From the NCBI GenBank assembly GCA_904063045.1, contig CAJFCJ010000009.1, positions 2,622,631 to 2,686,630 of the forward strand: a DNA stretch of 64,000 nucleotides. Direction: 5' to 3'. Source of the DNA: Dimorphilus gyrociliatus. Taxonomy: Eukaryota; Animalia; Annelida. Shown here piece after piece: positions 1 to 64,000 of the stretch. How positions within the stretch are numbered: the stretch's first letter is position 1; each line of letters opens with the position of its first letter. The notes beneath the pieces were generated by a model. That model ran no database searches. It worked only from the letters and a program-made list of their open reading frames with translations, and was not told the origin of the DNA. The position numbers and the translations under genes were made by a program.

Positions 1-11
1 GTATGTTTTAT

Positions 12-1379
12 TTAACATTTACGAAATCGTCTTTTATATAAATAAGCAAATAAACAAACAACTAGTACAAGAATAAAATATGTCATGTTTACAGGAGTTT
101 TGTCAACAACTATATTTTTCCTTTTTAAATCTGCAGATACGTAAACTTTTCTATTTACTTTTCCTTTACTGATAGTAAAACTGTCGATCTTCGATAAATC
201 TTTTAAAGATATTTGTTCATAACTCAATTCATCTTCTGATATTTCGAGGACTCCATAGGAATCAGTGTCAGGTCCAGACATAGAAAAGGCGGACCAACTT
301 GATTTTTCGGTTATTACATCACTGATGACATCATTACCTGTTGATCCTGTAATGACGTGAACGGGCGCTTTAGGATTTTGGTAATTCAATTGTGTAGGTT
401 TGCCTTTAATTATGGGCCAGGATCTTTCGTATGCATGAATATGACCTGAAATAACTAGATCAACGTGATATTTGATGAACACATCCTCCAGAGTATTTCT
501 TAAATCAGAATTTTCTTCCTTGCAGTCGTCATTCCAATCATGTTGAGAACAATAGAGAGGTTGATGGGTCAATACTATCTTCCATTTAAATGATTTTCTT
601 GAAAGTATCTGTTCCAACCAATCAATACGATCAATAACAGGGTTCATGAATTGTTCAGAATTTAGACCTATAATCATTATTCCATCTTCGATATCTTTAT
701 ACCAGCTTAGTTCATCCAAAGACATTGGAAAGCTTAAGCCTGGATTGGCGAATTTATATGAATAATGAGTGTACTTTCCATCAACTCCTCTTTCATGATC
801 GCCTGGTATAGTTAAATAAGGAACTTTTGAAGCTAAATCTTCAATTAATTTTAAAAAGTCATTTCCATTTTTGCCGTTATTCGAATCAAGATTGTAAGAA
901 ATATCTCCTAAATGAAATACTGCGTCATAGTTTGTTCCAACCTTGACTATTTTTTCTATATACTTCGATCTACTACTTAAATCTCCGAATATCATAAAAG
1001 ATGGTACATTTTCAAGGCTATCCGCTTTAAAAGTAGATTTAAAGCTTACTTTGGCAGTTTTAGTTTTACAAGCAATATTATAAGAAATTTTAGCTACTGC
1101 TTTCTTGCCTCTAACTTTAATTTTTGCCCTATACCAGTACTCCTTGTTCTTTCCATCTTTAGAAGTCAAAATTTTATTCTTTGCCAAAACGATGTTTTGT
1201 TGTCTTTCATATTCTCCATTAAAAAATAATTGACAAGGAACTTTTTCATTCATTTTCCAAGTTATAATAAAACTCGATTTTAAAGCTCCCCACGAAACAT
1301 GAACCAAAGATGGAAAAACATCTTTATCCGCTTTTGAAGCATATAATATCTGAAGTAAGAGGATAATAAATAAATACAT
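12..1379 (-). CDS. ACP7: ACP7/PAPL-like purple acid phosphatase (metallophosphoesterase), intronless, with signal peptide and C-terminal TM anchor
   Basis: 455-aa ORF. Contains an N-terminal hydrophobic signal and the motifs FGDLS, GDISY, PGDHE, VLTHQPLYCS, SGHIHAYER and PVHVITGS, which match the ACP7 order. It ends in a hydrophobic helix followed by KRRFRK. Confidence 0.8.
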   Translation of the reverse strand: MYLFIILLLQILYASKADKDVFPSLVHVSWGALKSSFIITWKMNEKVPCQLFFNGEYERQQNIVLAKNKILTSKDGKNKEYWYRAKIKVRGKKAVAKISYNIACKTKTAKVSFKSTFKADSLENVPSFMIFGDLSSRSKYIEKIVKVGTNYDAVFHLGDISYNLDSNNGKNGNDFLKLIEDLASKVPYLTIPGDHERGVDGKYTHYSYKFANPGLSFPMSLDELSWYKDIEDGIMIIGLNSEQFMNPVIDRIDWLEQILSRKSFKWKIVLTHQPLYCSQHDWNDDCKEENSDLRNTLEDVFIKYHVDLVISGHIHAYERSWPIIKGKPTQLNYQNPKAPVHVITGSTGNDVISDVITEKSSWSAFSMSGPDTDSYGVLEISEDELSYEQISLKDLSKIDSFTISKGKVNRKVYVSADLKRKNIVVDKTPVNMTYFILVLVVCLFAYLYKRRFRKC

Positions 1380-1954
1380 ATTAGCAATACTTTAACTTTC
1401 TTTTCAATAGAAAATATCTATTCAGTCCAACAAGTATGAAGTTGATATGCTTTATTGTTCAAGATGTAAACTGTTCACATATAGTACGCGCTCAATGTAC
1501 TTTGCTTGAATAATTAAAAGAAATCACTTAACAAACTTCACGCTGAACGATCAATGTTTTTTTAAAATAAAAAGGAAAATACTAAGAGTATCCTATTGCG
1601 AAATTGCCTTCTTTTTGAATAATAGATTATTTTTTATTAAAAAAAAAAATAAGGTTATTTTTAAAGAAGAAAAAAACTAGATGGCATTGCTATGATATTG
1701 TATAAATTTATATGTATATATATATACTGCAAATATATATATATATATATGTATATTGTAAAAATTGATCAATAAAGATGTATTAATTATAGTCAAAATT
1801 AAATAAAAAACGTTTTAAGATCGTCGGCAATAGTTGCAAAATTTTTCCTATAGAAAGAAAAATACTTAAGCTAGAATATAATTAATATATCTAATATAAG
1901 AAAATGGAATAGTTATATATATATATATAAAAAAAAAGCACTCGTTTGAATAAA

Positions 1955-4900
1955 TTAATCATTTAGACGTAGGCCCATATTTTCCATGTAGAATTCGGCG
2001 CCTTCGTACAATAACTTATATTGTTCCTGTTGAAAGAAGAAGAAAAAATTGAAATAATATCGAATATATTAGTTTATATTGTACTTACAATGTTTGTGAC
2101 AAATTGTGGTCTATTAGCTCTAACAGAGTTAACTATGTTGAACACGTCTAACTGCTTTTGCTCTTTTACTTTGTCAAGGATATGTGTTAAGGTTGTAAAA
2201 AATCCACTTCTCTCATTTCCATCCTCGCAGTGAACTAACACTGGAGATTGATCTTTAGCTTTATGATTTTCCATTACTTGGTACAAATGCAAAATTGATT
2301 TTACATCTCCTGGTGTAGACGTACCCTGTTCCCATTGGTCACCTGGGAGTTGAATATGACTTACAACATTATCTTTACCAGTTTCAACATTTTTGATATT
2401 CATCTTTCTAATTGGTACACCGTGAATTTGCTTCGTTTCTATATGAGAAACAGTAAAAGGATGAAAAGATATTGTCTCCTTATCTTGCGGCCAATACGGA
2501 ACGTATAAGCTAGCTGGATTAAGCATGACACAAACTTTAACTTCATGCTGAGATATCATTCTAAAAAATGACGCAATAGTAACTGGGGTGGGAATTTGGG
2601 TAACAATCATTTCTTTAGAATTGTGTTGACCAGGCACAAATACAGCATTGATGTAATCAGACACAGGATTGTCGCCAAGAGGTACTCGATGCTCTTGTAA
2701 GGGAAGTATATCTAAATTTCTATTTTTACTTCTATTTTCAAGCTTAGTTGCAGGGAAATACGAATCAATAATTGGCTTTCTTCTCATCTTTTCCAACTTT
2801 GCCCATTCGTCTTCTTCGCGATTGCCTGTATTAGGTTTTAAGCAAGACGGCTGTACTGGAGGGGGAGTTGGGATAGATTCTGATTCCTTTCTTGGAGGTA
2901 TAACAGGAGGTTCAGACCGCGGTGTTGCCTCAGTTGGTTCCGGTTCTGGTTCAAAAGGACCACTATTTTTTCTTTTTGCCTGCTCCTTCATATCTCTCAC
3001 ATACTTTGGATCCCAGTCTGGACCAAAATAACAATGCGAAACAGTTGAAATAGCATCTGCCGGAATAGTCCTTGGAGTATTCACTGGTAAAGCTTCCTTT
3101 TTTGGGTTTATTAGTCTTCCTTTATCCCTTGATGCTCTTCTATTAAAAAAAAAGAGCGTATAAAATTAAACAAAGTACTTCTTTTTAAGTTACCTCTTCT
3201 TTCGAATATGATAAACACAACAGCCAACAATAATAATTAACAGAATGGCTGCAAGTATACCTCCTGCAATTCCACCATAGATTTTCCAATCATCATTTGA
3301 TGATGAAGCATCTAGAAACAAAATAAGTATAAATTTACAATTGAGTTAAATAACGGAATTCTTACCGGTATCTTCTACGCTGCATGATATAAGTTTCCAT
3401 CCGTCTTCACACGCCAAAAGTGGACAAGCTCCAGATGTAGTTTCACAAGGTTTATTATCCTTGCAATGGCATTGTTTTATACATTTGTGACCAAAATAAC
3501 CATGTGGACAAGGTATAGAACAATTTAGACCTGAATAGCCATCTTCGCATCCATTAACACAGTTACCAGTTGCTTTATTACAAGCTATACCACTTTTACA
3601 ATGGCATACTCCAGCACAGTAAGGACCAAAACTTCCATTTTCACATTCTTCCGAACAAGTATGTGGATTCAATTTTTTGTATCCCAATTTACACTCATTA
3701 GGACATATACCTGTATCGGTGGGACATTTGTCAGGTTTTTCACAATGGCATATCTTTTTACATCCTGAACCAAATTCATTTAGATTTTGATCACATCGTA
3801 TAGAACAATTAGAACCACCAAATCCGCGTGCACATTCTGGACAACCTCCTGTTGCCTTTTCACAAACATTCTGTGTAAGACAATTACATGTTCCTACACA
3901 ACCTAATCCAAACTTTCCATCGTCACACGGAGTGTTGCAGTTGGCTCCTTTAAAACCTGGGAAACATGGTCCTGAACAAGTACAATCAATATGATTGCAG
4001 GCTTGGTTGGAACATTTGTTACAAACAGTCAAACAATCTTGTCCACATGTATTCACATCGCATTTCTTATCGCAGCGTTTATCGTCTCCTCTGTATCCGG
4101 GAGCACATTTTCCATTTTTTGGACATTCACCTATAACATTCATTATATTAGTTTATACGCTCTTGTATTGTATTCAGTACTAGAAATTCTGAATTGAAAT
4201 TACCTGTAGTCGAAACACAAGTCGCTCCATTTTGACAGTGACATTCACCACCGCAGTTTTCACCATATTCATTTCCATTACAAGGTACTGAGCATGAGTG
4301 CGATTTCCATCCCGGGTCACATCCAGCAGGACAGGTTCCGTTAATCTTATTACAATCTACACCGCCTTTGCAATGACAATCCGTAGCACAATTAACACCA
4401 AATTTTCCCACTCCACAAGCTGTTTTCAATGAAAAGTCATAATTTGATTATTAGAATATACTCTTCAAATGCATAATTTCACATTCAATGTATTTTATTA
4501 CCATTTTCACATGTAGGCGGCTGTTCATATCCAACGGCACAACCATTTACGTCGCATACTCCGTTTTCTTTATTGCAAGGAGGGTTTTTACAAAAGCACG
4601 ATTTTAAACAAAGATCTCCAAATTTACCATCAGCACATTCTATTAATGATTAAACAGCTCTTAAACATTTTCTACTTCTCCAATTTTATTTACCTTTGTC
4701 ACATCTGATCTCTAAATATCCTGGCTTACAACCATTTGGACAGTTGCCTGTTTCCGGGTTACAGATATCAGTATTTGCGCATTGTCCACACTGTTCTGTA
4801 CAACCAGACCCCCATCTTCCGGCAGGGCAAGCTGTAAAATATAATTTTACAATTTATATATATCGCAATATTGAATTAATTGAATCTTTAGAGTAATTAA

Positions 4901-5881
4901 TTTACGTGTTTGGCAATCAGCAGATTGGAATCCTGGTAAACAACCACCAATACAAAATCCCGTGATGCTATTACAAGCTCCATTTCCGTCTTTACATTTA
5001 CATATTCCCTTACAATCTTGACCAAATTCACCCTTTCCGATCGTCTCACATGCTATTAAATTATTAACAAGTTCATCATTTATTACGCGAAATCTTTATA
5101 TTATATCAACGTACGTGTTGAACAAGTTGCTCCCTTATATCCAGCTGCACATTCATCATTTGGACATTTTCCTATAGCTTTGTCACAAGATGCTCCTCCT
5201 CTGCAGAAACACTTTTTCGTGCAGTCAGGTCCCCATTCATCAGCAGCACATGCTGTTTTTATAGTTTAAAATAGGTTTTGCTTTCGATTTTCTGATAAAT
5301 GATATGATTACAACTCACGAGTTTGACAATTGTCTAAGGGGTTAGTCGGAAGCGTTTTCCATCCTGGCTCACAATTTGGTGGTGTACATCTACCAATAAA
5401 AGGGTTGCAATTGCTTGAAGCATGACAGTGACAAAATTTCGAACAATCAAATCCAAATCTTCCTTTGTATGGATCAACACTACAGCTAATCGAACAAGTT
5501 GGACCAGCAAAACCTTCGGCACATTCATTGTTAAGGCATACTCCTGTACCTGTATCGCATGGCTTTTTGTCACGGCAATAGCAAAATTTTTCACAAAATG
5601 GTATATCGTATAATCCGCTTTTACAGTCTGTTTCAAAGTATATTTGTATTAGGAAAAAAAGAGTACATAAATAAGATTGACGAAATCTTACCGTCACATT
5701 GATTATTAGTGCCAGCTTTGCAAATTCCATTTAAGCACTTATCACAGTTTTGGCTTTGAACATCTATGAGAAAATGTTGATAAGTAAAGAAATATGAATA
5801 AATTAGTATAGTATTTAATGTAAACTACTCACTATAAATCGTAAAACAAAAGAAAAGTGTAGTTATAAGTATCGAATTCAT
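1955..5881 (-). CDS. Multi-exon MEGF/Draper-like EGF-repeat receptor with a single D2-type (likely inactive) PTP domain
   Basis: Exon 1 (5881-5833) encodes signal MNSILITTLFFCFTIY. Phase-1 Cys-rich EGF exons run from about 5760 to 3366. The TM exon is 3311-3194 (GGIAGGILAAILLIIIVGCVY). The PTP exon 3139-2089 has KNRNLDILP, DYINAV, HCEDGNERSG and VRANRPQFV. The last exon 2026-1955 reads EQYKLLYEGAEFYMENMGLRLND*. All junctions are GT-AG and in frame. Confidence 0.88.
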
Positions 5882-8800
5882 TTTAGTCATGTCAGTCGCG
5901 CCCTGCCTTTAAGGCCGAACCCTTTATTATTAAAATGATATTAAAGGTTTCGTATAAAGAATTACTACGGAGCAATATTAAGCTAATATTTTTTTTTAAA
6001 ATTCTTTCTCTTTCCAATTGTATAGTTTTTTGATTTCTGAATTAATTTTCTAGTTTTTCCTCTTTTGAAGTTCTGCTAATGGGAATTGATACTTTAAGTT
6101 AAGATTCATAAAATAATAAAATACATTTATTACCGTTTCATAGTTCTCGTACTTTGGGCGTGTAGGGCGGGGATTCGTGATAGAATAAGGCCTATTTCAC
6201 CGAATATGAAGAATATAAATATTCGAAATTCCATTTCGATTAATTTTTCTTTAATACTTTCTTATTGGAAGGTCAATAAACTAAAGGAAGATTTTTTCTC
6301 TCTACAGTCGTACGGAACCGTAAGGATAATCGAACAAAATTGCAAAATGGTTGTTTTTCATGTAAAATAACATTACTATGTTCACTTTGCAAAAATGTTC
6401 GATGTTTCTCGCGGCACATATTGTTCACGTTTGAGATAAAGTTTTCTGTGATTGTGTTTTGTCTTGGATGCTATTTATCTTATCGATTTTTAGAGAAAAA
6501 AATGATTTCTGTTTTGATAAAAAGAAAAATATAACAATATAAAAAAAACCGTTTATCAGATACTAACTTCTATGAAACATTACCTATTGGGCTCTTTTCT
6601 TATCAGCCTGATAATAAAAATCTATTAAACATCAATATATAAACTATACCATTTTATATTCTTAATATATTTATAGTTATTGTGTTCTTCATTATTACTT
6701 TTTGGTGTTACGTAATGACAATATGATATTTTGAATTTTTTAACGGCTCATTTGTCGAAAATTATTTCCGGTAAGAAATAGGTCAAATACCAATAACAAA
6801 GGTTATTCCCCCATTAATAATTTCCTAGTGCATAGCGTATTTTCGAATGGCTATACTAAACAGACTATAGCGATGTTTGTAAGATATTCTAATAGTATAG
6901 TGCTAATTCTACAACAATATAAAATACTTTATTTTAATATTGTTAAAATAAAAGGTTGTACAATAACAAGAAAATAATCTTTTAATACTTTTTAAAAGAC
7001 ATCTTATTAATTAAATTCAATTAAATATTCTAAAGTATAAAAAACAAAAATGTTCTTTTTACATAGTACAATAGTAATAGAACATTACACAACGTTTTAT
7101 GTATAAATGTTTGGAAATATGACCTAAATATGCCGACATATTGTCGATTGAATAAATGTTCTATAATGTTTTATACGACATTCCACATAGATTTATATAA
7201 TATTCTTTTACTAAATAAAAAGAAATAACTAATAAAACTAATTAAATAAAGTTAAATAAATACATTTTCTTTTTTTGTTGCGTTCCCATTTTTCGTTTAT
7301 TAATAAAACATTAATTTTTGTTTTTACAAGAAAAAAAAAACTTAATTACACAAAGTTGAAAAAAAATTATATACAATAATTGTTAAATTTCCATATATTG
7401 AGTATTAATATACTCAATATTGTACCTGCATCATTGCTTTGTTGTTTTTAATATAGTTTCTTAAGACAAACGAATTTAGCAATAAATCAATTCTAAAAAT
7501 GATGGAATCATTGCAGAAAAGGATACAAATATATATATAAACTTTACAGAATATTCTTAAATTAGTACATTGTTACATAATTATGAATTATCATGGATAA
7601 CTTTATAAAACAATTAACTTCTGGACCAATTATTTGCAGTATAGGATAACAAAATTTATACTATATCTTCTTTATTATATAATAAATATCTAAAGAAACA
7701 CTTTCGTAGTCCAACTCTATTCATTTATTAATCCAAATATTGTTAATATTTTCATTATTAGAACTTAGCGAAGGTACAAGAAGAGATCTTCTTCATCTCG
7801 GAAATTGACACAGTCCTCGTTTAATGTATCTACGAGCTAATTCGGTCTTTCGATCATTTTTTTTTAGTTGTTAAAATGTCTATTTCTCTTAAGACGTCAT
7901 TAAAAGTGGATAAGATAAGCTGGTTAGATCTCCATATTGGACTGTGTAACCAAAAATCGAGAATCGTTTATTTATATAGCCGTTAAGAAACAAATAAAAA
8001 GGCTTAAAGAATATAATTTGATATATTTAATAAATTAAAAGAAACAAAAAAACCCGGTTTAATCTAGTTAACAATAAGTTTTTGAAAAATGAACTTTGAA
8101 CCTAAACAGTTATTGAAATATTAAACCCTCCACTGTTGTTTACTTATTAGTTCTATTACGTTGTTGTCATGTTAACATTTTATTCTATAGTGGATAATAA
8201 ATATTTAAATAGTTCTCAAAAGAAACCGATAAGATAAGAACAGGGATTGGATGGTTAAGAAACTTGTTGAAAATCTTAAAAATAACGCCATCTGTAAGAG
8301 AGTAGATGAACACTATGTAATAAGTTGACAATGTTGACAGCAATTATCTGGAATAAAGTTTAACAAATGAAATACACTATATATTTATTTATATTGTAAA
8401 ACTATACTAATTTATTCATTTTCTTTAACCTATAAAAATTTTCTCATAGATATTCAAAGATGTTTTTTGTGTTGTAACTGCGGTATTTCTCCTTACGAAG
8501 GAAAATTTGTTGAATAGATGAAGTTCGAGAGGATGCTAGGCAAAAATGGAGAAGAACGCTTCCAACTAACTTTTGAGTTGTAAAAACAAGACGTTGATAA
8601 GAGAAATTCGTTTAAAAAATTTGCTAGTTTAATGCCATTGTAAAGACGAAAAAGCCTATAGTACTATAACGTGGAACATGTCCTTCAAAATTACATGAAG
8701 AAGGTTAAATAAGAAATATATATTCGATTATAACGACAATATGTCTGTTTCATTTAGTAGTTACGTCAATTTTTTATGACCCCTGTTAGATTATGTATTA

Positions 8801-11800
8801 GATAGCAACTGAATCTGTATAGTATCTATATAAAATTTCACAAAAAGATGTTGCTATTTATGAATGTGCAGATATATATATAGAAGACAAATTTCTTCAG
8901 CACGTTGATTTTTGAAATTGCGTTTGTAATTGTTATTGAAAGGAGGGGAATGCCTAGTAGTAGTCGTAGTGTAATAGGTCTAATTTGCTAAGTTGATTTA
9001 TATGAATATTCTTGAATTTGTAAGTGATAAATGTTTAAAGTATCTTAGTTTTACTTGTTTTCTGTCATTAAACTATCAATGATATATTAATTGAATATTG
9101 ACAGTTTCTATTCAAGGAATAGCCACGTTAGTTGATATAGGATACTTACCATATACGTACAAAGAGTGATTACTAATATATTGAAATTTATTCAACAGAT
9201 AATGAATACTCTAAACCTTCCATCTTTCACTTCAAACAAACATTTATTCTATTTAGTTCGTTTACCGACAGATGTCTCTTTACTTTTTTCAGTGTTTTAA
9301 ACTTGTAAAAACAAATACTGGATTTGAAAAAAAAGATGGAGTTTAATAGTTTCTATAAAATTATTAAAAATCAAAGAAAAACAACTGATAAATGTATATT
9401 ATTTATTAAAGAATAATTACAGAATAAAGGTATTTATAGTAGAAAGAAAAAAAATGACTTCAAATGTATATACGGTCAAAGTTTAATAATAGAAATATAG
9501 AAACATTAATGATGATAATTTGTAGGAAAGGTAAAAGATAGTTAAAAAAACATAAATGAAAACCTCTATATACTTTTTATATTTTCATCTATAAATAATT
9601 ATTTGAATGAAAGATAAAGCTACTCTTCTTATTTTGCTTTAAAAATGAGAATTTTAATATAGATTTGGTACTGAATTCTTATTTTATAGATTTAATTAGT
9701 ATATTTATTATATAGACTGTTGATGAGTTTTCATTAGTGAACAGAGAAGAAATCTTTCATTCAAGAATAATCAAGGAAGCACCATTTCAAAACTTTACCT
9801 TAATTGATAAGATACATCATAAAAATATGATAACATTCTACGAAAAGTACAGCTTAAGATGACATGGAGTGCTTTTATCAAATACTTACCTACGGCAATA
9901 AGCTGTAATTATTCTATATATAACATATCTATAAATTATTTCTCCGGATATTTTTATATACTATAAATAAAGAATATGGTTCTGAAATGATGCATTATGA
10001 TATTCTTATTAATTAAATATGATAACAACTAACTTAATGAAGAAATAATAATAGACTTACGGAGAAGGACGGAAATGAAAAGGGAGATAAAAATTTTTCT
10101 AATGAACTCGAATTAGACAAGGAGAGGAAACAGTTTGAAAGATATTAATTATATAGAAAGAATTGTGTAAATCCTCCAAGTAGATTAAACTTATGTAAAA
10201 GTTACTTCTCTTCCCCCTCTCTTTCTCTCTCTATCTCTCTCACACTTTCTGTCATTCCTAACGTATCAATCCAACAAGACAAAAATAACATTACTTAAAA
10301 AAGTCTAAAGCTCACTTAGGGCTAAATAACGAATTATGACGTACTTTCAGTTTGCCCATATATCTCTGCGTGTATATATATATTTGTATTTCTTTCTAAA
10401 ACATTATCATCATTCATTCATTCATTTATTCCATCGAAAACTCTTCATTTTTTGAAAATACCTCAAGTCAGGGACTTTGAGGAGTTTATCTCCAAATTGA
10501 TAAGAAGTATATGCTGTGTATAATATATCTCTTTAAAAGGAAAAGAACATAGCTGTAATATCTTAAAGTGTTTCTTAATAATCTACATATTTAGAAGAGA
10601 GGCAGGAGAGGCTCTTTTTTTATTATTCATTTATAAATTTATACACATTCTATTTATTCCTTAAACTATCCGCATTCGTCTAATGCCTCGTTTTTGTTAC
10701 TAAAAAAACATTGCATTAATGAGAGATTAAAATAGACTTTTCACATTAAATGGAAGGCGTCGCTTATATGAAAAAGTTAATAGCCTGAAATGAGAACAAT
10801 ACAGTATAAATAGGCTTAGAAACCTATGACGCCTTAAGAAAATAAGAAAATTTTCTTCGTAATCAAATTATTGGATAATAGCCACTAATTTATGTTTTAT
10901 GAACATATAATTTATGTAATAGAAGTACATCCGAATCTTATAAATAGCTTAGGTAGTAAATTTCAAAGGAGATAAAAGATTGTAAAGGAAAGAAACGTAA
11001 TTGAACAGACCAATTAAAAGGCAAAGAAGAAACTTCAAGCACTATTAATAGACTAATTTCTATCTTATATGTCTTAAAAACATAGACGCTATGTCCTCTA
11101 TATTTTTTACAAACAAGACAAATAAGGCAAAAAGTATTCTACTACAAAACGTCTATAAGTTTAAATACTCAATTAAAAATAGGTAAGAGCGTTTACAAAC
11201 AATAAACAAACAAGCAGATCTAACACAAATAAATAAGTACATAAACAGAAGAATTATAAATATAACACTTTATTCCATAGTTTCTTCCCTAATTCTTCCA
11301 ACAAATAGAACATTCTAATGTATACATTTGGATATTAAAGATTTCTCTTTTATGTTTCCGCAACACTTAAACATTTAGATATTATTTATAGAAGGAAAAA
11401 CTTTAGGTAGACTTTTTTTCTATTCTCCTTAATAACTTTCTTTTAAATACACTTTTCAATAGTCCTATGTACTTAAAAATAATAATAAAAAGTAACGCTT
11501 TTACCGATCAAATGAATTCAACTATTCGCCTATTTTCTTCTATGTCTTTTATTATTTATTGTTTAATGTTTTTTTTTTTCAGAAAAACAAAAAATGTATG
11601 TTTATTAATAGAATGCAAAAAAAAAACAAAGTTAAAAGGATATAATAGTAGATGAAGGTTATAAAAAAAGAGAGGGCGACTGTGGGTGGGATGAGGGGGA
11701 GGAAGTTGAAAAATATGTTTGTGAGAGAATGAAAAGTTAAAAGAAAGATAGCAATATGGCAAGAGTATTGAAAATTGTCTTTAACTTTACTTTTAAGATA

Positions 11801-11976
11801 ATAAATGTTGAGTAATTAACCCATAAACTACTAACAAGTATAGCAAATAGCGAAAAAGTTCGCCTTGTTTTGTCTTAAAGATATGTTATTTTTTACATAA
11901 ACAATTCAATAGAACAGTCATTTTATTAGAATTCGCTACAAATTGTGTTAATTTTTGTTGTGTAAATATAATTTTC

Positions 11977-13221
11977 TTATTGATTAAACCCCTCAGCTGT
12001 TATTGATAATTTATCATTGATAATCCGATCAATCTTATCACGAGTTTCATCGGCTTGACTTATCTTATCAATTGGAGTCCAACTTGAATCGTACTCGTAT
12101 CTATAAGCTCCGACATATTTATGTGGATTACTACTACCCCACTCCTGAAAGAAATAAGACACATAAGGGCGTGTGTAATGAAAAAATTATGCAAATAAGT
12201 CTAATAGCTCATTTGCATAGAGCTATAAATAATAGTAGAAAGAGTGATAGAACATCAGAACATCGTCAAGCATGTTTAAATTATTCTTCATTCTCCTTAT
12301 TTGCTCTTCAGCTCTACTTTTTACAAGTTGTGGTTAGTAAATAATTACTAATAATCTTTAATGTTAATCCTTTAAAAAATGTTCCATATATTACTAAACA
12401 CTGTAATAAATATGCCTTCTATAAGAGAGAATAATAAAATGGAAATTTGTTTTTTCTTTAAATTTTTAGAAACTTATTTCCAACAACAACCAGCGAAAAT
12501 GGACAGATTGAGGCGCAGATGGATTGATATTCGTCGAGCAGAAGCCCGACACATACTAAAATGTTTACAATCCGGTAATAAGGGCGATTGCAATTTCAGA
12601 GAAAAAATCTTTTGACCATTTCGAAAAGAAGAAAATTACCGTTGGTGAAACAATAGATAAGAAAGTTTTGTTATCCGCCCTTCTATAGACGTAGTATATG
12701 TTTCCTGGTTTCTTTATCAAGTTGCATTCGGCGTGGTTAAGGTCTGTGTCTCTTTTTGCTTCTTCTAATATCTAATAAATATAAATATATACATGTAATT
12801 TTAAAAAGTACTATATGTGTAAAAGTGAACCTTCTATTGAATAGAATGTTTTTTTTCTAAATAATTCTTAAATATCTTTGAAAACGTACCCTAAAAGCTT
12901 GTTCTTTCAAGTTATTCATTTGCTCTAATATAACCTGTAATTTTGTATTGACACTCATCTTCACCTTCGAATCGGACTGTATTTCGAGTTAAAGAAATCT
13001 TAATTAGAAATACTATTGAGGTGAGTATTAATGGTCAAACCTGCTGAATCTGATTCGCCAAATTTACTAAATCGTTCTCATCGTAAACCTTACGAACTTT
13101 TTCCCTACAAACCAATTGGAACTCCGCAACAGATTCACTTAGATTTCCTTAAGAAAAAAAGTAGTATTATAAGCATAGATTAATTAAATTCTTTACCAAT
13201 ACAACCTTTATCAGACTCCAT
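11977..13221 (-). CDS. C1orf50: C1orf50 homolog (DUF2452 family), 5 coding exons
   Basis: Exons: 13221-~13200, 13147-13041, 12976-12890, 12771-12640, 12144-11977. The joined protein contains [11 protein letters not shown]...TKLQVILEQ...[22 protein letters not shown]...[32 protein letters not shown], which matches C1orf50 motifs. Confidence 0.88.
12189..12231 (+). promoter_or_regulatory. Inverted pair of octamer (POU) sites plus TATA box upstream of the nested peptide gene
   Basis: ATGCAAAT at 12189-12196, ATTTGCAT at 12211-12218, TATAAATA at 12224-12231. An Inr-like TCAG lies at about 12255-12258, roughly 33 nt downstream of the TATA. Confidence 0.65.
12272..12615 (+). CDS. Novel 68-aa secreted peptide precursor, 2 exons, nested antisense in C1orf50 intron 4
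   Basis: Exon 1 (12272-12332) encodes signal [20 protein letters not shown] and has a GTTAGT donor in phase 1. The intron 12333-12469 ends TTTTTAG. Exon 2 (12470-12615) continues in frame as [48 protein letters not shown]. Confidence 0.72.
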
Positions 13222-13952
13222 TTTAATCGGCAAGTTCTTCGATAGTTAATTAACAAAACAAATAGCGAGATGATTCCTTTCTAACAAGTTATCTGGAATG
13301 GTATAACATGCGTGAAAGGTCAAGGTTGTTCGAAAATTAAACTTCTTCCGGTTACAAATAAAAACTGGTGTTTCTATACAAAATTGACATGTCTTAAAGA
13401 AGTTCGAAAAAGTGATAAAATCAGGTTTTACTAAGATAAAAATCTAAACCATGTTATAGGCAGAAAGAAGAAAATTATTATCAAATTGATGTATACTAAC
13501 TACGTATGAACGTCATAAAAAGGCTTTGAAAATGAAGAAGAAAATGTCTCCTAATAGTTTTCAAATAATCAAGTTACAAGGCTAAGAAAAATTATTATAA
13601 TAATAAAACTTTAATTAATAATAACTGGTTGAAACTACCTATCACGTGATAGTTTTCTTTTAACAGACAAACGTAATAGTACGTAAAATAGGTTGATCAG
13701 TTTCGAATGTTGTATTCTTCCATTGTTTTACGCCATTATCAAAAGCATTTGCTTGTAATATTAGATATGTTAAAGACTTTTAACTTGTATTTATTATATA
13801 TACAAAAATATATATTATTATAACATCTTTAACGCTTTATAATTAAAATAGTACTTCTTTATCTCCAATATCTCTATAACAATTTCCAATCTTTAGGGTA
13901 TTTTCGTATTATTGCTAGTATTACTTTTTTCTATCATAAATGTTGTATGTTC

Positions 13953-13978
<26 letters not shown>
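13953..13978. repeat. (GT)13 microsatellite
   Basis: Read directly from the sequence. Confidence 0.95.
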
Positions 13979-13986
<8 letters not shown>

Positions 13987-15273
13987 ACAACATACCATAT
14001 GTGTATACTAGATATTATCTGTGTAAGAGATAGATGACAAGTAAAATGATAGAACAATTGTAATTAACGGGGAAAATTTCCTTCATTTTTCTTCCCAAAG
14101 TTTATAAAAATATGAAAAGGCATACACTATACTATAGACATTTCTCTTATTCGCTGGTTAAAGTCGATAAAACAATTTTCTAGTAAATTTTATAATTAGA
14201 ATATATATATCTTTTATAAAAAGATTCCTTCCAAATTCTATAGCTTTCCATACACATTCTTAAAAATACATTAAAACAGTATACGTAGTTATGTAACATT
14301 TTTTAAATAGATTGTCTAGACTAATTCTATACGATAAAAAACGAAAAATGATAAAGTGTTATTCTATTTTTGTATTATTGATTGATTTTAGTTCAATTTT
14401 CGTACAGAACCTATTTTTATAAATAGTATAATAAGTAAAAAAGAAATAGAGATAGAAAGAGAGAGAAAAAAGAAAAGTATACTAATTGAATCATATTTCT
14501 AAAAATAGTCTATAGTCTAAGTTTTGGGAGTGGTACAAAATACATCGCAAAAAGAAAAGAATTCGACCTATTACTATTTCTTTATCATTCTAAAAAATTT
14601 TCCTGCTATAGGCCTTAAATATACAATGATTAATAAAAAAAAAAGTTGAAATTTTTGTGTATTTGTTAATTAAATGATAAAAGAATTAAAGAAAAATTCT
14701 ATATTATTATAATTGTAACGATTTTCCAATAGTTAAATTCCTCTTGAAATTTACGACGAATAGTTTGTTGAACTCTTCCAAATTGAAATGGCTTTCGTAC
14801 CGAAATAAAAGAGAAATCAATACGTTCATTTATCACTCTGTGCATAAAATCTAAAGTGTTCTCTTTGGCAAATTATATATCAAGTAATTTTATTTTAACA
14901 ACAATCATTATCATCTCCTTTGTCATTAAAATGCTTCCTTTAAATACATGTATAAATGCATATATATGCAATGTATAAATACTTTTCGCGTTACTATCTA
15001 TACAGCTGTTTCTTACTTAATTTTTAGTTTTGCATAATTTTAACTTTTAAACTTCTAAGATTTCACTTTAAAATTTATTTTGTTTAATAGAATGTAAATA
15101 TCTGATAACAGTGCAGCATTAAAAGTAATAAGCAATAAAAATAATCAAAATCTATCTATATAGATTTAATTGCCAAGTATACATACTACAATGCATACGC
15201 AAAAACTGAGATTTACTTAAATTTGTTATTCTTTTCTTCTTTTGCAAAACCGTATATTTCACTAATATCTAAT

Positions 15274-17319
15274 TTAATAATTTTTACCATCGGGAAATTT
15301 TTCGGGTTGACGTAAGTTTCTATCTTCTATCCATTTTTCCCATAAAGATCTGACAAAGTCGGTGACCGTTATGGTATTTGTATTACAACCAATAAGTCTG
15401 AGTATAAAAATTCCATCTGGTCGTAGATAGTCGTTACTGAATCTCTTAACATTTTCTTTATCGTCAGCTCCAGATTTAATTATTCCACCCAGTCTAAGGT
15501 GTTTACGGATGTAGCGTTGATTGTCAACGCTAGACGTTGTCCTTAAGATCCATTTGATTAGAGCTACTCCTTGAATAAGTACAAGGAAAATAATCCACCA
15601 CCAGATAAAAAGGAAAAGTTTTTCATTGAATAAATTAATAGGCAATACGCATTGAACGGTATATCTTTGAACGTTTCCCAATCTTCTTACCAAGAAATCG
15701 CACATAGTAACTCTCGGAAATCTCGGAGAGTTTGTCCAATCTTGGCCCAAAGAGAGCTCTTTTAAAACTTGCACACCGTACGCGTGAAACCTTGATCCCA
15801 TAAAGACATCAAGGATAAACAGTTGTGCTAAAGCGTTTAAAATATAGAAAAACTTTGTAACCAAATAAAGGGACACAAGGTAAGTCCCCTGCCGTCTACC
15901 GCAGCACACGCATAATACAGATAGGCAGTTTTTTAACGAAACTGTCAATTTACTACTAAGATAATCCTGAGCGTTAAGATAGCGATGCATTTGTTCCGTC
16001 ATATGTTTTAATGTACTATCCCTGTTAGCAATCTTTTCTGTGTTTTGGAAGGATTCGGCTGATTCAACAATAGATTTGATATCAATACCCGATTTGTTGT
16101 TCAAGCTTCTCCAAATCAAGGTCGCTGAAAAAGATAAAAATTGACCTTTTCTATTGACTTAAGATTTTACTACTTACGAAGATAAAAGAATAGGGCCATC
16201 ACTAAGAATATTATAGGTACCCACTGGTAATATGGGATAATATTACGTTTTTCATGTTCATGGTGCTTTGGTATGTGATCATCAAATGGTAGGTAATAAG
16301 TATTTTTAATCCAACAATAACTGTTGGTGTATTCTTCCCAGCCGCCACTAAAATGAGCAGGTACCCAGCAATTAATAGGTTCGCCAACAAACTATAAGAA
16401 AGGAAAAGATAGTCATGTAATAAATATAAACATTCTTGGCTTATAATAACAATTGTAGAAGTGAAAAAGTAAATAAAAGAAAATCACGATCAATCAATAT
16501 ATTCCTCTAAGTTTATATATTTATTAAAGACCTCAAATATAATTTTAAAAAAATAGAGAACCTGCCATTAAACAATACACATACTTTTCTCTTCTATTGG
16601 TAAAATAATACGCTATGTACTTAAAAAAAAGGGAATAATTAATAATATTCAAATTACGAATGAAATAATACTACAGCTTCTCTACGTAGGTTTGGATAGG
16701 TATTTCTTTTTGTTTTATCATATGTAATGTAATGTTATATCCTTGGGATTGATAGAAAGATATCTTTAATGCACAATATCTTCTTTTATATTGTACAACT
16801 TATTAATAAAGTAATCTTGATATTTGCCACCAATTAATTTACATCAACTATTAAACAAATAAGTACACATACATACTGTACACACATAATTATAATTGAT
16901 AAGACAAGTAGGCCTATTCTCAACAATAGGAAATATTATCCCTGGCACTTTGAAAGATCTATTGTTTGGTAAAAATTTTTTATAACCTAAAAAAATTAAA
17001 CTGTTGTTAAGAAAGTTTTTTCTCAGATCTTTTTAATACGTTCTTTACTAAATATTTTCCAATAGATAAATAATAGGCCTATATAAGGAAAAAAAAACAA
17101 CTTGAACTTTTCAACTCGGAAGAACGCGTTGGTGGCTATGTATACACAAAAAAAAAGTTGTCAAAAAAAAGCGTCATGTACCTGTTTAGCAGAAACAACT
17201 ACGGCAAATACAACCAAAATAGCTGAGGTGAAACGATGCGAAAGTCTATCAGCGCTAGTATCATCATTCCTTGACTTGGAGAGGGGAATTCCTCCTATTA
17301 CCCCAATAATCTTATCCAT
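15274..17319 (-). CDS. Innexin (invertebrate gap-junction protein), 3 coding exons
   Basis: Exons: 17319-17182 (DDTSADRLSHRFT), 16391-16178 (FVGEPINCWVP...YCW...YYQWVP), 16124-15274 (FPRVTMCDF...CVLPINLFNEKLFLFIWWW). A probable 5'UTR exon has its donor near 17485. Confidence 0.96.
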
Positions 17320-18486
17320 GTTTCCAACAATCTGAAGAGTGGGAAAATAAAAAAATACTCGATATATTTCTTCTTTTCACGAAAAATTTTCTTCCAAATT
17401 CCTCATGAGAATGGAAGATAACAATAATAAACTTCAATATTTTTAAAATATGCTCTAAACAATCAGAAAATGAAGATAAGGTACCTATCTAGCGGTTCGA
17501 AACAAAGCGATGTTCTTTCTGGCTAACACTTTTCCAAGGTATCCTTTTCCGCTCTGCTTTTAAATCCAAATTTTTTGGGACATATTACTACACGGAGCAG
17601 AAACCTGACTAACAGCATTGTGTGCGTGCATGACCCTTTTTTGACACCCAATACTTTGCTATAGTTAATACTAAAAATAAAAGATCTACAAGTATCTTAG
17701 TAATATAGCTAAAACTTTAAATATTTCTATAGAAAGCATGAAATTTCAAGTAAAAAAGCTTTAATTATAGAGAAAAAAGGCACAAAATAAAGAATTAAAT
17801 ATTATTAAAATATTTATTTTTTAATTCAGTACATTCTACTTGAATACTTCTGTTGTCCTAGTAAAAATAAAATACTTCAATTTTATATTAAACAAACTTA
17901 TTTTACATTTTATTCAAAGTGTAAATTTGCTCTTGTTAAAGAGTAGAAAGGTCAATTTTATTATATAATAAGAGAGAGATAGAAATATCGGATGTTGTGC
18001 TTTTTATGTCTTAAATGAATAATATCTTCAGTTTTTATAGTTATTTTTTTTTTCAAATAGTATTGTAACATTGTATATTAAATTAAGACTAAATAGGATG
18101 TAGATGATAGGGTTAAACCTACTTTTAAACTAATAAATAATTTGCTATACTTATAGCAAATACACTTTGAACATTGTTGTTGTAAATAACGATTACCTGA
18201 CAAAACAATTTGATTTTATATAATAAATTAGTAAAATAAATAGATAGCTATATGTATTAGCTAATATATAATATTATTATATAAGTTAAACAACGGAATT
18301 GTACTCAGAATGAAAATAATCGGGGTGAGAGGGGGAAAATCGTTTTGATGGTGATATTTCCATGATTTTTTGTCACAATCTGAAAAATATATTTCTAAAC
18401 CTTCATTATTCTGTAATTAAACTTTGCATGTTTGAAGTTTAATACTTTATCTGTTTGTATAGTAATTAAAATTAAAAGACGAATTA

Positions 18487-18556
18487 GGCGGGAAAACAAA
18501 CTGAAAATTGTTCAAAATAGAACGATTTCCGTCTTTGCTTACTATGCGCATGCGCA
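18487..18556 (+). promoter_or_regulatory. PEN-2 promoter: E2F-like site and perfect NRF1/Ewg palindrome
   Basis: GGCGGGAAA at 18487-18495 and TGCGCATGCGCA at 18545-18556, about 220 nt upstream of the PEN-2 ATG. Confidence 0.65.
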
Positions 18557-18777
18557 TATAAAAAATAACACTGTTTCGCCTAGAATAATAATATAAGTCA
18601 ATCTAAGCTTATCATTGAGTTATTATTATTTGTTTGTTAACCTACGTCATCTATTTTTGTAAAATTCAAATTCAAGGTACCTTTTAGATTATTAATTTTT
18701 TGATTTAAATGTCTATTTTACTCGAATACTTATGAGCTATGTTTTCGTGATTCATACACAGTTTATCGTTCAACGCT

Positions 18778-19083
18778 ATGGATTTAGCTAAAGTAAGCAA
18801 TGGAGAGAAGCTTAACATATGTAGGAAATATTTTTATGGTGGATTTGGTCTTCTACCTGTATTATGGCTTGTCAATTTCGTATGGTTTTTTCGAGATGCA
18901 TTTTTAAAAGAGACATTCCCTGAGCAAAAGAAACTCCGTCAGTACGTAACAATATCGGGAATCCTTGCACTTTTTGGTATAGGAATAGTGGTGGCATGGG
19001 CTATTGTCTATCAAAAATATCGACTCGATTGGGGCGAAGCTGGAGATAGATTATTATTTGTTATTCCTGTTGGGAAACCATAG
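18778..19083 (+). CDS. PSENEN: Gamma-secretase subunit PEN-2, intronless CDS
   Basis: 101 aa. Reads MDLAKVSNGEKLNICRKYFYGGFGLLPVLWLVN and ends GDRLLFVIPVGKP, with two hydrophobic segments. Confidence 0.96.
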   Translation: MDLAKVSNGEKLNICRKYFYGGFGLLPVLWLVNFVWFFRDAFLKETFPEQKKLRQYVTISGILALFGIGIVVAWAIVYQKYRLDWGEAGDRLLFVIPVGKP

Positions 19084-19253
19084 ATCTAATCTGGTTTATG
19101 ATAAATTACAATCGAATTTTATAATATCAACCATGATTTATATATATTATATATGTATATAATTATATATAATATTTATGATCAATGAAAGTCTGTCATA
19201 TGTTTTTTTTTTTAGTCTTTAAATATATTTTCGAAAATATTTGCAACTAATCA

Positions 19254-19335
19254 GGAAGTTACGGGCGGGACTATTATAGGTTGAAAAAGAAAACTGGTAT
19301 AAGCAAGCAAAATTGCCATTCTCCTCCGCCATTTT
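19254..19335 (+). promoter_or_regulatory. COX5A core promoter: ETS-like, GC-box and YY1 sites
   Basis: GGAAGT followed by GGGCGGGA at about 19255-19270. CCGCCATTTT (YY1 consensus) at 19326-19335, just upstream of the ATG at 19367. Confidence 0.5.
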
Positions 19336-19366
19336 GAACTTAGAGGACAGAAAGGATTTTTGAATA

Positions 19367-20381
19367 ATGTTGAGAATTTTCACCTCCAGAGTAGCATCTG
19401 TTGTTGAGACAGCAGCGAGAGCCAATTTGAGTGCCACATCAATCGGTTAATTTTACTTTTTTCTATTGCTTCTGAATATACAAGCGTAAATAATTATTCG
19501 GTATGGGCGATATAGCAAGACAGTTGACATACGTTATACTAACCTCCAAAAACTCTATATTTATCTATTAATGAATTTTAATCATAATTGTAGAATGTAG
19601 ATATCGCTATTGTAAGCTTAAAATATATCTGTTATCCACTGAGAAAATTTGATGCAGGATTGCTTGGGCTTATCCTCGGTCCTCTTGATAATTTGCCCTT
19701 GTCATGATACATAATAATTTAGAATCACAGAATAATTTACTTTGAAAGAATACGCTAAACCACACAAATTGAAACGTTTAATGTTTTTATCAATATAGAA
19801 ACTCGTGTAAAATATAGGCCTACGTAAATCCTTGGTTAACCTTCATAATTTTGTTATTATTGAAGTAGAATTATGGCTAGAAGCAAAGTTTATTTTGTAT
19901 ACAAGAACTATGTCCTAATTAAATGTTATATTGTTATATTTGCTACAGTCTCAAGACGCTGTATGTCGAAACATGTAGTCGAGTCTGAAGAAGAATTCGA
20001 CGCCAGGTACGAAAGTTTCTTCAACCGTCCAGATATCGATGGATGGGAAGTGAGAAAAGCCATGAACGACATCCACGCCGACGATTTGGTCCCAGAACCC
20101 AAGATTGTTATTGCGGCCCTCAAAGCTTGTCGTAGAATTAATGATTACGCTCTAGCCGTTCGTTATTTGGAAGCTATTAAGGTAAATTGTATGCTTTGTT
20201 TTATAGAGAATAATAATCTTTTTTGGTTTAGGACAAAACTGGACCTAAACAAGGTGAAATTTGGCCATATATGCTGAAGGAATTACAACCAACCTTATCA
20301 GAATTGGGAATTTCCACCCCAGAAGAAATGGGCTATGATAAACCGGAATTTGCATCCGAAAGTGTTTATGATATGCATTAA
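19367..20381 (+). CDS. COX5A: Cytochrome c oxidase subunit 5A, 3 exons
   Basis: Exon 1 (19367-19445) encodes transit peptide [26 protein letters not shown]. Exon 2 (19949-20181) has [10 protein letters not shown]...[33 protein letters not shown]. Exon 3 (20232-20381) has [30 protein letters not shown]. Confidence 0.96.
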
Positions 20382-21092
20382 GGAGAACATTTGTTGTAAA
20401 ATCAAGACGATAGAAGTCAATTATAAATTAATTCCGGACTAACTTTTTCATTCTTAAATAAAGCCGGCAATAGGTATGATAAAAATAAAGTGTGCTTGAT
20501 AGAACCGGTTTGGAATACATTAAGCAAAAATTCGTTTACAAAAGAAGAAAGTCATACTTTCATCGTAATTACTTTAGAGCGCATTTGAACTTTCTATAGT
20601 TCACCTCATATAATGAGATTTTCCTAAGTGCACAAAGACACGATAAGAAACAAAAAGTATCCAAAAACAACTAAAATATATTGATTTCCGAACAGTTATT
20701 AACTAGTCATATATCATTTTGCAATAGAAACGCCTGAAAGCTTTGTAGCTTGAAAGGATAGGCGTTCTTTTAATTCAAAGTAAAATCGTTTTTATTTCCT
20801 TCATATCAACACCAAATAACTAATTATTATATAGTGTATTTGACGGTGATATGTCGGGTTTTTTGACGTTTTATAATAGATATTCTATATTTAAAAGTAT
20901 TAAAAAAAGAGATTTCATTAAAAGACAAAAGTACAATTAACATATCTTCTCTTTATCTTTATTTATCGTTAATAACATGTTATTTTAACTGTACAAACAC
21001 GAGGATGGATATACAGAGATGTGTACTTTCTTTCTATCTCAATCTCGCTCTCTTTCTCTCTTTATCTTTGATAGGAAACAAAACGTCGCTCT

Positions 21093-24000
21093 CTAGCAAA
21101 ATTGTTCTCTATGCCTTTTAGGTCTACAAGTACAACTATTTAGCTTCATATATGGTTCTGAAAATCTCCTCTGATTCGGGCAACGAAATTCGACATCTAT
21201 AACGTCAAAATCTTTTGGATAGCAACATTTCTTCTTTTTACAATTCGAACAGTAATTTAGTTTATATTTGACGGCACTCCGACATCCTTTGTACTCTAAA
21301 TATTTGATTTCGTCACGAAACTTCCACGTAGCTGGACACTTTTCTTTTTTATTTTTCATATGTTCGTCTATTAAATGGCATGTTCTTATCATGCACAGTC
21401 TCTTCTCTTTTATTTTTGCGCAATTTTCATTATCATTCCGAACACGGAACGATATACCCATTCCACACGATTTTGTGCAGGGAGACCATACGGAAGTTAC
21501 ATTTGGACAGGGTACTCTCGACGGAGTTGGTTCAGGATTTGACGGAGGATCCAAAATAAGTGGACAAACCCATTCTTTGCAACATTTATTACCAATATTA
21601 ATAAGTAAAGGATTTCTACAGTGTCTAGAACGTGGTGCCCTTTCCTCATGAAGACACTTATTAACGCAAGTAACAACACCATTTTGACAGGTACACTTAT
21701 ACCGACAAGATTCACCATCGAATTTATCACCATCCTTATAAAATACTCCATTGAAATTACACTTTTTTGCGTATTGACTTTTCACTGAAAAAGAGAGAAA
21801 TAAAAACATCAATAAAATTCATTGAATAACTTAATTTGTAATTATCAAATAAAAGTCTCAACTATCTGCTTTCTGTTTTATAATTAATTCTAAACGCTTA
21901 AGATTTTCTCCTATTCTTTGTGCTCTATAAAGCTTCAGATAAATTGATTCTTTTCTTTTTTTTAAGGTTTTGCTTGTTAAATTATAAGAATAAATGACCT
22001 TATTCCATCCGACTGTTGTATAATAGCAAGATTCTTAGGGAATAATTATTAAATTAATGCATTAAATTAAAAAAATTGCAGAAAAATTACAGCAATTCCA
22101 GATTTTTTTTAATGGAGACCCTCTTTAGAGATTTATCTCTAATTGTTTTCTTATCGATTTTTTCACAATAATTCTTACTTTTAGATCAAGAAACGGAAAA
22201 TAACAAAGTAATATACATCCACTCTATATTTTTAATATAAAGAAACTGCAATGGAAAATTGCAGTATATATATATATATATATATATTTATTAAGGAGAT
22301 ATTTGATATGAAATTAGAAGCAGTCTTTCTGTCATATTTAATTTCTAAGTTCAAAGGAATTTTATTACAGCTGCAATAAAAAAGGACAATAGATCGACAT
22401 GTTTTTATTTTAGGGAGCGTCTATTAAGTAACCTTATCATTCATCAGGTATGTGGTTGCGAGTCTATTTCAATACAAGCTCACTCTCTGTTGATTCTACG
22501 AATTTTCTCTTTCAATTAAGATGAAACACAAGAAACAGTCGTTTACAACTACGACTACTTCTATAAAGAACTGGAGAAAAGGATGTAAAAGTGTATCAAA
22601 GAGGTATATATAGAAGAAAAGGAAGAGAATTAGAAAAGGACGAAAGTAGAGAGATGGAGAGAAGGAATAAAAGTTTTCGTGATTTCCAGCAAAGAATAAT
22701 CAAAGGTTGTTAATTTGTAAAGAGTAGAATTTCAATCATGTGTCAACTTCAAAAGTTTTTGGACAGAGAGTTTAACAATTCTACCTTATCTATACGAGCT
22801 AAAAATAGCATTATTTTGAGGAGCATTTAGTCTTTAAGCTCCATTTTACTATTCATATTATCAATCGTTCTTTTATATTTGCTGGGTTACTTTCATCTCC
22901 TCTCTATCCTCTCTCTTTCTCTTCTTCGTAACTTATTTGCATGTATTTTGTAAAATTATAGCTAGTACAAGTTCTTTTTTATTGATTTTTCATGTTTATT
23001 CTTATTCTTTTGTTTCCCTTTAATTCTTGTAATTTTTTCAATTTATAAAAATTCCGTTTACATCCGCAAACAATAGTCCTATATGTCAACTCACCTTTGC
23101 ACCTTCCTCTAACCTCTCTCCTCTCTTCATTATCGCAATACAAGTGTTTCTCTTCATCGCAGACGTGTTTGTAATCGCAGTAATCTCCGTACTGTCGGGC
23201 GCAAACTTGACAACATCCGCAACCATCTTTCACCTTTCGTATACCGTCCATACATTTTTCGACCTGACATTCGTCGCATTTACTGTATTTTGTACATCTT
23301 CCTGCCTCCTGTAATCGATAAAGAGTAAGTAGTTTAAAGAAACATCCACGAGACAAAGCTTTTTTTCATTAAATAATAATTTGAAAAGAGTAACACCAAT
23401 CATAAAAAGTTCGGTGGAAAACCTTTAGGGATGGAAAAATGTTCCCCTAATTGTTTCTTTGGGATAAACTATGAGAATATTGTAAGAATTTCTTATGGCC
23501 TCTATGAATTCTATAAATAGATTTATGGGCGGGATAAAGAAGGGTAGGGAAGAATGAGGGATGGTGATTAGTTGGATTTTTTTCCTGTTTAGACATGTCA
23601 TGTTTGTGTTCATCATTAGTCATTGTCGCCGGATGACTGGCTGGCAACATAAAAAGAAAATTTGAAAAATCGCTACTGGAAACGCTTATTCGTGCGTCTA
23701 TTTTCCGTTGTGTATTAGCCAGAGTATCTATGAATATTATGTGTATATATATATTAGTTCTATGTATACCATATTATAACTGTATTGAGTTTGTCAACCC
23801 CTATTTCCCAACTGCTTCTTCGTTCTATTTATTTCCATCGTTAATGCCTCGCACAATTTAAGGAAACGCCCTTCAAAAATTTTTCATCAGGGAAAGACGC
23901 TATCGTTCCTCCCCTCCTTGCTTCCTTGTCTCTATCTAATATTTTATATTCTTGTCTATCTTTCTCTGCTTTTATTATTTTTCTTATAGGAAATTTTGTC

Positions 24001-25587
24001 ACCAAACCAGGACAGTGGGATGGGAAAAGAGTGAAAAGTTCTTTTTTTACGAAAATCATAGTTTGTTTACTCTGCGAGTAGCGTCTATAATTTCGAAATA
24101 TAATAGGCCTATAGATATTCTATATTCCAAGTCGTTCTCCCCTAGCTTAATGTGAGTAAATATACCATAAAACTGCTTTCGTGAGAGAAACGAATTTATT
24201 ATCAATTTGGTAGCGGCAAAGATAGGTCATAATCATTGTTATTTACACCATTTATAATTCATTTTTAATAAATATATAGTATACTGAATATATCTAGGCG
24301 TCAATGTTGACATACATAGATATCATAGTCGCTTAGACGCCTATTTATAGCCTATTGTATATAGTATACCTACAAACAATTTGTAAATAGTATTAGACTA
24401 ATATGTATTGTATATAGGAAAAGGATAAATAAAGGAAAAATTTCGTGCATATGCAAATTGTATAAATATTAATGGGTTCATATCTAATTCTTATCAATTA
24501 TTAAGAAAACAAATAAGTTGAGAAGAGGAATAGATACCGTTGATCGACTAGAGAGAACAGAAAAAAGGGAGGAAGAGGGAGGGACGAAGGGAGGGATTTT
24601 TTGAAGTCCGATAGACGGCAACATATTATTTCACGGTTGGCAAATCCTAATGGACTTTTGCCGCTTGTTGTCTTAATTGAAAATCTTCAATTTATATACA
24701 CATAGCAACTGCTATTTATAGATATCAAAAAGTTGGAAGCTAGAACAAGCAAAAGGGTAGCCTTGGATGTCTGCAGCCTGGAGTAGGGGTGATATTTGCT
24801 ATTGCGTCGTAAAATGCAGCAATTTACCGAGTAAATGATACTCTAGTGAGAAGAAAAGGAAAACGGCAAAGGAAAGAAAAGAGATAGGATTTTTTTCCCC
24901 TTTCTTACTCCTTTTTATGCAATGCATCGATTCGGTCGCTACGAATTAAACGACTAGTCGCTTAATTGTTTTAGCCAAAGGGGGGTATAGAAATAGTAAA
25001 GGGTATATAGTAGCCATTTGAAAGGGCGTTAAAGATTCTTTCATCTTGTACCAAAATTAAGCTGCTATTTATAATCTACATTATTCATTCTTTACTTTTA
25101 CATTAAACAATCGGTTTTTAGAAATCTTTCGAGCTTTGGAGGTCAGCCTGTAAGACTAGTTTTTTAAAGAATTGGGTTAGTAGGCAGCACAATTATACGA
25201 CTAATACTGGAACTTTAGCGTGATGTATGGAAATAAACGGTATAGCCTAATCAAAATGCAGGGCGAAAATCGCTTGTGAAGTGGCGCGAATTAGTCTGCG
25301 CTGACCAACGCGGACTTAGTTCATGAATACGAAAAGAGTACAGTTGTTTGTCCATAAATCGATAGGAAACCCCCTCCCCACTTCTCCCTACTTTTCTTAG
25401 TTTTTCCATCCTTATGTCACCTATTTGTCCATTTACCTATACAATTAATCAGAATCAAAGACTCTCCTCTAATTAGGATCTACAGATTTACATCAAGGAA
25501 ACAAACTGTTACGATAAAAGAGAAAAAAAAGTGTTAACCATCTCTCATTTATCTCAATCATTATCTTTTACAACTTGATTTCTTTCT

Positions 25588-25638
<51 letters not shown>

Positions 25639-26810
25639 CTACTACACTGTTATCATTCTCGCCTTTTTCCCTAGCTATTTTATTTCTTATTAATGGACTG
25701 GGATGGAATAGAAATTCAATAAAATCATAAAATTTACAAAGGAAATTGTTTAATACGTATTAGACAACTCTATTTAGTACGGGGGAAAGAAATTACATTT
25801 ATTACATCTATATCATATATTTATGAGGTAGGTCTATTCTTTAGGCCTAGTACCCATATACGTATTATTTTAATTGTATAAACCCATAGCTCCCGCTCAT
25901 GCCTTCCTCTCTTTCTCTCTCTCTCTCTCTCTTTCCCTCTGTTTTCCTTCTAAATTCCTATACATACAGATAGAGCAAACTGCTGTTATTTTTTCCCCGA
26001 GTTGTAAAAGATATTAAGCAAAGGGAAAAAGTTGATTGAACTGATTATTTTCCTATGAACAGAAGAATAACTTCGATAAAAAGTTCCAAGTTTGCGGGGG
26101 GTAACGCTTAATTATAAATCGTAGTGTGGTTTGTGGTATTTAAACAGGCTTTTCTTTAATTTAAAGACTTTACTTTTACTTTATAAAAAAAAAACTATTA
26201 GTCTAAATTCTCTTTCTTTCGCTTCGAAAAAACATTCACAAGTCTTCTGCTTCTATATGTTATTTTTAGGTAAGAGACGCCCTTTTGCATGCCTCTTTCC
26301 AAACTAAGAGAAGTGCGGAATTAGGCGTCAACCTCGTACAAGATAATAACACGCTGATCACGTGATTTCCTATATCCTTTAAGTCACGTAATTTTTAAAT
26401 TATTTTTTTTTGTGTATCTTTAACGGAAACTGACAAAAGAAAGTAATCGTCTTTTTTCTCCTTAATTACACAATAAAACCCTTTAATAACGTATTAAGTT
26501 TCTTATTCATCCATTGTTCTTTATTTGTAACGCACGAAGCGTAACTCTGCCCTCGTTCCTCATTTTTCCTCATTTTCATTTTAACTATCTTCCAATACCG
26601 AGTTACCGAGATTGTTAAGCTAACAAACCGGCTTATAAGTCGTTTGTCAACGTCGACAACGGTGTAAAAAAATAATACTTTTATGTGACCTATTATTGGT
26701 GTATATCAATACGTCGACGCTTCTAGTTAGTTTTTAATAAATTAATTTTCAATGTTTACGGCAAAGTTAATTAATATTGATAAATTAAAAAAGAGAAGAG
26801 TATAGGGAAA

Positions 26811-26843
<33 letters not shown>

Positions 26844-27576
26844 AAAAGAATGAGATAGTACAGGATAAACCAAGTTAAACGATGAAATAGTTAAATAGGA
26901 GAATAAACGCAATGAGAGTTTGTTTACATAAAGATAGAATTTGATAATGGCGTTACTTTATTAGTTCGAATTAGACGTATATAAAAAAAAAGAGGTAAAA
27001 CCAAAAGTGTATAAATAACATATATCTGTTTAATACTATTAGCTAATATGTCAAAGTATGAAGTAAAGGTTTACTTGGCTATGAAAAATTCGGAAATAAC
27101 CATATTTACCTAAAGGGAAAGAAACGGAATAAGTTAATATCACAAGCAGATGCGTAATATCATTCGATAGTAATGCATATATAAGTTTTTCATAGAACAC
27201 ACTCTTCATCTTTGAGTACTTGTCGCAATTATGAAATATGTTTTCAAGTCTATTTATATACAGTATATACAGTATAATCTACTAGCTGAATAGCTTTATA
27301 TTTGTACCAGAAACCTCTTTAATTGATCAATAATGATATTAACTATTTATAAACTCCTACTCTCTAATTCTCCTTTACCGTTTTGTTTGTTAATTATTTA
27401 CAAACCTCGCTTGGATTGTGATGAGATCTCTTTGACAAACTTCTCACTTTCGGTAAACTTTTGTGGAGTAGACGCATTTTCATAAATTCACAATGGTAAC
27501 AAGGAGCGTGTAGATCGGCTCCGATCTCCATCTCCATGAGGAAGAGACCCAACAGCGAAAACTTGATAAATTCCAT
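21093..27576 (-). CDS. CCN: CCN-family matricellular protein (IGFBP-VWC-TSP1-cystine knot), 3 exons
   Basis: Exon 1 (27576-27406) encodes signal MEFIKFSLLGLFLMEMEIGA plus an extension, with a phase-0 donor. Exon 2 (23308-23095) is the IGFBP domain with GCGCCQVC. Exon 3 (21784-21093) carries the VWC domain, TSP1 (WSPCTKSCGMGIS) and the CT domain. Exons 2-3 are certain; exon 1 is inferred from its signal peptide, TATA box and phase compatibility. Confidence 0.88.
25597..25638. repeat. Compound (CT)n(GT)n microsatellite in CCN intron 1
   Basis: About 16 CT units followed by about 5 GT units. Confidence 0.92.
26819..26842. repeat. (AG)12 microsatellite
   Basis: Read directly from the sequence. 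Confidence 0.92.
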
Positions 27577-27684
27577 AAAGAAAAGGGGATCTTGATAACT
27601 CGATGTGAGAAAGAAAAAAGCAAGAGATAGAAAACGCTTCTGGCCACGCTCAAACAAACAATACTAGACTCGTACAATTCGTTT

Positions 27685-27705
27685 GACGCCAGGCGTCTCT
27701 TTATA
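27685..27705 (-). promoter_or_regulatory. CCN TATA box with an adjacent GACGCC-A-GGCGTC palindrome
   Basis: TATAAA on the minus strand at 27700-27705, about 125 nt upstream of the ATG at 27576. The interrupted palindrome is at 27685-27697. Confidence 0.5.
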
Positions 27706-29192
27706 GCTAGTTCTCTTATAGACACTATTTCATATATATATATAGTATATATGCTTATTCTTTCATACTTCCATACTTTTTCAATATTTTTTACAATGAT
27801 TCTTTATTTGATTCCATGAAGATTCGATAAGGTTTCCTGCTTCTCGTCCAGCTATAGCAATTAAAGCACAGTCATTGAAGAATAAATTCATACAGTTTGT
27901 CTCTTCTCAAATCTCACTTGTAACGTTTCTCCAATGAATATTTAGTGTTATTTTTCTTGGTATTTTCAATAAGAATAAGAATTTCTATACAGGATTCGAG
28001 AAGAAAAGCATCAACTGCTAATAAAGAATCGAAAGGTAATTTGAAGAGGTTTATGTCTTAAAGAAGGATAAAGCAGAAGGAAATAATACTAAGCCCACAT
28101 AGCCTTTGATCGTCGAGGTAACCGAGAAAAGTGAAAAAGTCAATGAGATAATCAGGCCTAATCCGCCTTAGGCGGGAGAATATGTAACATGTACATGTTA
28201 CATACGTAACACTTGCACAGTAGAGATATGTAATAGTTTAGCTATTTCTACATATAAAACAAAATTTCAGGTTATAAATATCACTAGAACGTAATTTATT
28301 CGAATTTCTTTTGGCCTAGCCCTTTATTTTGATGAAAGCGAGATATTTAGATGAAAAATACATAAAATACGGACATAGTTCTGTCTAAAATCTCTCCTTT
28401 ACTCTATCTTATTCAACTTGCCAAGCTTTTGGTTCCTTTTCTATTAATTAGCCTAAAAGATAACCTTTTATCGTTTTTGTACTACGATCAATGTTTGAAT
28501 AACGAATCAACGCTATTAATTTATAAAATACACCTGAAAAATATGGTCGTAAACGCATAGATCTATCGTTCTTTAATTTATCTTTGTTCTCTCCTAATCA
28601 AACATTCCCCTATGAAAAAAAACTATGGTAAATTATCTTTGTAATGCCGTGTCCTTGCAATCGTCTTTTTTGTGCTTTTCAATATGAAATATATTCCTAA
28701 GAGAATAACAAGTCAAATACAACCAAAAAAAAACCATTTCCAATGAAATAGCATCATTTGAATAAATATGACAAACATATTCTATTCTTTCAATAGATGG
28801 CGTTATAAAAAAAATTTCTTTTAATACATACATTCAATTAATTAATAATAAATTTTTCATAATTCAAACTCTCTAAATCAGAGTGACAAACTGACAAACT
28901 GACAAAACAAAAAAAAATCCCCCAAATCGTCTTAATGAAACACTGAGGAATTTTCATACAGTTGATGTTTTATATAGAGATTTCATTTTACGAATGTAAA
29001 GGAAAAGATGTAAAGTATAGATGTTTGTCAATTGCAAACTACTTAAAATATTTCATTTGGGTTATTTTCCATATTTATATTCTGTATTTGATTTAAAGAA
29101 CAACTGGAAGGATTAAAGATTTGTAAAAATAATTGGAAGACATTGAAATTATAGCACGAAATGTATGAAATATAATGTCGGTTTTTTATGTT

Positions 29193-32100
29193 CTAATTAT
29201 CTTCTGCGGGAAGAGATTTACTTCTTGATTTTCTTCTATCCTTCAGCTTCTTTAGGCGTTCGTTATCGTCCAGTTTTACCGGTGGTGCTTTAACTTCCCT
29301 TTGTATCGATTCCTATATAAAAGTAAAATATTATTATAATTCTTACTTTACTTTAAACGATTAATGTTTACCTCAGTTGATAGAGCTATCCTATATCTTT
29401 CGTCTAGTTGTTTCGATAAACGTTCCATTTCTTCGGCGTTTTGAGGTATATTGGGTTTTTTGGATGATACCGGCGTTACTTCTCTAACAACAGACTTTTC
29501 GGTTCTGGCTCTTTCTAGTTGATCTCTCGTCTGTTTTCTCTGCCTTTCTCTCTCCTCTTGAAGATTTCTTTCCAATTGTATACGTTGCTCTTCACCACGA
29601 AGCAAAACTTCTTGTACTTCGCTCTGAGACTTTCTCCTCTGGCCCCTAAGACGTTTTTTAAACTGTTCTTCTTGTCGAGTCTTTTCCCTTTCGAGAGCTT
29701 CGGCTTTAGACGCAACGTCTCTTTTGAGACGAGCGAATTCTTTTTCAGCCAAGCTATCGGAGAATTTCGTAGGTATAACAGTCTTTTCTCTTTGAAGGCC
29801 AGGAATTTGGACTTCGGCTGAAGTGGACCTCTTTGATTTTATCGAACTAGAATCGATTAAACCATGATCTTCAATAGATTGTTTTCTTGATCGTTTCCTT
29901 TCGGCTAGCCTCTTTCGCATAAGTTCGGTTTGTCTACTCCTCTCTTCCGAAATTTTCTGCTTAATTTTTTGTTCGTCCTCTTTCGACGCCTCTAAAACGG
30001 AAGCAACAGCTTCTTCCTGTCTCACTGTAAAAAATAAAGAAAATTAGTAATACTCAATGATTCTTTCGTAAGATGGCAAAGTTTAACAGATAAACGATTA
30101 TATTACGTCTTAATTCCCTTTCAGATCTTCTAGCATCTAATTTGCTCAATGCTATTTTCTTCTGACGATCAATACTCCTAAGCAAAGCCGATTTCCTTCT
30201 TTCATAGTCTTCTTTTAATCTAAATTAACGTATAGAATTTAAAGAAAAAATGTTACATGTCCTAAAGGCATAAAGGTAGAGAAAAGAAAACAAAACGTTA
30301 CTTTGCCAATTCGGCATCAATATCAACTCCTTCACTCATATTCTTTCTTATTTTAGACTCTTTATCATCGAATTCTTGTTTCAAATCTTTTTCTGCAGCC
30401 TCTACTTGTGTCTGTGAAAGTCCAGCTTCAACTTTTTCTTCCTCTCTAACTTTAAATAATAGAGAAGTTAGATTATCAAAGTATCCTTTTAAATTAGTAT
30501 TCTTCTGATGTTTTAAAAGTCTTATCACTTCATCGCCATGCATCTTTCCCATCTTATCACTAATTGCCATAATTTCCGCTTTTTGCAATTGTTGCAAGTC
30601 GGCTAAGAGGCTAATGGCAATTTGCTGTTGTATTTTTTCTGTATCCTCGTTTGGATTAACTAAATTATCCAGTTCAGCTTTTAAAAGACAAATATAGGAT
30701 AAGTCTACACTCTCTTTCGTATTTAATGAATTTAAAAAAACAGGCCTAATAAAACGTCAGTTCTTACACGATTAGTTATAAAGAATTTAGCGTAGTACCT
30801 CTAGATTTCAGTAAAGCAGCCTTCTTTAGTATCGAAAATTGCTTAGTTCTTTCATCTGCAACCTTTCTCAAGTGGACCTCCTTTTCTAATTCGGATAAAT
30901 TGTCTGTGGACAGTTGTTCCATTTCTTGCCTCCAATTGGCTCTTTCTCCCTGCATATTCTCTAAATCAGACTTTATACTCTGAAAGTTGTAATTATAACG
31001 GAAGTAAAGATTAAAAAATAGGTATCATATGAAGGCAAAAGCTAATTAACCGGAGTGGTCATAGACATTAGTTGAGCTATAAGGTCTTTTTCTGAGGCTC
31101 CTGAGGCTAAAAGCCTTCCCAGTAACTTTCGCTCATTTGCATGGCATCTCTCTAACCTTTCCATAAATATATGATGCAAAGGTCCTATTCCTCTACTCTT
31201 AAGATCGTATAAAGCCCGTGAATCCTCTTCTTCTATCTTTTTGTCCTCTTCCAAGAGTTCATTATAAATTTCATCCTTAGTCTTATTTCTATACTTTAAT
31301 CTCATAGCAGCTAATCTTTTAGTCGCCAATTCTCTTTGTCTTTCTCTCTCTGCTGTTATGGATTGTTCTGCCCTATTCCCTTCAGTTAATAATTCAGAAA
31401 CAGCAGCTTTTAAATCGTTTTCTCTTTGTAAGCGTCTCTTCTCAGCTTTTTGTCTTGCCAATAACATTTGTTTTTCCTTTTCTGTCAATGCTCTAACAGT
31501 TTGAGATTTAAGTAGAGCAAGAAGAGCAGCTTGCTCTTCTTCAAAATGCATTTGAAGATCTTCGAGAACATTCTAAGAAAAGTCAAATAAAATACAATGA
31601 TTAAAACAATGTATAAAAAAGTGTTTTTTTTTACCCGACGTCGCTTTGACTTCTCTTCAATTTCTTCTTCGTCCAATAAAGCATCTATAAGAGCTGGATT
31701 TGTACTAAGTCCCTCTTGTTTTCTTTGATTTATTAATTGTTTACTCCTATTAGCCCTATTTTCAATCCTTTCCTTTGATTCTTTCCAAGTGTCTCCAACT
31801 TCAATATCCATGTTACCTATTAATTCTTCAGCTTCATTTAACCTCTTTTCTTTTCTTAATTGCTATTCATTTCAATTTTAAATATCACTGTTTCCTTTAT
31901 TAGTTGAGAAAAAAATCCTACCTTTTCCTTTAATTTAACTTCTATTAATAGATTTAGACGCTCTTCGTCACTTAACTTGTTCCAGGCCTCTTCGCCTCCT
32001 ACTTTTTCTGTTAATGCACCTACTAAAATCTTATTTCTCATACTCTCATATTTCATATCTAAAACTTTCATCATTTCATCTTCAACTTTCTAAAATTATC

Positions 32101-35100
32101 AGAAAAAGCGTCTCCTTATTATTTGAATTAATGGAATTATTTAAATTGTAATAATTACTTCCGGCATGATTAACAGTAGAGACGCTATTGGCTCCTTACT
32201 TTTAAAATTATTATTTTGAGCGTCTAGTAACTTCTGTAAAGTGTCTTTCTCCTGATAAACGAAAAAGGATATCAGTAAGTATACTCGAATTATTCAAGAT
32301 CATTTACAATATTGCTTTGATTGTGCAGGAGATTTCTACATTCTTCGTCTTGTTGCTTTTGCAAATTGGCAACAAGAATAACTTTTGCTTCTTCCTGATT
32401 CTTAGAAACACCCAAGTAGGCCGCAGCAGCTTTCTAAGAAACAACCAATAAACTTTATCTAATTGAAAAGATAAGGAAAAGAACCAAAGAGAAACTAACT
32501 ACCAACCTCAAGAACAATATCTGGATTACCTTCTTCTTTTGATATAATTTCATCCCAGGTGTGTGTAAGTATATCAACTAAATTACGAAACTCCTTCTCT
32601 TTTATAGGATTAATACCTCTGTTCGTGACATTTTCAAGAAGATCTATCAGGAAATTTCGCTCCTTTTCATGCTTCGTTTCTAGTCCACGTATTAAAGCGT
32701 CATGGGAATCAGGAGTTATTTCTTCCAGTTCTTGTCCTTGAATTTTCCTCTTTCTCCTTGCCTCTAATCGGGCTTTAGCAATTTCCATCTGCCTTTTCTT
32801 TTCCTTATCTAAGTTCTTTGTAAGAGACTCAGATTGCGTGAGGAGACGAGATGCTGTAAAGTACATGTCATTTCTTCTAGCCAGCCTTTCTTCGTGCCGT
32901 AATCTAGCAAGTTCCAATTGAAGTTTTCTGTCTGCATCTTCTTTGTCTTTCATTTTACCTAAAAGAGCCAGCAGTTCGGCTTTTTCCTAAGAAAAGTATT
33001 AAAAAAGACAGGATTAAAAACAATTCTTTATACAAATGATCTGTGGCTGACCTTCTCATAATCATTTTTAAGATCTTCAAGGACATTCTTTCTTTTCTTG
33101 CTTCTTTCGTCATTTCCAGATGTTCCTTTTTGAATTAATTCATTAACTTTTGAGTCATTTGCTTTAAGTTCCAGAAGTATCTTATTTTTTTCCTCCTTTG
33201 ATAAACTATCAAACTTAGAATCGTTTTCCGAAAGAATATCTAAAAGAACAGTATCTCTCAAAGCGTCATATTTGTCCTTCAGGGCATCTACGACAGTCTC
33301 ATTATTCGATTCTTGGGGCGATGAACTTTCAGCTGAGCAAATGATCTGTTCCAGATTAGGTACATTATCGTTTTGGATACAAAAGCTATATTTTAATTGC
33401 TCTTGCATAGCGTCTTTATCATTATCTAAAGCTAAAGTATCCATGAGAACGTTCATTTCCTGGTTTTGTTTCTGCTCTAAATCGAGAAGTAATGATGCTA
33501 GGATATCCTGTAAGGAACTTTCCTGATTAGATCTTCGTAAAGAAGCCATTCTGTTAGCCCTTTTTAAAAATGCTGCCCTATTTAAAAGATCTAATCGAGA
33601 CTGTGTACTCTCCGGAGGCAAATTCCTCAAGTTTTTATATAATTCATCCAATTGATTAGTCCTTTGTTCGCTGGACATGCTTTCTGCCATTCGATCATTT
33701 TCATCCCTACTAACCATCTCAACGAGTAATTGCCTCTCCTGTTCAAACATTTGATCAGCTAATTTTAGTATTGTGTCTTTCATAGTCCTTCTATCATTAT
33801 CTATTTCAGGGCATGGGATTTTCCCGACTTTCTTAGCCTTGAGAGCCGCCAATCTTTTAAGTGCAAGTTCTTTTTGTCTTTCTCTTTCGCTTTGCTGCCT
33901 ATGAAAATGAGTTTATTTAATAAAATTCTATTTCTAAATCTCATCTAAGAGAGAGAGAGAGAGTCTTACTTTTTCATTAAAGAATTTTCATAATCAGAAG
34001 TTGTAGAGAGCAACAGTAGAGCATCGTCTAAGCGCTCTTGAGACTTAATCTGACGTTGTTGGCGTTTTAATCTCATAAGGAGTGCTTGACGTTCCCTTTC
34101 TGACATGTACTTTCGATTGAATCCTTGTTAAAGAAAGAAACAATTATTACAATGAATGGTAAAGAAAACTTATGATCAACCACCTCTTAACCTATCTAAT
34201 AGAAGACGTCTCTCTTCTTCGAAATCTTTCTTCAGCTTATCTCGAACATCTTGAGGACAGCCGTCATCCAAAAGGGCTTCCAGAGCTGCTTGCCTATCAT
34301 CCAAAGCCTGAAGAATAGAATCATCGGAGAGTTCTCCAACATATTTTGTTAAAACGTCGAGTATATTGTGAACATTTTGATCATTCCTGCTATCAATTTC
34401 TCTTCCTCTTTTATACATCAAATCATTCTGATCTTGGTTTGCTAATGTTCTCATTGCACTGCTTAACTCTTTATATTGAGCAGCCTGTACGTCAGCCACA
34501 ATACCATAAGCTATTTCCTCATGTGAACTTTGCACGTGGTCCTCTTCATCTAATTTGCAAGCTATTCTTATGGCAGCTGCCTCTTCTATTAGTTCCATAC
34601 GCTGGTCAAGATCATCATTTACAACGTTTCTCTTAAAGCTTAATTCGCTTAGACGCTTTGTTCGTTCAATATCCCCCATTTTCAATGCTGCGTCAACCAA
34701 AGAATCCATAGACGGATCCTGTAAGACATAGAGAATAACCTCTATTTCTTCTCTATGTTTTTTACTCATCTCGATTAGAAATGCTCTCCGCCAAGAGTTA
34801 AGATCGTTATCAATATTTCCACCTTCATCCTTTTCCCTAGACCATATTTGACCCTGTTCGAGACGTTTCTGTCGAAGTTTATACCTCAATTTTGCCAGAA
34901 GTAATTGTCTCGCATCATCTTCGGGATCGGAATCACAGAAGACACGTTCAACTAGTCCTACACTTAGAGCTGATACACCAGTATCACTTTCTTTTATAGC
35001 TCGCCAAGCCTCGTGCCTAATAGCAACGAGAAGAACGTCATTCAGACCATTCTTTCGTAAAGTATTCAGAACTGCTTCCTTCTCAATTCTCATTCGAACT

Positions 35101-37302
35101 GTTAAGTCATAAAGGATATTTGAGGAATCAAGTAAAGCTCCTTCCCTAACAGGCCCCATGTAGAAATTTAAATCGGATAATTTTGAACCAAGTTTACCCA
35201 TGAGCGGGGAAAATCCATCGGGTTCTCCCCTTTCCCGAGCGACGGCTTCTTCCTTGGCTCGTTTTAATCTCAAATTTTTTTTTTCGTCTTGAGATAATCT
35301 GCCCCAATCGGGTCCGTATTCATATTCGAGACTGTGTTGAATAGCAACATCTTTCAGGGCAGCATATTTGACCTCTATAGAAACAACGTATGGCTTCTCA
35401 TCTTCGCTTATGTTGCCTTGATTTAAGAGAACAGCAGCAATATTATCCATATCATGTTGCTTCAGTTTTTTCTCTTCCTCGATACTTTTTGCTGTAATTA
35501 ATTAATTAAATATTAATTTAATATTTAAATGACAAGCAAAAAAACGTACCTTTTAGTTCTTTATCATTAAGATTTCCAAGATTTCTAACAATCTTATCAA
35601 GGTCTAAATGCTGCTGCAATTGTAATTCAGTATGCAATCTTAAAATTCCAGACTCTCTTGTTAGATCCATAAGATAAAGCTTACAAGCTTCTTGGAAAAT
35701 TGCAATATGCTTCTTTTTATTCTTAATTCTTAAATCATCAGCTGATTCTCTTAAATTTTCACGCTCATTCTGTAAAATAGTCATCTTCTTTTCCCTTTCA
35801 TTGCTATCTGTTGATGGGATTTTTTCAGGAAGAGATTTGATAAGAGATAATAATTCTTCATATTCGTTCAAGTGTCGGAGGCTAATCGACTTTATTAAAC
35901 AACCAATGTAGTCGTCACCCACATGATCTGTACTTTTGCTAAAATCATCATTCATTTTGATTTTAGCTAATCTCTCCTGTCTTAGGTAATCTGCTTCAAA
36001 GAAAGATGAAACTGGTAATTGGTTCCTCTCAAGTAGACCTACACTAAGAGCGCATGTTTCCGGATGATCGAATCGCCTAAGAGAGGTTATTTGGGCTGCC
36101 AAGCGACCATGACTTTCTGTTAACAGATTCGGTGACATAGAAAGAAGTAGCTTGCGCTCCTTTTCTTGTCTCTCCTCTAGTATCACTAAAGCATCTCCAC
36201 ATTTCATTCTGGAATCTAAGGATTCTTCAAAAAGTCTTTTCAGAGTTTGCTCTATTTCAACTTCTTTTGTTCCACTCTTTTTCATGTCACGTCGCCTTAT
36301 GTTTAAGGACCGTTGATCAGCAGTGAGCTCTTCTCCAAGCTTTCCCAACAGGGCATCAAAGTTTCTCAAGAGTATGTGAGATCCTGGAATAGCATGGCTG
36401 GATGAAGCTAGTTGTTTCTTTCTTCTCAATTGTTTCTCAGTTGTAGATATTTTCCGTAGAACTGCTTTTTGCTGTGATGGAGTTGAGCCTATCCATAATC
36501 CAGAGCCCATATCACCTTCTGCCATTAAAATAATAACTCTCTCTCTTAAAATGTCATATTTCAGGTTAAGAAGGTCGAATACGACTGAAATGCCTCTCTT
36601 CAATGGTTGAGCAATATCCTCAGTTATATCATCAATACCATCATCATCAAAGAGTCCAGAAACTCCATTTTTTTCCCAATTTCCCAATTTTCGTCTAGCC
36701 AATCGATTACTCTTCTTCTCATTCCAATCTCTATCTGCCAGAAGTTCTTCGTCCGTTTTCTGAATTAACTTAGCTATCTCACTGTCGAGTGCCATTTCGA
36801 AATCCTCTGCTAATCTAGCCAATTCCTCCTCTGCAGTATCCGGTTCGTCTTCATCTTTATTAGGTCTTTCGAAAGGATGATCGCAAAGCCACATTCGCAT
36901 TTCGTCATACGATACAGGAACAGTAGTTCCCAGGTCTCCCCTACTGTCAATAAATTGATGCCAGAAATCTATAAGGAATTCGTTACCATGTGTGATCTGA
37001 AAGAGGAGTAGAGCCTCCGATACAGAAATTCTTGACGAACCAAACTTATCAAGACCAATAAAATCCCATTGGGCCTTATCTTCGACATCCTTCCTCCTCG
37101 ACAATTCTTGTAGAACCTGAGAAAATTTACTTTTAACAACCTTCCCATTAGGTCCAACTACCCATTCAATAGATTTAACAACATGCTTAAAATTCACACT
37201 GCAAATATGGGCTCTTTCAAAGAATTCTTTGACTTGTTCAGCCGTAAGGAAGCCTTTACGACTGGCGTCAAGAATATCGAACATCTCTTCTAGTGTTTTC
37301 AT
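29193..37302 (-). CDS. Uncharacterised ~2,400-aa protein: N-terminal EF-hand-like domain plus long charged coiled-coil ('trichohyalin-like'), about 15 exons
   Basis: The ATG is at 37302. EF-hand-like loops are FDILDASRKGFLT and FIGLDKFGSSRIS. All exons join in frame through GT-AG introns to the stop at 29193 (..SKSLPAEDN*). Confidence 0.85.
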
Positions 37303-38096
37303 ATCGTTTCACTCTTCTGCAGCCCCCGCTCACAAAAAGACTACAGCAAATCAACAATTTAAACCCTCTTCCTGCTCCTATAAGACCATTTACTTAAACA
37401 AAGCAACGTAAGCACAGCAAAATATCGCTGCTGAGAAATAAATACAAAAAAAAGGACAAAGTATTTGCGTAGCCAATCGGATCAATAGTTTTATTGAACA
37501 GTTGCTACAACTTGCAAAATAAATCAACTTTAATACGGTAGAGGGCATTGTATACAGAAACTTAACGTTTAAGATCTAATATCCACAATCTCTTAAAAAA
37601 GACAATATGCAAATTAAATATACTTTTAATAATCTCGAAAACAAAATAGACAATATTTTCTCTAAGCTAATCAAACTCTGATAAAAGAAGAATAAAGCAT
37701 TGTAATTTAGGCCTAGTATTAGTTGTATTCATGAATATAATATATATATATATAGTATATATATTAGTATATATTAATCTATATTTAATGAGAGTATTTA
37801 TAACCCACCCCTCTGCCATCACCAACCTCCCACCTAATAAAAATAGTAGATACTGTTCAAACTTTCCATTCTATTGAGTAACGTTCATAAGCCTTCTTTT
37901 TTGAACTTTTCATTTTTTACCAAGAAATTATAAGAGACTGATTAAAAAGTTTTTAACAAATAAATATTTCACATTTTTGTGTCTTATTTATGGAAATTTC
38001 GTATTTTTTCTCCTTCTATTCGCAAAAAGACGACAAAGTTCGAAGATAGGAAGGGAAGAGGAAGGGTAAAGGAACCAAAAATTAAGGAATAATGTC

Positions 38097-38526
38097 ATGG
38101 CTCTAACATACGAGAATGATGCGATAACGGATATTAATTTAACGGATAATTTTGAGCAAGGTCCTGAACCTATTACTAAAGAATCAACAGAAGTTATTCA
38201 AGGGGAAGTTGTTAAGTGTTACGCTGATAAAATATCCTTCCAACCGGTTTGTAAAAATAACCTTCTTATTTTCTCTAATTACAAGACATGTCCTAGTTCA
38301 AGATTTTCACACTGTAATACTTAGTACAAAAGTAGGTTAAGTTTTTAATTTTTTAAAGCTGTCTACTTATTTTTTTAACCTTTAAAAATAACTTTTTCTT
38401 ATTTCCGTTTCTCTGCTTTTTTTTCTTTTACAGTCAAACGTTCATAAGAGAGAAATGGAGAAACAAGTTGAAATTAGAAGAAATTCGAATTCTAGAAGAG
38501 ATCTGTCTTGTTGTATTATTCTTTAA
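38097..38526 (+). CDS. Novel 80-aa two-exon microprotein ending in a CaaX box (CCIIL*)
   Basis: Exon 1 is 38097-38246 (50 codons, GTTTGT donor, phase 0). The acceptor has a strong polypyrimidine tract, TTTTTTTCTTTTACAG. Exon 2 (38434-38526) reads SNVHKREMEKQVEIRRNSNSRRDLSCCIIL*. Confidence 0.62.
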
Positions 38527-38829
38527 CAAGAAAATTGTTTTTAAAACATTTTTTGTTTAGTTACTATGGAGATAGATATAGATAAAGTTTTTTTAATACA
38601 TAAGAGATTTTATGAAATATATGCTATAGAAACTCTATCCTAAACTTGATTAAGCAGTAATAGGTGGATATTTAAGTTAATTAGGTCCGAGTTTTGTGTT
38701 TTTACTTGACGTATATAGTTTGATTTTTTTTTTAATATAAAAGAATACATTTAAACTTCTGCATAAATGGAAAAAATAAAACCGGTAAATTATTCGAGTT
38801 TGTTTTAATGACCCAAATTAACCGGTTAC

Positions 38830-38843
38830 CTTGCTATGACAAC
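38830..38843 (+). promoter_or_regulatory. RFX X-box-like element upstream of tektin
   Basis: CTTGCTATGACAAC is a 13/14 match to GTHNYYATRRNAAC and is flanked by GTTACC and GGTAAC half-sites. Confidence 0.55.
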
Positions 38844-38957
38844 AATCATATCCTGGTAACGAGCGCCTTAGCGACAAGCGTCGGCGATAGTGTTTCTCGT
38901 TCTTAAGCGATTGAAAGTGTGTCTAATTTTTTATTTAGAAGAAAACCAGTGCTAGAT

Positions 38958-40307
38958 ATGGCAACTGCATCAATAAATCCGGCTCTGGCTGCTTCTGAAG
39001 CCTTACCTAACAAACCAAATGGTGTTAGAGATTTCGACGTTTGCTATTCTGGAAACGTCGGTAACGACATGGGTATTTCTACTATGGGCTACCGATCCCA
39101 AAAGTACAATCCACCAGAGTGGCATGAGCACAACTATTCAAAATATTACCAATCTTTTGCTAATCTACATAATGCTGAGAATACCAGACACGAAGGTAAT
39201 AGGACAATTAAGGAAACTGATGCCCAAACAGTAAATACCCAAAATGACGTTACCAAGAAGTTAGCGGAACGTAGTAAGGATATAAACTTTTGGAAAACTG
39301 AGCTGGAGAGGGAAATATCCGACTTGATCTCCGAAACCGACATGTTGGTCGACCAGAGGAAAAGATTGGAACTTGCTTTAAGATCGACTGAAATCCCTCT
39401 ACACATTTCAACGGATAATTTAAATTGCCGAGCTCGTAGACAAGGTATCGACCTTGTTCAAGATCCAGTTGAGTTAAACTTATTGAAGGAAGTGGAGGTT
39501 ATCAATAACGTACAAGATTTATTGAAAAGGACCATAAAGGAAACTGACGAGCAGATAAAGCGTAATCGAGACCGTAAAAGAGAGTTAGAAATGGATTGGA
39601 GCGATAAGAAAGAAGCTTTCGAAATTGATACAGCAATGGCTTGCTTGAGAAATGAACATACAAATAAGCAATTTTACGCTGGTTCCGCCCAATTCCAAGC
39701 GGTTCAGTCGACACCCGAAAGCTGGGCTCAGTTCACACACGACAATATAACTAGGGCAGAGCACGAAAGAATGGCTTCAATCCAGCTGAGATCACTTGTC
39801 GACAATGTCTTACAAGATACGTCTCGCGATATGCGTGAACAAGCCGACGCAGTAGATGTCTCATTCAAGAGAAGAACGGATGAGGTTCACGATGCCCTGC
39901 ATAAACTACAAGATAACCTTAAAAAAGTATCTGACGATATTGTAAGACAACAAAACAAGATAGCCGATCTTAAAAAGAAGATTAAAGAGAAGGAAGATCC
40001 TATGAAGGTTGCCCAAACCAGACTTCATAGTAGGGAATATAGGCCTGGAGTTGAATTGTGTAGAGATCCCGTTCAGTACGCTCTCGTAAACGAAGTTCAC
40101 GAGATCGCTGGCTCTGTTGATGCTCTAATGCAACGCTTAAACGATGCCGAAAATGGTCTAAAAGATCTTCAAGATAACAGGATGCTTCTAGAGAAGGAAA
40201 TTTCTATCAAGAAAAACACTCTCTTTATCGATAGAGAGAAATGTATGACCACCCGTACAAGATATCCATCTACATTGCAGCTCCAAGGATACCAAGGACC
40301 TCGTTAA
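38958..40307 (+). CDS. TEKT4: Tektin-4-like axonemal filament protein, intronless
   Basis: The likely start is MATASINP at 38958. It has the tektin nonapeptide variant RPGVELCRD and the C-terminus RTRYPSTLQLQGYQ, typical of the TEKT4 class. Confidence 0.9.
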   Translation: MATASINPALAASEALPNKPNGVRDFDVCYSGNVGNDMGISTMGYRSQKYNPPEWHEHNYSKYYQSFANLHNAENTRHEGNRTIKETDAQTVNTQNDVTKKLAERSKDINFWKTELEREISDLISETDMLVDQRKRLELALRSTEIPLHISTDNLNCRARRQGIDLVQDPVELNLLKEVEVINNVQDLLKRTIKETDEQIKRNRDRKRELEMDWSDKKEAFEIDTAMACLRNEHTNKQFYAGSAQFQAVQSTPESWAQFTHDNITRAEHERMASIQLRSLVDNVLQDTSRDMREQADAVDVSFKRRTDEVHDALHKLQDNLKKVSDDIVRQQNKIADLKKKIKEKEDPMKVAQTRLHSREYRPGVELCRDPVQYALVNEVHEIAGSVDALMQRLNDAENGLKDLQDNRMLLEKEISIKKNTLFIDREKCMTTRTRYPSTLQLQGYQGPR

Positions 40308-40505
40308 GAACATCAATTTTAATCACATTGCTGCACCGGTTTTATTTTTATTCCGTTATAACGTGATCCTTTGAAAAAGAAAACGAACTAAATTTCCAAT
40401 ACAGTATTTTCAACAATCTTGGAATGAAACTATATTTTTAATTATCCAAAGAATAAAATTTCATTTAAGAAAAAGAGAATTAGTCATTTTTTCTTCATTT
40501 ATTAT

Positions 40506-42617
40506 TTACATATAGGATTTAGACGCTCTTATAAGCCTATTTAAACTTTTACTTTGCCTTCTTCTCATTGAACTTTTAATGTTATTGACATGATCATTCA
40601 AATTGGATTTAACAACAAAATAGAAGCAAGAAATAAGAGTTATATAACAAAAAGAAATTAACAATGTAACTGTTAATACAATAATACATTGAGGGCTTAA
40701 ACGACTACCAAAGAAATCCAAGTCTTTGACCTCTATACTTTCCTGAAGGCTTTCATACTGTACTTTCTCTTGAGTTTTTGGTGGTAAAATCCTCCAAACA
40801 GCAGTTTTTTCCCTTAGTATCTCTTCACAAGATTTCTTTCCTGGTATAAAATTACAAGGGCAACGATTACAGTAGGCAATTTCTTTTGTACTCTTTAAGC
40901 ATTTTGTTTTAAAATAGGATTTAGTCATTCTTTTAATATCTTCCGAAATAATATTAGTATCCATTATTTTTTCTGTACAATTACCCAACTGACCGTCGTT
41001 TGGCAGTGAAGAAAGATATCCTCCACTACATATACCTGAAGAGTATCGAAGTCTTGGAGTAAACTTGTGAAAGTGATTTTTATAGAAATCTCTCAGGAGC
41101 CGACTCATATGATTCCTAATATGATCTTGTTTAAAAATGTTATAATCCATAAAGCAAGAACGATATCGATACTTAAATCCTGTGTCGCATGTCTGATTGC
41201 ATTTGGACCATTCACCCCATTCCCCAACTGTACCGTCTAAGAAACAAGCGCTTGCTTCGCAAGGATCTTCCTCCATTCTAGCCGCTTCGAGTTCAAAATT
41301 CTTTAAAGAATCCACTTGAGACATACACCTTCTAGAGTCTAGACCTTCTTCTTTAGTTCTATTTAATCCGCAGAAACGAGTTCGTATTTTTCTTCTAACA
41401 GGACCACACTGTGGTCTACAAGGAGACCAAGGAGACCAACTGCTCCAAATTGGTCTTCTCTTTTCGCAAAATTCACCGGTATAGCCTTCGTCGCAAATAC
41501 AAAAACCCACTGAATCTTCTCCTTCAACACAACTTCCATGAATGCACATCTTAAATATACAAGAAACCTTTTTCATACGACAGTTATCCTGGGAATCCTT
41601 GTATAGTGGATCTTGAACGTGATTGCTATCGCACTCGCATACGTATTTGTTTGTAAATGGATATTGTATACATTTTCCATAGGGTCCGCAAGCTTTGAAT
41701 CCTTCACCGTCTGCGTGACTACAAACATCATTTGGGTAGGTACACGTCTGTCCACCGTTAGAATCCATAGGATCAGCTTTCAGGCCAGAAATACATTCAC
41801 AATCAAAATTATCTGAAGTCGCTCTTCGTCGAAATCCTTTGATAAATGGAAGAAAGCAACGAACATTTACTTTGTTGTAATAAGGTTCTATTATTCTACT
41901 AGTAATTCTCTTCGAAGTGCATACCCCTAAATCTTTCTTCCAGACTGACCTTTAAAAGAGAAATATTAACTATAAATAGAGTAGATTGACTTTATGTGTC
42001 AATTTTTGTAATTACTTGTCGTCGCATGGACACTCGTACTCATATTTATATAGACTAGACATATTTGATTGGCATTTACCAGTTTCTTTAATGTTATGAA
42101 GATTGATACAAGGTTGATTCTCGGAGCATATATTCATTTGACAATTTGATGAGATACTATTGGTACTACACATTAGCATATAAATCATAAGATCAACGTC
42201 TAAGCTAGAAAATCCAAATGATATTGTTTTTAACATAATAGACTTTCTATGCCTTTGCAACCATCGTTTTTTAATATTTTCAACAAATTCAACTGTACAT
42301 TTCGTAGTCGCTTTATCCTTTTGACAAGTTTTATAATAATTTGAATGAGTTAAGCCTAAGCCTTTCCAATTTCCGGTATAATTACAACAAAATATTGCAT
42401 GTGGTTCTGCAAGCTAAACAAATAGAATTAAAATAATATATACATATATACTATATCCGCTTATTTTGAATACCTTAAATCTATTTGGAAGTCCTTTTCT
42501 TTTATATTCGTAATATAGGTTATTTTTATAAAGTTCTAAATTCTTTATTTGATTCTCTGTAAAAATTCCACTGTTTTCCTTTATTTTAAAGAATACTATT
42601 AAGAAAATATGCAACAT
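40506..42617 (-). CDS. Uncharacterised single-pass membrane protein with EGF-like and TSP1 domains, about 3 exons
   Basis: Exons: 42617-~42453, ~42407-42016, 41949-40506. It has EGF modules (CGPYGKC..YVCEC; CIHGSC..CICDEGYTGEFC), TSP1 motifs (WSSWSPWSPC, WGEWSKCNQTC), a TM segment (IIVLTVTLLISFCYITLISCFYFVV) and a basic tail. The first exon boundary is uncertain. Confidence 0.75.
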
Positions 42618-42927
42618 GGTTCTTTTTTCTCTTAAATTCTTCAGAATGATTTAAGATTTATTCTTGATACAAATGACAAAAGTATTTATTTTATAATATG
42701 CATTTAGAACTTTTGCAAAACTGCTGAATTAGATTATTAATAGCAAAAATGCTAAATTTACCGTTTAAATATTTAATTATTAAATTATTATTTCGACGAG
42801 ATTAAGCAAAATAAACAAAGATTATCATGATTATTATATTTGAAATGTTTAAACTTACATTTTAAAAGCGCCAAGTTTAAATGGATAAGAACCATGTTTC
42901 GGTCAGCGCCGCCTAGCGTTTGACGCA

Positions 42928-42947
42928 CCGGATATCCGGTCTTTTCC
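42928..42947 (+). promoter_or_regulatory. TCT/5'TOP ribosomal-protein initiator preceded by a 12-bp palindrome
   Basis: CCGGATATCCGG at 42928-42939 is immediately followed by TCTTTTCC, about 55 nt upstream of the RPL27A ATG. Confidence 0.6.
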
Positions 42948-42997
42948 ATTTTCGACTTGATCTGTAGAAAAACGTGTGCGCATAAAATCGTAAAAAT

Positions 42998-43456
42998 ATG
43001 CCGACCAAGACCAAGAAGACCCGTAAATTGAGGGGCCACGTCAGCCATGGACACGGAAGAGTTGGTAAACACCGTAAGCACCCGGGTGGACGCGGTAATG
43101 CCGGCGGTCAACACCACCATAGAATCAACTATGACAAGTACCATCCTGGTTACTTCGGAAAAGTTGGTATGCGTTACTTTCACAAGACGAATAACAAGTT
43201 CTTCTGCCCTACTGTCAACGTCGATAAATTATGGTCCCTATTGAGCGAACAACACCGCGAAAAATACTTTGGGGAAAAACCCGACAAGGAGACCGCCCCG
43301 GTTATCAACGTAGTTAAATCTGGTTTCTTCAAGGTACTCGGCAAGGGAAAACTCCCAAGCAAGCCAGTCGTTGTTAAGGCTAGATTCTTCAGCCGAAAAG
43401 CCGAAGAAAAAATTAAGAAGGCCGGCGGCATATGTGTGCTCACTCCATCTAACTAA
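42998..43456 (+). CDS. RPL27A: 60S ribosomal protein L27a (uL15), intronless
   Basis: [31 protein letters not shown]...[12 protein letters not shown]...KVLGKGKLP...[14 protein letters not shown]. Confidence 0.98.
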
Positions 43457-43515
43457 AAGTTGTATTGTTTTAAGAAATACAGTTAAAGAGTGACGGAATT
43501 TGTGCATATATATTA

Positions 43516-44218
43516 TTATGAAAGCGGACATATAGATACTGGAACAGTAGAATGGTGAAGAACGTAGTCGCTCACGCTTCCCAAAACTGTTCTTCGTACG
43601 GTTCCGAGACCACGCGTCCCCATAACTATCATGTCGGCTTTTTCTTTCTTAGCCATATGACATAAATGCTGTCCAGCATTACTCCCAACTTCTGCTCTAG
43701 TCTTGTACGGAATCTAAAAATTAATGACATTTAAAAAATTGTTTTTTTTTATTCCATCGATTACAAGTGATAGAAGCTCACCCCATTTGCTTTCAATGAT
43801 GTTCCATAGGTGGAAAGTAGGTCTTTAACCCTCTTCTCATCCTCAGCTACCATAGCTTTCCACTGCTCTTGAGGTAATGCTAATCCGGCTGAATATTTAT
43901 ATAGGATTTTTTTTGGAATATTAAATAGATTGACAGAACGTTATATTGTCGTCATAAAACGCTACAAATTCGGCGTCTCGAAATTTTTAATACCTCTAAA
44001 TGCGTAAGCAGGTTGAACTTGAGTGTCTGAAACAGTTGCCAAGACGACAGAATTATTGCTGCTGTGTAACATCTTCAAATACCCTAATGAAATATAATTG
44101 AAACCTTACACCTCTGATAATTTACACACAATTTAATATCGAGCAACTTTCACATACAATCAAAAGCGTTACGGCATTGTTCGCTACCGTCTATTGCGAT
44201 TAAAACTTTGAAGGTCAT
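43516..44218 (-). CDS. Universal stress protein A-like (USP domain), 4 exons, 151 aa; absent from the ORF track
   Basis: Exons: 44218-44158 ([20 protein letters not shown]), 44083-43994, 43888-43782, 43713-43516 ([38 protein letters not shown]), which includes the G-x2-G-x9-GS motif. The lengths sum to 456 nt in frame. Confidence 0.93.
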
Positions 44219-45765
44219 ATCTGGCTCAGCACGTTGACTAAATAAACGAATATTTCTGTTATTTTTTATAATATATCTTGTAATCGTACAAATCATAGAT
44301 AAAAACTTTAGAATTTCTTTACGGTAAATAAGGCCAATGTTGTTATCTTAACGATATGAAAAGTCTATATGGTCTACAGACAATTATGTATATTTTCTTT
44401 TGAATGCTTGTTGACTAGTTTTTGAATTTTTTTACTTTCTCAAAGAGACATAAACAAAACAGATAAAATTTGGATAAACTAATACATATAAATTTATATA
44501 AATATATATATATACTGTATAATTTATATATATATATATATATATGAACTATATAAACGCCAAGTTGGAACTGAGTTTTAATCGCTTGTATATATTTCCT
44601 TAAGAACTTTGATAGAAATTTCTATTTTTTGCAACTAAGATCTATTAATCAATCACAAAATTATTACCTATTTTTTAATTGCTTTCTTCATATGCATATG
44701 TTTAAAAATTGTTGATGATGCTTTTAAGTTAATCTTCCGTGAGTTCTAAATCACATATCAGAAGAAGAAGGAAAATATGGGAAGATTTTAGGCAGGGATA
44801 GTTTCATCTCTATGAGTTTATGGAATATAAGGAAGTTCTTAGCACAAATTTATATATATATAAAGTTATAGAAACTCTAGGGAAGCCAAGAAAATATTAA
44901 AATAACTTCATCTATAAAGATAGACTTATGCAGTATGATAATAGACACACCAGCATGCAACTCATTTTTATCACAAAACAATGTCAGTATTTATGTCCTC
45001 ACCCTCGCTACAGCTCTGAATGGCACATTTTATTTTCATATACTTGACAGGCTAAGGACTATGTCAGAGGAGTAGATGGTGAAGACTTAAGATAAATTGA
45101 AGAAAGGTATCGCAAGCTTCTTGATAAAAAGAAACTCATGGCTTAGAGTATAGACTTTACTGATTACCAAACAATGATTTGTATACAGCCTAGGAAGAGA
45201 CACCAGAGAAAGTTTTCTGTTCGGATTAGGAAAGTACAAGCAATTAAAATTGTCCAAGCTCACCTAAATATATATATATATGTAATGTCGATAACAAAAA
45301 AAATAAAGTCCTTTGTTGAAAAAGCCACTCAATGGTTCAATTTTCCAAAAATTTTTGTCTCTTTTTTCTTTAGTCTTTGCTCTCCAATAAAAACCATATA
45401 TAAATAAATATATATATATATATGATATAAACATAAATTTAAATGCTTGTAAATGTACAAAGCAGTAATAGAATGAATATTGAGGCATTTAAAAATATGA
45501 ATGAATGATTAGAATCCTCTAATTATCTTCCAATGAAAGAAATTTTTATATTAACATTCTAGATAATTTGCTATATAGTAATTAATTTTATAAAATAGCT
45601 ACTCTAATATTTTCCATATTTGGAGCATTTACCTCAATCAGAGATTTCTTACTATAGGCAAAATTTTTTTTGATAAATTGCCTCGATTTCATTCAATTTA
45701 CCTCTTGTACTTCGAATTTGATATATATATATATATATAGAAATTATATAAGATCAGCGAATTTA

Positions 45766-47828
45766 CTAAGGCTGACTAAGATATTTTCGTTTTGGTAGAA
45801 CTTTTCGGCAGCATGCTCTCTTCCTCCAGAAATAAATGTAGACGCATACAATTAAGAAGACGCTTGCTATGTAAAATACTATGCAAAAACCAACGTCAAA
45901 TTGCGATAAGAAAAGAACACTTTTGCTATTGTGAATAAATAATTTTCGCTTTGGATGATCCATAATTATATGTGCTTTAGCATATCTCTTTTTGAGATAT
46001 TCAACAACATTTGACACGCGAAACTGATTGCTTCTCTTTTGACAGCTCCAGCATAAAATACGAGATGGAAACTGCAGTTTAACATGTGTAGGATCTTCTG
46101 AGGGTGTACCCTTTAAGCGTTTGTTAACTCTATTGTGAGATCTCCAAAGCCATAAAGCTTCCTGATCTCCTCTAACATCATCTTCAACGTTCTTGGCCAT
46201 TTTTAAAAAATTCTTACAGCATTCTGTGCAACCAAAGAAATATTTCACATAGCCTTTCATAGCCATTAAAACTTTTGGAGGATCATTTTTAGCTAGCTTC
46301 GACATATATGACGAATGAACAGTCATTACGTGAAATAATGTCCACAAGGAACATGGATAGCCTCTTAAGTGAGACTTGCTACCTGCACAACCGACAAACT
46401 CGGTTGAAGTTGGTAAGATATTATAAAATATTATCTGAATTTTATCCCTCCACTCATTATGCGTAATTAAGTTCTCATCAAGCTTAGTTTCTATCCAATC
46501 ATCTAATTGACTAAGGGATGATGTTAGATCACTATCAATGTCTAAATGTAAGTATAATTGATGTATAAAGTTTTTCAGAGCAATTAAACTTTTGTCCTTG
46601 ATGAATTTTTTTAAACCTATTTCGTTGTAGAATGAATATCTTAATCCTTGTAATAAATCAGCTGCATGCACCGCTTCATCATTCACTTGATGTGAATTTA
46701 ACGGTTTTTCAGCCTCTTTAATCTCTTCTTCGCTAAGTTGTGACCTCTTTTCAGTTCCTGACATTTTCATCATAATTGAAGTTAAGGTGGAATGTGAATT
46801 GGATCTATAATAATAATGATATTATAATTTTAGTTTTCTAATACTTATAAAAGGTTATAGAAGTATTTTATTTCAACTTACTCTTTTAAAAAAATATCAG
46901 GTGCTCTTGAAGAGCTTAATAGATATAATCTAGGTTCGACAACTTTGTTATCTATCTTCCTACGTACATAATATGTTGACACAGAAACAGCATCCAGCTG
47001 TACCTCTCTTCCTGTTGTTGAGTTTTCATTCTCAATAACAAGAAAATATTTATTAATTGTCCTAGAATTCATCTTTATTTCTTCCTTAGCATCTCTAAAA
47101 ATTATAAAAACAATAACGAAAATCAATTTTGTGTACATAAACGTGGCTCTAAAGTTGGATTAACATACTTTATAGGACTAAAGTCTGGCCAATCAGCAGG
47201 TTTACCATTTTTGGAGATATAAGACTCTAATACTGGAATTACCGAACTACGTAAAGTATCAGTATCCCAACTAATCTCCTCTGAAGGCTTTTTTCCTAGG
47301 AATGATGCTGATGAATTTGGAGGGAAGAACTAAAAGAAAATTAAAAAAGAGAATTATAGAGAATGGATAGAGGACAAGTCTACACCCACTTTTAAGGTTG
47401 GGAAACGTGAAATATCATAGTACCGACAGATCTTTGTATTATATTCTTGTGCACAATCGATTCCTGCCACCTTGACAATTTTGTTCCATTCTAGTCAACA
47501 AGAGATAATAGGATAGACAGATCAGCCAAAAAATGATCACAAACAACAAGATTTTCAAAATTTATCGCTTACCTTTAATATCATTGGCAAATTTTTTCCA
47601 AGTTGGCGCAAATTGAATACAATGACCGCACCAACTGGAAAAGAACTCTACGAACCAAACATATTTCGAATTATGAATATTATTTATCAAAGTCGAATTA
47701 GTGAAAATTATAACTGAATCATTTCTTGAATACAATTCAGAAGGTCTCTCGCATTTAAAACATAATAAATTAATGAATAATAGTAAAAATGTGTTTCTTG
47801 TTAAAACTATATACGTAAACATTGCCAT
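45766..47828 (-). CDS. QSOX: Sulfhydryl oxidase QSOX (thioredoxin + Erv/ALR domains, C-terminal TM), 5 exons
   Basis: Motifs WFVEFFSSWCGHCIQFAP, GIDCA, FPTLK, RGYPCSLWTLFH, FFGCTECCKNF and LWRSHNRVN, followed by a C-terminal TM segment. The exons join in frame. Confidence 0.94.
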
Positions 47829-48121
47829 CTAATAGCAAGGTTTCTTGTCCCCATCGACATAGAAAGTGTGGTTCGTGTTCGATATTCATTATTGCGATAC
47901 AAACTTTTATTCTCAACAACTATAAAAACTATAGGTATTGTATTAAATTGTTTTGTATATACTTTAAAGTCCTCTCATTATTGTGTATTTATAGAAATCC
48001 TTTAATTTTTTATTCATATAAATCCTTTTTTTTCTATTTATATATAAATCCCTTAACTTAAATCAAAAATTGCAGTATAGCTAATACAGAATTAAAGAAA
48101 ACTGATCGTTTTAAACATATT

Positions 48122-51100
48122 TCAAGACACCCATGTGTCAGCAGAGTGTTCAGAGTTCTTCAGTTCTATAAACTCTTCCATTTTTTTATCAAAATCTGGA
48201 GGCCTATCTGCTGGTGCTTTGTATCTTCTACCCATATTATCACCAAGATATTTAATAAGATTACACGTTTTTTCAAATTCTTCTAGCTTCTTTCGATATT
48301 TCTTTCGAATATATTCTGGATTTCTCGGATTGTAAGCTGTAGAAATGATTTTATTACAAATGTATGATATATTCAATTTGTCTAACAAAAGCTCTAAAAG
48401 TACCTTTTAGATGATAGCCCATATAGATGAGAGAACTTTGGGTAACTGTGAGGAATGGGTACTTGGGTTTTACGTTACCAACCGCCGTTAGGGCTTTAAT
48501 TATTCCATCGGCCGCTGATTGTTCCATATAACCGAGCATTGGTAAAGATGTAACTTGAAGGGGTTCCTTCTTGGGCGGTAGTTTGTGTGGAAGGGTCAAA
48601 TTGAAATACTTTTCAGGTAGTCTCATGAATTTGTCTAGTTTCTCTTCATTGTCGAAGTAATGCAATTTATTCCTATATTCAACAACTAAGTTAGAATCTC
48701 CAGGAACAATAGACTCGTATCTTTTTCTTCCGTCTAGGAAGGTTACAGGACAATAACCATTTAGATCAACCGTCATAGGGAAAAGGGCTTTCGCCTCGGC
48801 AAAAGTTCGTCTTATTGGCAATAAATCTTTTGGAGGCAATTCACGAGGAGCCAACGGAGGGACGTATTTCTCAGGATTTGAGAGAAACAAATCAAGTTCT
48901 TCTTTACCACCCAATCTATAGTAGTATCCTCTAAACTCTGCTGTAAATTCAAAATTGCGATGCTCCGAACAATCCACTAATTCTCCTTTATCTCCAAGGC
49001 TAACGCAACAATACTGACCAAACGAACCAATTCTAGCCAAAAATTCAGATGGAGTTATGCATAAATCAGCAACAGAAGCTGCCTTTCCATCACCAATACA
49101 GGATAGATAATCTTGTACTCTTCTAACCGACTTTCTCGCTATCTCTGATGCATTATTCCAAACCCACCATTTACTTCTGTCTCCATCAATTGTAACTAAG
49201 TTGTCGTGTTTGCCGGCATACCATTCTTTTACTCCGGGTATCTCCTTTTTAAAAGCTGCACATTTGACAGCAAAAATTTTTGAACTATCGTGCATAATAT
49301 AAGGTCTGTCTGCTGCAAATCTATCCCTTGTTGCCCTATCGACAATTTCGATATTCGAACAACTTAACTCTATGACCCGTAGAGGAATCAATGACCTTTG
49401 CGTCATAAGTTCAATTTGGGATTTAGTTAATGGATATCCATCAAGTACATATCCTCTCGTTTGGCATTTCATGTCCAATAGGGATACTTCTATTGCTCTA
49501 ACAGTAAGCTCGTCAGGAACTGTTTTACCTTGCTTTAGATTATTTTCAATTTCTTGAGCTAGGTGTGTCTTAGGTTGATTTTGAATAACATTTCTTATGG
49601 CATCTCCAGCCGAAATCTTCACAACACCAAATTCATGAGCGAATCTCTTTGCCACTAAGAAAACAAAGTAAATTATTTATGTTTGCATACAAAAAAGGAC
49701 TATTTAAAAAAGTTAATGACAAGGGATTTTGCAACGTACAAGTTGTCTTGCCAGATTTTGGTGGTCCAATAATTGCCAGTCGAATGGGAACAACTGGTTT
49801 CGGTGATGGTTGTTGAAGGTACTTAATGGGTTCGAGCATAAATTGTTCTTGCGCTTTCTTACTAGATAGGAAATAGACATGCTGTCTATAGACGACCGGA
49901 TAAGATGTCGGATTGTGCATTGGTTGAATACATTCGCCTTCCAAGAGCTGAATAGGGGGAGGGTTAGGAGTGTAAATTTTGTTTAACATTCTCATATATA
50001 AGTTTGTTATTCTCCAAATGGAGAAAAGAGTGTTCATGCTTTTCATTCTTTATATAAAAGATTTGGTTTTTAAAGGATTTATAGTATAAAATGTTACCTT
50101 CATTGGACACCATCTTCCAAACCTACTTAGTTGTTTGTAATTTAGTTTTAACATCCTCTCAGCTAATCTTTCAGGGATTGGTTGAGCTCTTTCAAAAATG
50201 GACTTCCGATTTGAAACAATAGATCTAAGCTTTTTGTTTATAACATAACGAACAATATGAGGTTTACGACCAGCGTCTACTTCGACTCGTGGTATGAGAA
50301 TACTAGCAAGTTTCTCCGAAACATCGGATAAAGTATTGACGTCATTATCATAAACTTCGTGCAATTCGTTTTTCATATGCTCTATAGCATCCTCTTCCGT
50401 CTCTTCTTCTTCATCTTCTTCCTCTTCTTCTTCCTCTTCAAATTCTTCAGCTAACATAGCATCGATATCAACCTCCTCCTCTTCTTCCTCTTCTTCCTCC
50501 TCTACCTTTTCTGCATCTGAATCTTCCTCTTCTTCCTCCGCCTCCGCCTCTTTCTCTGCTTTCCTTGCCGCCTTTTTCTCTTCGATTTCTTTTACAATCT
50601 CTTCCCTTCTTTTCTTCATTAAAGCTTCCCTCTTTTGTTGTTTTCTATTTCTTTTCTTATCTTTAATTGCCTGCTTTCTATCGCGTCTCGATTTCCAATT
50701 TTCTAGTTTAGGAGGTAGGAGGCGAGCTATAATGTCGCTATCTTCAGCGTTCAATATCAAAGCTGTATCGGGATAAAGGCCATTCGTTTCTACATAGTCT
50801 ACTTCATCTTTCGTTCTTGGAAATCCTTCAAGAATAAATCCTTTACTCTTAAAAGGTTCTTTATGCCACCAGTCCCTAACAATTGAATTTAAAATCTCAT
50901 TAGATAAAGGTTCATCTTCTTCCAAGTAAGCTTTTATAGCCTCTTCCTCCTTAGTCCATTCCTCTTCCTCTTCAGCTTCCTGCAATAAGTTAGTTTTTAA
51001 TTAGTCGAAAAAGCATGAATAATCAAAATATAATTACGGTTTCTTCCTCTTTTTCATCTCCTAGTTTACTGTCTTCTTTCAAGTCAGATTCCTCTTTTGT

Positions 51101-54100
51101 TTCAAGAGTGGCTGGATTTAATATTTCTCCAAGCTCTTTCTCGAATGATTTAGCCTCTTCTTCATCTTCTTTTCTGTAATATGACATGATTTTTTTAAAA
51201 TCTCCTTAAAAATTGATTTAATTCTAATATTACTCTAATTCGTCAATTTCTTTATTTAATTCAATATCTGCATATTCAGGTCCAAGTTTCTTTTTAGATT
51301 TAGCCCTGATGAGCTCTTGTAATCGTTCCCTAAATTGAATATGGAATACTCCCAGACTTCTTGCCAATTGTCTACCGTGCAAACTTTTCCCAGATCCTTT
51401 AGGCCCTAAGATAAACAGACGCGGAGGAGGAGGCTAAATAAGAGTGATAAATTAGGATTAAAATATTCATCAAATTTTTTAAGTGTATTTTACTTTGAAT
51501 GGTTCATTTGTTGGTAGATACTTTATAGGATTTTCAAGAAATTTCTCTCGATAATCGTTACTGGAAATGTAATAAACTTTTTCCCGATATTTTGCTCCAG
51601 TTTCCGGGTCACCCGGCCAAAGAACATCATGCTCCTTTAGAGCAACTGGACAGAAGAAAGAAGTATCGCCCAATGGCTTCTTAACTGAACGATTGGCATC
51701 TTCTTCCTTTTTAAATTGTTTAAATAATACAAATAATAAAAAAAACAAATGTCGATTTTTCTCACCTCTTCGCCTTCTTCTTCCTCCTCTTCCTCCTCTT
51801 CCTCCTCTTCAGCTAAAAGGGCTTTTTCAGTGGCGATATCCTCTTCCTCTTCATCGATATCTGTACCACTGTAAATCCATGGTTTGTATTGGAATAGTTC
51901 TGTTGTAAGTCACTGAATTAGAACATGTTATAGTAAATAAAAATACGTGTAATATACTTTCGATGTGCTGTACTGTTTCTTCAAGGACCTCTTCTAAAGA
52001 TTTTTTTCCGATAACGCCATCATCATTCTCAATATCTTTAATTTGTAAATCGACAGGGAAAGGATCAATAGCAGTGTTGCCAGTTATAACAGACTAAAAC
52101 GGGAAACAAACTCAGGAAATTATTAAGGAAACGTAATGGAACATCGATTTATTCCTTACGTGCATAGCACTCCATTCGGAATCCCATTGCTTTCTCTTTT
52201 CTCGTAATGCCTCGACATCTGGGCATTCTGGTGGCATTTTTTCCTAGAATTTATTAATTATCGATATTTAATTTATATTCTAAAATCACAGGCTAATAGT
52301 AGTTATTTTAAGTATATTACATCATCAGGAGTTTCCGGAGGTGGGGTTCCCATTTCGGCAGGTTGCTCTTGAATGATAACTGCAAAAATATACAATTATA
52401 TCTTAATAGTGATTGAGAAAAATAACTTTTGGTTAGCTTTAAAACAAAAAATGAAATATCAGGAAAATAAAGATAGCGATCTTCATTCTTCTTTCTGTTT
52501 TTAACCTTAAGAAAAAGCTGCACACAAAGATAAAAGTATCATGAACAATGTTAAAAGCGTTTTTGTTTTGTAAAGAGAAAGCATTGGCTATATTAGTTAA
52601 TCTGTGACTGCATTATAAGCGAGTTATATCCACTACTTCGTACCCTCTGGGGTTGCAGTGGATGGAGCAATTATCTCCTTCTCTTTATCGTCTTTCTCTT
52701 CGCTTTCCTCATTGTCAGCTTTCTGTTCTTTATCATCTTTTTCATCAGTCTCTACTTCTAAAAAAGAGCGAGTACAAAATATATGTGTAAACAAAATTTG
52801 AAAACAAGGAGAAATAGGTGTAAAAAAAGAATTGAAATCAATAGCATCCTTTGTTCTTATGATAAAAAAGGCGGGAAAGTTTTCAGATAGAGATAAAAAT
52901 CGAATAGTCTTCTTTAAAGAATGTTCTTATAGATATAAATTTACAATAGATATTGCCTTTTTTTGGTTAAAAGTTTAAGAAAATCGAATAAACAATATAC
53001 GAAGATACATTGAAAGAGAAGAAGCGAATGAAATATAGCTATTTTTTGGAAAAATCGACGCCAGTTTTTTGCGTCTACCTGAAACGCCTCTTTCGTCTTC
53101 AATGCGAATTCCGGGAGTCGGTGGTTTGCTACGTTTTTCTCCCTCTTCAACTAAACATTTTAAGAGGATAATTCTATTAAAAAAACTAAAATTGGATTCT
53201 AATTTTACAAAAATAAACACGTTTCTTGGGACAAAAGAATGGGTTGGATAATCTTCCAGATAAATAGAGATATATACTAAAATATTGAGATAAAGAGTGA
53301 GACTTTCTATCTGTGGAACTTCTCATGGCTTATTTTGATTATGTGCAATTAAATTATTTCCGAATTCAAACTTTCTTATTAAAAGTAGAATGTAAAACAA
53401 CTTACGTTCGGTTTTCTTCTCTTCCGCTTCCGTTTCGGTTTCGGCTTTTTTTGCCTCCTCTTCCTCCAATCTCTTCTTTTCAGCTTCAAGAAGCTTTATT
53501 CTATTAAAGGATTAATAAAAGATAAAATTGATTAATCTTACAACAGAATTTCATTCTGTTTTACCTGTTTTCTTCAGCTAAACGTTCTTTCTCTTTTGCT
53601 AATTCTTCTAATCTTTCTTGAATTTGACTATCAATAACTGTTCTATTTAGATAATACCATCTTTTTAGTAGAAATTCTCCATTGTCGGAATTATCCTTTT
53701 ATATTATGATGCATTTATTATGTCATTAAATCAATTGTAATTAATTTACTCACCTGTATAACAATAACCTCATCTGGTAATATTTTACCATCAACCATAA
53801 CTGCCCATTGGTCACGATTTTGTGGGAAATTATCCAAAATCCAACCTCCGGATCTATTTTAAGATATACCATTATTGTATTTTAAGTTATTGTTATGGTT
53901 AGGTTAAATCGAATAGGTTTTGTTAAGTCGGGCGAAAGGGTGGACCGGAAAAGGAAGGATGTTAAAGTTACTACTTACAATGGTCCCTTGGGTTGTAATT
54001 TTTTATAACTCTCCTCTAATTTCTCTATTTCTTTTTTCATTACTTCTACGTAGATTTCTGGGCCAAGATTAACTTCCGGATTATCATTACGCTGCATTAA

Positions 54101-56403
54101 TAGGAAGGAATATTCTAGGTTATTATCAGAATTGTTTGATTGATTACAAACCTTCATTGCTTCCTCGACTAATTCTATAACTTCTGGATGCTGTTCGTTA
54201 ACCTCAGCTTCCGCTGGGAGTGAATCATCAGAGCTTCTCTCTGTTTCTGGTTCTCCTTCGCCTTCTAACAGTTCATTTTATATTAATGTATTATGTCTGT
54301 TACTTTAGAAGAAATTGTATACCTTTCTTTTCGCCGTCTTCGGCTGCAGCTTCTTCCCCTTCCTTCTCGGTAGTTTCATCTGGAGCCTTTTCTCCCTCTT
54401 CCTCTTTCTTTTCCTCTCCTTCTTCAGATTTTTCTCCTTCTTTCTCCTCAGATTCTGGCGCCTTCTCTTCTTCCTTCTTTTCACCTTCCTCCGTTTTTTC
54501 TCCTTCCTCTTGTTCGTCATCCTCACCCTTTTCTTCTTCACCTTTTTCTTTTTCATCACTCTCCGTCTCACCCATTTCTTCCCTCTCTTTTTCCTCTCGA
54601 GCTTTCCTAGCAGCTCTTTCGGCTTCTCTCTCCTCTTGTATCTTTGTTTTAATGGTATTAATTGCATTTTCAGTTGCTTCAGCCCGAATTTGATCCAGCA
54701 CTTTGATTTTCTCTTCCTCATATCGATCTTTCATTAACTCATTAATATCGAGGACTGTTGCTCCATATTTCTGAGCTAGCATATGACATAAGGAAGTTTT
54801 TCCAGAATAGGGAGGTCCTGTTACACATAATTTACAAGGAGGTCTTGGATTAGGTGGTAACAAAAATGGTCTTGGATTCTTTAGGAATTTTCCCATTGCT
54901 TCTTCCGTTGCCATTATATACATTTTATCCAGGAAAGCAACAGAATATTCTGGTCTTCCTGATGAAATATCACCATCAGAAAGCGAGACTGGACAATTCC
55001 TTAGCCATTTTGACCTCCTCCAGCGAAAACGAGGTGCTGGCATTTCTCTTGCTGCCAATATACGAAGTAATTCGTCTGTATCGATATCTTCTGGAGCTTC
55101 TTCGCCTTCCTGGTCTTGCAAACGAATCGGGACGGCGGCTCCATTGACACAAAAACAGCGTAATTTGCTTAAAACTTCCTAAGAAACAGATGTATGAAAT
55201 AAATAATCAAGTTAATTAACATCTTTTTAAGTACTCACTGATAATAGAACATCTAAAGACTTATTTCCATCTAACTCGAGAAGTCGTTGTTGGTCGTGAT
55301 CTATCATGAAATCTTCTAAAATTCTCAACATATTATCTTTATACCGTTTTATATGATCGTTAACATAATCGGGTAAATCTTCAGGTCTCTTGATAAGTCT
55401 TTGAATAATCTCAGGATCCAATTTGTTACCCAATCCTGATTCCTCTTCTTCTTCTTCAATTTGCTCCTCTTCTTCTTCTTCCTCTTCATCTTCGCTTTTT
55501 CTTTTTTCTTCTTTTTTAGGCTTGTCAGGGTCATAAATATCTTTAGTATAGATTCTTCCAGTAACAGGGTCAACTCTTTGAAATATTCGACGGTTTTTTA
55601 TATCTTGATCAGGCATTTTAATGTTAATAATAAAATCTGGTTTAAGTTTCCAATTCCTTATTAATTGTACTTGGTCGGATATCGGAGCAAAATCTTCAAC
55701 TAGTGATGGAAAATCATCTAAGACGTAACCATGATGAGCAACTTCCGGTGAAGATATTTTTTCTTCTATCATACGAACGCTTAATTCTTCTGGAATAGAT
55801 TCTCCTCTTAGAAGAATTTCTTTAGCTTTATACCCTAATTCTGTTTCCATTTGCATTGCTTGTTCAATAACCTCAGTGGCTAAAAAAGGTGTTAATGTTA
55901 TTTTAGAGTAAAAAGATGCTCTTATGATATAAAGTACCATTGATTAGTATGCATCGCCACTCTTGTGCAATTAACTTGGCTAGAGACGTTTTCCCAGATC
56001 CAGGTTTTCCAATTACAAGAAAGCATACAGGTTTTGAAAGTAGAAATCTTAATTCCGATTGATCCTCATCAAACGGATCATAGCTCATAGCTTCTACCCT
56101 ACTGGCGGCTTGTTTTGCATCTCTTTCCACCAATGATAGAGTATCTAACGATTGCGCAATCAGTTCTTCTTTTTTCTCTTCAGCCTATAGTTCGCGGAAA
56201 TTAGAATGGAAGAAAACCAATTAAATGCGTATTTAATTATTTATGCATATTTATACCAAGGCAAGGGATGACTGAGGTCGGCTGATAGCTACCTCATCCT
56301 CTTCTTCATGTTCAGATGGTCTTGGAGTTTCAGCTGGCCGTGGTGAACCGTGACCTGACACAGGAGGTGTCTTTACAACTCCTTCTTCGCCTTTCTCAGA
56401 CAT
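48122..56403 (-). CDS. AK9: Adenylate kinase 9 (multi-domain, Glu-rich, flagellar), about 20 exons
   Basis: Four P-loop modules (GKPGSGKT, GPPYSGKT, GPKGSGKS, GPPKSGKT), repeated CPV..L / P.KY modules, and the C-terminal ALTAVGNVKPKYPFL...YMGYHLKAYNP. All traced junctions are in frame. Confidence 0.93.
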
Positions 56404-56856
56404 TAATTAAGTAGTCCTTCGACGTTCTGTGGAATTTTGGATTTTAAAAAGTTTTTCCCTTAGACGTACCTGAGAAGGTCAAGGCCAACTCGAAGGAGTT
56501 CTCTCTCTTGTTTTTTTTTCTACAGGATACCTCTTAATTTCATATATTTAAATGATACAATTTATGAATTATAACTAATTAATCTCTTTATTATTGACAA
56601 ATAACATTGTAAAATTATCATTTGCTATCATTTAAAACAATTCTAAAATTGTTCGGTTAAAGATACCGCATATTCATTTGAAAATAATTGAATATATATA
56701 ATCTAAGAGCTTATTTTAACATATCCTGAACAATCAAAGTAGTATATTATTTGATAATTAAATTTCTTATTTCAGAGAAATCTTACTTACTCCTATATAA
56801 GAAGTATTAGCAAAAGTAAAGCAGTTTTATCTTATACTGTTTGTCACGGTGCCATT

Positions 56857-56877
56857 TGTTTACGTTACCTTAACGAC
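56857..56877. promoter_or_regulatory. Forkhead site abutting an X-box-like element in the AK9/NTMT1 bidirectional promoter
   Basis: TGTTTAC at 56857-56863 is followed directly by GTTACCTTAACGAC at 56864-56877, a degenerate X-box. Confidence 0.4.
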
Positions 56878-57068
56878 ATAAAACTCTAGGCATTATAGTT
56901 TTAAAACTATTCTCTAAAGGAAAAATTTATTATTATAATTAAATTAAAGAAAAATTAAAGTTCCTTTTTAGACAAATGTTTTTTTTACGAAAGAAAGATT
57001 AAACTGACACAACCAAATTCGAAAAGGGACTACGCTTGTACTCAAATTATCGCTCAGAACTACTATAC

Positions 57069-57787
57069 ATGGCCGGGCAGGAGACTGACGATTTTTATAA
57101 AGATGCCGTTAACTATTGGTCAAATATACCGGATACTATTGATGGAATGTTAGGAGGATTTGCCAGATTATCAAGTTCTGATGTGGGACAATCTATGACT
57201 TTTCTGAAGAAAATTATTCAGGTCTAATTAAAACTAACTACGAATGAAGGTAATTGATCATTTTACGTTTTTAGGGACCGGGTGCTCTAACTGAACCAGA
57301 GGTAGCTCTAGACTGTGGGGCTGGAATAGGAAGAGTTTCAAAACGTTTATTATTACCAGTATTTAACACTGTAGATTTAGTGGAAGTAAACCCAAAATTC
57401 TTAAAAACTGCTGAGACTTATTTAGGAGAATTGTCTTCAAAAGTAGGAAATTATTTTCCGGTTGGACTACAAAGTTTCACTCCAGAATCCGGCCGATACA
57501 ACGTTATCTGGAATCAATGGGTCCTAGGACATTTAACAGATAAAGATCTCGTAGAATATTTCAAACGATGTAAAAAAGGACTTAAAGAAAACGGGGTTAT
57601 AGTGGCAAAAGAAAATGTCAGTGGCGGTGAAGACTACGACTTTGACGAAGTTGATAGCAGTTATACAAGACCAAAGGAAGCTCTATTAAAATTATTTGAG
57701 GAGGCCGGACTGAAAGTCATTCGAGAAGAAAAACAGAAGCATTTCCCTAAAGATGTTTATGCTGTATTTATGTTTGCTCTACAATAG
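57069..57787 (+). CDS. NTMT1: N-terminal Xaa-Pro-Lys N-methyltransferase 1, 2 exons
   Basis: Exon 1 (57069-57221) has FYKDAVNYWSNIPDTIDGMLGGF. Exon 2 (57275-57787) has LDCGAGIGRVSK, YNVIWNQWVLGHLTD, KENV and DSSYTR. Confidence 0.95.
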
Positions 57788-58118
57788 ATGTTAACCAATT
57801 GGTTTTACTATTCTATTCCCTGTGGCAATGGGATAAATTTGTTCATACTAAATATAGGTTTTTATTGTTTACTTTATTGTAAAAAATGTAAGGCACAATA
57901 TATATCTTACCATTATTGATTCTTATATGTTAATATATATGCACTATACAATCTATACTAATATATATATTATATATAAACTGTATGTACAGTATATACT
58001 GTCTATATGAATTATATATATATATATATATATATTTCTGTATATGCTTTACGACATATTAATATATACATACAGTATATATTATTAATGTTTTCTGTTC
58101 TTTCGGTTTTGTGTCTAT

Positions 58119-59664
58119 TTATTTTGGACCTAACATGTCCTCAGGTCTAACCCATTCGTCAAATTGGGCTTCTGTTAAATAACCAAAGCTAATAGCTGAT
58201 TCCTTTAAAGTAATTCCTTTCTCGTGAGCATTTTTAGCTATTTGTGCCCCTTTCTCGTATCCTATGTGAGGATTAAGAGCCGTCACTAGCATAAGACTTT
58301 CGTTCAATAGTTTATCGATTCTTTCCTTGTTTGCTGTTATACCATCCACGCAATTATTTTTAAAAGACAAGCAGGAATCACCTAACAAACGAATCGACTG
58401 AAGAACATTCGAAACTATTAAAGGTTTAAAGGCATTCAATTCAAAGTGGCCATTAGAACCACCTATAGTAACCGCTACATTATTTCCCATTACTTGAGCT
58501 GCTACCATAGTTATTGCTTCACATTGAGTAGGATTTACTTTTCCTGGCATTATACTTGACCCTGGTTCGTTCTCTGGCAAGTTTAACTCACCAAGACCAC
58601 AACGTGGTCCCGAACCGAGGAATCTTATATCGTTAGCAATTTTCATAATACTGCAGGCGACGACATTTAAAGCACCGGATACCTCTACCAATGCATCTTT
58701 AGTGGCTAATGCCTCAAATTTGTTTGGAGCGCTGACAAATGGTAAACTTGTAAAGGAAGCAATTTCTTTTGCAACATCTTCTGCAAAGCCTTTTCTGGTA
58801 TTTAATCCAGTCCCAACAGCCGTTCCCCCAACGGCTAATTCATAGACTCTCGGCAAAGTGGACTTTACTCTTAGCAAACCGTTTTTCATTTGTTGTACAT
58901 ATCCACTAAATTCCTGACCCAAGGTTAAAGGAGTAGCATCCTGTGTATGCGTTCGTCCTATTTTAATTATATCCGAAAATTCGTCGCATTTGTTTTGCAA
59001 AGCCAATGAAAGTTGTTCCATTGCTGGTAACAAAAGGGTATTAATTTCAATAGCAACAGCTACATGCATAGCCGTAGGAAAAGTATCATTGGATGATTGG
59101 CTCATATTCACATGGTCATTCGGATGAACGGGATTCTTTGAACCCATTGTTCCCCCTAATAATTCAATACTTCTGTTACTAATTACTTCATTCACGTTCA
59201 TATTTGTTTGAGTTCCCGAGCCAGTTTGCCAAATAACTAGGGGAAAATTGTCGTGGCACATTTGACCTTCAATGATTTCATCAGCTGCTTTTACAATTGC
59301 ATCCGCAATTTTGTCTTCTAAACCAAACTTTTTATTGACAGTGGCTGCGCTTCTTTTTAAAATTGCCATTGCTTTAATAATAGGAAGTGGCATTCTTTCA
59401 GTTGGTCCACGATATCAAAATTTTGCAAGGAACGTGCGGTCATTGCGCCATAATATTTGTCCGCAGGGACGCTCATAGGACCAAAACTATCCTTTTCTAT
59501 TCTTTCCATGCTGCTATACTAATAATGGAATATCGTTGAACGATTTGTAAGGAGAGAAATGTCGTAAGATGATTAAATACGCACCTTTCGAGTGAATGAT
59601 AATACCTAATGGAACTTTTAACACTTCTATAAAGCTTTAGTTTCGATGTAATAATAGACCTCAT
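58119..59664 (-). CDS. FH: Class II fumarate hydratase, mitochondrial, 2 exons; apparent 1-nt deletion at about 59410
   Basis: Exon 1 (59664-59585) encodes the transit peptide. Exon 2 begins near 59516 with [11 protein letters not shown]...[15 protein letters not shown], then shifts frame into GPTERMPLP...[16 protein letters not shown]...[15 protein letters not shown]. Confidence 0.93.
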
Positions 59665-61135
59665 GCAAAACGTGGCAACAGCCGGCCACAAAAATGACCT
59701 TTACCTGACAGAAAGCGAGTAATATGCTCTATAATAATTGGAAGGTTAAATAATAAGCTATCTGTTGGGCGATACGTCACTGGGAACCAGGGAATACTGC
59801 ATATACTGTATTTTTTATATTTTATACGAACGTAACCTTCAGCAACTTCCGGTCATACGATTTTATTTATAATAAATTTAAAATGACGAAATAAGGCGAT
59901 CCGTGGGGATATATATTATGAAAATAAATTACAGAGCCTAATATTCATTCATCACGCCTCTTCGGTTTCTGAGGAATTTGCGAATTTGCCTTAACCGTCT
60001 AGTCTAATTGTATACATGGACTTCTAGTGAAAATCTTATTTTTATATAATGAAAAATCAGCAAAAACACATTTTAGCTCTTTCTTCTCCTTTGTAGGCCA
60101 TGCATTTGTTATAAATTCATTGGGGACATTCGAAAAAATTTCTATTTATAGTACCACTAAGAAAATTACGTGAGAGATGCAATAAATTTCCAAAATTGTC
60201 TAGGTTTCTTATAAATATTTGTAATAAATTTCTCAGTTGATTGACTGTTAGTTAATAGTTAAAGGAATAATGTCTCTGATTATTTAAGTACTGTTTTATT
60301 CCTATAAGGGTACTTCAACGTTAGTCTATATTTGGCTGATAGTCGATCCTGAAATAATTGCCATCAGTTTACTAATTAGTTTTTTTGATGGTGGAAGATT
60401 AAACGTTAGTGGAATAATATTATTTAGGACCTTTTAAAGGCTTTTAGATGCGTTTCTTCGAAATTAGACAGTACTAAGAATATAGGAAAACGTGCAAAAA
60501 AATATTTATTTAAAATGAGTAACCAATAAAAAAACATGCATCTAGAAAAAATATCACATTCAAGCACCTGTTAAGCGCATAAGTCCGTAATAGCTTGTTA
60601 TAATGGACAATTTAAATAAAAATGGCACTGAGTATCAGCCGAGATAGTATTTATAAATACTAATTATATCCTTGTAATATTGATGTTATCCAATGTCAAC
60701 TCCATTTTACTTACCAATTTTCCACTTCAATACCTTTTTCTCTGTCCCAACCGAATGAACAAAAGAATTAACGTTTTGTATTCTTGCGAAAGAGTGCTTT
60801 GAAACTAAAAAAAAAATCGTAAAAGAATATTGTCAGCTTTCTAATTAAAAAAAATTGCATTTACACTCTGCTTTAAGTTAACTTAGTGTAGAACGACTTT
60901 TTTTCGTAATCGACAAGACCGGCTATAATTGACAAGTCACATAGATATAAGGCCAATGTACCGTAAGCTTTAAATAATTCTATTGAAAAGGATTTTTTTT
61001 CAAAAGAAAGAATTTTTCTAATAAATACAATTCATTGAAAAATTTAATGTTTTGTTTTGATTATTTTTTTACAGAAATGTTAATTTGAAATTAAACACTC
61101 CAAGTTCCAACACATTATCCATGCCGACAGGTTTT

Positions 61136-63746
61136 CTAATTCAATTTTTCCATGAACCGGTGGAACCTATATTTTAGAACGGGTAAAAATTAGTAAAGCT
61201 TTGCGAAACTAATAGGGAACTCATGCAAATAAATGACGATAGAAATTGTGTTTTCAACTGTAAATTCTAATGGAAAGTGAGGGAGAAACAGCTAAATGCA
61301 ACAAGAAGTAAAACGACGTGGGTCGATTGACGCTTTACTACACTTTCATAAACATTTATATGACAATTAGTGTTTCATACTTACAGTTTTCGAATACCAG
61401 AGTCAAAACGATCTGGATGCAATTTGTCGTCAGGCTCTCTATTTATAGGACCTTGAACTGGTAAGACTTCCTCTTCATCACTGTTTATTTATTCGATTAG
61501 GAAAATACAGTCTAGAAATTAATTTGAATAACCTCAATGGTGGGCGATACTGTAGCAATTCTTCTTCCACTTCAATTAATTTTGTCTTTAATTCGTTTCT
61601 CTCCTTCAAAAGATATTGAAAATCAATTAGATACATTTGAAAAGAATACGTAATCACGAATACAAAAATAAAAACAAAAGCAAAACCAATCCATCTTTAA
61701 AGGTAAATATGTTTATAAATAACGTATAGGTAATGTCAAAATTATGATTAAATTATATATTGCATTTCTTTCAAAATATTTCAAAAGAAAACTGTAAAGA
61801 ATGAAAGAAAGAGTTAAGGAACTTCTTTGTTACAATAAAGAACTATAGACATTTACATTTGAATGTAAGGGAAAAACTACACAAGTATGATCAAAAATAG
61901 GGACATGCCAGTGGTGATAGCCTCTTCACAACAACAATTTAAACGAACCTGGAGCACATCTCTGAGCTCATTCATAGTAAATCTCGGTCGATTTGGATCC
62001 TTCAAGTCAATTACCATTTTGCCTTCTAATGTTAATTTTTGATGCCACTGATCTATGTCTTCCAATGTCTGGCATGCAATATTTGAATAGAGCTATAGTT
62101 TACAATATAACTAGTTAGTTTTTGACGGGTCTAGACAGCAAGCATATCAGATGGAAACACTTTTTTTAAAGGCCTAATATATCAAGGAAATATATAAAGG
62201 GAAAAAAAGAATTGTTAGGAGAAAATATATGTATATCAACATATCACACCTCTGTATAGATATAATATGTTAATGAATAAATAATATATGAATTCGGATG
62301 ATATGTAAATAGATTATCTTCACATATGTGTCATACATACTGCATGAGAAATATAAATCTATACATAAATATATACTGCCTAAATATGTATAAATTTGTA
62401 AGAAGCAATTAAGCAGAACATATTATATATATATATATATTATTAATATAATTTAAATCTATAAGGGTTATCCAACAAACACTAGAGAGTCGATTAGTAA
62501 TTATAACAAAATTACTTACTGGTGAAGTTGGAGAATCTAGACTTTCCTGTTGAAGTCTATCTCTTATGACCGTTATCTGTTGCTCTTTGTCATGAAGTTG
62601 AGCCTAAACCCCGTTGACATCTTATTATAGAAAATTTATTTTAGTATAAACCTACCTACCTGCAAATCTACCTTCTCGGCGATGAGACTTTGAGCGTGTC
62701 TTTGAGTCAAAGAGTTTCTCCTCTTAAAATCCGCATTTAAGCGAGCCAATCTCTCTAACTGACCTTGCAGCTGTACAATAAAGAATGAAGAAACAAGGAA
62801 ATTTATTATATTAGACTAACCAACCGTTTCAACGTAAACATTTTTTTGTTTGACTTCTTTTTGCAAATTGCGTATTTCTTCTCGTTGCTTATCAATTATT
62901 TCAGTCATTTTTCCTAACAGTTGGTCTCCAGCATCTTTTTCATTATCCTTTGTATTTCTATTTTCCCAAGCTGCCTGACTATTTGACAACTGCTGCATTA
63001 ACTTCTTATTATCTTTTTGTAATTTTTCTACTGTTGTGACTAACTCTTTGGTTTCAGATCTCCATGATTCTTCGATTGCTTCTAATTCCTGCAATAAAAT
63101 TAACATGAACGTGATACTCTTAAATAAAAGATTGGCTATTGTTACTTAATAGCAGATAAACATGTCAGCTACATTTGTTAGAAAAAATATCCATGTCATG
63201 ACAGCTTACGATTTAAAGTGTTTCCTTAAACTCTGGTTGCCACCTTTGAGCGACGTAATTATTCTCGAAGTAACGCAGTTTATTGAGTTCCGATAAGATG
63301 TTTACCAAATAGAGTGTAAAGAATCACAATTCTTATTTACCTATAGATAACGCTCCAAAAAATATTTATTTCTAGAAAGGCATTCTAAATATAGACGGTA
63401 AACATCCTTTATCAGAACTATAGAGAATTTAAATACGACTTAAAAAAAGAACCTTTTCGTATTTAGCTCGTTCTTCAGCTTTAACAGTTTTTTCCATTTG
63501 TAACTTTTCAACAGCATATCGTAGTTCTGCCATTTGATCCTGTTCCTTTTGGTTTTGAGCAGCTAGATGTTCCAGCTGTTCGAGGACATTAATAACTTTC
63601 GGTACCAAACCGGAAAGTGGTTCCGCGCCGAACGTCTCAATAAGTCGTTCAAAATCATTTCCAATAGCGGACGCTATATCGTAGACGTCCGTTATTGTGA
63701 CGCTCTTTAGTGGCTTTTCCATAGTCGGAGACACAATGCAAGCCAT
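61136..63746 (-). CDS. RILPL1: RILP-like protein (RH1, coiled-coil and RH2 domains), about 8 exons
   Basis: RH1 reads DVYDIASAIGNDFERLI...LVPKVINVLEQLE. RH2 reads DLKDPNRPRFTMNELRDVLQ|ERNELKTKLIEVEEEL. The C-terminal part reads PVQGPINREP..DSGIRKL. The terminal acceptor is uncertain: FHRFMEKLN* ends at 61136, and an alternative FAKLY* lies near 61190. Confidence 0.88.
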
Positions 63747-64000
63747 TCGTTCGACTTTTCAAGCGTAAATCATCATCATTGATCATTCAGGAAGAGAACG
63801 CCCCATAGTGCAGTTGCATTTCCGGTAAAGTATGCCATCTGGTGATTTTATTTGAAAGGACGTGTTGATTGTGCCTAATTTGTGATTTGACATATAGTTA
63901 TGCGCGAAGCGGATGAACAATCTCTTCCAATGTCTTCGGTAATTTCAAAAAAATTGAAATCTGTTTGGGAAGCATTTATGATAAGGATAAGGATGTAAGA

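Follow-up and report, generated by a model that had tools for sequence, protein, structure and literature searches.

In the annelid Dimorphilus gyrociliatus, an intron of the C1orf50 gene carries on its opposite strand what we regard, with a probability of roughly 0.7, as a real, independently transcribed and spliced coding gene for a 68-residue secreted pre-pro-peptide. That the nested gene is real and coding is very probable. That its product is a secreted, convertase-processed, disulfide-looped peptide is a prediction from its sequence features and is probable. The gene lies in a 64,000-nucleotide stretch of genomic DNA, here called the window, and has one paralogue elsewhere in the same genome.

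The exons on either side of the host intron (Table 1) match consecutive parts of DUF2452 (PF10504), with 29.9 bits at 12720-12640 and 46.8 bits at 12144-11980 against a Pfam gathering cutoff of 25 bits; the stretch between them is therefore a true 495-nt host intron. RNA evidence was taken from contigs of two public runs from two studies, compared with positions 11000 to 14500; the contigs carry no strand. In one of these runs, X2 (organism A, 2017), the host gene was spliced with CT..AC ends at 12143/12639, 12771/12890, 12976/13041, and 13146/13205, which identifies the run as RNA-derived. The corresponding introns measure 495, 118, 64, and 58 nt. An earlier, sequence-only reading of this DNA had described one long C1orf50 intron among short ones, and the contigs agree with it. 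The median intron of D. gyrociliatus is 66 bp (PMC7854359).

Two features of the surrounding DNA were also recorded. A purine- and G-rich tract at 11640-11730 reaches a GC content of 0.50, with a GC skew of +0.85, in AT-rich surroundings; an X2 contig covering 11183-12143 suggests that it belongs to a long 3' untranslated region (UTR) of the host gene. A (TG/CA)n microsatellite occupies 13942-13992 and was excluded from the contig comparison as a repeat.

Table 1. Features of the nested gene and of its host gene (window positions)
Feature	Position	Strand	Basis and remarks
Host gene, last coding exon	11977..12144	-	DUF2452 profile positions 113-155, then stop; contigs
Host intron (DUF2452/C1orf50), 495 nt	12145..12639	-	X2 joint 12143/12639 with CT..AC ends; Pfam profile continuous across it
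TATA-type box TATAAATA (putative)	12224..12231	+	Read from the sequence; 48 nt upstream of the ATG
Inr-like TCAGA (putative)	12255-12259	+	Read from the sequence
Exon 1, coding part	12272..12332	+	ATG at 12272; Met, then 19 hydrophobic-leader residues with Cys as the last; base 1 of a Glu codon split by the intron
Nested-gene intron, 137 nt, phase 1, GT..AG	12333..12469	+	Donor GTTAGT at 12333; skipped in X1 and X2 contigs
Exon 2, coding part, 48 codons	12470..12615	+	Stop TGA at 12613-12615
R-L-R-R-R, furin/convertase-type multibasic site (cleavage predicted)	12505..12519	+	Alignment; R-S-R-R-R in the paralogue, then a conserved Trp in both
Two Cys codons with 8 residues between them (presumed disulfide loop)	12562..12591	+	Cys codons at 12562-12564 and 12589-12591
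3' UTR (probable), antisense over host exon	12616..12772	+	Unstranded contigs; host RNA may contribute
Host gene, coding exon	12640..12771	-	3' part matches DUF2452 profile positions 86-111
First AATAAA 3' of the stop codon (candidate signal)	12774..12779	+	Read from the sequence

All parts of the two-exon model proposed in the sequence-only reading (TATA box, Inr-like start, ATG, 20-residue hydrophobic leader, and phase-1 GT-AG intron) were recovered exactly where that reading had placed them. The 20-codon leader has a mean Kyte-Doolittle hydropathy of 2.04, and its end, with Thr at -3 and Cys at -1, fits the small-residue rule for signal peptide cleavage. The nested intron closes with a T-rich tract followed by the AG ending at 12469. 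The GC content is 0.40 to 0.48 in exon 2 versus 0.15 to 0.25 in the surrounding intron. When the host intron was shuffled (n = 3000), an open frame of at least 78 codons arose in 7% of the shuffles, and a loosely defined two-exon model with a leader arose in 0.4%.

Contigs of both runs contain a GT..AG joint at 12331/12469 that skips exactly 137 bases. In X2, it lies in a single 395-nt contig made up of 12137-12331 and 12469-12668. In X1 (a marine metatranscriptome, 2025), it lies in a 368-nt contig made up of 12268-12331 and 12469-12772, about 98% identical to the window. The same bases are skipped in two independent runs, which shows that the nested gene is transcribed and that its splicing follows the prediction. 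The check proposed earlier, a search for reads spanning the 12332/12470 junction, thus gave a positive result at the level of contigs, with the strand assigned by GT..AG polarity alone.

The ends of the transcript are less sharply drawn than its splice. The X2 contig begins at 12137, 8 nt inside the last coding exon of the host and short of the limit at which the assembly branches, and the X1 contig begins at 12268; a TATAAG stands at 12102-12107. Two places come into question for the start of transcription. One is near 12257, on the 3' side of the TATA box at 12224; the other is near 12137, and a start there would give the 5' leader short upstream ATGs, at 12178 and at 12189. At the other end, both contigs cross 12639/12640. 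The X2 contig extends to 12668, a branch point of the assembly graph, and the X1 contig runs without a break between 12469 and 12772, immediately before the first AATAAA; the 3' UTR therefore probably covers the entire host exon 12640-12771 in antisense. The outer limits of the contigs, 12137 and 12772, lie past both ends of the host intron, with host RNA possibly merged into these unstranded sequences. The earlier description of a gene hidden inside an intron accordingly holds for the coding sequence (12272-12615, +), which is contained in the host intron on the opposite strand. It would not hold for the transcript: since the contigs run on across the host exon, the gene as a whole is probably not wholly intronic.

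Independent support for the coding model came from the paralogue. A six-frame search of the species' own genome with exon 2 gave a single weak second match, on contig C24 (E = 0.08). This locus has a 20-codon leader, the donor G|GTAAGT at the same codon and in the same phase, a 249-nt intron, and a 57-codon second exon. When a profile built from both exons was searched against 1.84 billion representative proteins, a single strong match came back (E = 8e-33), a 77-amino-acid protein. This is DgyrCDS13318 (CAD5125077.1; UniRef A0A7I8WAB3), an annotated, uncharacterised protein of D. gyrociliatus, and its annotated splice is exactly the one inferred beforehand from the C24 locus. The leaders of the two genes are 45% identical, with ILLIC and the final Cys in common, and both end exactly at the exon boundary; that of the paralogue has Val at -3 and Cys at -1. 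The second exons align with a BLASTP E value of 3e-07 and about 36% identity, and they share MDRxRRRW[IV]DxR, LxCL, the second Cys, and an FRxK tail. The Cys residues are separated by 8 residues in the window gene and by 9 in the paralogue, a difference blurred by the gap placement of MAFFT. Two shared Arg codons differ synonymously (AGG/AGA and CGC/CGT). The paralogue differs from the window gene in its longer tail, in being annotated, and in its setting: it appears to be free-standing, at an unlinked locus where nothing points to a surrounding host gene, whereas the window gene is intronic.

These similarities bear on one alternative, namely that the transcript is a non-coding antisense RNA regulating the host gene and that its open frame is accidental. 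Such a role would suit a transcript lying antisense over a host coding exon. It would also accord with upstream ATGs preceding the main ATG, should the start be at 12137, and with a comparison with the close relative in X1 that reveals no excess of silent changes. However, an unlinked paralogue that shows no sign of a host gene nearby retains the protein features and the intron phase, with silent differences in Arg codons, and the composition of exon 2 is coding-like. We thus consider an accidental open frame very unlikely.

The window gene appears to be unannotated, because two protein searches failed to return its product even though its paralogue is in the collection. A word-indexed search with exon 2, which admits proteins of 26 to 82 amino acids, did not find it, and it was absent from the profile search of the 1.84 billion representatives. 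Neither gene is in the curated neuropeptide precursor list that the genome paper reports for D. gyrociliatus (PMC7854359, supplement). The novelty claimed earlier therefore stands for the protein sets searched and for this list. Likewise, the earlier failure to recognise a family was confirmed by the lack of any match to described families in Pfam, in the profile search, or in the species precursor list.

Homology searches were run exon by exon. Outside the D. gyrociliatus genome, neither the exon-2 word search nor the profile search of the representatives found a relative; three other profile matches consisted of several stretches within long proteins and were taken for low-complexity noise. 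Among JGI metagenome contigs, 467 matched the search pattern and none was confirmed. For both genes, Pfam gave no family above threshold, and the sequences of the PDB gave no usable match. The neighbours in the ESM Atlas contained nothing usable: those of the full paralogue were small prohormones, with scores of 0.77 to 0.83 that serve as leads only, and they disappeared once the leader was left out. A literature search for the paralogue's identifiers found no mention of them.

Within the species' own genome, no third member of the family emerged from protein and profile searches or from two DNA patterns. Two matches to RRRW[VI]DxR were set aside as chance, one (L006) at the N terminus of an SLC6-like transporter and the other (L007) in low-complexity sequence; a match to the leader-plus-donor pattern (L010) had the wrong spacing and an in-frame stop. 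A CHCH or twin Cx9C identity was also rejected, as the paralogue has one Cys pair only and scores 16.9 bits against a cutoff of 27.2, the window gene has Cx8C, and both genes have a hydrophobic leader. With two genes and nothing detectable elsewhere, the family would seem to be either young or fast evolving.

As for the product, secretion is predicted from hydropathy and the -3/-1 rule, and a leader conserved in the paralogue fits this prediction. The leader would be removed up to and including its conserved Cys at the exon boundary, and a convertase would then cut after the conserved RxRRR. The sequence-only reading had proposed a 25-residue mature peptide released at an RR four residues after this site. 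The alignments do not support that form: the only paralogue has RH at this place, and what both genes conserve is the R-x-R-R-R site with the Trp that follows it. The likelier mature form would therefore start at the Trp and comprise 31 residues, and a second cut at the non-conserved RR, giving the 25-residue form, is possible. In the same way, the precursor architecture described earlier survives in its signal-like leader, its multibasic sites, and its two-Cys ring, but not in the conservation of the RR as a cleavage site, and the C-x8-C ring is present here with a spacing that the paralogue shows not to be fixed.

The released peptide would form an amphipathic helix, a 10-residue loop closed by a disulfide, and a short tail, and it would act outside the cell. 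In AlphaFold2 models of modest confidence, a long helix extends to the first Cys, the Gly/Asn/Asp-rich ring makes a turn, and a short helix follows; the mean pLDDT was 72 with the window exon and 66 with that of the paralogue.

The X1 contig, from a relative about 98% identical, allowed variation within the peptide to be examined. Exon 2 differs at four positions (12553, 12556, 12580, and 12583), all of them first codon positions and all four amino acid changing, and the 157 nt 3' of the stop, mostly host coding exon, contain one difference. Ile-Leu becomes Leu-Ile, and Lys-Gly becomes Glu-Arg, the latter pair of changes (12580 and 12583) lying inside the ring. Four replacements out of four are often expected under neutral drift (P of about 0.41, not significant), so they do not establish purifying selection on the window copy. 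The four differences are paired, with neighbouring codons changed at their first base in each pair, which is odd for independent point changes. As read from the alignment, the changes in the ring speak against a tightly conserved ligand ring and would be easier to reconcile with a secreted product that evolves fast than with a conserved hormone.

What such a peptide does was considered from several sides. A neuropeptide or peptide hormone precursor would supply a processed, disulfide-looped peptide from neurons or endocrine cells that acts on a receptor, and its small size, signal-like leader, and conserved multibasic site are those expected of one; the prohormone neighbours of the paralogue are a lead in the same direction. 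About 1.6 kb downstream of the paralogue, on the same strand, there is also an open frame of at least 253 amino acids (L009:9242-10000 (+), G000:C24:985241-985999) that runs off the end of the locus and matches rhodopsin-family G-protein-coupled receptors (GPCRs; 7tm_1 at 33.8 bits and Srw-type at 34.2 bits). That a peptide gene adjoins a gene for a peptide-type receptor may be coincidence.

Several results weigh against such a precursor: the absence of both genes from the curated list, the lack of relatives in any other animal in the searches run, and the loss of prohormone-like neighbours when exon 2 is taken without the leader. In addition, the window peptide has no Gly as an amidation signal, its precursor contains no repeated copies, as many neuropeptide precursors do, and the ring varies in spacing between the paralogues and in residues even in the 98%-identical relative. 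Expression points the same way. In the 'adult vs juvenile' table of the genome paper, DgyrG13318 has a log2 fold change of +4.07 (adjusted p 8e-08; PMC7854359, supplement), where DgyrG13318 is assumed to be DgyrCDS13318 and a positive value to mean higher in adults. The paralogue would thus be about 17-fold higher in adult females than in juveniles, a late rise for a core neuropeptide. On balance, a neuropeptide or hormone is a tentative reading that we consider rather doubtful.

In the same supplementary xlsx file ('Supp Data 1'/'Supp Data 2'; PMC7854359), the sheet headed 'late vs early embryo' has about 1,870 rows and the one headed 'hatchling vs late embryo' about 8,341. These row counts suggest that, measured against the figure legend, the headings of the first two differential-expression sheets have been interchanged.

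Ring-type prohormones, such as elevenin, MCH, excitatory peptide, and whitnin, have the same plan as the window precursor: a leader, basic sites, and one disulfide ring in fewer than 100 residues. Nevertheless, Pfam, the profile search, and the species precursor list gave no sequence similarity to any of the four. Unlike precursors of the elevenin and MCH type, the window family has no amidation signal, no conserved ring, and no orthologues found in other animals.

A cationic host-defence peptide, in which an amphipathic helix and a C-terminal disulfide loop act on microbial membranes, was the other specific candidate. The family is restricted to this lineage, conservation of its leader and processing site goes with a variable mature part, and the differences from the close relative cluster in that mature part. 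The topology predicted is a helix plus a loop, and the product after the leader carries a computed net charge of +6, the value given in the sequence-only reading. However, once the conserved cut is made, the net charge falls to +3 for the 31 residues of the window peptide and to +2 for the 41 residues of the Trp-start form of the paralogue, and the hydrophobic moments of 0.42 and 0.32, respectively, are modest and weak for a membrane-active peptide. Nor was any similarity to known antimicrobial families found in the profile search, Pfam, or PDB sequences. The frog 'Rana box' peptides and thanatin resemble the window family in their conserved leader and processing site, variable mature part, and predicted amphipathic helix with a small disulfide loop. 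Compared with them, the window peptide would have a larger loop, a 7-residue tail after it, and a low charge, and it has no homology to them. A role in host defence is accordingly unlikely, and less probable than that of a neuropeptide or hormone.

Taken more broadly, the evidence leans slightly to a fast-evolving extracellular effector over a neuropeptide. A secreted effector of this kind, whether for defence, reproduction, or as a gland product, falls somewhat short of even odds; a signalling peptide and something else altogether each receive about the same lower weight. A more specific proposal is that the peptide is a lineage-specific dinophilid signal whose receptor is the Srw-like GPCR beside the paralogue and that, further or alternatively, the antisense overlap couples the expression of host and guest. 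We regard this as improbable.

The gene nested antisense to C1orf50 extends the gene set of a reference annelid genome valued for its compactness by a real, expressed member, and its presence explains the 495-nt length of this C1orf50 intron against a genome-wide median of 66 bp. The biological payoff would depend on the function of the peptide. The finding also links the new gene to an uncharacterised annotated protein, and the two together make up a two-gene orphan family of presumably secreted peptides.
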